Positions 1 through 64,000 of a stretch of 64,000 nucleotides of DNA are shown here, piece by piece. The notes below the pieces were generated by a model. It made no database searches, was not told the DNA's origin, and saw nothing but the letters and a program-made list of their open reading frames with translations. The stretch is from Eledone cirrhosa (lineage: Eukaryota): positions 38,130,001-38,194,000 of the forward strand of contig OZ024748.1 in the NCBI GenBank assembly GCA_964016885.1, in the 5' to 3' direction. Each line of letters starts with the position of its first letter. The stretch's first letter is position 1. Position numbers and translations under genes: made by a program.

Positions 1-135
1 GTATGTATGTATGTATGTATGTATGTATGTATGTATGTATGTATGTGTGCATGTATCTGTGCATGTATGTATGCATGTGTGTACGTATGTATACATATGT
101 GTATGCATATATGTGTGTGTGTATGTCTGTATGTA
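1..135. repeat. (TATG)n microsatellite decaying into TG/TA mixed repeat
   Basis: Perfect GTAT units at 1-44, then degenerate alternating purine-pyrimidine sequence. Confidence 0.95.
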
Positions 136-177
136 CGCTTGCCACTCAGAAGACCTCCCACCCAACCAATATATAAA

Positions 178-1300
178 ACAAACAACAACAACAACAGTAC
201 CAAGAACACTAACAAAAAACCCTCGATCACCATCAACAACAACAACACCAACAACAACAACACCAATAGTCCTACTAAACAGTAACAACAACAACAACAG
301 TAACAACAATAGTAACAACAACAGTAACAACAACAGTAACAACAACAACAACAGTAACAACAACAGTAACAACAACAACAGTAACAACAGCAGTAACAAC
401 AACAGTAACAACAACAACAGTAACAACAACAGTAACAACAACAACAGTAACAACAATAGTAACAACAGTAACAACAACAACAACAACAGTAACAACAACA
501 ACAGTATCAACAACAACAACAACAATAGTAACAACAACAACAGTAACAACAACAACAGTAACAACAACAGTAACAACAACAACAACAGTAACAACAACAA
601 CAGTAACAACAACAACAACAGTAACAACAACAACAGTAACAACAACAGTAACAACAACAGTAACAACAACAACAGTAACAACAACAACAGTAACAACAAC
701 AACAACAACAGTAACAACAACAGTAATAACAAAAACAGTAACAACAACACTAACAACAACAACAACAACAGTAACAACAACAACAACAGTAACAACAACA
801 GTAACAACAACAACAGTAACAACAGTAACAACAGTAACAACAACACTAACAACAACAACAACAGTAACAACAACAGTAACAACAACAACAGTAACAACAG
901 TAACAACAACAGTAACAACAACAGCAGTAACAACAACAGTAACAACAACAGTAACAACAACAGCAGTAACAACAACAGTAACAACAACAACAGTAACAAC
1001 AGCAGTAACAACAACAGCAGTAACAACAGTAACAACAACAACAGTAACAACAGCAGTAACAACAACAGTAACAACAACAACAGTAACAACAGTAACAACA
1101 ACAGTAACAACAACAACATTAACAACAACAACAGTAACAACAACAGTAACAACAACAACAGTAACAACAGTAACAACAACAGTAACAACAACAGTAACAA
1201 CAACACCAACACCAACAACAATACTACCAACAACACCACCAGCACCACTAACAACAACAGCACCAACACCAACAACACCACTAAAAACGCCACCAACAAC
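178..1300. repeat. Compound trinucleotide repeat: short (AAC) runs punctuated by AGT
   Basis: AAC runs interrupted in frame by AGT/AGC, purest at ~278-1205. It produces the spurious poly-Asn/Ser and poly-Val/Thr ORFs. Confidence 0.97.
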
Positions 1301-1505
1301 AACACACATCCTACCCCCACCTAATCCCCACCAACAACAACACCAACACCACCACCACCAATATCCCCCCCTACCACCACCACCACCCCACCCCCTACCA
1401 CCCCCACCACCCCACCCCCTACCACCCCCACCACCAACAACAACACCCCCCACCAACACCACCAACAACAACAACAACCCACCGACAACCCCCCCACCAC
1501 CACCA
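1301..1505. repeat. C-rich degenerate (ACC/CCA)n low-complexity tract
   Basis: Gradual AAC to ACC to CCC transition continuing the upstream repeat; G-rich on the minus strand. Confidence 0.9.
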
Positions 1506-1570
1506 ATCTGACATCATCCAATGAAGCTGTAGTGTAAACTAAATGGACCATATGTTGTTTATATGGTGTA

Positions 1571-1644
1571 AATAAAACAATTCCGGTGTGTATATACTGT
1601 ATACTGTAATAAAACAATTCCGGTGTGTATATACTGTATACTGT
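1571..1644. repeat. Perfect 37-bp tandem duplication
   Basis: AATAAAACAATTCCGGTGTGTATATACTGTATACTGT at 1571-1607 and 1608-1644. Confidence 0.95.
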
Positions 1645-1734
1645 TATATTTCCTTTCTACATATACATATATACGTATGTATCTATATATATGTCTGTCT
1701 GTCTGTATGTATATATGTATGTATGTATGTATCT

Positions 1735-2006
1735 GGAGATCTCTCTGCACTTGTCGTCACATGGTACCATGGGCCCAGCACCATGTATCAGTAATTGTCA
1801 CAAGTGTAGTGTTTGTACCAGAGTTTTCAAATCGCTGGCTGGACTATAAAGTCACACTCGTTCAGCGCATCGGTAGGGGTTCTCCTACATGGATATAAAG
1901 TAGTGGCCGTACTCGAAAACGAGTTGGCAGCCACCATGTATGTATGTATGTATGTATGTATGTATGTATGTATGTATGTATGTATGTATGTATGTATGTA
2001 TGTATG

Positions 2007-2035
<29 letters not shown>
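1735..2035 (+). mobile_element. 5'-truncated RTE-like LINE 3' end (copy 1) with (ATGT)n tail
   Basis: 1799-1876 reads HKCSVCTRVFKSLAGL*SHTRSAHR*, a C2H2 finger with an in-frame stop like the one ending RTE-clade ORFs. It is followed by a short 3' UTR with a stem-loop (1903-1934) and (ATGT)n at 1936-2035. Confidence 0.75.
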
Positions 2036-2037
<2 letters not shown>

Positions 2038-2216
2038 CACAAGTACATGAATTCCAACATGAACTCTAACCACGGCCGGCTATTCCCAGTGAATGTTTTG
2101 GTTGCTGACTCTGTGCAAGACATTGTAGATCATTGGCTGGGCTAAAAAGCCACATTCGATCGCAGCACAGTTAGTTGCTATCGTGTGTGTGTGTATAGAT
2201 ATGTTTGTGTGTGTGC

Positions 2217-2251
<35 letters not shown>

Positions 2252-2550
2252 GATAGATGTGTGTGTATAGTATTATTGTTGTTGTTGTCGTTATTATTAT
2301 TGTTGCTATCACTATTATTATTATTGTTAATATATATGTTTGTGTGTGTATATGTATATATATATATATATGTATATGTATGTATATATATTTTTTTTTT
2401 TCTCGTGCAATGGCCATACTCGATAACGAGGGGGCAGCCATCATGTATAATATGTATGTATGTCTGTCTGTATGTATGTCTGTATGTATGTATGAATGTA
2501 TGTATGTATGTATGTATGTATGTATGTGTGAATGTATGTCTCTATGTATG
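2036..2550 (+). mobile_element. 5'-truncated RTE-like LINE 3' end (copy 2), 3' UTR interrupted by microsatellites
   Basis: 2103-2174 reads C*LCARHCRSLAGLKSHIRSQHS*. A homologous 3' stem-loop ATGGCCATACTCGATAACGAGGGGGCAGCCAT lies at 2410-2441, followed by degenerate (TATG)n. 2181-2400 is inserted TG/TA/TTA repeat. Confidence 0.72.
2181..2400. repeat. Compound (TG)n/(TA)n/(TTA,TTG)n/poly-T microsatellite
   Basis: Directly visible; splits LINE copy 2 between its stop codon and its 3' hairpin. Confidence 0.9.
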
Positions 2551-2580
2551 CACCTAATTATTCAGTTCATGTATCTGTGT

Positions 2581-2654
<74 letters not shown>
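2581..2654. repeat. (GA)n microsatellite
   Basis: Near-perfect GA run. Confidence 0.97.
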
Positions 2655-2656
<2 letters not shown>

Positions 2657-2767
2657 TGTATGTGAGTGTGTGTATATATATGGGCGTGTGTGTATCCTTG
2701 TCAGCAATTGCTAGGCAAGTGATAAGGATGTTTTCTTTTGTCGGCTGCCTGGGATGCAGATCAGTTT

Positions 2768-3430
<663 letters not shown>

Positions 3431-3460
3431 AAACAATATTATATTATCTCCTAACAACCT

Positions 3461-3523
3461 AGGCAATTCCTTACCAGTGGTTTCTTAAAGCAAAAAGCTT
3501 TGCTTTCATCATCAGAAAATCCT
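3461..3523 (-). ncRNA. Putative minimal type I hammerhead ribozyme (HHR-A)
   Basis: Minus strand: AGGAUUUU-CUGAUGA(3515-3509)-U-G-AAAGCAAA-gcuu-UUUGCUUU-A-A-GAAA(3484-3481)-CCACUGG-U-A-AGGAAUUGCCU. The core is intact, stem III is the near-palindrome ACCACUGGU and the triplet is GUA. Stem I is weak (G-U rich). Confidence 0.7.
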
Positions 3524-3611
3524 GGTGTATTATTGATATTGATTCTAAAACAAAAATGCAATCTATATGAAGAGGTGAGGCTGAGAAGGAAGGAAGGAAC
3601 ATAAAATAAAA

Positions 3612-3931
3612 ACACACATGCAAACACACACACACACACACACAATCTATACATACACACATATATATATATACATACACACATATATACACACACACAT
3701 ATACACATATATATGTGTATATATATACATACACATACATATACACATACATAGATACACACATAAATATCAACATATCCATACATACAACCACACACAT
3801 ATATCCATATATACATAGAAATATAAATATATATATATATGCATACACACACACATACATAGCCATACACACATACATATACATACATACATACATACAT
3901 ACATACACACAATCATACGTATATACACACG

Positions 3932-4026
<95 letters not shown>
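3612..4026. repeat. Mixed (CA)/(CATA)/(TA)n low-complexity tract ending in pure (TA)n
   Basis: Directly visible; 3755-3947 is the left arm of an inverted duplication. Confidence 0.93.
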
Positions 4027-4028
<2 letters not shown>

Positions 4029-4351
4029 GATATTAATAAATGGAAACTATATTTATAAAACCATATTTATTTCATTATACATATTTCAGGGATACCAAAT
4101 TAAATTACGGTATGCCTTCATCAGACAAAATACAATATATAACAGTTTTACAAATAGGCTTTGACGTACCCTTTTAAAATGCAACCATTATTTTTGGAAG
4201 CCATGGCTTCCAAAAATGAAATAAATATGGTTTTATAAATATAGTTTCCATTTATTAATATCGTATATCTACTCCAAATACTTGTCGAGTGCTTTATATC
4301 AGTTATAAAAATATTTACTTGTTGTATCCCAACAATTTTAAATAGAACTTT

Positions 4352-4354
<3 letters not shown>
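4023..4354. mobile_element. Penelope pLTR/retrozyme-like element, family B copy 1 (inverted 5' part + forward 3' part)
   Basis: Perfect 54-bp inverted repeat (4023-4076 vs 4215-4268), hammerhead on the minus strand and a 28-bp palindrome at the junction (4190-4217). Flanked by (TA)n on both sides, with homologues at 4987-5081 and 37899-38144. Confidence 0.68.
4068..4132 (-). ncRNA. Putative minimal type I hammerhead ribozyme (HHR-B)
   Basis: Minus strand: UAUUUUGU-CUGAUGA(4124-4118)-AGGCAUACC-guaauuuaauuu-GGUAUCCCU-GAAA(4087-4084)-UAUGUA-U-A-AUGAAAUA. Stem I has 8 bp, stem II has one C-C mismatch and stem III is the quasi-palindrome AUAUGUAU. Predicted cut is between 4076 and 4075. Confidence 0.8.

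Positions 4355-4404
<50 letters not shown>
4355..4404. repeat. (TA)n microsatellite
   Basis: Pure TA run separating two hammerhead-bearing elements. Confidence 0.97.
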
Positions 4405-4407
<3 letters not shown>

Positions 4408-4480
4408 GGAGGTGAGTTTTATGTTGATTTAAAACTGAACTATCCACAAGTGTTTTTTAATCTTTATATCATGTCTTCCC

Positions 4481-4549
4481 GTTTTATCTGATGAAAACAC
4501 AAATATTATTGCATGATGATATTTGTTTTTGAAATGCGCATAATAAAAT
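4481..4549 (+). ncRNA. Putative minimal type I hammerhead ribozyme (HHR-C)
   Basis: GUUUUAU(4481-87)-CUGAUGA(4488-94)-16-position stem II with one mismatch and a GCAU loop (4495-4530)-GAAA(4531-34)-UGCGCA-U-A(4542)-AUAAAAU(4543-49). Stem III is the perfect palindrome AUGCGCAU. Confidence 0.85.
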
Positions 4550-4808
4550 ACATGGAACTCTTTTAACCATCTTTTGTTCTTATATATTATATATATATGT
4601 ATGTACGTGTGTATATATGTATGATTGTGTGTATGTATGTATGTATATGTATGTGTGTATGGCTATGTATGTGTATGTGTATGCATATATATATATATAT
4701 TTATATTTATATATATATATGTATATATATGTGTGTGGTTGTATGTATGGATATGTTGATATTTATGTGTGTATGTATGTGTATATCTATGTGTATGTAT
4801 GTATGTAT

Positions 4809-5081
<273 letters not shown>

Positions 5082-5129
5082 TATATATATATATAGCCTC
5101 TAGCTACAGCATAGCTGGTCGTTAGCTGG

Positions 5130-8100
5130 ATGGCTGGGTGGTTGGTTGGTAGGATGGTTGGATGGTTGGTTGGGTGGTTGGTTGGTTGGTTGGAGGGTTG
5201 GTTGGGTGGTTGGTTGGTTGGTTGGATGGTTGGTTGGGTGGTTGGTTGGTTGGTTGGATGGTTGGTTGGGTGGTTGGTTGGTTGGTTGGAGGGTTGGTTG
5301 GGTGGTTGGTTGGTTGGTTGGATGGTTGGTTGGATGGTTGGTTGGTAGGATGGTTGGTTAGTTGGTTGAAGATTGAATGGTTGGTTGGTAGGATGGTTGG
5401 ATGGTTGGTTGGTTGGTAGGATGGTAGGTTGGTTGGTTGAAGATTGAATGGTTGGTTGGTAGGATGGTTGGATGGTTGGTTGGTTGGATGGTTGGTTGGT
5501 TGGTCGAAGATTGAATGGTTGGTTGGTAGGATGGTAGGTTGGTTGGTTGGTTGGTTGGTTGGTTGGAGGGTTGGTTGGGTGGTTGGTTGGTTGGTTGGAT
5601 GGTTGGTTGGGTGGTTGGTTGGTTGGTTGGATGGTTGGTTGGGTGGTTGGTTGGTTGGTTGGAGGGTTGGTTGGGTGGTTGGTTGGTTGGTTGGATGGTT
5701 GGTTGGGTGGTTGGATGGTTGGATGGTTGGTTGGGTGGTTGGTTGGTTGGTTGGAGGGTTGGTTGGGTGGTTGGTTGGTTGGTTGGATGGTTGGTTGGTA
5801 GGATGGTTGGTTAGTTGGTTGAAGATTGAATGGTTGGTTGGTAGGATGGTTGGATGGTTGGTTGGTTGGTAGGATGGTAGGTTGGTTGGTTGAAGATTGA
5901 ATGGTTGGTTGGTAGGATGGTTGGATGGTTGGTTGGTTGGATGGTTGGTTGGTTGGTCGAAGATTGAATGGTTGGTTGGTAGGATGGTAGGTTGGTTGGT
6001 TGGTTGGTTGGTTGGTTGAAGATTGAATGGTTGGTTGGTAGGATGGTTGCATGGTTGGTTGGTTGGTTGGTTGAAGATTGAATGTTTGGTTGGTAGGATG
6101 GTTGGATGGTTGGTTGGTTGGTTGGTTGGTTGGTTGGTTGGTTGGTTGGTTGGTTGGTTGGTTGGTTGGATGGTTGGTTGGTTGGTTGGTTGGTTGGCTG
6201 GTTGGTTGGTTGGTTGGTTGAAGATTGAATGGTTGGTTGGTAGGATGGTTGGTTGGTTGGTTGGTTGGTTGAAGATTGAATGTTTGGTTGGTAGGATGGT
6301 TGGTTGGTTGGTTGGTTGGTTGGTTGGATGGTTGGTTGAAGATTGAATGGTTGGTTGGTAGGATGGTTGAATGGTTGGTTGGTTGGTTGGTTGAAAATTG
6401 AATGGTTGGTTGGTAGGATGGTTGGTTGGTTGGTTGGTTGGTTGGTTGGTTGGTTGGTTGGTTGGTTGAAGATTGAATGGTTGGTTGGTAGGATGGTTGA
6501 ATGGTTGGTTGGTTGAAGAGTGAATGTTTGGTTGTTAGGATGGTTGATTGGTTGGTTGGTTGGTTGGTTGGTTGGTTGGTTGAAGATTGAATGTTTGGTT
6601 GGTAGGATGGTTGGATGGTTGGTTGGTTGGTTGGTTAGTTGGATGGTTGGTTGAAGATTGAATGGTTGGTTGGTAGGATGGTTGAATGGTTGGTTGGTTG
6701 GTTGGTTGAAAATTGAATGGTTGGTTGGTAGGATGGTTGGTTGGTTGGTTGGTTGGTGGGTTGGTTGGTTGGTTGGTTGGTTGGTTGGTTGAAGATTGAA
6801 TGGTTGGTTGGTAGGATGGTTGAAGATTGAATGTTTGGTTGGTAGGATGGATGGATGGCTGGATACTTGGCTGGCTGGTTGGTTGAAGATTGAATGGTTG
6901 GTTGGTAGTATGGTTGGCTGGTTGGTTGGTTGGTTGGTTGGTCGGTTGGATGGTTGGTTGAAGATTGAATGGTTGGTTGGTAGGATGGTTGGATGGTTGG
7001 ATGGTTGGCTGGTTGGTTGAAGATTGAATGTTTGGTTGGTAGTATGGTTGGCTGGTTGGTTGGTTGGTTGGTTGGTCGGTTGGATGGTTGGTTGAAGATT
7101 GAATGGTTGGTTGGTAGGATGGTTGAATCGTTGGGTGGTTGGTTGAAGATTGAATGGGTGGTTGGTAGGATGGTTGAATGGTTGGTTGGTTGGTTGAAGA
7201 TTGAATGGTTGGTTGGTAGGATGGTTGAATGGTTGGGTGGTTGGTTGAAGATTGAATGGTTGGTTGGTAGGATGGTTGAATGGTTGGTTGGTTGGTTGAA
7301 GATTGAATGTTTGGTTGGTAGGATGGATGGATGGCTGGATAGTTGGCTGGCTGGTTGGTTGAAGATTGAATGGTTGGTTGGTAGGATGGTTGAATGGTTG
7401 GTTGGTTGGTTGAAGATTGAATGTTTGGTTGGTAGGATGGTTGAATGGTTGGGTGGTTGGTTGAAGATTGAATGGTTGGTTGGTAGGATGGTTGAATGGT
7501 TGGTTGGTTGGTTGAAGATTGAATGTTTGGTTGGTAGGATGGATGGATGGCTGGATAGTTGGCTGGCTGGTTGGTTGAAGATTGAATGGTTGGTTGGTAG
7601 GATGGTTGAATGGTTGGGTGGTTGGTTGAAGATTGAATGGTTGGTTGGTAGGATGGTTGAATGGTTGGGTGGTTGGTTGAAGAGTGAATGTTTGGTTGTT
7701 AGGATGGTTGGTTGGTTGTTTGGTTGGTTGAAGATTGAATGGTTGGTTGGTAGGATGGTTGGTTGGTTGGTTGGTTGGTTGGTTGGTTGGTCGGTTGGAT
7801 GGTTGGTTGAAGATTGAATGGTTGGTAGGATGGTTGAATGGTTGGTTGGTTGGTTGGTTGAAAATTGAATGGTTGGTTGGTAGGATGGTTGGTTGGTTGG
7901 TTGGTTGGTTGGTTGGTTGGTTGGTTGGTTGGTTGGTTGGTTGGTTGGTTGGTTGGTTGGTTGAAGATTGAATGGTTGGTTGGTAGGATGGTTGAATGGT
8001 TGGTTGGTTGGTTGAAGATTGAATGGTTGGTTGGTAGGATGGTTGGATGGTTGGATGGTTGGTTGGTTGGTCGGTTGGATGGTTGGTTGAAGATTGAATG

Positions 8101-11100
8101 TTTGGTTGGTAGTATGGTTGGCTGGTTGGTTGAAGATTGAATGTTTGGTTGGTAGTATGGTTGGCTGGTTGGTTGAAGATTGAATGTTTGGTTGGTAGTA
8201 TGGTTGGCTGGTTGGTTGGTTGGTTGGTTGGTCGGTTGGATGGTTGGTTGAAGATTGAATGGTTGGTTGGTAGGATGGTTGAATGGTTGGGTGGTTGGTT
8301 GAAGATTGAATGGGTGGTTGGTAGGATGGTTGAATGGTTGGTTGGTTGGTTGAAGATTGAATGTTTGGTTGGTAGGATGGTTGGTTGGTTGGTTGGTTGG
8401 TTGGTTGGCTGGTTGGTTGGTTGAAGATTGAATGGTTGGTTGGTAGGATGGATGGATGGCTGGATGGTTGGCTCGTTGGTTGGTTGAAGATTGAATGGTT
8501 GGTTGGTAGGATGGATGGTTGGATGGTGGGTTGGTTGGTTGAAGATTGAATGGTTGGTTGGTAGGATGGTTGGATGGTTGGTTGGTTGAAGATTGAATGG
8601 TTGGTTGGTAGGATGGTTGGATGGTTGGTTGGTTGGTTGGTTGGTTGGTTGGTTGAAGATTGAATGGTTGGTTGGTAGGATGGTTGGTTGGATGGTTGGT
8701 TGGTTGTTTGAAGATTGAATGGTTGGTTGGTAGGATGGTTGGCTGGTTGGTTGGTTGGTTGGTTGGTTGGTTGAAGATTGAATGGTTGGTTGGTAAGTTG
8801 GTTGGTTGGTTTGTTGGTTGGTTGGTTGGTTGGTTGGTTGGTTGGTTGGTTGGTTGAAGATTGAATGGTTGGTTGGTAGGATGGTTGGCTAGTTGGTTGG
8901 TTGGTTGGTTGGTTGAAGATTGAATGGTTGGTTGGTAAGTTGGTTGGTTGGTTTGTTGGATGGTTGGTTGAAGATTGAATGGTTGGTTGGTAGGATGCTT
9001 GGTTGGTTGGTTGGTTGAAGATTAAATGGTTGGTTGGTAGGATGGTTGGTTGGTTGGTTGGTTGAAGATTGAATGGTTGGTTGGTAGGATGGTTGGATGG
9101 TTGTTTGGTTGGTTGAAGATTGAATGTTTGGTTGGTAGGATGGTTGGTTGGTTGGCTGGTTGGTTGAAGATTGAATGGTTGGTTGGTAGGATGGTTGGTT
9201 GGTTGGTTGGTTGGTTGGTTGGTTGGTTGGTTGGTTGGTTGAAGATTGAATTGTTGGTTGGTTGGTTGGTTGGTTGGTTGGTTGAAGATTGAATGGTTGG
9301 TTGGTAAGTTGGTTGGTTGGTTGGTTGGTTGAAGATTGAATGGTTGGTTGGTAGGATGGTTGGTTGTTTGGTTTGTTGGTTGAAGATTGAATGGTTGGTT
9401 GGTAGGATGCTTGGTTGGTTGGTTGGTTGAAGATTGAATGGTTGGTTGGTAGGATGGTTGGTTGGTTGGTTGGTTGGTTGAAGATTGAATGGTTGGTTGG
9501 TAGGATGGTTGGTTGGTTGGTTGGTTGGTTGAAGATTGAATGGTTGGTTGGTAGGATGGTTGGTTGCTTGGTTTGTTGGTTGAAGATTGAATGGTTGGTT
9601 GGTAGGATGCTTGGTTAGTTGGTTGGTTGGTTAAAGATTGAATGGTTGGTTGGTAGGATGGTTGGTTGGTTGGTTGGTTGAAGATTGAATGGTTGGTTGG
9701 TTGGTTGGTTGAAGATTGAATGGTTGGTTGGTAGGATGGTTGGTTGGTTGGTTGGTTGGTTGGTTGGTTGGTTGGTTGAAGATTGAATTGTTGGTTGGTA
9801 CGATGGTTGGTTGGTTGGTTGGTTGGTTGAAGATTGAATGGTTGGTTGGTAAGTTGGTTGGTTGGTTGGTTGGTTGGTTGAAGATTGAATGTTTGGTTGG
9901 TAGGATAGATGGATGGTTGGTTGGTTGGTTGGTTGGTTGGTTGGATGGTTGGTTGAAGATTGAATGGTTGGTTGGTAGGATGGTTGGATGGTTGGTTGGT
10001 TGGTTGAAGATTGAATGGTTGGTTGGTAGGATGGTTGGATGGTTGGTTGGTTGGTTGGTTGGTTGGTTGGTTGGTTGGTTGGTTGAAGATTGAATGTTTG
10101 GTTGGTAGGATGGTTGGATGGTTGGTTGGTTGGTTGAAGATTGAATGGTTGGTTGGTAGGATGGTTGGATGGTTGGTTGGTTGGTTGGTTGAAGATTGAA
10201 TGTTTGGTTGGTAGGATGGTTGGATGGTTGGTTGGTTGGTTGGTTGGTTGGTTGGTTGGTTGGTTGGATGGTTGGTTGAAGATTGAATGGTTGGTTGGTA
10301 GGAAGGTTGAATGGTTGCTTGGTTGGTTGGTTGAAGATTGAATGTTTGGTTGGTAGGATGGTTGGTTGGTTGGTTGGTTGGTTGGTTGGTTGGTTGGTTG
10401 GATGGTTGGTTGAAGATTGAATGGTTGGTTGTTAGGATGGTTGAATGGTTGGTTGGTTGAAGATAGAATGTTTGGTTGGTAGTTTGGTTGGTGGGATGGA
10501 TGGATGGCTGGATGGTTGGCTGGTTGGTTGGTTGAAGATTGAATGGTTGGTTGGTAGGATGGATGGATGGCTGGATGGTTGGCTGGTTGGTTGGTTGAAG
10601 ATTGAATGGTTGGTTGGTAGGATGGATGGTTGGATGGTTGGTTGAAGATTGAATGGTTGGTTGGTAGGATGGATGGTTGGATGGTTGGTTGGTTGGTTGA
10701 AGATTGAATGGTTGGTAGGATGGATGGTTGGATGGTTGGATGGTTGGTTGGTTGGTTGATGATTGAATGGTTGGTTGGTAGGATGGATGGTTGGATGGTT
10801 GGTTGGTTGGTTGAAGATTGAATGGTTGGTTGGTAGGATGGATGGTTGGATGGTTGGTTGGTTGGTTGAAGATTGAATGGTTGGTTGGTAGGATGGTTGG
10901 ATGGTTGGTTGGTTGGTTGAAGATTGAATGGTTGGTTGGTAGGATGGTTGGATGGTTGGTTGGTTGGTTGAAGATTGAATGGTTAGTTGGTAGGATGGTT
11001 AGTTGGTTGGTTGGTTGAAGATTGAATGGTTAGTTGGTAGGATGGTTGGATGGTTGGTTGGTTGGTTGAAGATTGAATGGTTGGTTGGTAGGATGGATGG

Positions 11101-14100
11101 TTGGATGGTTGGTTGGTTGGTTGAAGATTGAATGGTTGGTTGGTAGGATGGTTGGATGGTTGGTTAAATATTGAATGGTTGGTTGGTAGAATGGTTAGTT
11201 GGTTGGTTGGTTGATGATTGAATGGTTAGTTGGTAGGATGGTTGGATGGTTGGTTGGTTGGTTGAAGATTGAATGGTTGGTTGGTAGGATGGTTAGTTGG
11301 TTGGTTGGTTGAAGATTGAATGGTTGGTTGGTAGGATGGTTGGTTGTTTGGTTGGTTGGTTGAAGATTGAATGGTTGGTTGGTAGGATGGTTGGTTGGTT
11401 GGTTGGTTGGTTGGTAGGATGGTTGGTTGGTTGGTTGGTTGAAGATTGAATGGTTGGTTGGTAGGATGGTTGGATGGTTGTTTGGTTGGTTGGTTGGTTG
11501 GTTGGTTGGTTGAAGATTGAATGGTTGGTTGGTTGGCTGGTTGGTTGAAGATTGAACGTTTGGTTGGTAGGATGGTTGGTTGGATGGTTGGTTGGTTGGT
11601 TGAAGATTGAATGGTTGGTTGGTAGGACGGTTGGCTGGTTGGTTGGTAGGTTGGTTGGTTGGTTGAAGATTGAATGGTTGGTTGGTAAGTTGGTTGGTTG
11701 GTTGGTTGGTTGGTTGAAGATTGAATGGTTGGTTGGTAGGATGGTTGGCTGGTTGGTTGGTTGGTTGGTTGGTTGGTTGGTTGGTTGAAGATTGAATGGT
11801 TGGTTGGTAAGTTGGTTGGTTGGTTGGTTGGATGGTTGGTTGAAGATTGAATGGTTGGTTGGTAGGATGGTTGGATGGTTGGTTGGTTGGTTGAAGATTG
11901 AATGGTTGGTTGGTAGGATGGTTGGATGGTTGGTTGGTTGGTTGGTTGGTTGGTTGGTTGGTTGGTTGGTTGAAGATTGAATGTTTGGTTGGTAGGATGG
12001 TTGGATGGTTGGTTGGTTGGTTGAAGATTGAATGGTTGGTTGGTAGGATGGTTGGATGGTTGGTTGGTTGGTTGGTTGAAGATTGAATGTTTGGTTGGTA
12101 GGATGGTTGGATGGTTGGTTGGTTGGTTGGTTGGTTGGTTGGTTGGTTGGTTGGATGGTTGGTTGAAGATTGAATGGTTGGTTGGTAGGAAGGTTGAATG
12201 GTTGCTTGGTTGGTTGGTTGAAGATTGAATGTTTGGTTGGTAGGATGGTTGGTTGGTTGGTTGGTTGGTTGGTTGGTTGGTTGGTTGGATGGTTGGTTGA
12301 AGATTGAATGGTTGGTTGTTAGGATGGTTGAATGGTTGTTTGGTTGAAGATAGAACGTTTGGTTGGTAGTTTGGTTGGTGGGATGGATGGATGGCTGGAT
12401 GGTTGGCTGGTTGGTTGGTTGAAGATTGAATGGTTGGTTGGTAGGATGGATGGATGGCTGGATGGTTGGCTGGTTGGTTGGTTGAAGATTGAATGGTTGG
12501 TTGGTAGGATGGATGGTTGGATGGTTGGTTGAAGATTGAATGGTTGGTTGGTAGGATGGATGGTTGGATGGTTGGTTGGTTGGTTGAAGATTGAATGGTT
12601 GGTAGGATGGATGGTTGGATGGTTGGATGGTTGGTTGGTTGGTTGATGATTGAATGGTTGGTTGGTAGGATGGATGGTTGGATGGTTGGTTGGTTGGTTG
12701 AAGATTGAATGGTTGGTTGGTAGGATGGATGGTTGGATGGTTGGTTGGTTGGTTGAAGATTGAATGGTTGGTTGGTAGGATGGTTGGATGGTTGGTTGGT
12801 TGGTTGAAGATTGAATGGTTGGTTGGTAGGATGGTTGGATGGTTGGTTGGTTGGTTGAAGATTGAATGGTTAGTTGGTAGGATGGTTAGTTGGTTGGTTG
12901 GTTGAAGATTGAATGGTTAGTTGGTAGGATGGTTGGATGGTTGGTTGGTTGGTTGAAGATTGAATGGTTGGTTGGTAGGATGGATGGTTGGATGGTTGGT
13001 TGGTTGGTTGAAGATTGAATGGTTGGTTGGTAGGATGGTTGGATGGTTGGTTAAATATTGAATGGTTGGTTGGTAGAATGGTTAGTTGGTTGGTTGGTTG
13101 ATGATTGAATGGTTAGTTGGTAGGATGGTTGGATGGTTGGTTGGTTGGTTGAAGATTGAATGGTTGGTTGGTAGGATGGTTAGTTGGTTGGTTGGTTGAA
13201 GATTGAATGGTTGGTTGGTAGGATGGTTGGTTGTTTGGTTGGTTGGTTGAAGATTGAATGGTTGGTTGGTAGGATGGTTGGTTGGTTGGTTGGTTGGTTG
13301 GTAGGATGGTTGGTTGGTTGGTTGGTTGAAGATTGAATGGTTGGTTGGTAGGATGGTTGGATGGTTGTTTGGTTGGTTGGTTGGTTGGTTGGTTGGTTGA
13401 AGATTGAATGGTTGGTTGGTTGGCTGGTTGGTTGAAGATTGAACGTTTGGTTGGTAGGATGGTTGGTTGGATGGTTGGTTGGTTGGTTGAAGATTGAATG
13501 GTTGGTTGGTAGGACGGTTGGCTGGTTGGTTGGTAGGTTGGTTGGTTGGTTGAAGATTGAATGGTTGGTTGGTAAGTTGGTTGGTTGGTTGGTTGGTTGG
13601 TTGAAGATTGAATGGTTGGTTGGTAGGATGGTTGGCTGGTTGGTTGGTTGGTTGGTTGGTTGGTTGGTTGGTTGGTTGAAGATTGAATGGTTGGTTGGTA
13701 AGTTGGTTGGTTGGTTGGTTGGATGGTTGGTTGAAGATTGAATGGTTGGTTGGTAGGATGGTTGGTTTGTTGGTTGAAGATTGAATGGTTGGTTGGTAGG
13801 ATGGTTGGATGGTTGTTTGGTTGGTTGAAGATTGAATGTTTGGTTGGTAGGATGGTTGGTTGGTTGGTTGGCTGGTTGGTTGAAGATTGAATGGTTGGTT
13901 GGTAGGATGGTTGGTTGGTTGGTTGGTTGGTTGGTTGGTTGGTTGGTTGGTTGAAGATTGAATGGTTGGTTGGTAGGATGGTTGGTTGGTTGGTTGGTTG
14001 AAGATTGAATGGTTGGTTGGTAGAATGCTTGGTTGGTTGGTTGGTTGAAGATGGAATGGTTGGTTGGTAGGATGGTTGGTTGGTTGGTTGGTTGGTTGAT

Positions 14101-17100
14101 AATTGAATGATTGGTTCGTAGGATGGTTGGTTGGTTGGTTGGTTGGTTGGTTGAAGATTGAATGTTTGGTTGGTAGGATGGTTGGATGGTTGGTTGGTTG
14201 GTTGAAGATTGAATGTTTGGTTGGTAGGATGGTTGGATGGTTGGTTGGTTGGTTGGTTGGTTGGTTGGTTGGTTGGTTGGATGGTTCGTTGAAGATTGAA
14301 TGGTTGGTTGGTAGGATGCTTGGTTGGTTGGTTGGTTGGTTGCTTGAAGATGGAATGGTTGGTTGGTAGGATGGTTGGTTGGTTGGTTGGTTGGTTGGTT
14401 GAAGATTGAATGTTTGGTTGGTAGGATTGTTGGATGGTTGGTTGGTTGGTTGGTTGGTTGGTTGGTTGGATGGTTGGTTGAAGATTGAATGGATTGTTGG
14501 TAGGATGGTTGGATGGTTGGTTGGTTGGTTGGTTGAAGATTGAATGGTTGCTTGGTAGGATGGTTGGATGGTTGGTTGGTTGGTTGGTTGGTTGGTTGGA
14601 TGGTTGGTTGAAGATTGAATGGTTGGTTGGTAGGAAGGTTGAATGGTTGCTTGGTTGGTTGGTTGAAGATTGTATGTTTGGTTGGTAGGATGGTTGGTTG
14701 GTTGGTTGGTTGGTTGGTTGGTTGGTTGGTTAGTTGGATGGTTGGTTGAAGATTGAATGGTTGGTTGGTAGGATGGTTGAATGGTTGGTTGGTTGGTTGA
14801 AGATAGAATGTTTGGTTGGTAGCTTGGTTGGTAGGATGGATGGATGGCTGGATGGTTGGCTGGTTAGTTGGTTGAAGATTGAATGGTTGGTTGGTAGGAT
14901 GGATGGTTGGATGGTTGGTTGAAGATTGAATGGTTGGTTGGTAGGATGGATGGTTGGATGGTTGGTTGGTTGGTTGAAGATTGAATGGTTAGTTGGTAGG
15001 ATGGTTAGTTGGTTGGTTGAAGATTGAATGGTTAGTTGGTAGGATGGTTGATGGTTGGTTGAAGATTGAATGGTTGGTTGGTAGGATGGTTAGTTGGTTG
15101 GTTGGTTGGTTGGTTGGTTGGTTGGTTGGTTGGTTGGTTGGTTGGATGGTTGGTTGAAGATTGAATGGTTGATTGGTAGGAAGGTTGAATGGTTGCTTGG
15201 TTGGTTGGTTGAAGATTGAATGTTTGGTTGGTAGGATGGTTGGTTGGTTGGTTGGTTGGTTGGTTGGTTTGTTGGTTGGTTGGTTGGATGGTTGGTTGAT
15301 GATTGAATGGTTGGTTGGTAGGATGGTTGAATGGTTGGTTGGTTGGTTGAAGTTAGAATGTTTGGTTGGTAGCTTGGTTGGTAGGATGGATGGATGGCTG
15401 GATGGTTGGCTGGTTGGTTGGTTGAAGATTGAATGGTTGGTTGGTAGGATGGTTAGTTGGTTGGTTGGTTGGTTGGTTGGTTGGTTGGTTTGTTGGTTGG
15501 TTGGATGGTTGGTTGAAGATTGAATGGTTGGTTGGTAGGAAGGTTGAATGGTTGCTTGGTTGGTTGGTTGAAGATTGAATGTTTGGTTGGTAGGATGGTT
15601 GGTTGGTTGGTTGGTTGGTTGGTTGGTTGGTTGGTTGGTTGGATGGTTGGTTGAAGATTGAATGGTTGGTTGGTAGTATGGTTGAATGGTTGGTTGGTTG
15701 GTTGAAGATAGAATGTTTGGTTGGTAGCTTGGTTGGTAGGATGGATGGATGGCTGGATGGTTGGCTGGTTGGTTGGTTGAAGATTGAATGGTTGGTTGGT
15801 AGGATGGATGGTTGGTTGAAGATTGAATGGTTGGTTGGTAGGATGGATGGTTGGATGGTTGGTTGGTTGGTTGAAGATTGAATGGTTAGTTGGTAGGATG
15901 GTTAGTTGGTTGGTTGGTTGAAGATTGAATGGTTAGTTGGTAGGATGGTTAGTTGGTTGGTTGGTTGAAGATTGAATGGTTAGTTGGTAGGATGGTTGGA
16001 TGGTTGGTTGGTTGGTTGAAGATTGAATGGTTGGTTGGTAGGATGGATGGTTGGATGGTTGGTTGGTTGGTTGAAAATTGAATGGTTGGTTGTTAGGATG
16101 GTTGGATGGTTGGTTGAAGATTGAATGGTTGGTTGGTAGGATGGTTAGTTGGTTGGTTGGTTGATGATTGAATGGTTAGTTGGTAGGATGGTTGGATGGT
16201 TGGTTGGTTGGTTGAAGATTGAATGGTTGGTTGGTAGGATGGTTAGATGGTTGTTGGTTGGTTGGTTGAAGATTGAATGGTTGGTTGGTAGAATGGTTAG
16301 TTGGTTGGTTGAAGATTGAATGGTTGGTTGGTAGGATGGTTGGTTGATTGGTTGGTTGGTTGAAGATTGAATGGTTGGTTGGTAGGATGGTTCGTTGGTT
16401 GGTTGGTTGGTTGGTTGGTTGGTTGAAGATTGAATGGTTGGTTGTTAGGATGGTTGGATGGTTGGTTGAAGATTGAATGGTTGGTTGGTAGGATGGTTAG
16501 TTGGTTGGTTGGTTGGTTGGTTGGTTGGTTGGTTGGTTGAAGATTGAATGGTTGGTTGGTAGGATGGTTGGTTGGTTGGTTGGTTGGTTGAAGATTGAAT
16601 GTTTGGTTGGTAGGATGGTTGGTTGGATGGTTGGTTGGTTGGTTGAAGATTGAATGGTTGGTTGGTAGGATGGTTGGCTGCTTGGTTGGTTGGTGGTTGG
16701 TTGGTTGAAGATTGAATGGTTGGTTGGTAAGTTGGTTGGTTGGTTGGTAAGTTGGTTGGTTGGTTGGTTGGTTGAAGATTGAATGGTTGGTTGGTAGGAT
16801 GGTTGGCTTGTTGGTTGGTTGGTTGGTTGGTTGGTTGAAGATTGAATGGTTGGTTGGTAAGTTGGTTGGTTGATTGGTTGGATGGTTGGTTGAAGATTGA
16901 ATGGTTGGTTGGTAGGATGCTTGGTTGGTTACGTTGGTTGAAGATTGAATGGTTGGTTGGTAGGATGGTTGGTTGGTTGGTTGGTTGAAGATTGAATGGT
17001 TGGTTGGTAGAATGCTTGGTTGGTTGGTTGAAGATGGAATGGTTGGTTGGTAGGATGGTTGGTTGGTTGGTTGGTTGGTTGAAAATTGAATGATTGGTTC

Positions 17101-20100
17101 GTAGGATGGTTGGTTGGTTGGTTGGTTGGTTGGTTGGTTGAAGATTGAATGTTTGGTTGGTAGGATGGTTGGATGGTTGGTTGGTTGGTTGAAGATTGAA
17201 TGTTTGGTTGGTAGGATGGTTGGATGGTTGGTTGGTTGGTTGGTTGGTTGGTTGGTTGGTTGGATGGTTCGTTGAAGATTGAATGGTTGGTTGGTAGGAT
17301 GCTTGGTTGGTTGGTTGGTTGGTTGGTTGAAGATGGAATGGTTGGTTGGTAGGATGGTTGGTTGGTTGGTTGGTTGGTTGAAGATTGAATGTTTGGTTGG
17401 TAGGATTGTTGGATGGTTGGTTGGTTGGTTGGTTGGTTGGTTGGATGGTTGGTTGAAGATTGAATGGATGGTTGGTAGGATGGTTGGATGGTTGGTTGGT
17501 TGGTTGGTTGAAGATTGAATGGTTGCTTGGTAGGATGGTTGGATGGTTGGTTGGTTGGTTGGTTGGTTGGTTGGATGGTTGGTTGAAGATTGAATGGTTT
17601 GTTGGTAGGAAGGTTGAATGGTTGCTTGGTTGGTTGGTTGAAGATTGTATGTTTGGTTGGTAGGATGGTTGGTTGGTTGGTTGGTTGGTTGGTTGGTTGG
17701 TTGGTTAGTTGGATGGTTGGTTGAAGATTGAATGGTTGGTTGGTAGGATGGTTGAATGGTTGGTTGGTTGGTTGAAGATAGAATGTTTGGTTGGTAGCTT
17801 GGTTGGTAGGATGGATGGATGGCTGGATGGTTGGCTGGTTAGTTGGTTGAAGATTGAATGGTTGGTTGGTAGGATGGATGGTTGGATGGTTGGTTGAAGA
17901 TTGAATGGTTGGTTGGTAGGATGGATGGTTGGATGGTTGGTTGGTTGGTTGAAGATTGAATGGTTAGTTGGTAGGATGGTTAGTTGGTTGTTTGGTTGAA
18001 GATTGAATGGTTAGTTGGTAGGATGGTTGGATGGTTGGTTGAAGATTGAATGGTTGGTTGGTAGGATGGTTAGTTGGTTGGTTGGTTGGTTGGTTGGTTG
18101 GTTGGTTGGTTGGTTGGTTGGTTGGATGGTTGGTTGAAGATTGAATGGTTGATTGGTAGGAAGGTTGAATGGTTGCTTGGTTGGTTGGTTGAAGATTGAA
18201 TGTTTGGTTGGTAGGATGGTTGGTTGGTTGGTTGGTTGGCTGGTTGGTTGGTTGAAGATTGAATGGTTGGTTGGTAGGATGGTTAGTTGGTTGGTTGGTT
18301 GGTTGGTTGGTTTGTTGGTTGGTTGGATGGTTGGTTGAAGATTGAATGGTTGGTTGGTAGGAAGGTTGAATGGTTGCTTGGTTGGTTGGTTGAAGATTGA
18401 ATGTTTGGTTGGTAGGATGGTTGGTTGGTTGGTTGGTTGGTTGGTTGGTTGGTTGCTTGGTTGGATGGTTGGTTGAAGATTGAATGGTTGGTTGGTAGTA
18501 TGGTTGAATGGTTGGTTGGTTGAAGATAGAATGTTTGGTTGGTAGCTTGGTTGGTAGGATGGATGGATGGCTGGATGGTTGGCTGGTTGGTTGGTTGAAG
18601 ATTGAATGGTTGGTTGGTAGGATGGATGGTTGGATGGTTGGTTGAAGATTGAATGGTTGGTTGGTAGGATGGATGGTTGGATGGTTGGTTGGTTGGTTGA
18701 AGATTGAATGGTTAGTTGGTAGGATGGTTAGTTGGTTGGTTGGTTGAAGATTGAATGGTTAGTTGGTAGGATGGTTAGTTGGTTGGTTGGTTGAAGATTG
18801 AATGGTTAGTTGGTAGGATGGTTGGATGGTTGGTTGGTTGAAGATTGAATGGTTGGTTGGTAGGATGGATGGTTGGATGGTTGGTTGGTTGGTTGAAAAT
18901 TGAATGGTTGGTTGTTAGGATGGTTGGATGGTTGGTTGAAGATTGAATGGTTGGTTGGTAGGATGGTTAGTTGGTTGGTTGGTTGATGATTGAATGGTTA
19001 GTTGGTAGGATGGTTGGATGGTTGGTTGGTTGGTTGAAGATTGAATGGTTGGTTGGTAGGATGGTTAGATGGTTGTTGGTTGGTTGGTTGAAGATTGAAT
19101 GGTTGGTTGGTAGAATGGTTAGTTGGTTGGTTGAAGATTGAATGGTTGGTTGGTAGGATGGTTGGTTGGTTGGTTGGTTGGTTCGTTGAAGATTGAATGG
19201 TTGGTTGGTAGGATGGTTCGTTGGTTGGTTGGTTGGTTGGTTGGTTGGTTGAAGATTGAATGGTTGGTTGTTAGGATGGTTGGATGGTTGGTTGAAGATT
19301 GAATGGTTGGTTGGTAGGATGGTTAGTTGGTTGGTTGGTTGGTTGGTTGGTTGGTTGGTTGGTTGGTTGAAGATTGAATGGTTGGTTGGTAGGATGGTTG
19401 GTTGGTTGGTTGGTTGGTTGAAGATTGAATGTTTGGTTGGTAGGATGGTTGGTTGGATGGTTGGTTGGTTGGTTGAAGATTGAATGGTTGGTTGGTAGGA
19501 TGGTTGGCTGCTTGGTTGGTTGGTGGTTGGTTGGTTGAAGATTGAATGGTTGGTTGGTAAGTTGGTTGGTTGGTTGGTAAGTTGGTTGGTTGGTTGGTTG
19601 GTTGAAGATTGAATGGTTGGTTGGTAGGATGGTTGGCTTGTTGGTTGGTTGGTTGGTTGGTTGGTTGGTTGAAGATTGAATGGTTGGTTGGTAAGTTGGT
19701 TGGTTGATTGGTTGGATGGTTGGTTGAAGATTGAATGGTTGGTTGGTAGGATGCTTGGTTGGTTACGTTGGTTGAAGATTGAATGGTTGGTTGGTAGGAT
19801 GGTTGATTGGTTGGTTGGTTGAAGATTGAATGGTTGGTTGGTAGAATGCTTGGTTGGTTGGTTGGTTGAAGATGGAATGGTTGGTTGGTAGGATGGTTGG
19901 TTGGTTGGTTGGTTGGTTGAAAATTGAATGATTGGTTCGTAGGATGGTTGGTTGGTTGGTTGGTTGGTTGGTTGGTTGAAGATTGAATGTTTGGTTGGTA
20001 GGATGGTTGGATGGTTGGTTGGTTGGTTGAAGATTGAATGTTTGGTTGGTAGGATGGTTGGATGGTTGGTTGGTTGGTTGGTTGGTTGGTTGGTTGGATG

Positions 20101-23100
20101 GTTCGTTGAAGATTGAATGGTTGGTTGGTAGGATGCTTGGTTGGTTGGTTGGTTGGTTGGTTGAAGATGGAATGGTTGGTTGGTAGGATGGTTGGTTGGT
20201 TGGTTGGTTGGTTGGTTGAAGATTGAATGTTTGGTTGGTAGGATTGTTGGATGGTTGGTTGGTTGGTTGGTTGGTTGGTTGGTTGGATGGTTGGTTGAAG
20301 ATTGAATGGATGGTTGGTAGGATGGTTGGATGGTTGGTTGGTTGGTTGGTTGAAGATTGAATGGTTGCTTGGTAGGATGGTTGGATGGTTGGTTGGTTGG
20401 TTGGTTGGTTGGATGGATGGTTGGATGGTTGGTTGGTTGGTTGAAGATTGAATGGTTAGTTGGTAGGATGGTTAGTTGGTTGGTTGGTTGAAGATTGAAT
20501 GGTTAGTTGGTAGGATGGTTAGTTGGTTGGTTGGTTGAAGATTGAATGGTTAGTTGGTAGGATGGTTGGATGGTTGGTTGGTTGGTTGAAGATTGAATGG
20601 TTGGTTGGTAGGATGGATGGTTGGATGGTTGGTTGGTTGGTTGAAAATTGAATGGTTGGTTGTTAGGATGGTTGGATGGTTGGTTGAAGATTGAATGGTT
20701 GGTTGGTAGGATGGTTAGTTGGTTGGTTGGTTGATGATTGAATGGTTAGTTGGTAGGATGGTTGGATGGTTGGTTGGTTGGTTGAAGATTGAATGGTTGG
20801 TTGGTAGGATGGTTAGATGGTTGTTGGTTGGTTGGTTGAAGATTGAATGGTTGGTTGGTAGAATGGTTAGTTGGTTGGTTGAAGATTGAATGGTTGGTTG
20901 GTAGGATGGTTGGTTGATTGGTTGGTTGGTTGAAGATTGAATGGTTGGTTGGTAGGATGGTTCGTTGGTTGGTTGGTTGGTTGGTTGGTTGGTTGAAGAT
21001 TGAATGGTTGGTTGTTAGGATGGTTGGATGGTTGGTTGAAGATTGAATGGTTGGTTGGTAGGATGGTTAGTTGGTTGGTTGGTTGGTTGGTTGGTTGGTT
21101 GGTTGGTTGGTTGAAGATTGAATGGTTGGTTGGTAGGATGGTTGGTTGGTTGGTTGGTTGGTTGAAGATTGAATGTTTGGTTGGTAGGATGGTTGGCTGC
21201 TTGGTTGGTTGGTGGTTGGTTGGTTGAAGATTGAATGGTTGGTTGGTAAGTTGGTTGGTTGGTTGGTAAGTTGGTTGGTTGGTTGGTTGGTTGAAGATTG
21301 AATGGTTGGTTGGTAGGATGGTTGGCTTGTTGGTTGGTTGGTTGGTTGGTTGGTTGAAGATTGAATGGTTGGTTGGTAAGTTGGTTGGTTGATTGGTTGG
21401 ATGGTTGGTTGAAGATTGAATGGTTGGTTGGTAGGATGCTTGGTTGGTTACGTTGGTTGAAGATTGAATGGTTGGTTGGTATGATGGTTGGTTGGTTGGT
21501 TGGTTGGTTGAAGATTGAATGGTTGGTTGGTAGAATGCTTGGTTGGTTGGTTGGTTGAAGATGGAATGGTTGGTTGGTAGGATGGTTGGTTGGTTGGTTG
21601 GTTGGTTGAAAATTGAATGATTGGTTCGTAGGATGGTTGGTTGGTTGGTTGGTTGGTTGGTTGGTTGAAGATTGAATGTTTGGTTGGTAGGATGGTTGGA
21701 TGGTTGGTTGGTTGGTTGAAGATTGAATGTTTGGTTGGTAGGATGGTTGGATGGTTGGTTGGTTGGTTGGTTGGTTGGTTGGTTGGTTGGTTGGATGGTT
21801 CGTTGAAGATTGAATGGTTGGTTGGTAGGATGCTTGGTTGGTTGGTTGGTTGGTTGGTTGAAGATGGAATGGTTGGTTGGTAGGATGGTTGGTTGGTTGG
21901 TTGGTTGGTTGGTTGAAGATTGAATGTTTGGTTGGTAGGATTGTTGGATGGTTGGTTGGTTGGTTGGTTGGTTGGTTGGTTGGATGGTTGGTTGAAGATT
22001 GAATGGATGGTTGGTAGGATGGTTGGATGGTTGGTTGGTTGGTTGGTTGAAGATTGAATGGTTGCTTGGTAGGATGGTTGGATGGTTGGTTGGTTGGTTG
22101 GTTGGTTGGATGGTTTGTTGAAGATTGAATGGTTGGTTGGTAGGAAGGTTGAATGGTTGCTTGGTTGGTTGGTTGAAGATTGTATGTTTGGTTGGTAGGA
22201 TGGTTGGTTGGTTGGTTGGTTGGTTGGTTAGTTGGATGGTTGGTTGAAGATTGAATGGTTGGTTGGTAGGATGGTTGAATGGTTGGTTAGTTGAAGATAG
22301 AATGTTTGGTTGGTAGCTTGGTTGGTAGGATGGATGGATGGCTGGATGGTTGACTGGTTAGTTGGTTGAAGATTGAATGGTTGGTTGGTAGGATGGATGG
22401 TTGGATGGTTGGTTGAAGATTGAATGGTTGGTTGGTAGGATGGATGGTTGGATGGTTGGTTGGTTGGTTGAAGATTGAATGGTTAGTTGGTACGATGGTT
22501 AGTTGGTTGGTTGGTTGAAGATTGAATGGTTAGTTGGTAGGATGGTTGGATGGTTGGTTGAAGATTGAATGTTTGGTTGGTAGGATGGTTGGTTGGTTGG
22601 TTGGTTGGTTGGTTGGTTGGTTTGTTGGTTGGTTGGTTGGATGGTTGGTTGAAGATTGAATGGTTGGTTGGTAGGATGGTTGAATGGTTGGTTGGTTGGT
22701 TGGTTGAAGATAGAATGTTTGGTTGGTAGCTTGGTTGGTAGGATGGATGGATGGCTGGATGGTTGGCTGGTTGGTTGGTTGAAGATTGAATGGTTGGTTG
22801 GTAGGATGGTTAGTTGGTTGGTTGGTTGGTTGGTTGGTTGGTTTGTTGGTTGGTTGGATGGTTGGTTGAAGATTGAATGGTTGGTTGGTAGGAAGGTTGA
22901 ATGGTTGCTTGGTTGGTTGGTTGAAGATTGAATGTTTGGTTGGTAGGATGGTTGGTTGGTTGGTTGGTTGGTTGGTTGGTTGGTTGGTTGGTTGGTTGGT
23001 TGGATGGTTGGTTGAAGATTGAATGGTTGGTTGGTAGTATGGTTGAATGGTTGGTTGGTTGGTTGAAGATAGAATGTTTGGTTGGTAGCTTGGTTGGTAG

Positions 23101-26100
23101 GATGGATGGATGGCTGGATGGTTGGCTGGTTGGTTGGTTGAAGATTGAATGGTTGGTTGGTAGGATGGATGGTTGGATGGTTGGTTGAAGATTGAATGGT
23201 TGGTTGGTAGGATGGATGGTTGGATGGTTGGTTGGTTGGTTGAAGATTGAATGGTTAGTTGGTAGGATGGTTAGTTGGTTGGTTGGTTGAAGATTGAATG
23301 GTTAGTTGGTAGGATGGTTAGTTGGTTGGTTGGTTGAAGATTGAATGGTTAGTTGGTAGGATGGTTGGATGGTTGGTTGGTTGGTTGAAGATTGAATGGT
23401 TGGTTGGTAGGATGGATGGTTGGATGGTTGGTTGGTTGGTTGAAGATTGAATGGTTGGTTGTTAGGATGGTTGGATGGTTGGTTGAAGATTGAATGGTTG
23501 GTTGGTAGGATGGTTAGTTGGTTGGTTGGTTGATGATTGAATGGTTAGTTGGTAGGATGGTTGGATGGTAGGTTGGTTGGTTGAAGATTGAATGGTTGGT
23601 TGGTAGGATGGTTAGATGGTTGTTGGTTGGTTGGTTGAAGATTGAATGGTTGGTTGGTAGAATGGTTAGTTGGTTGGTTGAAGATTGAATGGTTGGTTGG
23701 TAGGATGGTTGGTTGATTGGTTGGTTGGTTGAAGATTGAATGGTTGGTTGGTAGGATGGTTGGTTGGTTGGTTGGTTGGTTGGTTGGTTGGTTGAAGATT
23801 GAATGGTTGGTTGTTAGGATGGTTGGATGGTTGGTTGAAGATTGAATGGTTGGTTGGTAGGATGGTTAGTTGGTTGGTTGGTTGGTTGGTTGGTTGGTTG
23901 GTTGAAGATTGAATGGTTGGTTGGTAGGATGGTTGGTTGGTTGGTTGGTTGGTTGAAGATTGAATGTTTGGTTGGTAGGATGGTTGGTTGGATGGTTGGT
24001 TGGTTGGTTGAAGATTGAATGGTTGGTTGGTAGGATGGTTGGCTGGTTGGTTGGTTGGTGGTTGGTTGGTAAGTTGGTTGGTTGGTTGGTAAGTTGGTTG
24101 GTTGGTTGGTTGGTTGAAGATTGAATGGTTGGTTGGTAGGATGGTTGGCTGGTTGGTTGGTTGGTTGGTTGGTTGAAGATTGAATGGTTGGTTGGTAAGT
24201 TGGTTGGTTGGTTGGTTGGATGGTTGGTTGAAGATTGAATGGTTGGTTGGTAGGATGCTTGGTTGGTTACGTTGGTTGAAGATTGAATGGTTGGTTGGTA
24301 GGATGGTTGGTTGGTTGGTTGGTTGAAGATTGAATGGTTGGTTGGTAGGATGGTTGGATGGTTGTTTGGTTGGTTGAAGATTGAATGTTTGGTTGGTAGG
24401 ATGGTTGGTTGGTTGGTTGGCTGGTTGGTTGAAGATTGAATGGTTGGTTGGTAGGATGGTTGGTTGGTTGGTTGGTTGGTTGGTTGAAGATTGAATTGTT
24501 GGTTGGTAGGATGGTTGGTTGGTTGGTTGGTTGGTTGGTTGGTTGGTTGGTTGGTTGGTTGGTTGGTTGGTTGATTAGTTGAAGATTGAATGGTTGGTTG
24601 GTAAGTTGGTTGGTTGGTTGGTTGGTTGGTTGGTTGAAGATTGAATGGTTGGTTGGTAGGATGGTAGGTTGGTTGGTTGGTTGGTTGAAGATTGAATGGT
24701 TGGTAGGATGCTTGGTTGGTTGCTTGGTTGAAGATGGAATGGTTGGTTGGTAGGATGGTTGGTTGGTTGGTTGGTTGGTTGGTTGAAGATTGAATGGTTG
24801 GTTCGTAGGATGGTTGGTTGGTTGGTTGGTTGGTTGAAGATTGAATGTTTGGTTGGTAGGATGGTTGGATGGTTGGTTGGTTGGTTGAAGATTGAATGTT
24901 TGGTTGGTAGGATGGTTGGATGGTTGGTTGGTTGGTTGGTTGGTTGGATGGTTCGTTGAAGATTGAATGGTTGGTTGGTAGGATGGTTGGATGGTTGGTT
25001 GGTTGGTTGAAGATTGAATGTTTGGTTGGTAGGATTGTTGGATGGTTGGTTGGTTGGTTGGTTGGTTGGTTGGATGGTTGGTTGAAGATTGATTGGATGG
25101 TTGGTAGGATGGTTGGATGGTTGGTTGGTTGGTTGAAGATTGAATGTTTGGTTGGTAGGGTGGTTGGATGGTTGGTTGGTTGGATGGTGGGTTGAAGATT
25201 GAATGGTTGGTTGGTAGGATGGTTGAATGGTTGGTTGGTTGGTTGGTTGAAGATTGAATGTTTGGTTGGTAGGATGGTTGGTTGCTTGGTTGGTTGGTTG
25301 GTTGGCTGGTTGGATGGTTGGTTGAAGATTGAATGGTTGGTTGGTAGGATGGTTGAATGGTTGGTTGGTTGGTTGGTTGGTTGAAGATTGAATGTTTGGT
25401 TGGTTGGTTGGTTGGATGGTTGGTTGAAGATTGAATGGTTGGTAGGATGGTTGAATGGTTAGTTGGTTGGTTGAAGATTGAATGTTTGGTTGGTAAGATG
25501 GTTGGATGGCTGGATAGTTGGCTGGTTGGTTGGTTGAAGATTAAATGGTTGGTTCGTAGGATGGTTGGATGGTTGGATGGTTGGCTGGTTGGTTGAAGAT
25601 TGAATGTTTGGTTGGTAGGATGGTTGGATGGTTGGTTGGTTGGTTGGTTGGTCGGTTGGATGGTTGGTTGAAGATTAAATGGTTGGTTGGTTGGTTGGTT
25701 GAAGATTGAATGGTTGGTTGGTAGGATGGTTGAATGGTTGGTTGGTTGAAGATTGAATGTTTGGTTGGTAGCATGGTTGGTTGGTTGGTTGGTTGGTTGG
25801 TTGGTTGGTTGGTTGGTTGGTTGGTTGGTTGGATGGTTGGTTGAAGATTGAATGGTTGGTTGGTAGGATGGTTGAATGGTTGCTTGGTTGGTTGGTTGAA
25901 GATTGAATGTTTGGTTGGTAGGATGGTTGGATGGTTGGTTGGTTGGTTGGTTGGTCGGTTGGATGGTTGGTTGAAGATTGAATGGTTGGTTGGTAGGATG
26001 GTTGAATGGTTGGTTGGTTGGTTGGTTGAAGATTGAATGGTTGGTTGGTAGGATGGTTGAATGGTTGGTTGGTTGGTTGAAGATTGAATGGTTGGTTGGT

Positions 26101-29100
26101 AGGATGGTTGAATGGTTGCTTGGTTGGTTGGTTGAAGATTGAATGTTTGGTTGGTAGCATGGTTGGTTGGTTGGTTGGTTGGTTGGTTGGTTGGATGGTT
26201 GGTTGAAGATTGAATGGTTGGTTGGTAGGATGGTTGAACATTGAATGGTTGCTTGGTAGGATGGTTGGATGGCTGGTTGGTAGGATGGTTGGTTGGTTGG
26301 TTGGTTGGTTGGATGGTTGGTTGAAGATTGAATGGTTGGTTGGTAGGATGGTTGAAAGGTTGGTTGGTTGGTTGGTTGGTTGAAGATTGAATTGTTGGTT
26401 GGTACGATGGTTGGTTGGTTTGTTGGTTGGTTGGTTGGTTGGTTGGTTGAAGATAGAATGTTTGGTTGCTAGCTTGGTTGGTAGGATGGATGGATGACTG
26501 GATGTTGGGCTGGTTGGTTGGTTGAAGATTGAATGGTTGGTTGGTAGGATGGATGGTTGGATGGTTGGTTGGTTGGTTGAAGATTGAATGGTTGGTTGGT
26601 AGGATGGATGGTTGGATGGTTGGTTGGTTGGTTGGTTGGTTGAAGATTGAATGGTTGGTTGGTAGGATGGATGGTTGGATGGTTGGTTGGTTGGTTGAAG
26701 ATTGAATGGTTGGTTGGTAGGATGGTTTGATGGTTGGTTGGTTGGTTGGTTGAAGATTGAATGGTTGGTTGGTAGGATGGTTGGATGGTTGGTTGGTTGG
26801 TTGAAGATTGAATGGTTAGTTGGTAGGATGGTTAGTTGGTTGGTTGGTTGAAGATTGAATGGTTGGTTGGTAGGATGGATGGTTGGATGGTCGGTTGGTT
26901 GAAGATTGAATGGTTGGTTGGTAGGATGGATGGTTGGTTGGTTGGTTGGTTGAAGATTGAATGGTTGGTTGGTAGGATGGATGGTTGGATGGTTGGTTGG
27001 TTGGTTGAAGATTGAATGGTTGGTTGGTAGGATGGTTGGATGGTTGGTTGGTTGAAGATTGAATGGTTGGTTGGAAGGATGGTTGGATGGTTGGTTGGTT
27101 GGTTGGTTGATGATTGAATGTTTGGTTGGTAGGATGGTTGGATGGTTGGTTGGTTGAAGATTGAATGGTTAGTTGGTAGGATGGTTGGATGGTTGGTTGG
27201 TTGGTTGAAGATTGAATGTTTCGTTGGTAGGATGGTTGGATGGTTGGTTGGTTGGTTGAAGATTGAATGTTTGGTTGGTAGGATGGTTGGATGGTTGGTT
27301 GGTTGGTTGAAGATTGAATGGTTGGTTGGTAGGATGGTTGGATGGTTGATGGTTGATTCGTTAGTTGGTCGGATGGTTAGTTGTTTGGTTGGTTGAAGAT
27401 TGAATGGTTAGTTGGTAGGATGGTAGGATGGTTGGTTGGTTGGTTGAAGATTGAATGGTTGGTTGGTAGGATGGTTAGATGGTTGTTTGGTTGGTTGGTT
27501 GGTTGAAGATTGAATGGTTGGTTGGTAGGATGGTTAGTTGGTTGGTTGGTTGAAGATTGAATGGTTGGTTGGTAGGATGGTTGGTTGGTTGGTTGGTTGG
27601 TTGAAGATTGAATGGTTGGTTGGTAGGATGGTTGCTTGGTTGGTTGGTTGTTGGTTGAAGATTGAATGGTTGGTTGGTAGGTTGGTTGGTTGGTTGGTTG
27701 GTTGAAGATTGAATGGTTGGTTGGTAGGATGGTTGGATGGTTGTTTGGTTGGTTGGTTGGTTGAAGATTGAATGGTTGGTTGGTAGGATGGTTGGTTGGT
27801 TGGTTGGTTGGTTGAAGATTGAATGTTTGGTTGGTAGGATGGTTGGTTGGTTGGTTGGTTGGTTGAAGATTGAATGGTTGGTTGGTAGGATGGTTGGTTG
27901 GATGGTTGGTTGGTTGGTTGGTTGAAGATTGAATGGTTGGTTGATAGGATGGTTGGCTGGTTGGTTGGTTGGTTGGTTGGTTGGTTGGTTGGTTGAAGAT
28001 TGAATGGTTGGTTGGTAAGTTGGTTGGTTGGTTGGTTGGCTGGTTGGTTGAAGATTGAATGGTTGGTTGGTAGGATGGTTGGCTGGTTGGTTGGTTGGTT
28101 GGTTGGTTGGTTGAAGATTGAATGTTTGGTTGGTAGGATGGTTGGTTGGTTGGTTGGTTGGTTGGTTGGTTGAAGATTGAATGGTTGGTTGGTAGGATGG
28201 TTGGTTGGATGGTTGGTTGGTTGGTTGGTTGAAGATTGAATGGTTGGTTGGTAGGATGGTTGGCTGGTTGGTTGGTTGGTTGGTTGGTTGGTTGGTTGGT
28301 TGAAGATTGAATGGTTGGTTGGTAAGTTGGTTGGTTGGTTGGTTGGTTGGTTGGTTGAAGATTGAATGGTTGGTTGGTAGGATGCTTGGTTGGTTGGTTG
28401 GTTGAAGATTGAATGGTTGGTTGGTAGGATGGTTGGATGGTTGTTTGGTTGGTTGGTTGGTTGAAGATTGAATGGTTGTTTGGTAGGATGGTTGGTTGGT
28501 TGGTTGGTTGGTTGAAGATTGAATGTTTGGTTGGTAGGATGGTTGGTTGGTTGGTTGGTTGGTTGGTTGGTTGGTTGGTTGGTTGGTTGAAGATTGAATG
28601 GTTGGTTGGTAGGATGGTTGGTTGGATGGTTGGTTGGTTGGTTGAAGATTGAATGGTTGGTTGGTAGGATGGTTGGCTGGTTGGTTGGTTGGTTGGTTGA
28701 AGATTGAATGGTTGGTTGGTAAGTTGGTTGGTTGGTTGGTTGGTTGGTTGGTTGGTTGAAGATTGAATGGTTGGTTGTTGGGATGGTTGGATGGTTGGTT
28801 GAAGATTGAATGGTTGGTTGGTAGGATGGTTAGTTGGTTGGTTGGTTGGTTGGTTGGTTGGTTGGTTGAAGATTGAATGGTTGGTTGGTAGGATGGTTGG
28901 TTGGTTGGTTGGTTGGTTGAAGATTGAATGTTTGGTTGGTAGGATGGTTGGTTGGATGGTTGGTTGGTTGGTTGAAGATTGAATGGTTGGTTGGTAGGAT
29001 GGTTGGCTGGTTGGTTGGTTGGTGGTTGGTTGGTTGAAGATTGAATGGTTGGTTGGTAAGTTGGTTGGTTGGTTGGTAAGTTGGTTGGTTGGTTGGTTGA

Positions 29101-32100
29101 AGATTGAATGGTTGGTTGGTAGGATGGTTGGCTGGTTGGTTGGTTGGTTGGTTGGTTGAAGATTGAATGGTTGGTTGGTAAGTTGGTTGGTTGGTTGGTT
29201 GGATGGTTGGTTGAAGATTGAATGGTTGGTTGGTAGGATGCTTGGTTGGTTACGTTGGTTGAAGATTGAATGGTTGGTTGGTAGGATGGTTGGTTGGTTG
29301 GTTGGTTGGTTGGTTGAATGGTTGGTTGGTAGGATGGTTGGATGGTTGTTTGGTTGGTTGAAGATTGAATGTTTGGTTGGTAGGATGGTTGGTTGGTTGG
29401 TTGGCTGGTTGGTTGAAGATTGAATGGTTGGTTGGTAGGATGGTTGGTTGGTTGGTTGGTTGGTTGGTTGAAGATTGAATTGTTGGTTGGTAGGATGGTT
29501 GGTTGGTTGGTTGTTTGGTTGGTTGGTTGGTTGGTTGGTTGGTTGGTTGGTTAGTTGAAGATTGAATGGTTGGTTGGTAAGTTGGTTGGTTGGTTGGTTG
29601 GTTGGTTGGTTGAAGATTGAATGGTTGGTTGGTAGGATGGTAGGTTGGTTGGTTGGTTGGTTGAAGATTGAATGGTTGGTTGGTAGGATGCTTGGTTGGT
29701 TGGTTGGTTGAAGATGGAATGGTTTGTTGGTAGGATGGTTGGTTGGTTGGTTGGTTGGTTGGTTGAAGATTGAATGGTTGGTTCGTAGGATGGTTGGTTG
29801 GTTGGTTGGTTGGTTGAAGATTGAATGTTTGGTTGGTAGGATGGTTGGATGGTTGGTTGGTTGGTTGAAGATTGAATGTTTGGTTGGTAGGATGGTTGGA
29901 TGGTTGGTTGGTTGGTTGGTTGGATGGTTCGTTGAAGATTGAATGGTTGGTTGGTAGGATGGTTGGATGGTTGGTTGGTTGGTTGAAGATTGAATGTTTG
30001 GTTGGTAGGATTGTTGGATGGTTGGTTGGTTGGTTGGTTGGTTGGATGGTTGGTTGAAGATTGAATGGATGGTTGGTAGGATGGTTGGATGGTTGGTTGG
30101 TTGGTTGAAGATTGAATGTTTGGTTGGTAGGGTGGTTGGATGGTTGGTTGGTTGGATGGTGGGTTGAAGATTGAATGGTTGGTTGGTTGGATGGTTGAAT
30201 GGTTGGTTGGTTGGTTGGTTGAAGATTGAATGTTTGGTTGGTAGGATGGTTGGTTGCTTGGTTGGTTGGTTGGTTGGCTGGTTGGATGGTTGGTTGAAGA
30301 TTGAATGGTTGGTTGGTAGGATGGTTGAATGGTTGGTTGGTTGGTTGGTTGGTTGGTTGAAGATTGAATGTTTGGTTGGTTGGTTGGTTGGATGGTTGGT
30401 TGAAGATTGAATGGTTGGTAGGATGGTTGAATGGTTAGTTGGTTGGTTGAAGATTGAATGTTTGGTTGGTAAGATGGTTGGATGGCTGGATAGTTGGCTG
30501 GTTGGTTGGTTGAAGATTAAATGGTTGGTTCGTAGGATGGTTGGATGGTTGGATGGTTGGCTGGTTGGTTGAAGATTGAATGTTTGGTTGGTAGGATGGT
30601 TGGATGGTTGGTTGGTTGGTTGGTTGGTCGGTTGGATGGTTGGTTGAAGATTGAATGGTTGGTTGGTTGGTTGGTTGAAGATTGAATGGTTGGTTGGTAG
30701 GATGGTTGAATGGTTGGTTGGTTGAAGATTGAATGTTTGGTTGGTAGCATGGTTGGTTGGTTGGTTGGTTGGTTGGTTGGTTGGTTGGTTGGTTGGTTGG
30801 ATGGTTGGTTGAAGATTGAATGGTTGGTTGGTAGGATGGTTGAATGGTTGCTTGGTTGGTTGGTTGAAGATTGAATGTTTGGTTGGTAGGATGGTTGGAT
30901 GGTTGGTTGGTTGGTTGGTTGGTCGGTTGGATGGTTGGTTGAAGATTGAATGGTTGGTTGGTAGGATGGTTGAATGGTTGGTTGGTTGGTTGGTTGAAGA
31001 TTGAATGGTTGGTTGGTAGGATGGTTGAATGGTTGGTTGGTTGGTTGAAGATTGAATGGTTGGTTGGTAGGATGGTTGAATGGTTGCTTGGTTGGTTGGT
31101 TGAAGATTGAATGTTTGGTTGGTAGCATGGTTGGTTGGTTGGTGGGTTGGTTGGTTGGTTGGATGGTTGGTTGAAGATTGAATGGTTGGTTGGTAGGATG
31201 GTTGAACATTGAATGGTTGCTTGGTAGGATGGTTGGATGGCTGGTTGGTAGGATGGTTGGTTGGTTGGTTGGTTGGTTGGTTGGATGGTTGGTTGAAGAT
31301 TGAATGGTTGGTTGGTAGGATGGTTGAAAGGTTGGTTGGTTGGTTGGTTGGTTGGTTGAAGATTGAATTGTTGGTTGGTACGATGGTTGGTTGGTTTGTT
31401 GGTTGGTTGGTTGGTTGGTTGGTTGAAGATAGAATGTTTGGTTGGTAGCTTGGTTGGTAGGATGGATGGATGACTGGATGGTTGGCTGGTTGGTTGGTTG
31501 AAGATTGAATGGTTGGTTGGTAGGATGGATGGTTGGATGGTTGGTTGGTTGGTTGAAGATTGAATGGTTGGTTGGTAGGATGGATGGTTGGATGGTTGGT
31601 TGGTTGGTTGGTTGGTTGAAGATTGAATGGTTGGTTGGTAGGATGGATGGTTGGATGGTTGGTTGGTTGGTTGAAGATTGAATGGTTGGTTGGTAGGATG
31701 GTTTGATGGTTGGTTGGTTGGTTGAAGATTGAATGGTTGGTTGGTAGGATGGTTGGATGGTTGGTTGGTTGGTTGAAGATTGAATGGTTAGTTGGTAGGA
31801 TGGTTAGTTGGTTGGTTGGTTGAAGATTGAATGGTTGGTTGGTAGGATGGATGGTTGGATGGTCGGTTGGTTGAAGATTGAATGGTTGGTTGGTAGGATG
31901 GATGGTTGGATGGTTGGTTGGTTGAAGATTGAATGGTTGGTTGGTAGGATGGTTGGATGGTTGGTTGGTTGGTTGAAGATTGAATGGTTGGTTGGTAGGA
32001 TGGGTGGATGGTTGGTTGGTTGGTTGAAGATTGAATGGTTGGTTGGTAGGTTGGATGGTTGGATGGTTGGTTGGTTGGTTGAAGATTGAATGGTTGGTTG

Positions 32101-35100
32101 GTAGGATGGTTGGATGGTTGGTTGGTTGAAGATTGAATGGTTGGTTGGAAGGATGGTTGGATGGTTGGTTGGTTGGTTGGTTGATGATTGAATGTTTGGT
32201 TGGTAGGATGGTTGGATGGTTGGTTGATTGGTTGAAGATTGAATGTTTGGTTGGTAGGATGGTTGGATGGTTGATGGTTGAATCGTTAGTTGGTCGGATG
32301 GTTAGTTGTTTGGTTGGTTGAAGATTGAATGGTTAGTTGGTAGGATGGTAGGATGGTTGGTTGGTTGGTTGAAGATTGAATGGTTGGTTGGTAGGATGGT
32401 TAGATGGTTGTTTGGTTGGTTGGTTGGTTGAAGATTGAATGGTTGGTTGGTAGGATGGTTAGTTGGTTGGTTGGTTGAAGATTGAATGGTTGGTTGGTAG
32501 GATGGTTGGTTGGTTGGTTGGTTGGTTGGTTGAAGATTGAATGGTTGGTTGGTAGGATGGTTGCTTGGTTGGTTGGTTGTTGGTTGAAGATTGAATGGTT
32601 GGTTGGTAGGATGGTTGGTTGGTTGGTTGGTTGGTTGAAGATTGAATGGTTGGTTGGTAGGATGGTTGGATGGTTGTTTGGTTGGTTGGTTGGTTGGTTG
32701 AAGATTGAATGGTTGGTTGGTAGGATGGTTGGTTGGTTGGTTGGTTGGTTGAAGATTGAATGTTTGGTTGGTAGGATGGTTGGTTGGTTGGTTGGTTGGT
32801 TGGTTGGTTGGTTGAAGATTGAATGGTTGGTTGGTAGGATGGTTGGCTGGTTGGTTGGTTGGTTGGTTGGTTGGTTGGTTGAAGATTGAATGGTTGGTTG
32901 GTAAGTTGGTTGGTTGGTTGGTTGGTTGGTTGAAGATTGAATGGTTGGTTGGTAGGATGGTTGGCTGGTTGGTTGGTTGGTTGGTTGGTTGGTTGAAGAT
33001 TGAATGTTTGGTTGGTAGGATGGTTGGTTGGTTGGTTGGTTGGTTGGTTGGTTGAAGATTGAATGGTTGGTTGGTAGGATGGTTGGTTGGATGGTTGGTT
33101 GGTTGGTTGGTTGAAGATTGAATGGTTGGTTGGTAGGATGGTTGGTTGGTTGGTTGGTTGGTTGGTTGGTTGGTTGGTTGGTTGAAGATTGAATGGTTGG
33201 TTGGTAAGTTGGTTGGTTGGTTGGTTGGTTGGTTGGTTGAAGATTGAATGGTTGGTTGGTAGGATGCTTGGTTGGTTGGTTGGTTGAAGATTGAATGGTT
33301 GGTTGGTAGGATGGTTGGATGGTTGTTTGGTTGGTTGGTTGGTTGGTTGAAGATTGAATGGTTGTTTGGTAGGATGGTTGGTTGGTTGGTTGGTTGGTTG
33401 AAGATTGAATGTTTGGTTGGTAGGATGGTTGGTTGGTTGGTTGGTTGGTTGGTTGGTTGGTTGGTTGGTTGAAGATTGAATGGTTGGTTGGTAGGATGGT
33501 TGGTTGGATGGTTGGTTGGTTGGTTGAAGATTGAATGGTTGGTTGGTAGGATGGTTGGCTGGTTGGTTGGTTGGTTGGTTGGTTGGTTGAAGATTGAATG
33601 GTTGGTTGGTAAGTTGGTTGGTTGGTTGGTTGGTTGAAGATTGAATGGTTGGTTGGTAGGATGGTTGGCTGGTTGGTTGGTTGGTTGGTTGGTTGGTTGA
33701 AGATTGAATGGTTGGTTGGTAAGTTGGTTGGTTGGTTGGTTGAATGGTTGGTTGAAGATTGAATGGTTGGTTGGTAGGATGCTTGGTTGGTTGGTTGGTT
33801 GAAGATTGAATGGTTGGTTGGTAGGATGGTTGGTTGGTTGGTTTGTTGGTTGAAGATTGAATGGTTGGTTGGTAGGATGGTTGGATGGTTGTTTGGTTGG
33901 TTGAAGATTGAATGTTTGGTTGGTAGGATGGTTGGTTGGTTGGTTGGCTGGTTGGTTGAAGATTGAATGGTTGGTTGGTAGGATGGTTGGTTGGTTGGTT
34001 GGTTGGTTGAAGATTGAATTGTTGGTTGGTACGATGGTTGGTTGGTTGGTTGAAGATTGAATGGTTGGTTGGTAGGATGGTTGGTGGTTGGTTGGTTGAA
34101 GATTGAATGGTTGATTGGTAGGATGCTTGGTTGGTTGGCTGGTTGGTTGAAGATTGAATGGTTGGTTGGTAGGATGGTTGGTTGGTTGGTTGGTTGAAGA
34201 TTGAATGGTTGGTTGGTAGGATGGTTGGTTGGTTGGTTGGTTGGTTGAAGATTGAATGGTTGGTTGGTAGGATGGTTGGTTGGTTGGTTGGTTGGTTGAA
34301 GATTGAATGGTTGGTTGGTAGGATGCTTGGTTGGTTGGTTGGTTGGTTGAAGATTGAATGGTTGGTTTGGTAGGATGGTTGGTTGGTTGGTTGGTTGGTT
34401 GAAGATTGAATGGTTGGTTGGTTGGTAGGATGGTTGGTTGGCTGGTTGGTTGGTTGAAGATTGAATGGTTGGTTGGTAGGATGGTTGGTTGGTTGGTTGG
34501 TTGGTTGGTTGGTTGAAGATTGATTTGTTGGTTGGTACGATGGTTGGTTGGTTGGTTGGTTGGTTGGTTGAAGATTGAATGGTTGGTTGGTAAGTTGGTT
34601 GGTTGGTTGGTTGGTTGGTTGAAGATTGAATGGTTGGTTGGTAGGATGGTTGGTTCGTTGGTTGGTTGAAGATTGAATGGTTGGTTGGTAGGATGCTTGG
34701 TTGGTTGGTTGGTTGGTTGAAGATTGAATGGTTGGTTGGTAGGATGGTTGGTTGGTTGGTTGGTTGGTTGAAGATTGAATGGTTGGTTGGTAGGATGGTT
34801 GGTTGGTTGGTTGGTTGGTTGAAGATTGAATGGTTGGTTGGTAGGATGGTTGGTTGGTTGGTTGGTTGGTTGATGAAGATTGAATGGTTGGTTGGTAGGA
34901 TGGTTGGTTAGTTGGTTGGTTGGTTGGTTGGTTGAAGATTGAATGGTTGGTTGGTAGGATGGTTGGTTGGTTGCTTGGTTGGTTGAAGATTGAATGGTTG
35001 GTTGGTAGGATGGTTGGATGATTGTTTGGTTGGTTGAAGATTGAATGGTTGGTTGGTAGGATGGTTGGTTGGTTGGTTGGTTGGTTGGTTGGTTGGTTGG

Positions 35101-37505
35101 TTGAAGATTGAATGGTTGGTTGGTAGGATGATTGGTTGGTTGGTTGGTTGGTTGGTTGGTTGAAGATTGAATGGTTGGTTGGAAGGATGGTTGGCTGTTT
35201 GGTTGGTTGGTTGGTTTGTTGGTTGGTTGGTTGAAGATTGAATGGTTGGTTGGTAAGTTGGTTGGTTGGTTGGTTGGTTGGTTGGTTGGTTGGTTGGTTG
35301 AAGATTGAATGGTTGGTTGGTAGGTTGCTTGGTTGGTTGGTTGGTTGGTTGGTTGGTTGGTTGAAGATTGAATGGTTGGTTGGTAGGATGGTTGGTTGGT
35401 TGGTTGGTTGGTTGGTTGAAGATTGAATGGTTTGTTGGTAGGATGGTTGTTTGGTTGGTTGGTTGGTTGAAGATTGAATGGCTGGTTGGTAGGTTGGTTG
35501 GTTGGTTGGTTGGTTGGTTGGTTGGTTGGTTGGTTGGTTGAAGATTGAATGGTTGGTTGGTAGGATGGTTGGTTGGTTGGTTGGTTGGTTGAAGATTGAA
35601 TGGTTGGTTGATAGGATGGTTGGTTGGTTGTTTGGTTGGTTGAAGATTGAATGGTTGGTTGGTAGGATGGTTGGTTGGTTGGTTGGTTGAGCTTGAATGT
35701 TTGGTTGGTAGGATGGTTGGATGGTTGGTTGGTTGAAGATTGAATGGATGGTTGGTAGGATGGTTGGATGGTTGGTTGGTTGGTTGGTTGAAGATTGAAT
35801 GTTTGGTTGGTAGGATGGTTGGATGGTTGGTTGGTTGGTTGAAGATTGAATGTTTGGTTGGTAGGATGGTTGGATGATTGGTTGGTTGGTTGGTTGGTTG
35901 GTTGGTTGAAGATTGAATGGTTGGTTGGTAGGATGGTTGGTTGGTTGGTTGGTAGGATGGTTGGATGGTTGGTTGGTTGGTTGGTTGAAGATTGAATGGT
36001 TGGTTGGTAGGATGGTTGGAGGGTTGGTTGGTTGGTTGAAGATTGAATGGTTGGTAGGATGGTTTTTTGGTTGGTTGGTTGAAGATTGAATGGTTAGTTG
36101 GTGGGATGGTTGGATGTTTGGTTGGTAGGATGGGTGGATGGTTGGTTGGTTGGTTGAAGATTGAATGGTATGTTGGTAGCATGGTTGGATGATTGGTTGG
36201 TTGGTTTGTTGGTTGAAGATTGAATGGTTGGTTGGTAGGATGGTTGGTTGGTTGGTTGGTAGGATGGTTGGATGGTTGGTTGGTTGGTTGGTTGGTTGAA
36301 GATTGAATGGTTGGTTGGTAGGCTGGTTGGTTGGTTGGTTGAAGATTGAATAGTTGGTTGGTAGGATGGTTGGTTGGTTGGTCGGATGGTTGGTTGGATG
36401 GTTAGTTGGTTGGTTGAAGATTGAATGGTTGGTTGGATGGTTGAATGGTTGGTTGGTTGGAAGGATGGTTGGATGGTTGGTTGGTTGGTTGGATGGCTGT
36501 TGGGTTGGTAGGATGGTTGGTTGGATGGTTGGTTGTTAGGATGGTTGATTTTTTGGTTGGTTGAATGGTTGGTTGGTAGGATGGTTGTTTGGATGGTTGG
36601 TTGGTTGGTTGGATTGTTGCTTGGTTGGTTGGATGGTTAGTTGGTTGGATGGTTGGTTGGTTGCTTGGTTGGTTGGATGGTTGGTTGGATGGTTGGTTGT
36701 TTGGTTGGTTGGTTGGTTGGTTGGTTGGTTGGTTGGTTGGTTGGTTGGTTGGTTGGTTGGTTGGTTGGTCGCTTGGTTGGATGGATGGTTGGTTGGTTGG
36801 TTGGTTGGTTGGTTGGTGGGTTGGTTGTATGGTTGGTGGGTTGGTTGGCTGTTTTGTTGCTTGGTTGGCTGGTTGGTCGGTTGTTAGGATGATTGGTTGG
36901 TTGGTAGGTTGGCTGGATGGTTGGTTGGTTGGAAGGATGGTTGGATGGTTGTTTGTTTGTTTGGATGGTTGGTTGTGTGGTTGGATGGCTGGTTGGTAGG
37001 ATGGTTGGTTAGTTGGTAGGATGGTTGGATGGTTGGTTGGTTGGAAGTATGGTTGGATGGTTGGTTGGTTGGTTGGATGGTTGGTTGTTTGTTTGATAGT
37101 TGGTTGCATGGTTGGTTGGATGTTTGGTTGGTTGGTTGGTTGGTTGGTTGGTTGGTTGGTTGGTTGGTTGGTTGGTTGGTTGGTTGGTTGGTTGGTTGGT
37201 TGGATGGTTGGTTGGTTGGTTGGTTGGTTGGTTGGCTGTTTGTTTTGTTGGTAGGTTGGATGGTTGGTTGAATGGTTGGTTGGTTGGCTGGTTGGATGGT
37301 TGGATGGTTGGTTGGTTGGTTCATTGGCTGGTTGGCTGTTTGGTTGGATGGTTGGCTGGTTGGTTGGTTGGCTGGTTGGTTGGTTGGTTGGTTGGTTGGT
37401 AGGATGCTGGGTTAGGTGGTTGGCTGGTTGGTTGGTTAGTTGGATAGTTGGTTGGTTGGGTGGTTTGTTGGGTGGTTGGTTGGATGTTTGGTTGACGGAT
37501 GGTTG
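5130..37505. repeat. GGTT-based satellite array 1 (~32.4 kb)
   Basis: Hundreds of monomers GAAGATTGAATGGTTGGTTGGTAGGAT(GGTT)n, mostly ~39-63 bp and all in one orientation. Core-less degenerate GGTT edges lie at ~5130-5365 and ~36430-37505. Confidence 0.98.
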
Positions 37506-37605
37506 TTTGAACAATTGTTTATACACGGATCAGAAGTCTGATATCAGAAGTGAAGGCCTGTAGGATGTTGTTATTGCCAGTACATGGAACTTGGCTCTAG
37601 TTGTT

Positions 37606-37657
37606 GAGTCATCTCATGAGCCTGAGAGAAACAGGCGAAACTCCACAGTAACAACTC
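37606..37657 (+). ncRNA. Degenerate type I hammerhead ribozyme (HHR-D), probably inactive
   Basis: GAGUCAU-CUCAUGA(G5 to C)-GCCUG-agagaaa-CAGGC-GAAA-CUCCACAG-U-A-ACAACUC. Stem I is restored to GAGUCGU/ACGACUC by reversing two CpG-to-CpA changes. Confidence 0.7.
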
Positions 37658-37735
37658 TCACTATATATCCTAGCCTTAATAAAATGAATATTTCAACTCT
37701 ACCTCCGTATTGAGTACTCTTTTCTCTCCGTCGTC

Positions 37736-37898
<163 letters not shown>

Positions 37899-37899
<1 letters not shown>

Positions 37900-38144
37900 T
37901 GGTACGCTTTCATCAGATAAAATACAAAGTTTGTTTCATAAATAGAGACATACTCATGAAAATCATACCCATGAAAAGCATACCTTATTGGTCGGAAATT
38001 CACTGGATTTATATGTTTTATAAATATAGTTTCCCTTTATTTAATATCATTGAATATTTACTCCATTAAACTGTTGAGTGCTCTAAATCAGTTATAAACA
38101 TTTATGTTTGTCTGACTTCCAACAAATTAAATACCACTTCTTCT
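37899..38144. mobile_element. Family B copy 3 (diverged), with a truncated hammerhead on the minus strand
   Basis: GGTACGCTTTCATCAGATAAAATACAA and ATGTTTTATAAATATAGTTTCC...GTTGAGTGCTCTAAATCAGTTATAAA...CCAACAAATTAAATA are collinear with 4109-4354. The minus-strand CUGAUGA at 37916-37910 is cut off within stem II by (TA)n. Confidence 0.75.
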
Positions 38145-38294
38145 TATATATATATATATTTGCTTGGCCTTTATAACTTATGTTTATTGCTCTGGTCTTT
38201 ATTGGTACATGGAGCGCTTGCCAGCTTAAATCGGATATTGCGTTTCAGTTTGTTTTCGATGACAGCAGAAATTCGATCTCGCTGAAATTATATT

Positions 38295-38319
<25 letters not shown>

Positions 38320-38325
<6 letters not shown>

Positions 38326-38646
38326 ATAAAAAGGAATAATAGATACAATATACCTATTTTTAACTTTCGTCCCGACTGCACAGTTTCGCTGCAAAAATGT
38401 TATATCATAGATATGTAACATTGTTGTGAGGTAAGCCAGCTTATCAAGAGAGCACCTCAGGTATCTATTATTCCTTTTTATAATATTTTACATAACTCTG
38501 ATATTGTGTCAATTTAATTATTTCGATTATTTTGTCTCTCATAATCATAGAGTAACACTGGTTAAGGTTGACAACACACAATCTCACATACTTGTGAAAA
38601 ATGTGTATTTATATATACATGTATGTATACACATATATTTGTATAC
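38320..38646. mobile_element. Penelope pLTR/retrozyme-like element, family E, rearranged copy
   Basis: 38320-38460 is the reverse complement of ~38918-39067, and 38461-38646 is a direct copy of ~39041-39232. A 27-bp overlap appears as an inverted repeat (38320-38346 vs 38461-38487). Confidence 0.8.
38370..38451 (-). ncRNA. Putative U3-A8 variant hammerhead ribozyme (HHR-E2)
   Basis: Minus strand: UCUC-UUGAUAA-GCUG...CAGC-GAAA-CUGUGCAG-U-C-GGGA. Confidence 0.68.
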
Positions 38647-38776
38647 CTCTCATTATTGTCTCTAACTCCCTCACGGTAGAGTAACCACGGAAGTATAGTG
38701 ACTGCTTTCAAGCAAACACTATATACACTTCTAGTCAACCTTACCATCCTTCTGTACCCTATGTATCATATCAATA

Positions 38777-38892
38777 TCTCCCTCCGCCTTCTGAGATATT
38801 TTCACTGCTACAAGGGATTAATCCCCTTTCTTGACCGGTGTATCACGTGATAGAGTCTCCCTCCGCCTTTCTGAGATTTTCTCGCATGCTAC
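38777..38892. repeat. Imperfect ~36-bp direct repeat pair (79-bp spacing)
   Basis: TCTCCCTCCGCCTT(T)CTGAGAT...TGCTAC at 38777-38811 and 38856-38892. Confidence 0.85.
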
Positions 38893-38917
38893 GGACGTAT
38901 GTAGTTAGGGCTCTTCA

Positions 38918-39235
38918 CTGAGGTGCTCTCTTGATAAGCTGGCTTAGCTCAAAACAATATTACATATCTATGATATAACATTTTTGCATAGTGACCAGCG
39001 AAACTGTACAGTCGGGACTAAAGAAAAAAATAGGTATATTGTATCTATTATTCCTTTTTATAATATTTTACATAACTCTGATATTGTGTCAATTTAATTA
39101 TTTTGATTATCTTGTCTCTCATAATCATAGAACAACACTGGTTAAGGTCGACAACATACAATCTCATATACTTGTGAAAAATGTATGTTTATATATACAT
39201 GTATATGTATGTATGCACATATATCTGTATACTTC
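38918..39235 (+). mobile_element. Penelope pLTR/retrozyme-like element, family E, collinear copy
   Basis: Contains the hammerhead at 38927-39017 followed by ~220 bp of AT-rich 3' sequence ending in (TA)n. Highly similar to 38320-38646. Its 5' limit may extend further left. Confidence 0.72.
38927..39017 (+). ncRNA. Putative U3-A8 variant minimal hammerhead ribozyme (HHR-E1)
   Basis: UCUC-UUGAUAA(38931-37)-GCUGG-[52-nt insert]-CCAGC-GAAA(39000-03)-CUGUACAG-U-C(39013)-GGGA. Stem III is the perfect palindrome ACUGUACAGU and the triplet is the canonical GUC. Confidence 0.75.
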
Positions 39236-39240
39236 TAATT

Positions 39241-39688
<448 letters not shown>

Positions 39689-39804
39689 CAGTGCCAAGAG
39701 ATAGTAAATGCTATATAGTCTGTTGCTGCCATATGTACACACACGTGACAATCTGTGTTTACAATATTTATCCAATGAGACACTGTGTGTATATTATCTT
39801 TGTG

Positions 39805-40135
39805 GCTTCCTACATCCCCACCTCTCCTGCCACCTTCCTCCTACATCTCCTCTCATCTCACCTCACACATTCTACTAATACACCTATCTACTCTACCAAC
39901 CTAACTATCGACCCACTTATATTGTTATATATCTACATAACTCCCCACCTTTCTATCTTACAAACCTATCGCCTACCTACCAAGCTACCTATCTATCTAT
40001 ATACATACCTGCCTACTAAGCTATCGATCTACCTGTCTACCTTCATACCTACTTACCTATCAACCTATCTTACCTATCTACGCATCTACCTACCTATATA
40101 TCTACCTATCAATCTACGCATCTATCTATCTACCT
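39805..40135. repeat. Degenerate (CTAC/CTAT)n pyrimidine-rich tract
   Basis: CCTACCTATCTA-type tetramers; strand bias is opposite to the adjacent satellite. Confidence 0.88.
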
Positions 40136-40163
40136 TAGGAGTAGCAACGCAGCTAGAGTGCTA

Positions 40164-43100
40164 GTTGGTTGGTTGGTTGGTTGGTTGGTTGGTTGAAGAT
40201 TGAATGTTTGGTTGGTTGGTTGGTTGGATGGTTGGTTGAAGATTGAATGGTTGGTAGGATGGTTGAATGGTTAGTTGGTTGGTTGAAGATTGAATGTTTG
40301 GTTGGTAGGATGGTTGGATGGCTGGATAGTTGGCTGGTTGGTTGGTTGAAGATTAAATGGTTGGTTCGTAGGATGGTTGGATGGTTGGATGGTTGGCTGG
40401 TTGGTTGAAGATTGAATGTTTGGTTGGTAGGATGGTTGGATGGTTGGTTGGTTGGTTGGTTGGTCGGTTGGATGGTTGGTTGAAGATTGAATGGTTGGTT
40501 GGTTGGTTGGTTGAAGATTGAATGGTTGGTTGGTAGGATGGTTGAATGGTTGGTTGGTTGGTTGAAGATTGAATGTTTGGTTGGTAGCATGGTTGGTTGG
40601 TTGGTTGGTTGGTTGGTTGGTTGGTTGGTTGGTTGGATGGTTGGTTGAAGATTGAATGGTTGGTTGGTAGGATGGTTGAATGGTTGCTTGGTTGGTTGGT
40701 TGAAGATTGAATGTTTGGTTGGTAGGATGGTTGGATGGTTGGTTGGTTGGTTGGTTGGTCGGTTGGATGGTTGGTTGAAGATTGAATGGTTGGTTGGTAG
40801 GATGGTTGAATGGTTGGTTGGTTGGTTGGTTGAAGATTGAATGGTTGGTTGGTAGGATGGTTGAATGGTTGGTTGGTTGGTTGAAGATTGAATGGTTGGT
40901 TGGTAGGATGGTTGAATGGTTGCTTGGTTGGTTGGTTGAAGATTGAATGTTTGGTTGGTAGCATGGTTGGTTGGTTGGTTGGTTGGTTGGTTGGTTGGTT
41001 GGATGGTTGGTTGAAGATTGAATGGTTGGTTGGTAGGATGGTTGAAGATTGAATGGTTGCTTGGTAGGATGGTTGGATGGCTGGTTGGTAGGATGGTTGG
41101 TTGGTTGGTTGGTTGGTTGGATGGTTGGTTGAAGATTGAATGGTTGGTTGGTAGGATGGTTGAAAGGTTGGTTGGTTGGTTGGTTGGTTGAAGATTGAAT
41201 TGTTGGTTGGTACGATGGTTGGTTGGTTGGTTGGTTGGTTGAAGATTGAATGGTTGGTTGGTAAGTTGGTTGGTTGGTTGGTTGGTTGGTTGGTTGGTTG
41301 AAGATTGAATGGTTGGTTGGTAGGATGGTTGGTTGGTTGGTTGGTTGGTTGGTTGAAGATTGAATGGTTGGTTGGTAGGATGCTTGGTTGGTTAGTTGGT
41401 TGGTTGAAGATTGAATGGTTGGTTGGTAGGATGATTGGTTGGTTGGTTGGTTGGTTGGTTGGTTGAAGATTGAATGGTTGGTTGGTAGGATGGTTGGTTG
41501 GTTGGTTGAAGATTGAATGGTTGGTTGGTAAGATGCTTGGTTGGTTGGTTGGTTGAAGATTGAATGGTTGGTTGGTAGGATGGTTGGTTGAAAGGTTGGT
41601 TGGTTGAAGATTGAATGGTTGGTTGGTAGGATGGTTGGTTGGTTGGTTGGTTGGTTGGTTGGTTGAAGATTGAATGGTTGGTTGGTAGGATGGTTGGTTG
41701 GTTGGTTGGTTGGTTGGTTGGTTGAAGATTGAATTGTTGGTTGGTACGATGGTTGGTTGGTTGGTTGGTTGGTTGAAGATTGAATGGTTGGTTGGTAAGT
41801 TGGTTGGTTGGTTGGTTGGTTGGTTGAAGATTGAATGTTTGGTTGGTAGGATAGTTGGATGGTTGTTTGGTTGGTTGGTTGGTTGAAGATTGAATGGTTG
41901 GTTGGTAGGATGGTTAGTTGGTTGGTTGGTTGAAGATTGAATGGTTGGTTCGTAGGATGGTTGGATGGTTGGATGGTTGGATGGTTGGATGGTTGGATGG
42001 TTGGATGGTTGGCTGGTTGGTTGAAGATTGAATGTTTGGTTGGTAGGATGGTTGGATGGTTGGTTGGTCGGTTGGATGGTTGGATGAAGATTGAATGGTT
42101 GGTTGGTAGGATGGTTGAATGGTTGGTTGGTTGGTTGAAGATTGAATGGTTGGTTGGTAGGATGGTTGAATGGTTGGTTGGTTGGTTGAAGATTGAATGT
42201 TTCGTTGGTAGCATGGTTGGTTGGTTGGTTGGTCGGTTGGATGGTTGGTTGAAGATTGAATGGTTGGTTGGTAGGATGGTTGAATGGTTGGTTGGTTGAA
42301 GATTAAATGGTTGGTTGGTAGGATGGTTGAATGGTTGGTTGGTTGGTTGAAGATTGAATGTTTGGTTGGTAGCATGGTTGGTTGGTTGGTTGGTTGGTTG
42401 GTTGGTTGGATGGTTGGTTGAAGATTGAATTGTTGGTTTGTAGGATGGTTGAATGGTTGCTTGGTTGGTTGGTTGAAGATTGAATGTTTGGTTGGTAGGA
42501 TGGTTGGTTGGTTGGTTGGTTGGTTGGTTGGTTGGTTGGTTGGTTGGTTGGTTGGTGGGATGGTTGGTTGAAGATTGAATGGTTGGTTGGTAGGATGGTT
42601 GAAAGGTTGGTTGGTTGGTTGGTTGGTTGGTTGGTTGGTTGGTTGGTTGGTTGAAGATTGAATGGTTGGTTGGTAAGTTGGTTGGTTGGTTGGTTGGTTG
42701 GTTGGTTGAAGATTGAATGGTTGGTTGGTAGGATGGTTGGTTGGTTGGTTGGTTGAAGATTGAATGGTTGGTTGGTAGGATGCTTGGTTGGTTGGTTGGT
42801 TGAAGATTGAATGGTTGGTTGGTAGGATGGTTGGTTGGTTGGTTGGTTGGTTGAAGATTGAATGGTTGGTTCGTAGGATGGTTGGTTGATTGGTTGGTTG
42901 GTTGAAGATTGAATGGTTGGTTGGTAGGATGGTTGGTTGGTTGGTTGGTTGAAGATTGAATGGTTGGTAGGATGCTTGGTTGGTTGGTTGAAGATTGAAT
43001 GGTTGGTTGGTAGGATGGTTGGTTGGTTGGTTGAAGATTGAATGGTTGGTTTGTAGGATTGTTGGTTGGTTGTTTGGTTGGTTGAAGATTGAATGGTTGG

Positions 43101-46100
43101 TTGGTAGGATGGTTGGTTGGTTGGTTGGTTGTTTTGTTGAAGATTGAATTGTTGGTTGGTACGAAGGTTGGTTGGTTTGTTGGTTGGTTGGTTGGTTGGT
43201 TGGTTGAAGATTGAATGGTTGGTTGGTAAGTTGGTTGGTTGGTTTGGTGGTTGGTTGAAGATTGAATGGTTGGTTGGTAGGATAGTTGGATGGTTGGTTT
43301 GTTGAAGATTGAATGTTTGGTTGGTAGGATGGTTGGATGGTTGGTTGGTTGGTTGGTTGGTTGGTTTGTTGGTTGAAGATTGAATGTTTGGTTGGTAGGA
43401 TGGTTGGATGGTTGGTTGGTTGGTTGAAGATTGAATGGTTGGTTGGTAGGATGGTTGGATGGTTGGTTGGTTGGTTGAAGATTGAATGTTTGGTTGGTAG
43501 GATGGTTGGATGGTTGGTTGGTTGGTTGAAGATTGAATGTTTGGTTGGTAGGAGGGTTGGGTGGTTGGTTGGTTGGTTGGTTGGATGGTTCGTTGAAGAT
43601 TGAATGGTTGGTTGGTAGGATGGTTGGATGGTTGGTTGGTTGGTTGGTTGAAGATTGAATGTTTGGTTGGTAGGATGGTTGGATGGTTGCTTGGTTGGTT
43701 GGTTGGTTGGTTGGATGGTTGGTTGAAGATTGAATGGATGGTTGGTAGGATGGTTGGTTGGATGGTTGGTTGGTTGGAGATTGAATGTTTGGTTGGTAGG
43801 ATGGTTGGATGGTTGGTTGGTTGGTTGGTTGGTTGGTTGGTTGGTTGGTTGGTTGGTTGGTTGGATGGTTGGTTGAAGATTGAATGGTTGGTAGGATGGT
43901 TGAATGGTTGGTTGGTTGGTTGGTTCGTTGGTTGGTTGGTTGAAGATTGAATGGTTGGTTGGTAGGATGGTTGGTTGGTTGGTTGGTTGAAGATTGAATG
44001 GTTGGTTGGTAGGATGCTTGGTTGGTTGGTTGGTTGGTTGAAGATTGAATGGTTGGTTGGTAGGATGGTTGGTTGGTTGGTTGGTTGGTTGGTTGAAGAT
44101 TGAATGGTTGGTTCGTAGGATGGTTGGTTGATTGGTTGGTTGGTTGAAGATTGAATGGTTGATTGGTAGGATGGTTGGTAGGTTGGTTGGTTGAAGATTG
44201 AAACGGTTGGTAGGATGCTTGGTTGGTTGGTTGGTTGGTTGAAGATTGAATGGTTGGTTGGTAGGATGGTTGGTTGGTTGAAGATTGAATGGTTGGTTTG
44301 TAGGATTGTTGGTTGGTTGGTTGGTTGGTTGAAGATTAAATGGTTGGTTGGTAGGATGGTTGGTTGGTTGGTTGGTTGTTTGGTTGAAGATTGAATTGTT
44401 GGTTGGTACGAAGGTTGGTTGGTTGGTTGGTTGGTTGGTTGGTTGGTTGGTTGGTTGGTTGGTTGAAGATTGAATGGTTGGTTGGTAAGTTGGTTGGTTG
44501 GTTTGTTGGTTGGTTGAAGATTGAATGGTTGGTTGGTAGGATAGTTGGATGGTTGGTTTGTTGAAGATTGAATGTTTGGTTGGTAGGATGGTTGGATGGT
44601 TGGTTGGTTGGTTGGTTGGTTGGTTGGTTGGTTGGTTGAAGATTGAATGTGTGGTTGGTAGGATGGTTGGATGGTTGGTTGGTTGGTTGAAGATTGAATG
44701 GTTGGTTGGTAGGATGGTTGGATGGTTGGTTGGTTGGTTGAAGATTGAATGTTTGGTTGGTAGGATGGTTGGATGGTTGGTTGGTTGGTTGAAGATTGAA
44801 TGTTTGGTTGGTAGGATGGTTGGATGGTTGGTTGGTTGGTTGGTTGGATGGTTCGTTGAAGATTGAATGGTTGGTTGGTAGGATGGTTGGATGGTTGGTT
44901 GGTTGGTTGGTTGAAGATTGAATGTTTGGTTGGTAGGATGGTTGGATGGTTGGTTGGTTGGTTGGTTGGTTGGTTGGATGGTTGGTTGAAGATTGAATGG
45001 ATGGTTGGTAGGATGGTTGGTTGGATGGTTGGTTGGTTGGAGATTGAATGTTTGGTTGGTAGGATGGTTGGATGGTTGGTTGGTTGGTTGGTTGGTTGGT
45101 TGGTTGGTTGGTTGGTTGGTTGGTTGGATGGTTGGTTGAAGATTGAATGGTTGGTAGGTTGGTTGAATGGTTGGTTGGTTGGTTGGTTCGTTGGTTGGTT
45201 GGTTGAAGATTGAATGGTTGGTTGGTAGGATGGTTGGTTGGTTGGTTGGTTGGTTGAAGATTGAATGTCTGGTTGGTAGGATGGTTGGATGGTTGGTTGG
45301 TTGGTTGGTGGTTGGATGGTTGGTTGAAGATTGAATGTTTGGTTGGTAGGATGGTTGGATGGTTGGTTGGTTGGTTGAAGATTGAATGTTTGGTTGGTAG
45401 GATGGTTGGATGGTTGGTTGGTTGGTTGGTTGGTTGGTTGGATGGTTGGTTGAAGATTGAATGGTTGGTTGGTAGGATGGTTGAATGGTTGGTTGGTTGG
45501 TTGGTTGGTTGAAGATTGAATGTTTGGTTGGTAGGATGGTTGGATGGTTGGTTGGTTGGTTGGTTGGTTGGATGGTTGGTTGAAGATTGAATGGTTGGTT
45601 GGTAGGATGGTTGAATGGTTGGTTGGTTGAAGATTGAATGTTTGGTTGGTAGGATGGTTGGATGGCTGGATAGTTGGCTGGTTGGTTGGTTGAAGATTAA
45701 ATGGTTGGTTCGTAGGATGGTTGGATGGTTGGATGGTTGGCTGGTTGGTTGAAGATTGAATGTTTGCTTGGTAGCATGGTTGGTTGGTTGGTTGGTTGGT
45801 TGGTTGGTTGGTTGGTTGGTTGGTTGGATGGTTGGTTGAAGATTGAATGGTTGGTTGGTAGGATGGTTGAATGGTTGCTTGGTTGGTTGGTTGAAGATTG
45901 AATGGTTGGTCGGTAGGATGGTTGAATGGTTGGTTGGTTGAAGATTGAATGTTTGGTTGGTAGCATGGTTGGTTGGTTGGTTGGTTGGTTGGTTGGTTGG
46001 TTGGATGGTTGGTTGAAGATTGAATGGTTGGTTGGTAGGATGGTTGAATGGTTGCTTGGTTGGTTGGTTGAAGATTGAATGTTTGGTTGGTAGGATGGTT

Positions 46101-49100
46101 GGTTGGTTGGTTGATTGGTTGGTTGGTTGGGTGGTTGGTTGGTTGGTTGGTTGGTTGGTTGGTTGGTTGGTTGGTTGGTTGGTTGGATGGTTGGTTGAAG
46201 ATTGAATGGTTGGTTGGTAGGATGGTTGAAAGGTTGGTTGGTTGGTTGGTTGAAGATAGAATGTTTGGTTGGTAGCTTGGTTGGTAGGATGGATGGATGA
46301 CTGGATGGTTGGCTGGTTGGTTGGTTGAAGATTGAATGGTTGGTTGGTAGGATGGATGATTGGATGGTTGGTTGGTTGGTTGAAGATTGAATGGTTGGTT
46401 GGTAGGATGGATGGTTGGATGGTTGGTTGGTTGAAGATTGAATGGTTAGTTGGTAGGATGGTTAGTTGGTTGGTTTGTTTAAGATTGAATGGTTAGTTGG
46501 TAGGATGGTTAGTTGGTTGGTTGGTTGAAGATTGAATGGTTGGTTGGTAGGATGGATGGTTGGATGGTTGGTTGGTTGAAGATTGAATGGTTGGTTGGTA
46601 GGATGGATGGTTGGATGGTTGGTTGGTTGAAGATTGAATGGTTGGTTGGTAGGATGGTTTGATGGTTGGTTGGTTGGTTGAAGATTGAATGGTTGGTTGG
46701 TAGGATGGTTGGATGGTTGGTTGGTTGGTTGAAGATTGAATGGTTAGTTGGTAGGATGGTTAGTTGGTTGGTTGGTTGAAGATTGAATGGTTGGTTGGTA
46801 GGATGGATGGTTGGATGGTTGGTTGGTTGAAGATTGAATGGTTGGTTGGTAGGATGGATGGTTGGATGGTTGGTTGTTGGTTGGTTGGTTGGTTGGTTGG
46901 TTGGTTGGTTGGTTGGTTGGTTGGTTGGATGGTTGGTTGAAGATTGAATGGTTGGTAGGATGGTTGAATGGTTGGTTGGTTGGTTGGTTCGTTGGTTGGT
47001 TGGTTGAAGATTGAATGGTTGGTTGGTAGGATGGTTGGTTGGTTGGTTGGTTGGTGGAAGATTGAATGTCTGGTTGGTAGGATGGTAGGATGGTTGGTTG
47101 GTTGGTTGGTTGGTTGGATGGTTGGTTGAAGATTGAATGTTTGGTTGGTAGGATGGTTGGATGGTTGGTTGGTTGGTTGGTTGGTTGGATGGTTGGTTGA
47201 AGATTGAATGGTTGGTTGGTAGGATGGTTGAATGGTTGGTTGGTTGGTTGGTTGAAGATTGAATGTTTGGTTGGTAGGATGGTTGGATGGTTGGTTGGTT
47301 GGTTGGTTGGTTGGATGGTTGGTTGAAGATTGAATGGTTTGTTGGTAGGATGGTTGAATGGTTGGTTGGTTGAAGATTGAATGTTTGGTTGGTAGGATGG
47401 TTGGATGGCTGGATAGTTGGCTGGTTGGTTGGTTGAAAATTAAATGGTTGGTTCGTAGGATGGTTGGATGGTTGGATGGTTGGCTGGTTGGTTGAAGATT
47501 TCATGTTTGGTTGGTAGCATGGTTGGTTGGTTGGTTGGTTGGTTGGTTGGTTGGTTGGATGGTTGGTTGAAGATTGAATGGTTGGTTGGTAGGATGGTTG
47601 AATGGTTGCTTGGTTGGTTGGTTGAAGATTGAATGGCTGGTCGGTAGGATGGTTGAATGGTTGGTTGGTTGGTTGAAGATTGAATGTTTGGTTGGTAGCA
47701 TGGTTGGTTGGTTGGTTGGTTGGTTGGATGGTTGGTTGAAGATTGAATGGTTGGTTGGTAGGATGGTTGAATGGTTGCTTGGTTGGTTGGTTGAAGATTG
47801 AATGTTTGGTTGGTAGGATGGTTGGTTGGTTGGTTGGTTGGGTGGTTGGTTGGTTTGTTGGTTGGTTGGTTGGATGGTTGGTTGAAGATTGAATGGTTGG
47901 TTGGTAGGATGGTTGAAAGGTTGGTTGGTTGGTTGGTTGAAGATAGAATGTTTGGTTGGTAGCTTGGTTGGTAGGATGGATGGATGACTGGATGGTTGGC
48001 TGGTTGGTTGGTTGAAGATTGAATGGTTGGTTGGTAGGATGGATGTTTGGATGGTTGGTTGGTTGAAGATTGAATGGTTAGTTGGTAGGATGGTTAGTTG
48101 GTTGGTTTGTTTAAGATTGAATGGTTAGTTGGTAGGATGGTTGGGTGGTTGGTTGGTTGGTTGGTTGGTTGAAGATTGAATGGTTGGTTGGTAGGATGGA
48201 TGGTTGGATGGTTGGTTGGTTGAAGATTGAATGGTTGGTTGGTAGGATGGATGGTTGGATGGTTGGTTGGTTGGTTGAAGATTGAATGGTTGGTTGGTAG
48301 GATGGTTTGATGGTTGGTTGGTTGGTTGAAGATTGAATGGTTGGTTGGTAGGATGGTTGGATGGTTGGTTGGTTGGTTGAAGATTGAATGGTTAGTTGGT
48401 AGGATGGTTAGTTGGTTGGTTGGTTGAAGATTGAATGGTTGGTTGGTAGGATGGATGGTTGGATGGTCGGTTGGTTGAAGATTGAATGGTTGGTTGGTAG
48501 GATGGATGGTTGGATGGTTGGTTGGTTGGTTGAAGATTGAATGGTTGGTTGGTAGGATGGTTGGATGGTTGGTTGGTTGGTTGAAGATTGAATGGTTGGT
48601 TGGTAGGATGGGTGGATGGTTGGTTGGTTGGTTGAAGATTGAATGGTTGGTTGGTAGGATGGATGGTTGGATGGTTGGTTGGTTGGTTGAAGATTGAATG
48701 GTTGGTTGGTAGGATGGTTGGATGGTTGGTTGGTTGAAGATTGAATGGTTGGTTGGTAGGATGGTTGGATGGTTGGTTGGTTGGTTGATGATTGAATGTT
48801 TGGTTGGTAGGATGGTTGGATGGTTGGTTGATTGGTTGAAGATTGAATGTTTGGTTGGTAGGATGGTTGGATCGTTGGTTGGTTGAAGATTGAATGGTTA
48901 GTTGGTAGGATGGTTGGATGGTTGGTTGGTTGGTTGAAGATTGAATGTTTCGTTGGTAGGATGGTTGGATGGTTGGTTGGTTGGTTGAAGATTGAATGTT
49001 TGGTTGGTAGGATGGTTGGATGGTTGGTTGGTTGTTGGTTGAAGATTGAATGGTTGGTTGGTAGGATGGTTGGATGGTTGATGGTTGAATCGTTAGTTGG

Positions 49101-52100
49101 TCGGATGGTTAGTTGTTTGGTTGGTTGAAGATTGAATGGTTAGTTGGTAGGATGGTAGGATGGTTGGTTGGTTGGTTGAAGATTGAATGGTTGGTTGGTA
49201 GGATGGTTCGATGGTTGTTTGGTTGGTTGGTTGGTTGAAGATTGAATGGTTGGTTGGTAGGATGGTTAGTTGGTTGGTTGGTTGAAGATTGAATGGTTGG
49301 TTGGTAGGATGGTTGGTTGGTTGGTTGGTTGGTTGAAGATTGAATGGTTGGTTGGTAGGATGGTTGCTTGGTTGGTTGGTTGTTGGTTGAAGATTGAATG
49401 GTTGGTTGGTAGGATGGTTGGTTGGTTGGTTGGTTGGTTGAAGATTGAATGGTTGGTTGGTAGGATGGTTGGTTGGTTGGTTGGTTGGTTGGTTGGTTGG
49501 TTGGTTGAAGATTGAATGGTTGGTTGGTAGGATGGTTGGATGGTTGTTTGGTTGGTTGGTTGGTTGAAGATTGAATGGTTGGTTGGTAGGATGGTTGGTT
49601 GGTTGGTTGGTTGGTTGAAGATTGAATGGTTGGTTGGTAGGATGGTTGGATGGTTGTTTGGTTGGTTGGTTGGTTGAAGATTGAATGGTTGGTTGGTAGG
49701 ATGGTTGGTTGGTTGGTTGGTTGGTTGGTTGAAGATTGAATGTTTGGTTGGTAGGATGGTTGGTTGGTTGGTTGGTTGGTTGGTTGGTTGAAGATTGAAT
49801 GGTTGGTTGGTAGGATGGTTGGTTGGATGGTTGGTTGGTTGGTTGGTTGAAGATTGAATGGTTGGTTGGTAGGATGGTTGGCTGGTTGGTTGGTTGGTTG
49901 GTTGGTTGGTTGGTTGGTTGAAGATTGAATGGTTGGTTGGTAAGTTGGTTGGTTGGTTGGTTGGTTGGTTGGTTGAAGATTGAATGGTTGGTTGGTAGGA
50001 TGGTTGGCTGGTTGGTTGGTTGGTTGGTTGGTTGGTTGAAGATTGAATGTTTGGTTGGTAGGATGGTTGGTTGGTTGGTTGGTTGGTTGGTTGGTTGGTT
50101 GGTTGAAGATTGAATGGTTGGTTGGTAGGATGGTTGGTTGGATGGTTGGTTGGTTGGTTGGTTGAAGATTGAATGGTTGGTTGGTAGGATGGTTGGCTGG
50201 TTGGTTGGTTGGTTGGTTGGTTGGTTGGTTGGTTGGTTGGTTGGTTGAAGATTGAATGGTTGGTTGGTAAGTTGGTTGGTTGGTTGGTTGGTTGGTTGAA
50301 GATTGAATGGTTGGTTGGTAGGATGGTTGGCTGGTTGGTTGGTTGGTTGGTTGGTTGGTTGGTTGGTTGAAGTATGAATGGTTGGTTGGTAAGTTGGTTG
50401 GTTGGTTGGTTGGATGGTTGGTTGAAGATTGAATGGTTGGTTGGTAGTATGCTTGGTTGGTTGGTTGGTTGAAGATTGAATGGTTGGTTGGTAGGATGGT
50501 TGGATGGTTGTTTGGTTGGTTGGTTGGTTGGTTGAAGATTGAATGGTTGGTTGGTAGGATGGTTGGTTGGTTGGTTGGTTGGTTGAAGATTGAATGTTTG
50601 GTTGGTAGGATGGTTGGTTGGTTGGTTGGTTGGTTGGTTGGTTGGTTGGTTGAAGATTGAATGGTTGGTTGGTAGGATGGTTGGTTGGATGGTTGGTTGG
50701 TTGGTTGAAGATTGAATGGTTGGTTGGTAGGATGGTTGGCTGGTTGGTTGGTTGGTTGGTTGGTTGGTTGGTTGGTTGGTTGGTTGGTTGAAGATTGAAT
50801 GGTTGGTTGGTAAGTTGGTTGGTTGGTTGGTTGGTTGAAGATTGAATGGTTGGTTGGTAGAATGGTTGGCTGGTTGGTTGGTTGGTTGGTTGGTTGAAGA
50901 TTGAATGGTTGGTTGGTAAGTTGGTTGGTTGGTTGGTTGAATGGTTGGTTGAAGATTGAATGGTTGGTTGGTAGGATGCTTGGTTGGTTGGTTGGTTGAA
51001 GATTGAATGGTTGGTTGGTAGGATGGTTGGATGGTTGTTTGGTTGGTTGAAGATTGAATGTTTGGTTGGTAGGATGGTTGGTTGGTTGGTTGGCTGGTTG
51101 GTTGAAGATTGAATGGTTGGTTGGTAGGATGGTTGGTTGGTTGGTTGGTTGGTTGGTTGAAGATTGAATTGTTGGTTGGTACGATGGTTGGTTGGTTGGT
51201 TGGTTGGTTGGTTGGTTGGTTGGTTGGTTGAAGATTGAATGGTTGGTTGGTAATTTGGTTGGTTGGTTGGTTGGTTGGTTGAAGATTGAATGGTTGGTTG
51301 GTAGGATGGTTGGTGGTTGGTTGGTTGAAGATTGAATGGCTGGTTGGTAGGATGCTTGGTTGTTTGGCTGGTTGGTTGAAGATTGAATGGTTGGTTGGTA
51401 GGATGGTTGGTTGGTTGGTTGGTTGGTTGGTTGAAGATTGAATGGTTGGTTGGTAGGATGGTTGGTTGGTTGGTTTGTTGGTTGAAGATTGAATGGTTGG
51501 TTGGTTGGTAGGATGGTTGGTTGGCTGGTTGGTTGGTTGAAGATTGAATGGTTGGTTGGTAGGATGGTTGGTTGGTTGGTTGGTTGGTTGGTTGAAGATT
51601 GATTTGTTGGTTGGTACGATGGTTGGTTGGTTGGTTAGTTGGTTGGTTGGTTGGTTGAAGATTGAATGGTTGGTTGGTAAGTTGGTTGGTTGGTTGGTTG
51701 GTTGGTTGAAGATTGAATGGTTGGTTGGTAGGATGGTTGGTTCGTTGGTTGGTTGAAGATTGAATGGTTGGTTGGTAGGATGCTTGGTTGGTTGGTTGGT
51801 TGGTTGAAGATTGAATGGTTGGTTGGTAGGATGGTAGGTTGGTTGGTTGGTTGGTTGAAGATTGAATGGTTGGTTGGTAGGATGGTTGGTTGGTTGGTTG
51901 GTTGGTTGAAGATTGAATGGTTGGTTGGTAGGATGGTTGGTTGGTTGGTTGGTTGATGAAGATTGAATGGTTGGTTGGTAGGATGGTTGGTTAGTTGGTT
52001 GGTTGGTTGGTTGGTTGGTTGAAGATTGAATGGTTGGTTGGTAGGATGGTTGGTTGGTTGCTTGGTTGGTTGAAGATTGAATGGTTGGTTGGTAGGATGG

Positions 52101-55100
52101 TTGGATGATTGTTTGGTTGGTTGAAGATTGAATGGTTGGTTGGTAGGATGGTTGGTTGGTTGGTTGGTTGGTTGGTTGGTTGGTTGGTTGAAGATTGAAT
52201 GGTTGGTTGGTAGGATGATTGGTTGGTTGGTTGGTTGGTTGGTTGGTTGAAGATTGAATGGTTGGTTGGAAGGATGGTTGGCTGTTTGGTTGGTTGGTTG
52301 GTTTGTTGGTTGGTTGGTTGAAGATTGAATGGTTGGTTGGTAAGTTGGTTGGTTGGTTGGTTGGTTGAAGATTGAATGGTTGGTTGGTAGGTTGCTTGGT
52401 TGGTTGGTTGGTTGGTTGGTTGGTTGGTAGGTTGGTAGGATGGTTGGTTGGTTGGTTGGTTGGTTGGTTGGTTGGTTGAAGATTGAATGGTTGGTTGGTA
52501 GGATGGTTGGTTGGTTGGTTGGTTGGTTGGTTGAAGATTGAATGGTTTGTTGGTAGGATGGTTGTTTGGTTGGTTGGTTGGTTGAAGATTGAATGGTTGG
52601 TTGGTAGGTTGGTTGGTTGGTTGGTTGGTTGGTTGGTTGGTTGGTTGGTTGAAGATTGAATGGTTGGTTGGTAGGATGGTTGGTTGGTTGGTTGGTTGAA
52701 GATTGAATGGTTGGTTGGTAGGATGGTTGGATGGTTGGTTGGTTGGTTGGTTGAAGATTGAATGGTTGGTTGGTAGGATGGTTGGATGGTTGGTTGGTTG
52801 GTTGAAGATTGAATGGTTGGTAGGATGGTTTTTTGGTTGGTTGGTTGAAGATTGAATGGTTAGTTGGTGGGATGGTTGGATGTTTGGTTGGTAGGATGGG
52901 TGGATGGTTGGTTGGTTGGTTGGTTGAAGTATGAATGGTTGGTTGGTAAGTTGGTTGGTTGGTTGGTTGGATGGTTGGTTGAAGATTGAATGGTTGGTTG
53001 GTAGGATGCTTGGTTGGTTGGTTGGTTGAAGATTGAATGGTTGGTTGGTAGGATGGTTGGATGGTTGTTTGGTTGGTTGAAGATTGAATGTTTGGTTGGT
53101 AGGATGGTTGGTTGGTTGGTTGAAGATTGAATGTGTGGTTGGTAGGATGGTTGGATGGTTGGTTGGTTGGTTGAAGATTGAATGGTTGGTTGGTAGGATG
53201 GTTGGATGGTTGGTTGGTTGGTTGAAGATTGAATGTTTGGTTGGTAGGATGGTTGGATGGTTGGTTGGTTGGTTGAAGATTGAATGTTTGGTTGGTAGGA
53301 TGGTTGGATGGTTGGTTGGTTGGTTGGTTGGATGGTTCGTTGAAGATTGAATGGTTGGTTGGTAGGATGGTTGGATGGTTGGTTGGTTGGTTGGTTGAAG
53401 ATTGAATGTTTGGTTGGTAGGATGGTTGGATGGTTGGTTGGTTGGTTGGTTGGTTGGTTGGATGGTTGGTTGAAGATTGAATGGATGGTTGGTAGGATGG
53501 TTGGTTGGATGGTTGGTTGGTTGGAGATTGAATGTTTGGTTGGTAGGATGGTTGGATGGTTGGTTGGTTGGTTGGTTGGTTGGTTGGTTGGTTGGTTGGT
53601 TGGTTGGTTGGATGGTTGGTTGAAGATTGAATGGTTGGTAGGTTGGTTGAATGGTTGGTTGGTTGGTTGGTTCGTTGGTTGGTTGGTTGAAGATTGAATG
53701 GTTGGTTGGTAGGATGGTTGGTTGGTTGGTTGGTTGGTTGAAGATTGAATGTCTGGTTGGTAGGATGGTTGGATGGTTGGTTGGTTGGTTGGTGGTTGGA
53801 TGGTTGGTTGAAGATTGAATGTTTGGTTGGTAGGATGGTTGGATGGTTGGTTGGTTGGTTGAAGATTGAATGTTTGGTTGGTAGGATGGTTGGATGGTTG
53901 GTTGGTTGGTTGGTTGGTTGGTTGGATGGTTGGTTGAAGATTGAATGGTTGGTTGGTAGGATGGTTGAATGGTTGGTTGGTTGGTTGGTTGGTTGAAGAT
54001 TGAATGTTTGGTTGGTAGGATGGTTGGATGGTTGGTTGGTTGGTTGGTTGGTTGGATGGTTGGTTGAAGATTGAATGGTTGGTTGGTAGGATGGTTGAAT
54101 GGTTGGTTGGTTGAAGATTGAATGTTTGGTTGGTAGGATGGTTGGATGGCTGGATAGTTGGCTGGTTGGTTGGTTGAAGATTAAATGGTTGGTTCGTAGG
54201 ATGGTTGGATGGTTGGATGGTTGGCTGGTTGGTTGAAGATTGAATGTTTGCTTGGTAGCATGGTTGGTTGGTTGGTTGGTTGGTTGGTTGGTTGGTTGGT
54301 TGGTTGGTTGGATGGTTGGTTGAAGATTGAATGGTTGGTTGGTAGGATGGTTGAATGGTTGCTTGGTTGGTTGGTTGAAGATTGAATGGTTGGTCGGTAG
54401 GATGGTTGAATGGTTGGTTGGTTGAAGATTGAATGTTTGGTTGGTAGCATGGTTGGTTGGTTGGTTGGTTGGTTGGTTGGTTGGTTGGATGGTTGGTTGA
54501 AGATTGAATGGTTGGTTGGTAGGATGGTTGAATGGTTGCTTGGTTGGTTGGTTGAAGATTGAATGTTTGGTTGGTAGGATGGTTGGTTGGTTGGTTGATT
54601 GGTTGGTTGGTTGGGTGGTTGGTTGGTTGGTTGGTTGGTTGGTTGGTTGGTTGGTTGGTTGGTTGGTTGGATGGTTGGTTGAAGATTGAATGGTTGGTTG
54701 GTAGGATGGTTGAAAGGTTGGTTGGTTGGTTGGTTGAAGATAGAATGTTTGGTTGGTAGCTTGGTTGGTAGGATGGATGGATGACTGGATGGTTGGCTGG
54801 TTGGTTGGTTGAAGATTGAATGGTTGGTTGGTAGGATGGATGATTGGATGGTTGGTTGGTTGGTTGAAGATTGAATGGTTGGTTGGTAGGATGGATGGTT
54901 GGATGGTTGGTTGGTTGAAGATTGAATGGTTAGTTGGTAGGATGGTTAGTTGGTTGGTTTGTTTAAGATTGAATGGTTAGTTGGTAGGATGGTTAGTTGG
55001 TTGGTTGGTTGAAGATTGAATGGTTGGTTGGTAGGATGGATGGTTGGATGGTTGGTTGGTTGAAGATTGAATGGTTGGTTGGTAGGATGGATGGTTGGAT

Positions 55101-58100
55101 GGTTGGTTGGTTGAAGATTGAATGGTTGGTTGGTAGGATGGTTTGATGGTTGGTTGGTTGGTTGAAGATTGAATGGTTGGTTGGTAGGATGGTTGGATGG
55201 TTGGTTGGTTGGTTGAAGATTGAATGGTTAGTTGGTAGGATGGTTAGTTGGTTGGTTGGTTGAAGATTGAATGGTTGGTTGGTAGGATGGATGGTTGGAT
55301 GGTTGGTTGGTTGAAGATTGAATGGTTGGTTGGTAGGATGGATGGTTGGATGGTTGGTTGTTGGTTGGTTGGTTGGTTGGTTGGTTGGTTGGTTGGTTGG
55401 TTGGTTGGTTGGATGGTTGGTTGAAGATTGAATGGTTGGTAGGATGGTTGAATGGTTGGTTGGTTGGTTGGTTCGTTGGTTGGTTGGTTGAAGATTGAAT
55501 GGTTGGTTGGTAGGATGGTTGGTTGGTTGGTTGGTTGGTGGAAGATTGAATGTCTGGTTGGTAGGATGGTAGGATGGTTGGTTGGTTGGTTGGTTGGTTG
55601 GATGGTTGGTTGAAGATTGAATGTTTGGTTGGTAGGATGGTTGGATGGTTGGTTGGTTGGTTGGTTGGTTGGATGGTTGGTTGAAGATTGAATGGTTGGT
55701 TGGTAGGATGGTTGAATGGTTGGTTGGTTGGTTGGTTGAAGATTGAATGTTTGGTTGGTAGGATGGTTGGATGGTTGGTTGGTTGGTTGGTTGGTTGGAT
55801 GGTTGGTTGAAGATTGAATGGTTTGTTGGTAGGATGGTTGAATGGTTGGTTGGTTGAAGATTGAATGTTTGGTTGGTAGGATGGTTGGATGGCTGGATAG
55901 TTGGCTGGTTGGTTGGTTGAAAATTAAATGGTTGGTTCGTAGGATGGTTGGATGGTTGGATGGTTGGCTGGTTGGTTGAAGATTTCATGTTTGGTTGGTA
56001 GCATGGTTGGTTGGTTGGTTGGTTGGTTGGTTGGTTGGTTGGATGGTTGGTTGAAGATTGAATGGTTGGTTGGTAGGATGGTTGAATGGTTGCTTGGTTG
56101 GTTGGTTGAAGATTGAATGGCTGGTCGGTAGGATGGTTGAATGGTTGGTTGGTTGGTTGAAGATTGAATGTTTGGTTGGTAGCATGGTTGGTTGGTTGGT
56201 TGGTTGGTTGGATGGTTGGTTGAAGATTGAATGGTTGGTTGGTAGGATGGTTGAATGGTTGCTTGGTTGGTTGGTTGAAGATTGAATGTTTGGTTGGTAG
56301 GATGGTTGGTTGGTTGGTTGGTTGGGTGGTTGGTTGGTTTGTTGGTTGGTTGGTTGGATGGTTGGTTGAAGATTGAATGGTTGGTTGGTAGGATGGTTGA
56401 AAGGTTGGTTGGTTGGTTGGTTGAAGATAGAATGTTTGGTTGGTAGCTTGGTTGGTAGGATGGATGGATGACTGGATGGTTGGCTGGTTGGTTGGTTGAA
56501 GATTGAATGGTTGGTTGGTAGGATGGATGTTTGGATGGTTGGTTGGTTGAAGATTGAATGGTTAGTTGGTAGGATGGTTAGTTGGTTGGTTTGTTTAAGA
56601 TTGAATGGTTAGTTGGTAGGATGGTTGGGTGGTTGGTTGGTTGGTTGGTTGGTTGAAGATTGAATGGTTGGTTGGTAGGATGGATGGTTGGATGGTTGGT
56701 TGGTTGAAGATTGAATGGTTGGTTGGTAGGATGGATGGTTGGATGGTTGGTTGGTTGGTTGAAGATTGAATGGTTGGTTGGTAGGATGGTTTGATGGTTG
56801 GTTGGTTGGTTGAAGATTGAATGGTTGGTTGGTAGGATGGTTGGATGGTTGGTTGGTTGGTTGAAGATTGAATGGTTAGTTGGTAGGATGGTTAGTTGGT
56901 TGGTTGGTTGAAGATTGAATGGTTGGTTGGTAGGATGGATGGTTGGATGGTCGGTTGGTTGAAGATTGAATGGTTGGTTGGTAGGATGGATGGTTGGATG
57001 GTTGGTTGGTTGGTTGAAGATTGAATGGTTGGTTGGTAGGATGGTTGGATGGTTGGTTGGTTGGTTGAAGATTGAATGGTTGGTTGGTAGGATGGGTGGA
57101 TGGTTGGTTGGTTGGTTGAAGATTGAATGGTTGGTTGGTAGGATGGATGGTTGGATGGTTGGTTGGTTGGTTGAAGATTGAATGGTTGGTTGGTAGGATG
57201 GTTGGATGGTTGGTTGGTTGAAGATTGAATGGTTGGTTGGTAGGATGGTTGGATGGTTGGTTGGTTGGTTGATGATTGAATGTTTGGTTGGTAGGATGGT
57301 TGGATGGTTGGTTGATTGGTTGAAGATTGAATGTTTGGTTGGTAGGATGGTTGGATCGTTGGTTGGTTGAAGATTGAATGGTTAGTTGGTAGGATGGTTG
57401 GATGGTTGGTTGGTTGGTTGAAGATTGAATGTTTCGTTGGTAGGATGGTTGGATGGTTGGTTGGTTGGTTGAAGATTGAATGTTTGGTTGGTAGGATGGT
57501 TGGATGGTTGGTTGGTTGTTGGTTGAAGATTGAATGGTTGGTTGGTAGGATGGTTGGATGGTTGATGGTTGAATCGTTAGTTGGTCGGATGGTTAGTTGT
57601 TTGGTTGGTTGAAGATTGAATGGTTAGTTGGTAGGATGGTAGGATGGTTGGTTGGTTGGTTGAAGATTGAATGGTTGGTTGGTAGGATGGTTCGATGGTT
57701 GTTTGGTTGGTTGGTTGGTTGAAGATTGAATGGTTGGTTGGTAGGATGGTTAGTTGGTTGGTTGGTTGAAGATTGAATGGTTGGTTGGTAGGATGGTTGG
57801 TTGGTTGGTTGGTTGGTTGAAGATTGAATGGTTGGTTGGTAGGATGGTTGCTTGGTTGGTTGGTTGTTGGTTGAAGATTGAATGGTTGGTTGGTAGGATG
57901 GTTGGTTGGTTGGTTGGTTGGTTGAAGATTGAATGGTTGGTTGGTAGGATGGTTGGTTGGTTGGTTGGTTGGTTGGTTGGTTGGTTGGTTGAAGATTGAA
58001 TGGTTGGTTGGTAGGATGGTTGGATGGTTGTTTGGTTGGTTGGTTGGTTGAAGATTGAATGGTTGGTTGGTAGGATGGTTGGTTGGTTGGTTGGTTGGTT

Positions 58101-61100
58101 GAAGATTGAATGGTTGGTTGGTAGGATGGTTGGATGGTTGTTTGGTTGGTTGGTTGGTTGAAGATTGAATGGTTGGTTGGTAGGATGGTTGGTTGGTTGG
58201 TTGGTTGGTTGGTTGAAGATTGAATGTTTGGTTGGTAGGATGGTTGGTTGGTTGGTTGGTTGGTTGGTTGGTTGAAGATTGAATGGTTGGTTGGTAGGAT
58301 GGTTGGTTGGATGGTTGGTTGGTTGGTTGGTTGAAGATTGAATGGTTGGTTGGTAGGATGGTTGGCTGGTTGGTTGGTTGGTTGGTTGGTTGGTTGGTTG
58401 GTTGAAGATTGAATGGTTGGTTGGTAAGTTGGTTGGTTGGTTGGTTGGTTGGTTGGTTGAAGATTGAATGGTTGGTTGGTAGGATGGTTGGCTGGTTGGT
58501 TGGTTGGTTGGTTGGTTGGTTGAAGATTGAATGTTTGGTTGGTAGGATGGTTGGTTGGTTGGTTGGTTGGTTGGTTGGTTGGTTGGTTGAAGATTGAATG
58601 GTTGGTTGGTAGGATGGTTGGTTGGATGGTTGGTTGGTTGGTTGGTTGAAGATTGAATGGTTGGTTGGTAGGATGGTTGGCTGGTTGGTTGGTTGGTTGG
58701 TTGGTTGGTTGGTTGGTTGGTTGGTTGGTTGAAGATTGAATGGTTGGTTGGTAAGTTGGTTGGTTGGTTGGTTGGTTGGTTGAAGATTGAATGGTTGGTT
58801 GGTAGGATGGTTGGCTGGTTGGTTGGTTGGTTGGTTGGTTGGTTGGTTGGTTGAAGTATGAATGGTTGGTTGGTAAGTTGGTTGGTTGGTTGGTTGGATG
58901 GTTGGTTGAAGATTGAATGGTTGGTTGGTAGTATGCTTGGTTGGTTGGTTGGTTGAAGATTGAATGGTTGGTTGGTAGGATGGTTGGATGGTTGTTTGGT
59001 TGGTTGGTTGGTTGGTTGAAGATTGAATGGTTGGTTGGTAGGATGGTTGGTTGGTTGGTTGGTTGGTTGAAGATTGAATGTTTGGTTGGTAGGATGGTTG
59101 GTTGGTTGGTTGGTTGGTTGGTTGGTTGGTTGGTTGAAGATTGAATGGTTGGTTGGTAGGATGGTTGGTTGGATGGTTGGTTGGTTGGTTGAAGATTGAA
59201 TGGTTGGTTGGTAGGATGGTTGGCTGGTTGGTTGGTTGGTTGGTTGGTTGGTTGGTTGGTTGGTTGGTTGGTTGAAGATTGAATGGTTGGTTGGTAAGTT
59301 GGTTGGTTGGTTGGTTGGTTGAAGATTGAATGGTTGGTTGGTAGAATGGTTGGCTGGTTGGTTGGTTGGTTGGTTGGTTGAAGATTGAATGGTTGGTTGG
59401 TAAGTTGGTTGGTTGGTTGGTTGAATGGTTGGTTGAAGATTGAATGGTTGGTTGGTAGGATGCTTGGTTGGTTGGTTGGTTGAAGATTGAATGGTTGGTT
59501 GGTAGGATGGTTGGATGGTTGTTTGGTTGGTTGAAGATTGAATGTTTGGTTGGTAGGATGGTTGGTTGGTTGGTTGGCTGGTTGGTTGAAGATTGAATGG
59601 TTGGTTGGTAGGATGGTTGGTTGGTTGGTTGGTTGGTTGGTTGAAGATTGAATTGTTGGTTGGTACGATGGTTGGTTGGTTGGTTGGTTGGTTGGTTGGT
59701 TGGTTGGTTGGTTGAAGATTGAATGGTTGGTTGGTAATTTGGTTGGTTGGTTGGTTGGTTGGTTGAAGATTGAATGGTTGGTTGGTAGGATGGTTGGTGG
59801 TTGGTTGGTTGAAGATTGAATGGCTGGTTGGTAGGATGCTTGGTTGTTTGGCTGGTTGGTTGAAGATTGAATGGTTGGTTGGTAGGATGGTTGGTTGGTT
59901 GGTTGGTTGGTTGGTTGAAGATTGAATGGTTGGTTGGTAGGATGGTTGGTTGGTTGGTTTGTTGGTTGAAGATTGAATGGTTGGTTGGTTGGTAGGATGG
60001 TTGGTTGGCTGGTTGGTTGGTTGAAGATTGAATGGTTGGTTGGTAGGATGGTTGGTTGGTTGGTTGGTTGGTTGGTTGAAGATTGATTTGTTGGTTGGTA
60101 CGATGGTTGGTTGGTTGGTTAGTTGGTTGGTTGGTTGGTTGAAGATTGAATGGTTGGTTGGTAAGTTGGTTGGTTGGTTGGTTGGTTGGTTGAAGATTGA
60201 ATGGTTGGTTGGTAGGATGGTTGGTTCGTTGGTTGGTTGAAGATTGAATGGTTGGTTGGTAGGATGCTTGGTTGGTTGGTTGGTTGGTTGAAGATTGAAT
60301 GGTTGGTTGGTAGGATGGTAGGTTGGTTGGTTGGTTGGTTGAAGATTGAATGGTTGGTTGGTAGGATGGTTGGTTGGTTGGTTGGTTGGTTGAAGATTGA
60401 ATGGTTGGTTGGTAGGATGGTTGGTTGGTTGGTTGGTTGATGAAGATTGAATGGTTGGTTGGTAGGATGGTTGGTTAGTTGGTTGGTTGGTTGGTTGGTT
60501 GGTTGAAGATTGAATGGTTGGTTGGTAGGATGGTTGGTTGGTTGCTTGGTTGGTTGAAGATTGAATGGTTGGTTGGTAGGATGGTTGGATGATTGTTTGG
60601 TTGGTTGAAGATTGAATGGTTGGTTGGTAGGATGGTTGGTTGGTTGGTTGGTTGGTTGGTTGGTTGGTTGGTTGAAGATTGAATGGTTGGTTGGTAGGAT
60701 GATTGGTTGGTTGGTTGGTTGGTTGGTTGGTTGAAGATTGAATGGTTGGTTGGAAGGATGGTTGGCTGTTTGGTTGGTTGGTTGGTTTGTTGGTTGGTTG
60801 GTTGAAGATTGAATGGTTGGTTGGTAAGTTGGTTGGTTGGTTGGTTGGTTGAAGATTGAATGGTTGGTTGGTAGGTTGCTTGGTTGGTTGGTTGGTTGGT
60901 TGGTTGGTTGGTAGGTTGGTAGGATGGTTGGTTGGTTGGTTGGTTGGTTGGTTGGTTGGTTGAAGATTGAATGGTTGGTTGGTAGGATGGTTGGTTGGTT
61001 GGTTGGTTGGTTGGTTGAAGATTGAATGGTTTGTTGGTAGGATGGTTGTTTGGTTGGTTGGTTGGTTGAAGATTGAATGGTTGGTTGGTAGGTTGGTTGG

Positions 61101-64000
61101 TTGGTTGGTTGGTTGGTTGGTTGGTTGGTTGGTTGAAGATTGAATGGTTGGTTGGTAGGATGGTTGGTTGGTTGGTTGGTTGAAGATTGAATGGTTGGTT
61201 GGTAGGATGGTTGGATGGTTGGTTGGTTGGTTGGTTGAAGATTGAATGGTTGGTTGGTAGGATGGTTGGATGGTTGGTTGGTTGGTTGAAGATTGAATGG
61301 TTGGTAGGATGGTTTTTTGGTTGGTTGGTTGAAGATTGAATGGTTAGTTGGTGGGATGGTTGGATGTTTGGTTGGTAGGATGGGTGGATGGTTGGTTGGT
61401 TGGTTGGTTGAAGTATGAATGGTTGGTTGGTAAGTTGGTTGGTTGGTTGGTTGGATGGTTGGTTGAAGATTGAATGGTTGGTTGGTAGGATGCTTGGTTG
61501 GTTGGTTGGTTGAAGATTGAATGGTTGGTTGGTAGGATGGTTGGATGGTTGTTTGGTTGGTTGAAGATTGAATGTTTGGTTGGTAGGATGGTTGGTTGGT
61601 TGGTTGGCTGGTTGGTTGAAGATTGAATGGTTGGTTGGTAAGTTGGTTGGTTGGTTGGTTGAATGGTTGGTTGAAGATTGAATGGTTGGTTGGTAGGATG
61701 CTTGGTTGGTTGGTTGGTTGAAGATTGAATGGTTGGTTGGTAGGATGGTTGGATGGTTGTTTGGTTGGTTGAAGATTGAATGTTTGGTTGGTAGGATGGT
61801 TGGTTGGTTGGTTGGCTGGTTGGTTGAAGATTGAATGGTTGGTTGGTAGGATGGTTGGTTGGTTGGTTGGTTGGTTGGTTGAAGATTGAATTGTTGGTTG
61901 GTACGATGGTTGGTTGGTTGGTTGGTTGGTTGGTTGGTTGGTTGGTTGGTTGAAGATTGAATGGTTGGTTGGTAATTTGGTTGGTTGGTTGGTTGGTTGG
62001 TTGAAGATTGAATGGTTGGTTGGTAGGATGGTTGGTGGTTGGTTGGTTGAAGATTGAATGGTTGGTTGGTAGGATGCTTGGTTGTTTGGCTGGTTGGTTG
62101 AAGATTGAATGGTTGGTTGGTAGGATGGTTGGTTGGTTGGTTGGTTGGTTGGTTGAAGATTGAATGGTTGGTTGGTAGGATGGTTGGTTGGTTGGTTTGT
62201 TGGTTGAAGATTGAATGGTTGGTTGGTTGGTAGGATGGTTGGTTGGCTGGTTGGTTGGTTGAAGATTGAATGGTTGGTTGGTAGGATGGTTGGTTGGTTG
62301 GTTGGTTGGTTGGTTGAAGATTGATTTGTTGGTTGGTACGATGGTTGGTTGGTTGGTTAGTTGGTTGGTTGGTTGGTTGAAGATTGAATGGTTGGTTGGT
62401 AAGTTGGTTGGTTGGTTGGTTGGTTGGTTGAAGATTGAATGGTTGGTTGGTAGGATGGTTGGTTCGTTGGTTGGTTGAAGATTGAATGGTTGGTTGGTAG
62501 GATGCTTGGTTGGTTGGTTGGTTGAAGATTGAATGGTTGGTTGGTAGGATGGTTGGTTGGTTGGTTGGTTGGTTGAAGATTGAATGGTTGGTTGGTAGGA
62601 TGGTTGGTTGGTTGGTTGGTTGAAGATTGAATGGTTGGTTGGTAGGATGGTTGGTTGGTTGGTTGGTTGATGAAGATTGAATGGTTGGTTGGTAGGATGG
62701 TTGGTTAGTTGGTTGGTTGGTTGGTTGGTTGGTTGAAGATTGAATGGTTGGTTGGTTGCTTGGTTGGTTGAAGATTGAATGGTTGGTTGGTAGGATGGTT
62801 GCATGATTGTTTGGTTGGTTGAAGATTGAATGGTTGGTTGGTAGGATGGTTGGTTGGTTGGTTGGTTGGTTGGTTGGTTGGTTGGTTGAAGATTGAATGG
62901 TTGGTTGGTAGGATGATTGGTTGGTTGGTTGGTTGGTTGGTTGGTTGAAGATTGAATGGTTGGTTGGAAGGATGGTTGGCTGTTTGGTTGGTTGGTTGGT
63001 TTGTTGGTTGGTTGGTTGAAGATTGAATGGTTGGTTGGTAAGTTGGTTGGTTGGTTGGTTGGTTGGTTGGTTGGTTGGTTGAAGATTGAATGGTTGGTTG
63101 GTAGGTTGCTTGGTTGGTTGGTTGGTTGGTTGGTTGGTTGGTAGGTTGGTAGGATGGTTGGTTGGTTGGTTGGTTGGTTGGTTGGTTGGTTGAAGATTGA
63201 ATGGTTGGTTGGTAGGATGGTTGGTTGGTTGGTTGGTTGGTTGGTTGAAGATTGAATGGTTTGTTGGTAGGATGGTTGTTTGGTTGGTTGGTTGGTTGAA
63301 GATTGAATGGTTGGTTGGTAGGTTGGTTGGTTGGTTGGTTGGTTGGTTGGTTGGTTGGTTGGTTGGTTGAAGATTGAATGGTTGGTTGGTAGGATGGTTG
63401 GTTGGTTGGTTGGTTGGTTGAAGATTGAATGGTTGGTTGATAGGATGGTTGGTTGGTTGTTTGGTTGGTTGAAGATTGAATGGTTGGTTGGTAGGATGGT
63501 TGGTTGGTTGGTTGGTTGAGCTTGAATGTTTGGTTGGTAGGATGGTTGGATGGTTGGTTGGTTGAAGATTGAATGGTTGGTTGGTAGGATGGTTGGATGG
63601 TTGGTTGGTTGGTTGAAGATTGAATGTTTGGTTGGTAGGATGGTTGGATGGTTGGTTGGTTGGTTGAAGATTGAATGTTTGGTTGGTAGGATGGTTGGAT
63701 GATTGGTTGGTTGGTTGGTTGGTTGGTTGAAGATTGAATGGTTGGTTGGTAGGATGGTTGGATGGTTGGTTGGTTGGTTGGTTGAAGATTGAATGGTTGG
63801 TTGGTAGGATGGTTGGATGGTTGGTTGGTTGGTTGAAGATTGAATGGTTGGTAGGATGGTTTTTTGGTTGGTTGGTTGAAGATTGAATGGTTAGTTGGTG
63901 GGATGGTTGGATGTTTGGTTGGTAGGATGGGTGGATGGTTGGTTGGTTGGTTGAAGATTGAATGGTATGTTGGTAGCATGGTTGGATGATTGGTTGGTTG
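40164..64000. repeat. GGTT-based satellite array 2 (>=23.8 kb, runs off the window)
   Basis: Same monomer and orientation as array 1; starts abruptly with fully formed monomers. Confidence 0.98.
44622..61605. repeat. 8484-bp tandem duplication within satellite array 2
   Basis: Identical spurious ORFs recur at a constant +8484 offset (44863/53347, 46509/54993, 48883/57367, 50457/58941, 51753/60237). The rare variant GAATGTGTGG shows the same offset. Confidence 0.93.

Follow-up and report, generated by a model that had tools for sequence, protein, structure and literature searches.

The motif at 4481-4549 of the window, the whole 64-kb stretch of DNA analysed here (G000:C8:38130001-38194000 of a 3.0-Gb genome), is very probably best explained as a type I hammerhead in the 3' pseudo-LTR (pLTR) of a young, high-copy Penelope-like element (PLE) with Hydra-clade motifs, the window copy being solo, truncated, set in (TA)n and likely inert. 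The motif resembles the dimer-type hammerheads of PLEs; among the features tested, only the G10.1-C11.1 pair and an Rfam match are missing. The role of hammerheads in PLEs is described as still unsettled in the part of PMC8557442 used here. A single window copy adds little to this question, whereas the whole family is a useful test set, the two non-overlapping search patterns used below together giving more than 50,000 motifs in the genome.

Anatomy of the motif and predicted pairing through the palindrome

A pair-by-pair check of the letters agrees with the original prediction that the core nucleotides are intact, and CUGANGA, GAAA and NUH are arranged around a three-way junction whose open end lies in stem I, as in type I hammerheads. 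On the forward strand, the 5' strand of stem I (4481-4487) pairs with 4543-4549 in seven pairs, one of them G·U; stem I has 8 bp in the family, and C4480 breaks the eighth pair here. The core box C3-A9, CUGAUGA, occupies 4488-4494 and is followed by stem-loop II at 4495-4530, in which 4495-4510 pairs with 4515-4530 around a GCAU loop; the first pair is A-U, and the 16 positions comprise 13 Watson-Crick pairs, two G·U pairs and a conserved C4498·U4527 mismatch at pair 4. The claimed 7-bp stem I and 15-pair stem II with one mismatch are thus both confirmed letter by letter. The second core box, G12-A15.1 (GAAA), lies at 4531-4534, and the loop-less 8-nt palindrome AUGCGCAU at 4534-4541 is predicted to form stem III only with a second hammerhead; as DNA it reads ATGCGCAT and is perfect, as had been stated. 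A17 of the AUA triplet stands at 4542, and hammerhead numbering on the verified fold puts the predicted cut at 4542/4543. The 3' strand of stem I (4543-4549/4550) is followed by a distal CAUG (4551-4554), whose partner in the minimum free energy (MFE) fold, CAUG at 4470-4473, may be the 5' arm of a family-specific distal extension of stem I past a pyrimidine bulge. It has been reported that AUA is a natural cleavage triplet, though a slower one (PMC1636495, in part), and Mg2+-dependent self-cleavage after position 17 is predicted for the window motif from its modelled fold.

An Rfam search gave no match at gathering threshold and no hammerhead among the 33 matches at E <= 10, so Rfam misses a very abundant hammerhead variant. 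The overall stability of the fold against shuffles is unremarkable (z = -0.64). A hammerhead descriptor matched once across the 6,250 bases of the window that are not satellite, and all 1,000 dinucleotide shuffles were free of matches, although the descriptor is crude and a sister motif at 4068-4132 escaped it. The G10.1-C11.1 pair, highly conserved in hammerheads (PMC4209133), is absent from the window motif, stem II starting with A-U; the first pair of stem II is R-Y in 82 of 92 related motifs and G-C in 11. The pair is typical rather than defining, being missing from many of the listed Hydra hammerheads as well (PMC8557442).

By folding, the palindrome is predicted not to hold as stem III within one molecule but to be stable when two molecules pair. 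Closing a 2-bp stem III puts the monomer 5 kcal/mol above its MFE, the 8-bp palindrome duplex has -10.5 kcal/mol, and the double hammerhead of the window copy reaches -30.7 kcal/mol against -21.4 kcal/mol for two monomers. However, a dimer fold without stem I beats the double hammerhead in the window copy (-34.1 vs -30.7 kcal/mol, and also -39.9 vs -32.9 kcal/mol). When flanks are included, the co-fold MFE of another copy (L003) keeps the 8-bp stem III duplex and cross-paired stem I, and that of the window copy loses stem I; the probability of stem I in a 171-nt context is 0.02 for the window copy and 0.04-0.08 for a family copy. The original prediction of dimerisation via the palindrome therefore stands as to the missing stable monomer stem III and the stable duplex, but the partner is likely a second hammerhead on the same tandem transcript and not a separate molecule. 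A same-sense hammerhead lies just upstream in 13 of 24 loci that hold the 5' end of the ORF, and a second one lies downstream in all eight of those 13 loci that were fetched, at a spacing of 3.3-3.8 kb. On such a tandem transcript the two AUGCGCAU palindromes would pair into a shared 8-bp stem III, giving a double hammerhead; this would cut slowly after AUA, so that the unit RNA would be trimmed and possibly religated into a circle. The dimer design is not new: it was proposed that PLE hammerheads pair and cut weakly in tandem arrangement (PMC4209133; review PMC6765202), loop-less palindromes appear in PMC8557442 File S2, and cleavage as dimers through a palindromic, loop-less stem III is already on record for PLEs. 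No second copy or other part of the same family was found in the 64-kb window, and since the eighth stem I pair is also lost, cutting of the window copy, if any, would occur only in trans at high concentration.

Related motifs of sister families were collected with a further pattern, which leaves out motifs whose stem II begins with A and gave 39,299 matches against 114 for the control. That homologues keep the core and the pairing, as the original prediction required, is borne out: among nine hand-picked family representatives, 12 of 18 pairs are altered on both sides, a number reached in none of 500 shuffles, and 94% of positions are paired in the true alignment against 38-55% in slid controls. 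Stems I and II are supported by these compensatory changes. Variation within the family is 2.5-2.9% in the flanks and 0.2-0.7% in the stems, but it is not independent because most of it falls at shared subfamily sites. At stem II pair 4, 92 distinct motifs from 137 loci carry C·C in 57 and C·T in 31 (C·Y in 88 of 92) and are paired in one, whereas 83-88 of the 92 are paired at positions 1-3 and 5-7; these positions were unconstrained by the search, and the loci are biased to few families. Among 14 cluster representatives the C·Y mismatch occurs in 12. The stretch between the core boxes ranges from 22 to 42 nt across motifs, so the 15-pair stem II is family-specific and the mismatch is the common feature. 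One unpaired cytosine, a possible new stem II contact, is kept while the neighbouring pairs all swap. The conserved unpaired cytosine in a long stem II looks unreported: the combination is absent from the Hydra table of PMC8557442 that was compared and from the results of a narrow literature search, a scope too small to establish its absence from print; a narrow search for octopus Penelope hammerhead ribozymes returned PMC8557442 only. Of 79 distinct motifs, 71 carry a self-complementary 8-mer directly behind GAA, ATATATAT, ATGCGCAT and ATATGTAT being dominant, and 77 carry A17, counts that are partly biased by 30 loci from a pattern imposing an RYRY shape.

Several other hammerheads were observed in the window and nearby. 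The sister hammerhead at 4068-4132 (-), within 4030-4345, has the ATATGTAT palindrome, AUA and C·C at stem II pair 4, and its family counts 1,174 genome candidates, with a fold-back piece at 4215-4270; the inverted repeat 4030-4085/4215-4270 was considered as the end of a DNA transposon and rejected, as it represents this sister hammerhead family with its fold-back copies. In a third related family, a hammerhead at 37898-37925 (-) is broken inside stem II at (TA)n and has a short duplicated piece, and a near-identical copy lies just beyond the window at C8:38195695. Another hammerhead family at 3470-3520 (-) has A17 and a stem III region of odd length (9 nt), and in a degenerate hammerhead at 37598-37660 (+) stem II is short and G5 is replaced by C. 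Outside the window, near 39,968,500 of the same contig (L074:268-920, G000:C8), 12 units of 54 bp stand in tandem, each barely more than a bare hammerhead; a palindromic ACGT serves as the stem I strand for both neighbours, and some units lack G12. The array may represent a retrozyme-like satellite of minimal size or have arisen by local slippage.

The parent element and the copy in the window

The 186-bp stretch around the motif is a high-copy repeat with 728 candidates in the genome, the best 40 of which were scored at 97-100% identity. The intact-core pattern has 15,250 matches genome-wide, fold-back insertions being counted twice, against none for the reversed control, and thus the intact core is the family norm. 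The family is also present in four contig sets from sequencing runs, with subfamily variants. Upstream, longer copies continue into a long AT-rich 3' UTR and then an ORF whose last part is a GIY-YIG-type domain; downstream, they run about 90 nt further, to a fixed end beyond which (TA)n begins. Reverse-transcriptase (RT) motifs were found on walking up the ORF. One of the eight tandem loci (L102) holds an uninterrupted 797-aa frame with RWI, DKT, QFDI, YRDD, CxxC-EK and CxH; the CxCx5C linker is mutated in this copy and present in all three other copies shown (L046, L048, L049), and one Cys lies between LIY and YFG in the family protein. Homologues of the ORF number 153 at E <= 1e-10, all unnamed; among the 75 listed with at least 650 aa, DK[TS] occurs in 73, RW[KR] in 65, CxCx5C in 56 and the canonical CX2-5CxxC in 4, and the family protein has RWI at the aligned RWK place. 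A Pfam search with two pieces of the ORF found no family, and a PDB sequence search returned only weak matches to SET-domain proteins (E >= 0.046), which were rejected as unrelated; the assignment of RT and endonuclease (EN) therefore rests on the motifs and the unnamed homologues. Judged by these, the element would be an EN+ PLE whose single ORF encodes RT and a GIY-YIG endonuclease. The family shows the hallmarks of EN+ PLEs, namely partial tandems, inverted 5'-truncated copies and a one-sided tail, and inverted 5' pieces and one-sided tails have been reported as standard for PLEs (PMC8557442, in part). It also appears to have the defining features of the Hydra clade, in protein motifs and (TA)n insertion, a placement by motifs and not by a tree. 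Membership of Naiad/Chlamys was excluded, as the EN is C-terminal and not N-terminal and the protein has DKT and not DKA.

An unrelated open frame lies beside one family copy (L035:4321-6900, -); it spans at least 859 codons and carries non-LTR RT motifs, presumably L1/Tx1-like.

In the window, a (TA)25 microsatellite at 4355-4404, detected by TRF, forms the left-hand insertion target. It is followed at 4404-4422 (-) by an inverted 19-nt copy of the outer 3' end of the element, representing the one-sided tail, whose reverse complement is the 3' terminus of L005, L006, L018 and others, and this piece joins the forward piece by a 3-nt overlap at 4420-4422. The forward fragment at 4420-4590 (+), from the 3' UTR/pLTR of the Hydra-like Penelope element, is 97-100% identical to the best-scored copies; it begins 123 nt ahead of the cut, at the 5' hot spot of the family, and stops at the family's inner 3' end, 48 nt past the cut; in L033 and L102 the same sequence runs on upstream into the GIY-YIG-type ORF. 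A short (AT)4 right flank at 4591-4598 is succeeded by TATG/TG repeats. Consequently, the stretch of about 185 bp is not the independent unit it had been taken for but a truncated pLTR to which 19 nt of the element's 3' end are joined in inverted orientation, and the supposed (TA)n bracket holds on the left, with (TA)25, but not on the right, where only about four AT units precede TATG-type repeats. Compared with the majority of 59 other ungapped copies, the window copy differs at 4465 and 4480 only, and these differences are private or rare; C4480 is private to it, T standing in 59 of 59. The description of the motif as the best-preserved copy can thus be true at most inside the window. The window copy is likely a solo, truncated, slightly damaged insertion in (TA)n, and inert.

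The remainder of the window is dominated by repeats. A TGGT/GGTT satellite fills about 59 kb (5127-64000); its higher-order unit measures 51-55 bp, its strand skew is extreme, and it is broken at about 37.5-40.1 kb by repeat fragments. There, an inverted repeat of about 130 bp (approximately 38330-38460 and 38920-39060) and a direct repeat of about 170 bp (38465-38640 and 39045-39220) were recognised by eye; the repeats at about 38330-39220 are possibly another fold-back element. At 234-1505, a long AAC/AACAGT repeat grades into a CCA-rich repeat.

Copy ends and alternative readings

The ends of the copies avoid the predicted cut yet pile up at a fixed upstream site, which bears on whether the template is cut. 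Counts along the motif in the genome fall from 15,112 to 14,579 over a 4-nt control step (-3.5%) and further to 13,974 over the 4 nt across the cut (-4.1%); about 96% of the copies carrying the stem I 3' strand span the predicted cut, the same loss as in the control step. Among the first 30 contig 1 matches, the 3' end lies at the inner site (+43 to +53) in 13 and at the outer site (+136 to +138) in 15, and two run into the next unit; 10 of the same 30 copies have their 5' end at -120 to -130 and one begins exactly at the cut (L160), values near 367-378 in this mapping being indels of the reference and not ends. Genome-wide, the 8,541 matches at the 5' hot spot shrink by 80%, to 1,677, within a further 13 nt upstream, and a local check found that 10 of 17 copies stop there (59%), below the genome-wide value; a longer upstream pattern recovers 26 of 27 copies that do continue. 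The hairpins after both ends of the element are weak by folding (-3.3 and -6.0 kcal/mol). Since copy ends do not pile up at the cut, cleavage has left little genomic trace, and since nearly all copies (about 96%) continue through the cut and 5' ends cluster about 124 nt upstream of it, the templates were likely uncut or religated. The ends of the window copy (-123, +48) match common copy ends, so that it is a common product.

As a mechanism, it is proposed that the RNA template of most copies had either escaped cutting at this site or been religated there, with priming on nicked (TA)n at either of two UA-rich sites, about 48 or about 136 nt after the cut. In short copies, synthesis would stop at a fixed 5' end of the RNA, some 124 nt upstream of the cut and likely a transcript start, which is consistent with the internal promoter reported for Penelope (PMC2377424, in part). 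A fold-back at the CATATG palindrome is an alternative cause of the 5' hot spot.

It would be a rather unlikely extension of these results, though a conceivable one, that the architecture is an undescribed one, in which the long stem II with its fixed C·Y at pair 4 replaces loop II as a tertiary or protein contact, the ribozyme stays off until two copies pair, and uncut RNA starting 124 nt before the cut templates re-transcribable, mobilisable hammerhead mini-elements. Another reading holds that the conserved fold is kept for some other use, such as dimerising the RNA or presenting it to the RT of the element, and that cleavage in vivo is negligible. The passage of most copies across the predicted cut, as in the control step, agrees with this, as do the missing G10.1-C11.1 pair, the weakness of PLE hammerheads even as dimers, for which other functions are not excluded (PMC4209133), and the success of Naiads, which thrive without canonical hammerheads (PMC8557442, in part). 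However, slow cutting or religation would leave uncut-looking copies too, the copy L160 does begin exactly at the cut, AUA is a natural if slower triplet (PMC1636495, in part), and sister families with other stems keep A17 in 77 of 79 motifs together with both core boxes, although the boxes were imposed by the searches; we therefore give a purely non-cutting role a minor share of probability.

It is quite improbable, in our view, that the short unit is a self-propagating SINE- or retrozyme-like element with an internal promoter, forming trans dimers via the palindrome and being copied by the enzymes of its parent. The 5' boundary recurs in about 60-80% of the copies that reach it and there are two fixed 3' ends; Penelope has an internal promoter (PMC2377424) and animal retrozymes derive from pLTRs (bioRxiv 10.64898/2026.07.22.740005), both sources being used in part, and about 15,000 copies would make pairing in trans likelier. 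Yet no tandem array of the unit occurs in the loci read, the junctions vary by several bases and by 5' fusion, as expected of independent truncation products, and the two differences of the window copy from the family majority are private or rare. Finally, a chance look-alike in AT-rich, microsatellite-laden DNA, as the z of -0.64, the lack of an Rfam hammerhead and the mostly A-U stems might suggest, has a negligible probability given the absence of matches in 1,000 shuffles, the 15,250 vs 0 and 39,299 vs 114 counts against controls, the covariation, and the fixed position and sense relative to the ORF.

Comparison with known systems

The reading as a PLE hammerhead in a truncated pLTR agrees with what has been reported for the Hydra clade, which targets (TA)n and has its hammerheads close to the 3' end (Craig et al. 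2021, PMC8557442; this source is used in part throughout the comparison). As in Hydra-clade PLEs, the RT is followed by a C-terminal GIY-YIG domain, with DKT, CxCx5C, CxxC and CxH; insertion is into (TA)n, some copies form partial tandems and others are inverted, 5'-truncated and tailed on one side; and a type I hammerhead near the 3' end has a self-complementary stem III (3-4 bp in Hydra) and a position 17 within the A/U/C range. The protein start and the hammerhead differ from those of Hydra-1_Obim, which makes this a separate family. In addition, the family unit measures 3.3-3.8 kb, with a long 3' UTR, against less than 3 kb in Hydra; RWI replaces the RWK of Hydra; stem II has 15 pairs, while the listed Hydra hammerheads have 3-7; and 15.2-16.2 is U-A, whereas it is C-G in all listed Hydra motifs. 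An internal C·Y mismatch appears in none of the listed Hydra motifs, though their descriptor may not report one (PMC8557442).

Among other systems, the hammerhead of PLE-X1_cBra has a 4-bp, zero-loop palindromic stem III with the same geometry as AUGCGCAU; unlike the present family, Chlamys-2_cBra and PLE-X1_cBra are elements of the green lineage whose hammerheads have a 6-bp stem II and C17 (PMC8557442 File S2, in part). The family also resembles the metazoan non-LTR retrozymes and the satellite hammerheads of newt and axolotl, which are of type I, have a weak palindromic helix III, originate from pLTRs and cleave better as dimers (PMC7229834; bioRxiv 10.64898/2026.07.22.740005; both in part). 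In the same sources, retrozymes are tandem repeats of 170-400 nt, whereas the window unit is solo and comes from a coding element, and a non-LTR retrozyme was rejected on the single copy in the window and the lack of an array of the unit in the loci read. The small PLE hammerheads that cleave as dimers (Lunse, Weinberg and Breaker, as summarised in PMC6765202, in part) share the palindromic, very short stem III. Published PLE hammerheads are likewise of type I and situated in pLTRs, mostly in solo truncated copies and some in opposite-strand pairs, with a small palindromic helix III, predicted dimers and a helix II longer than usual; the family has the location of the dimer type, lying in the pLTR, sense to the ORF and duplicated in tandems, and the window copy is one of its solo members.
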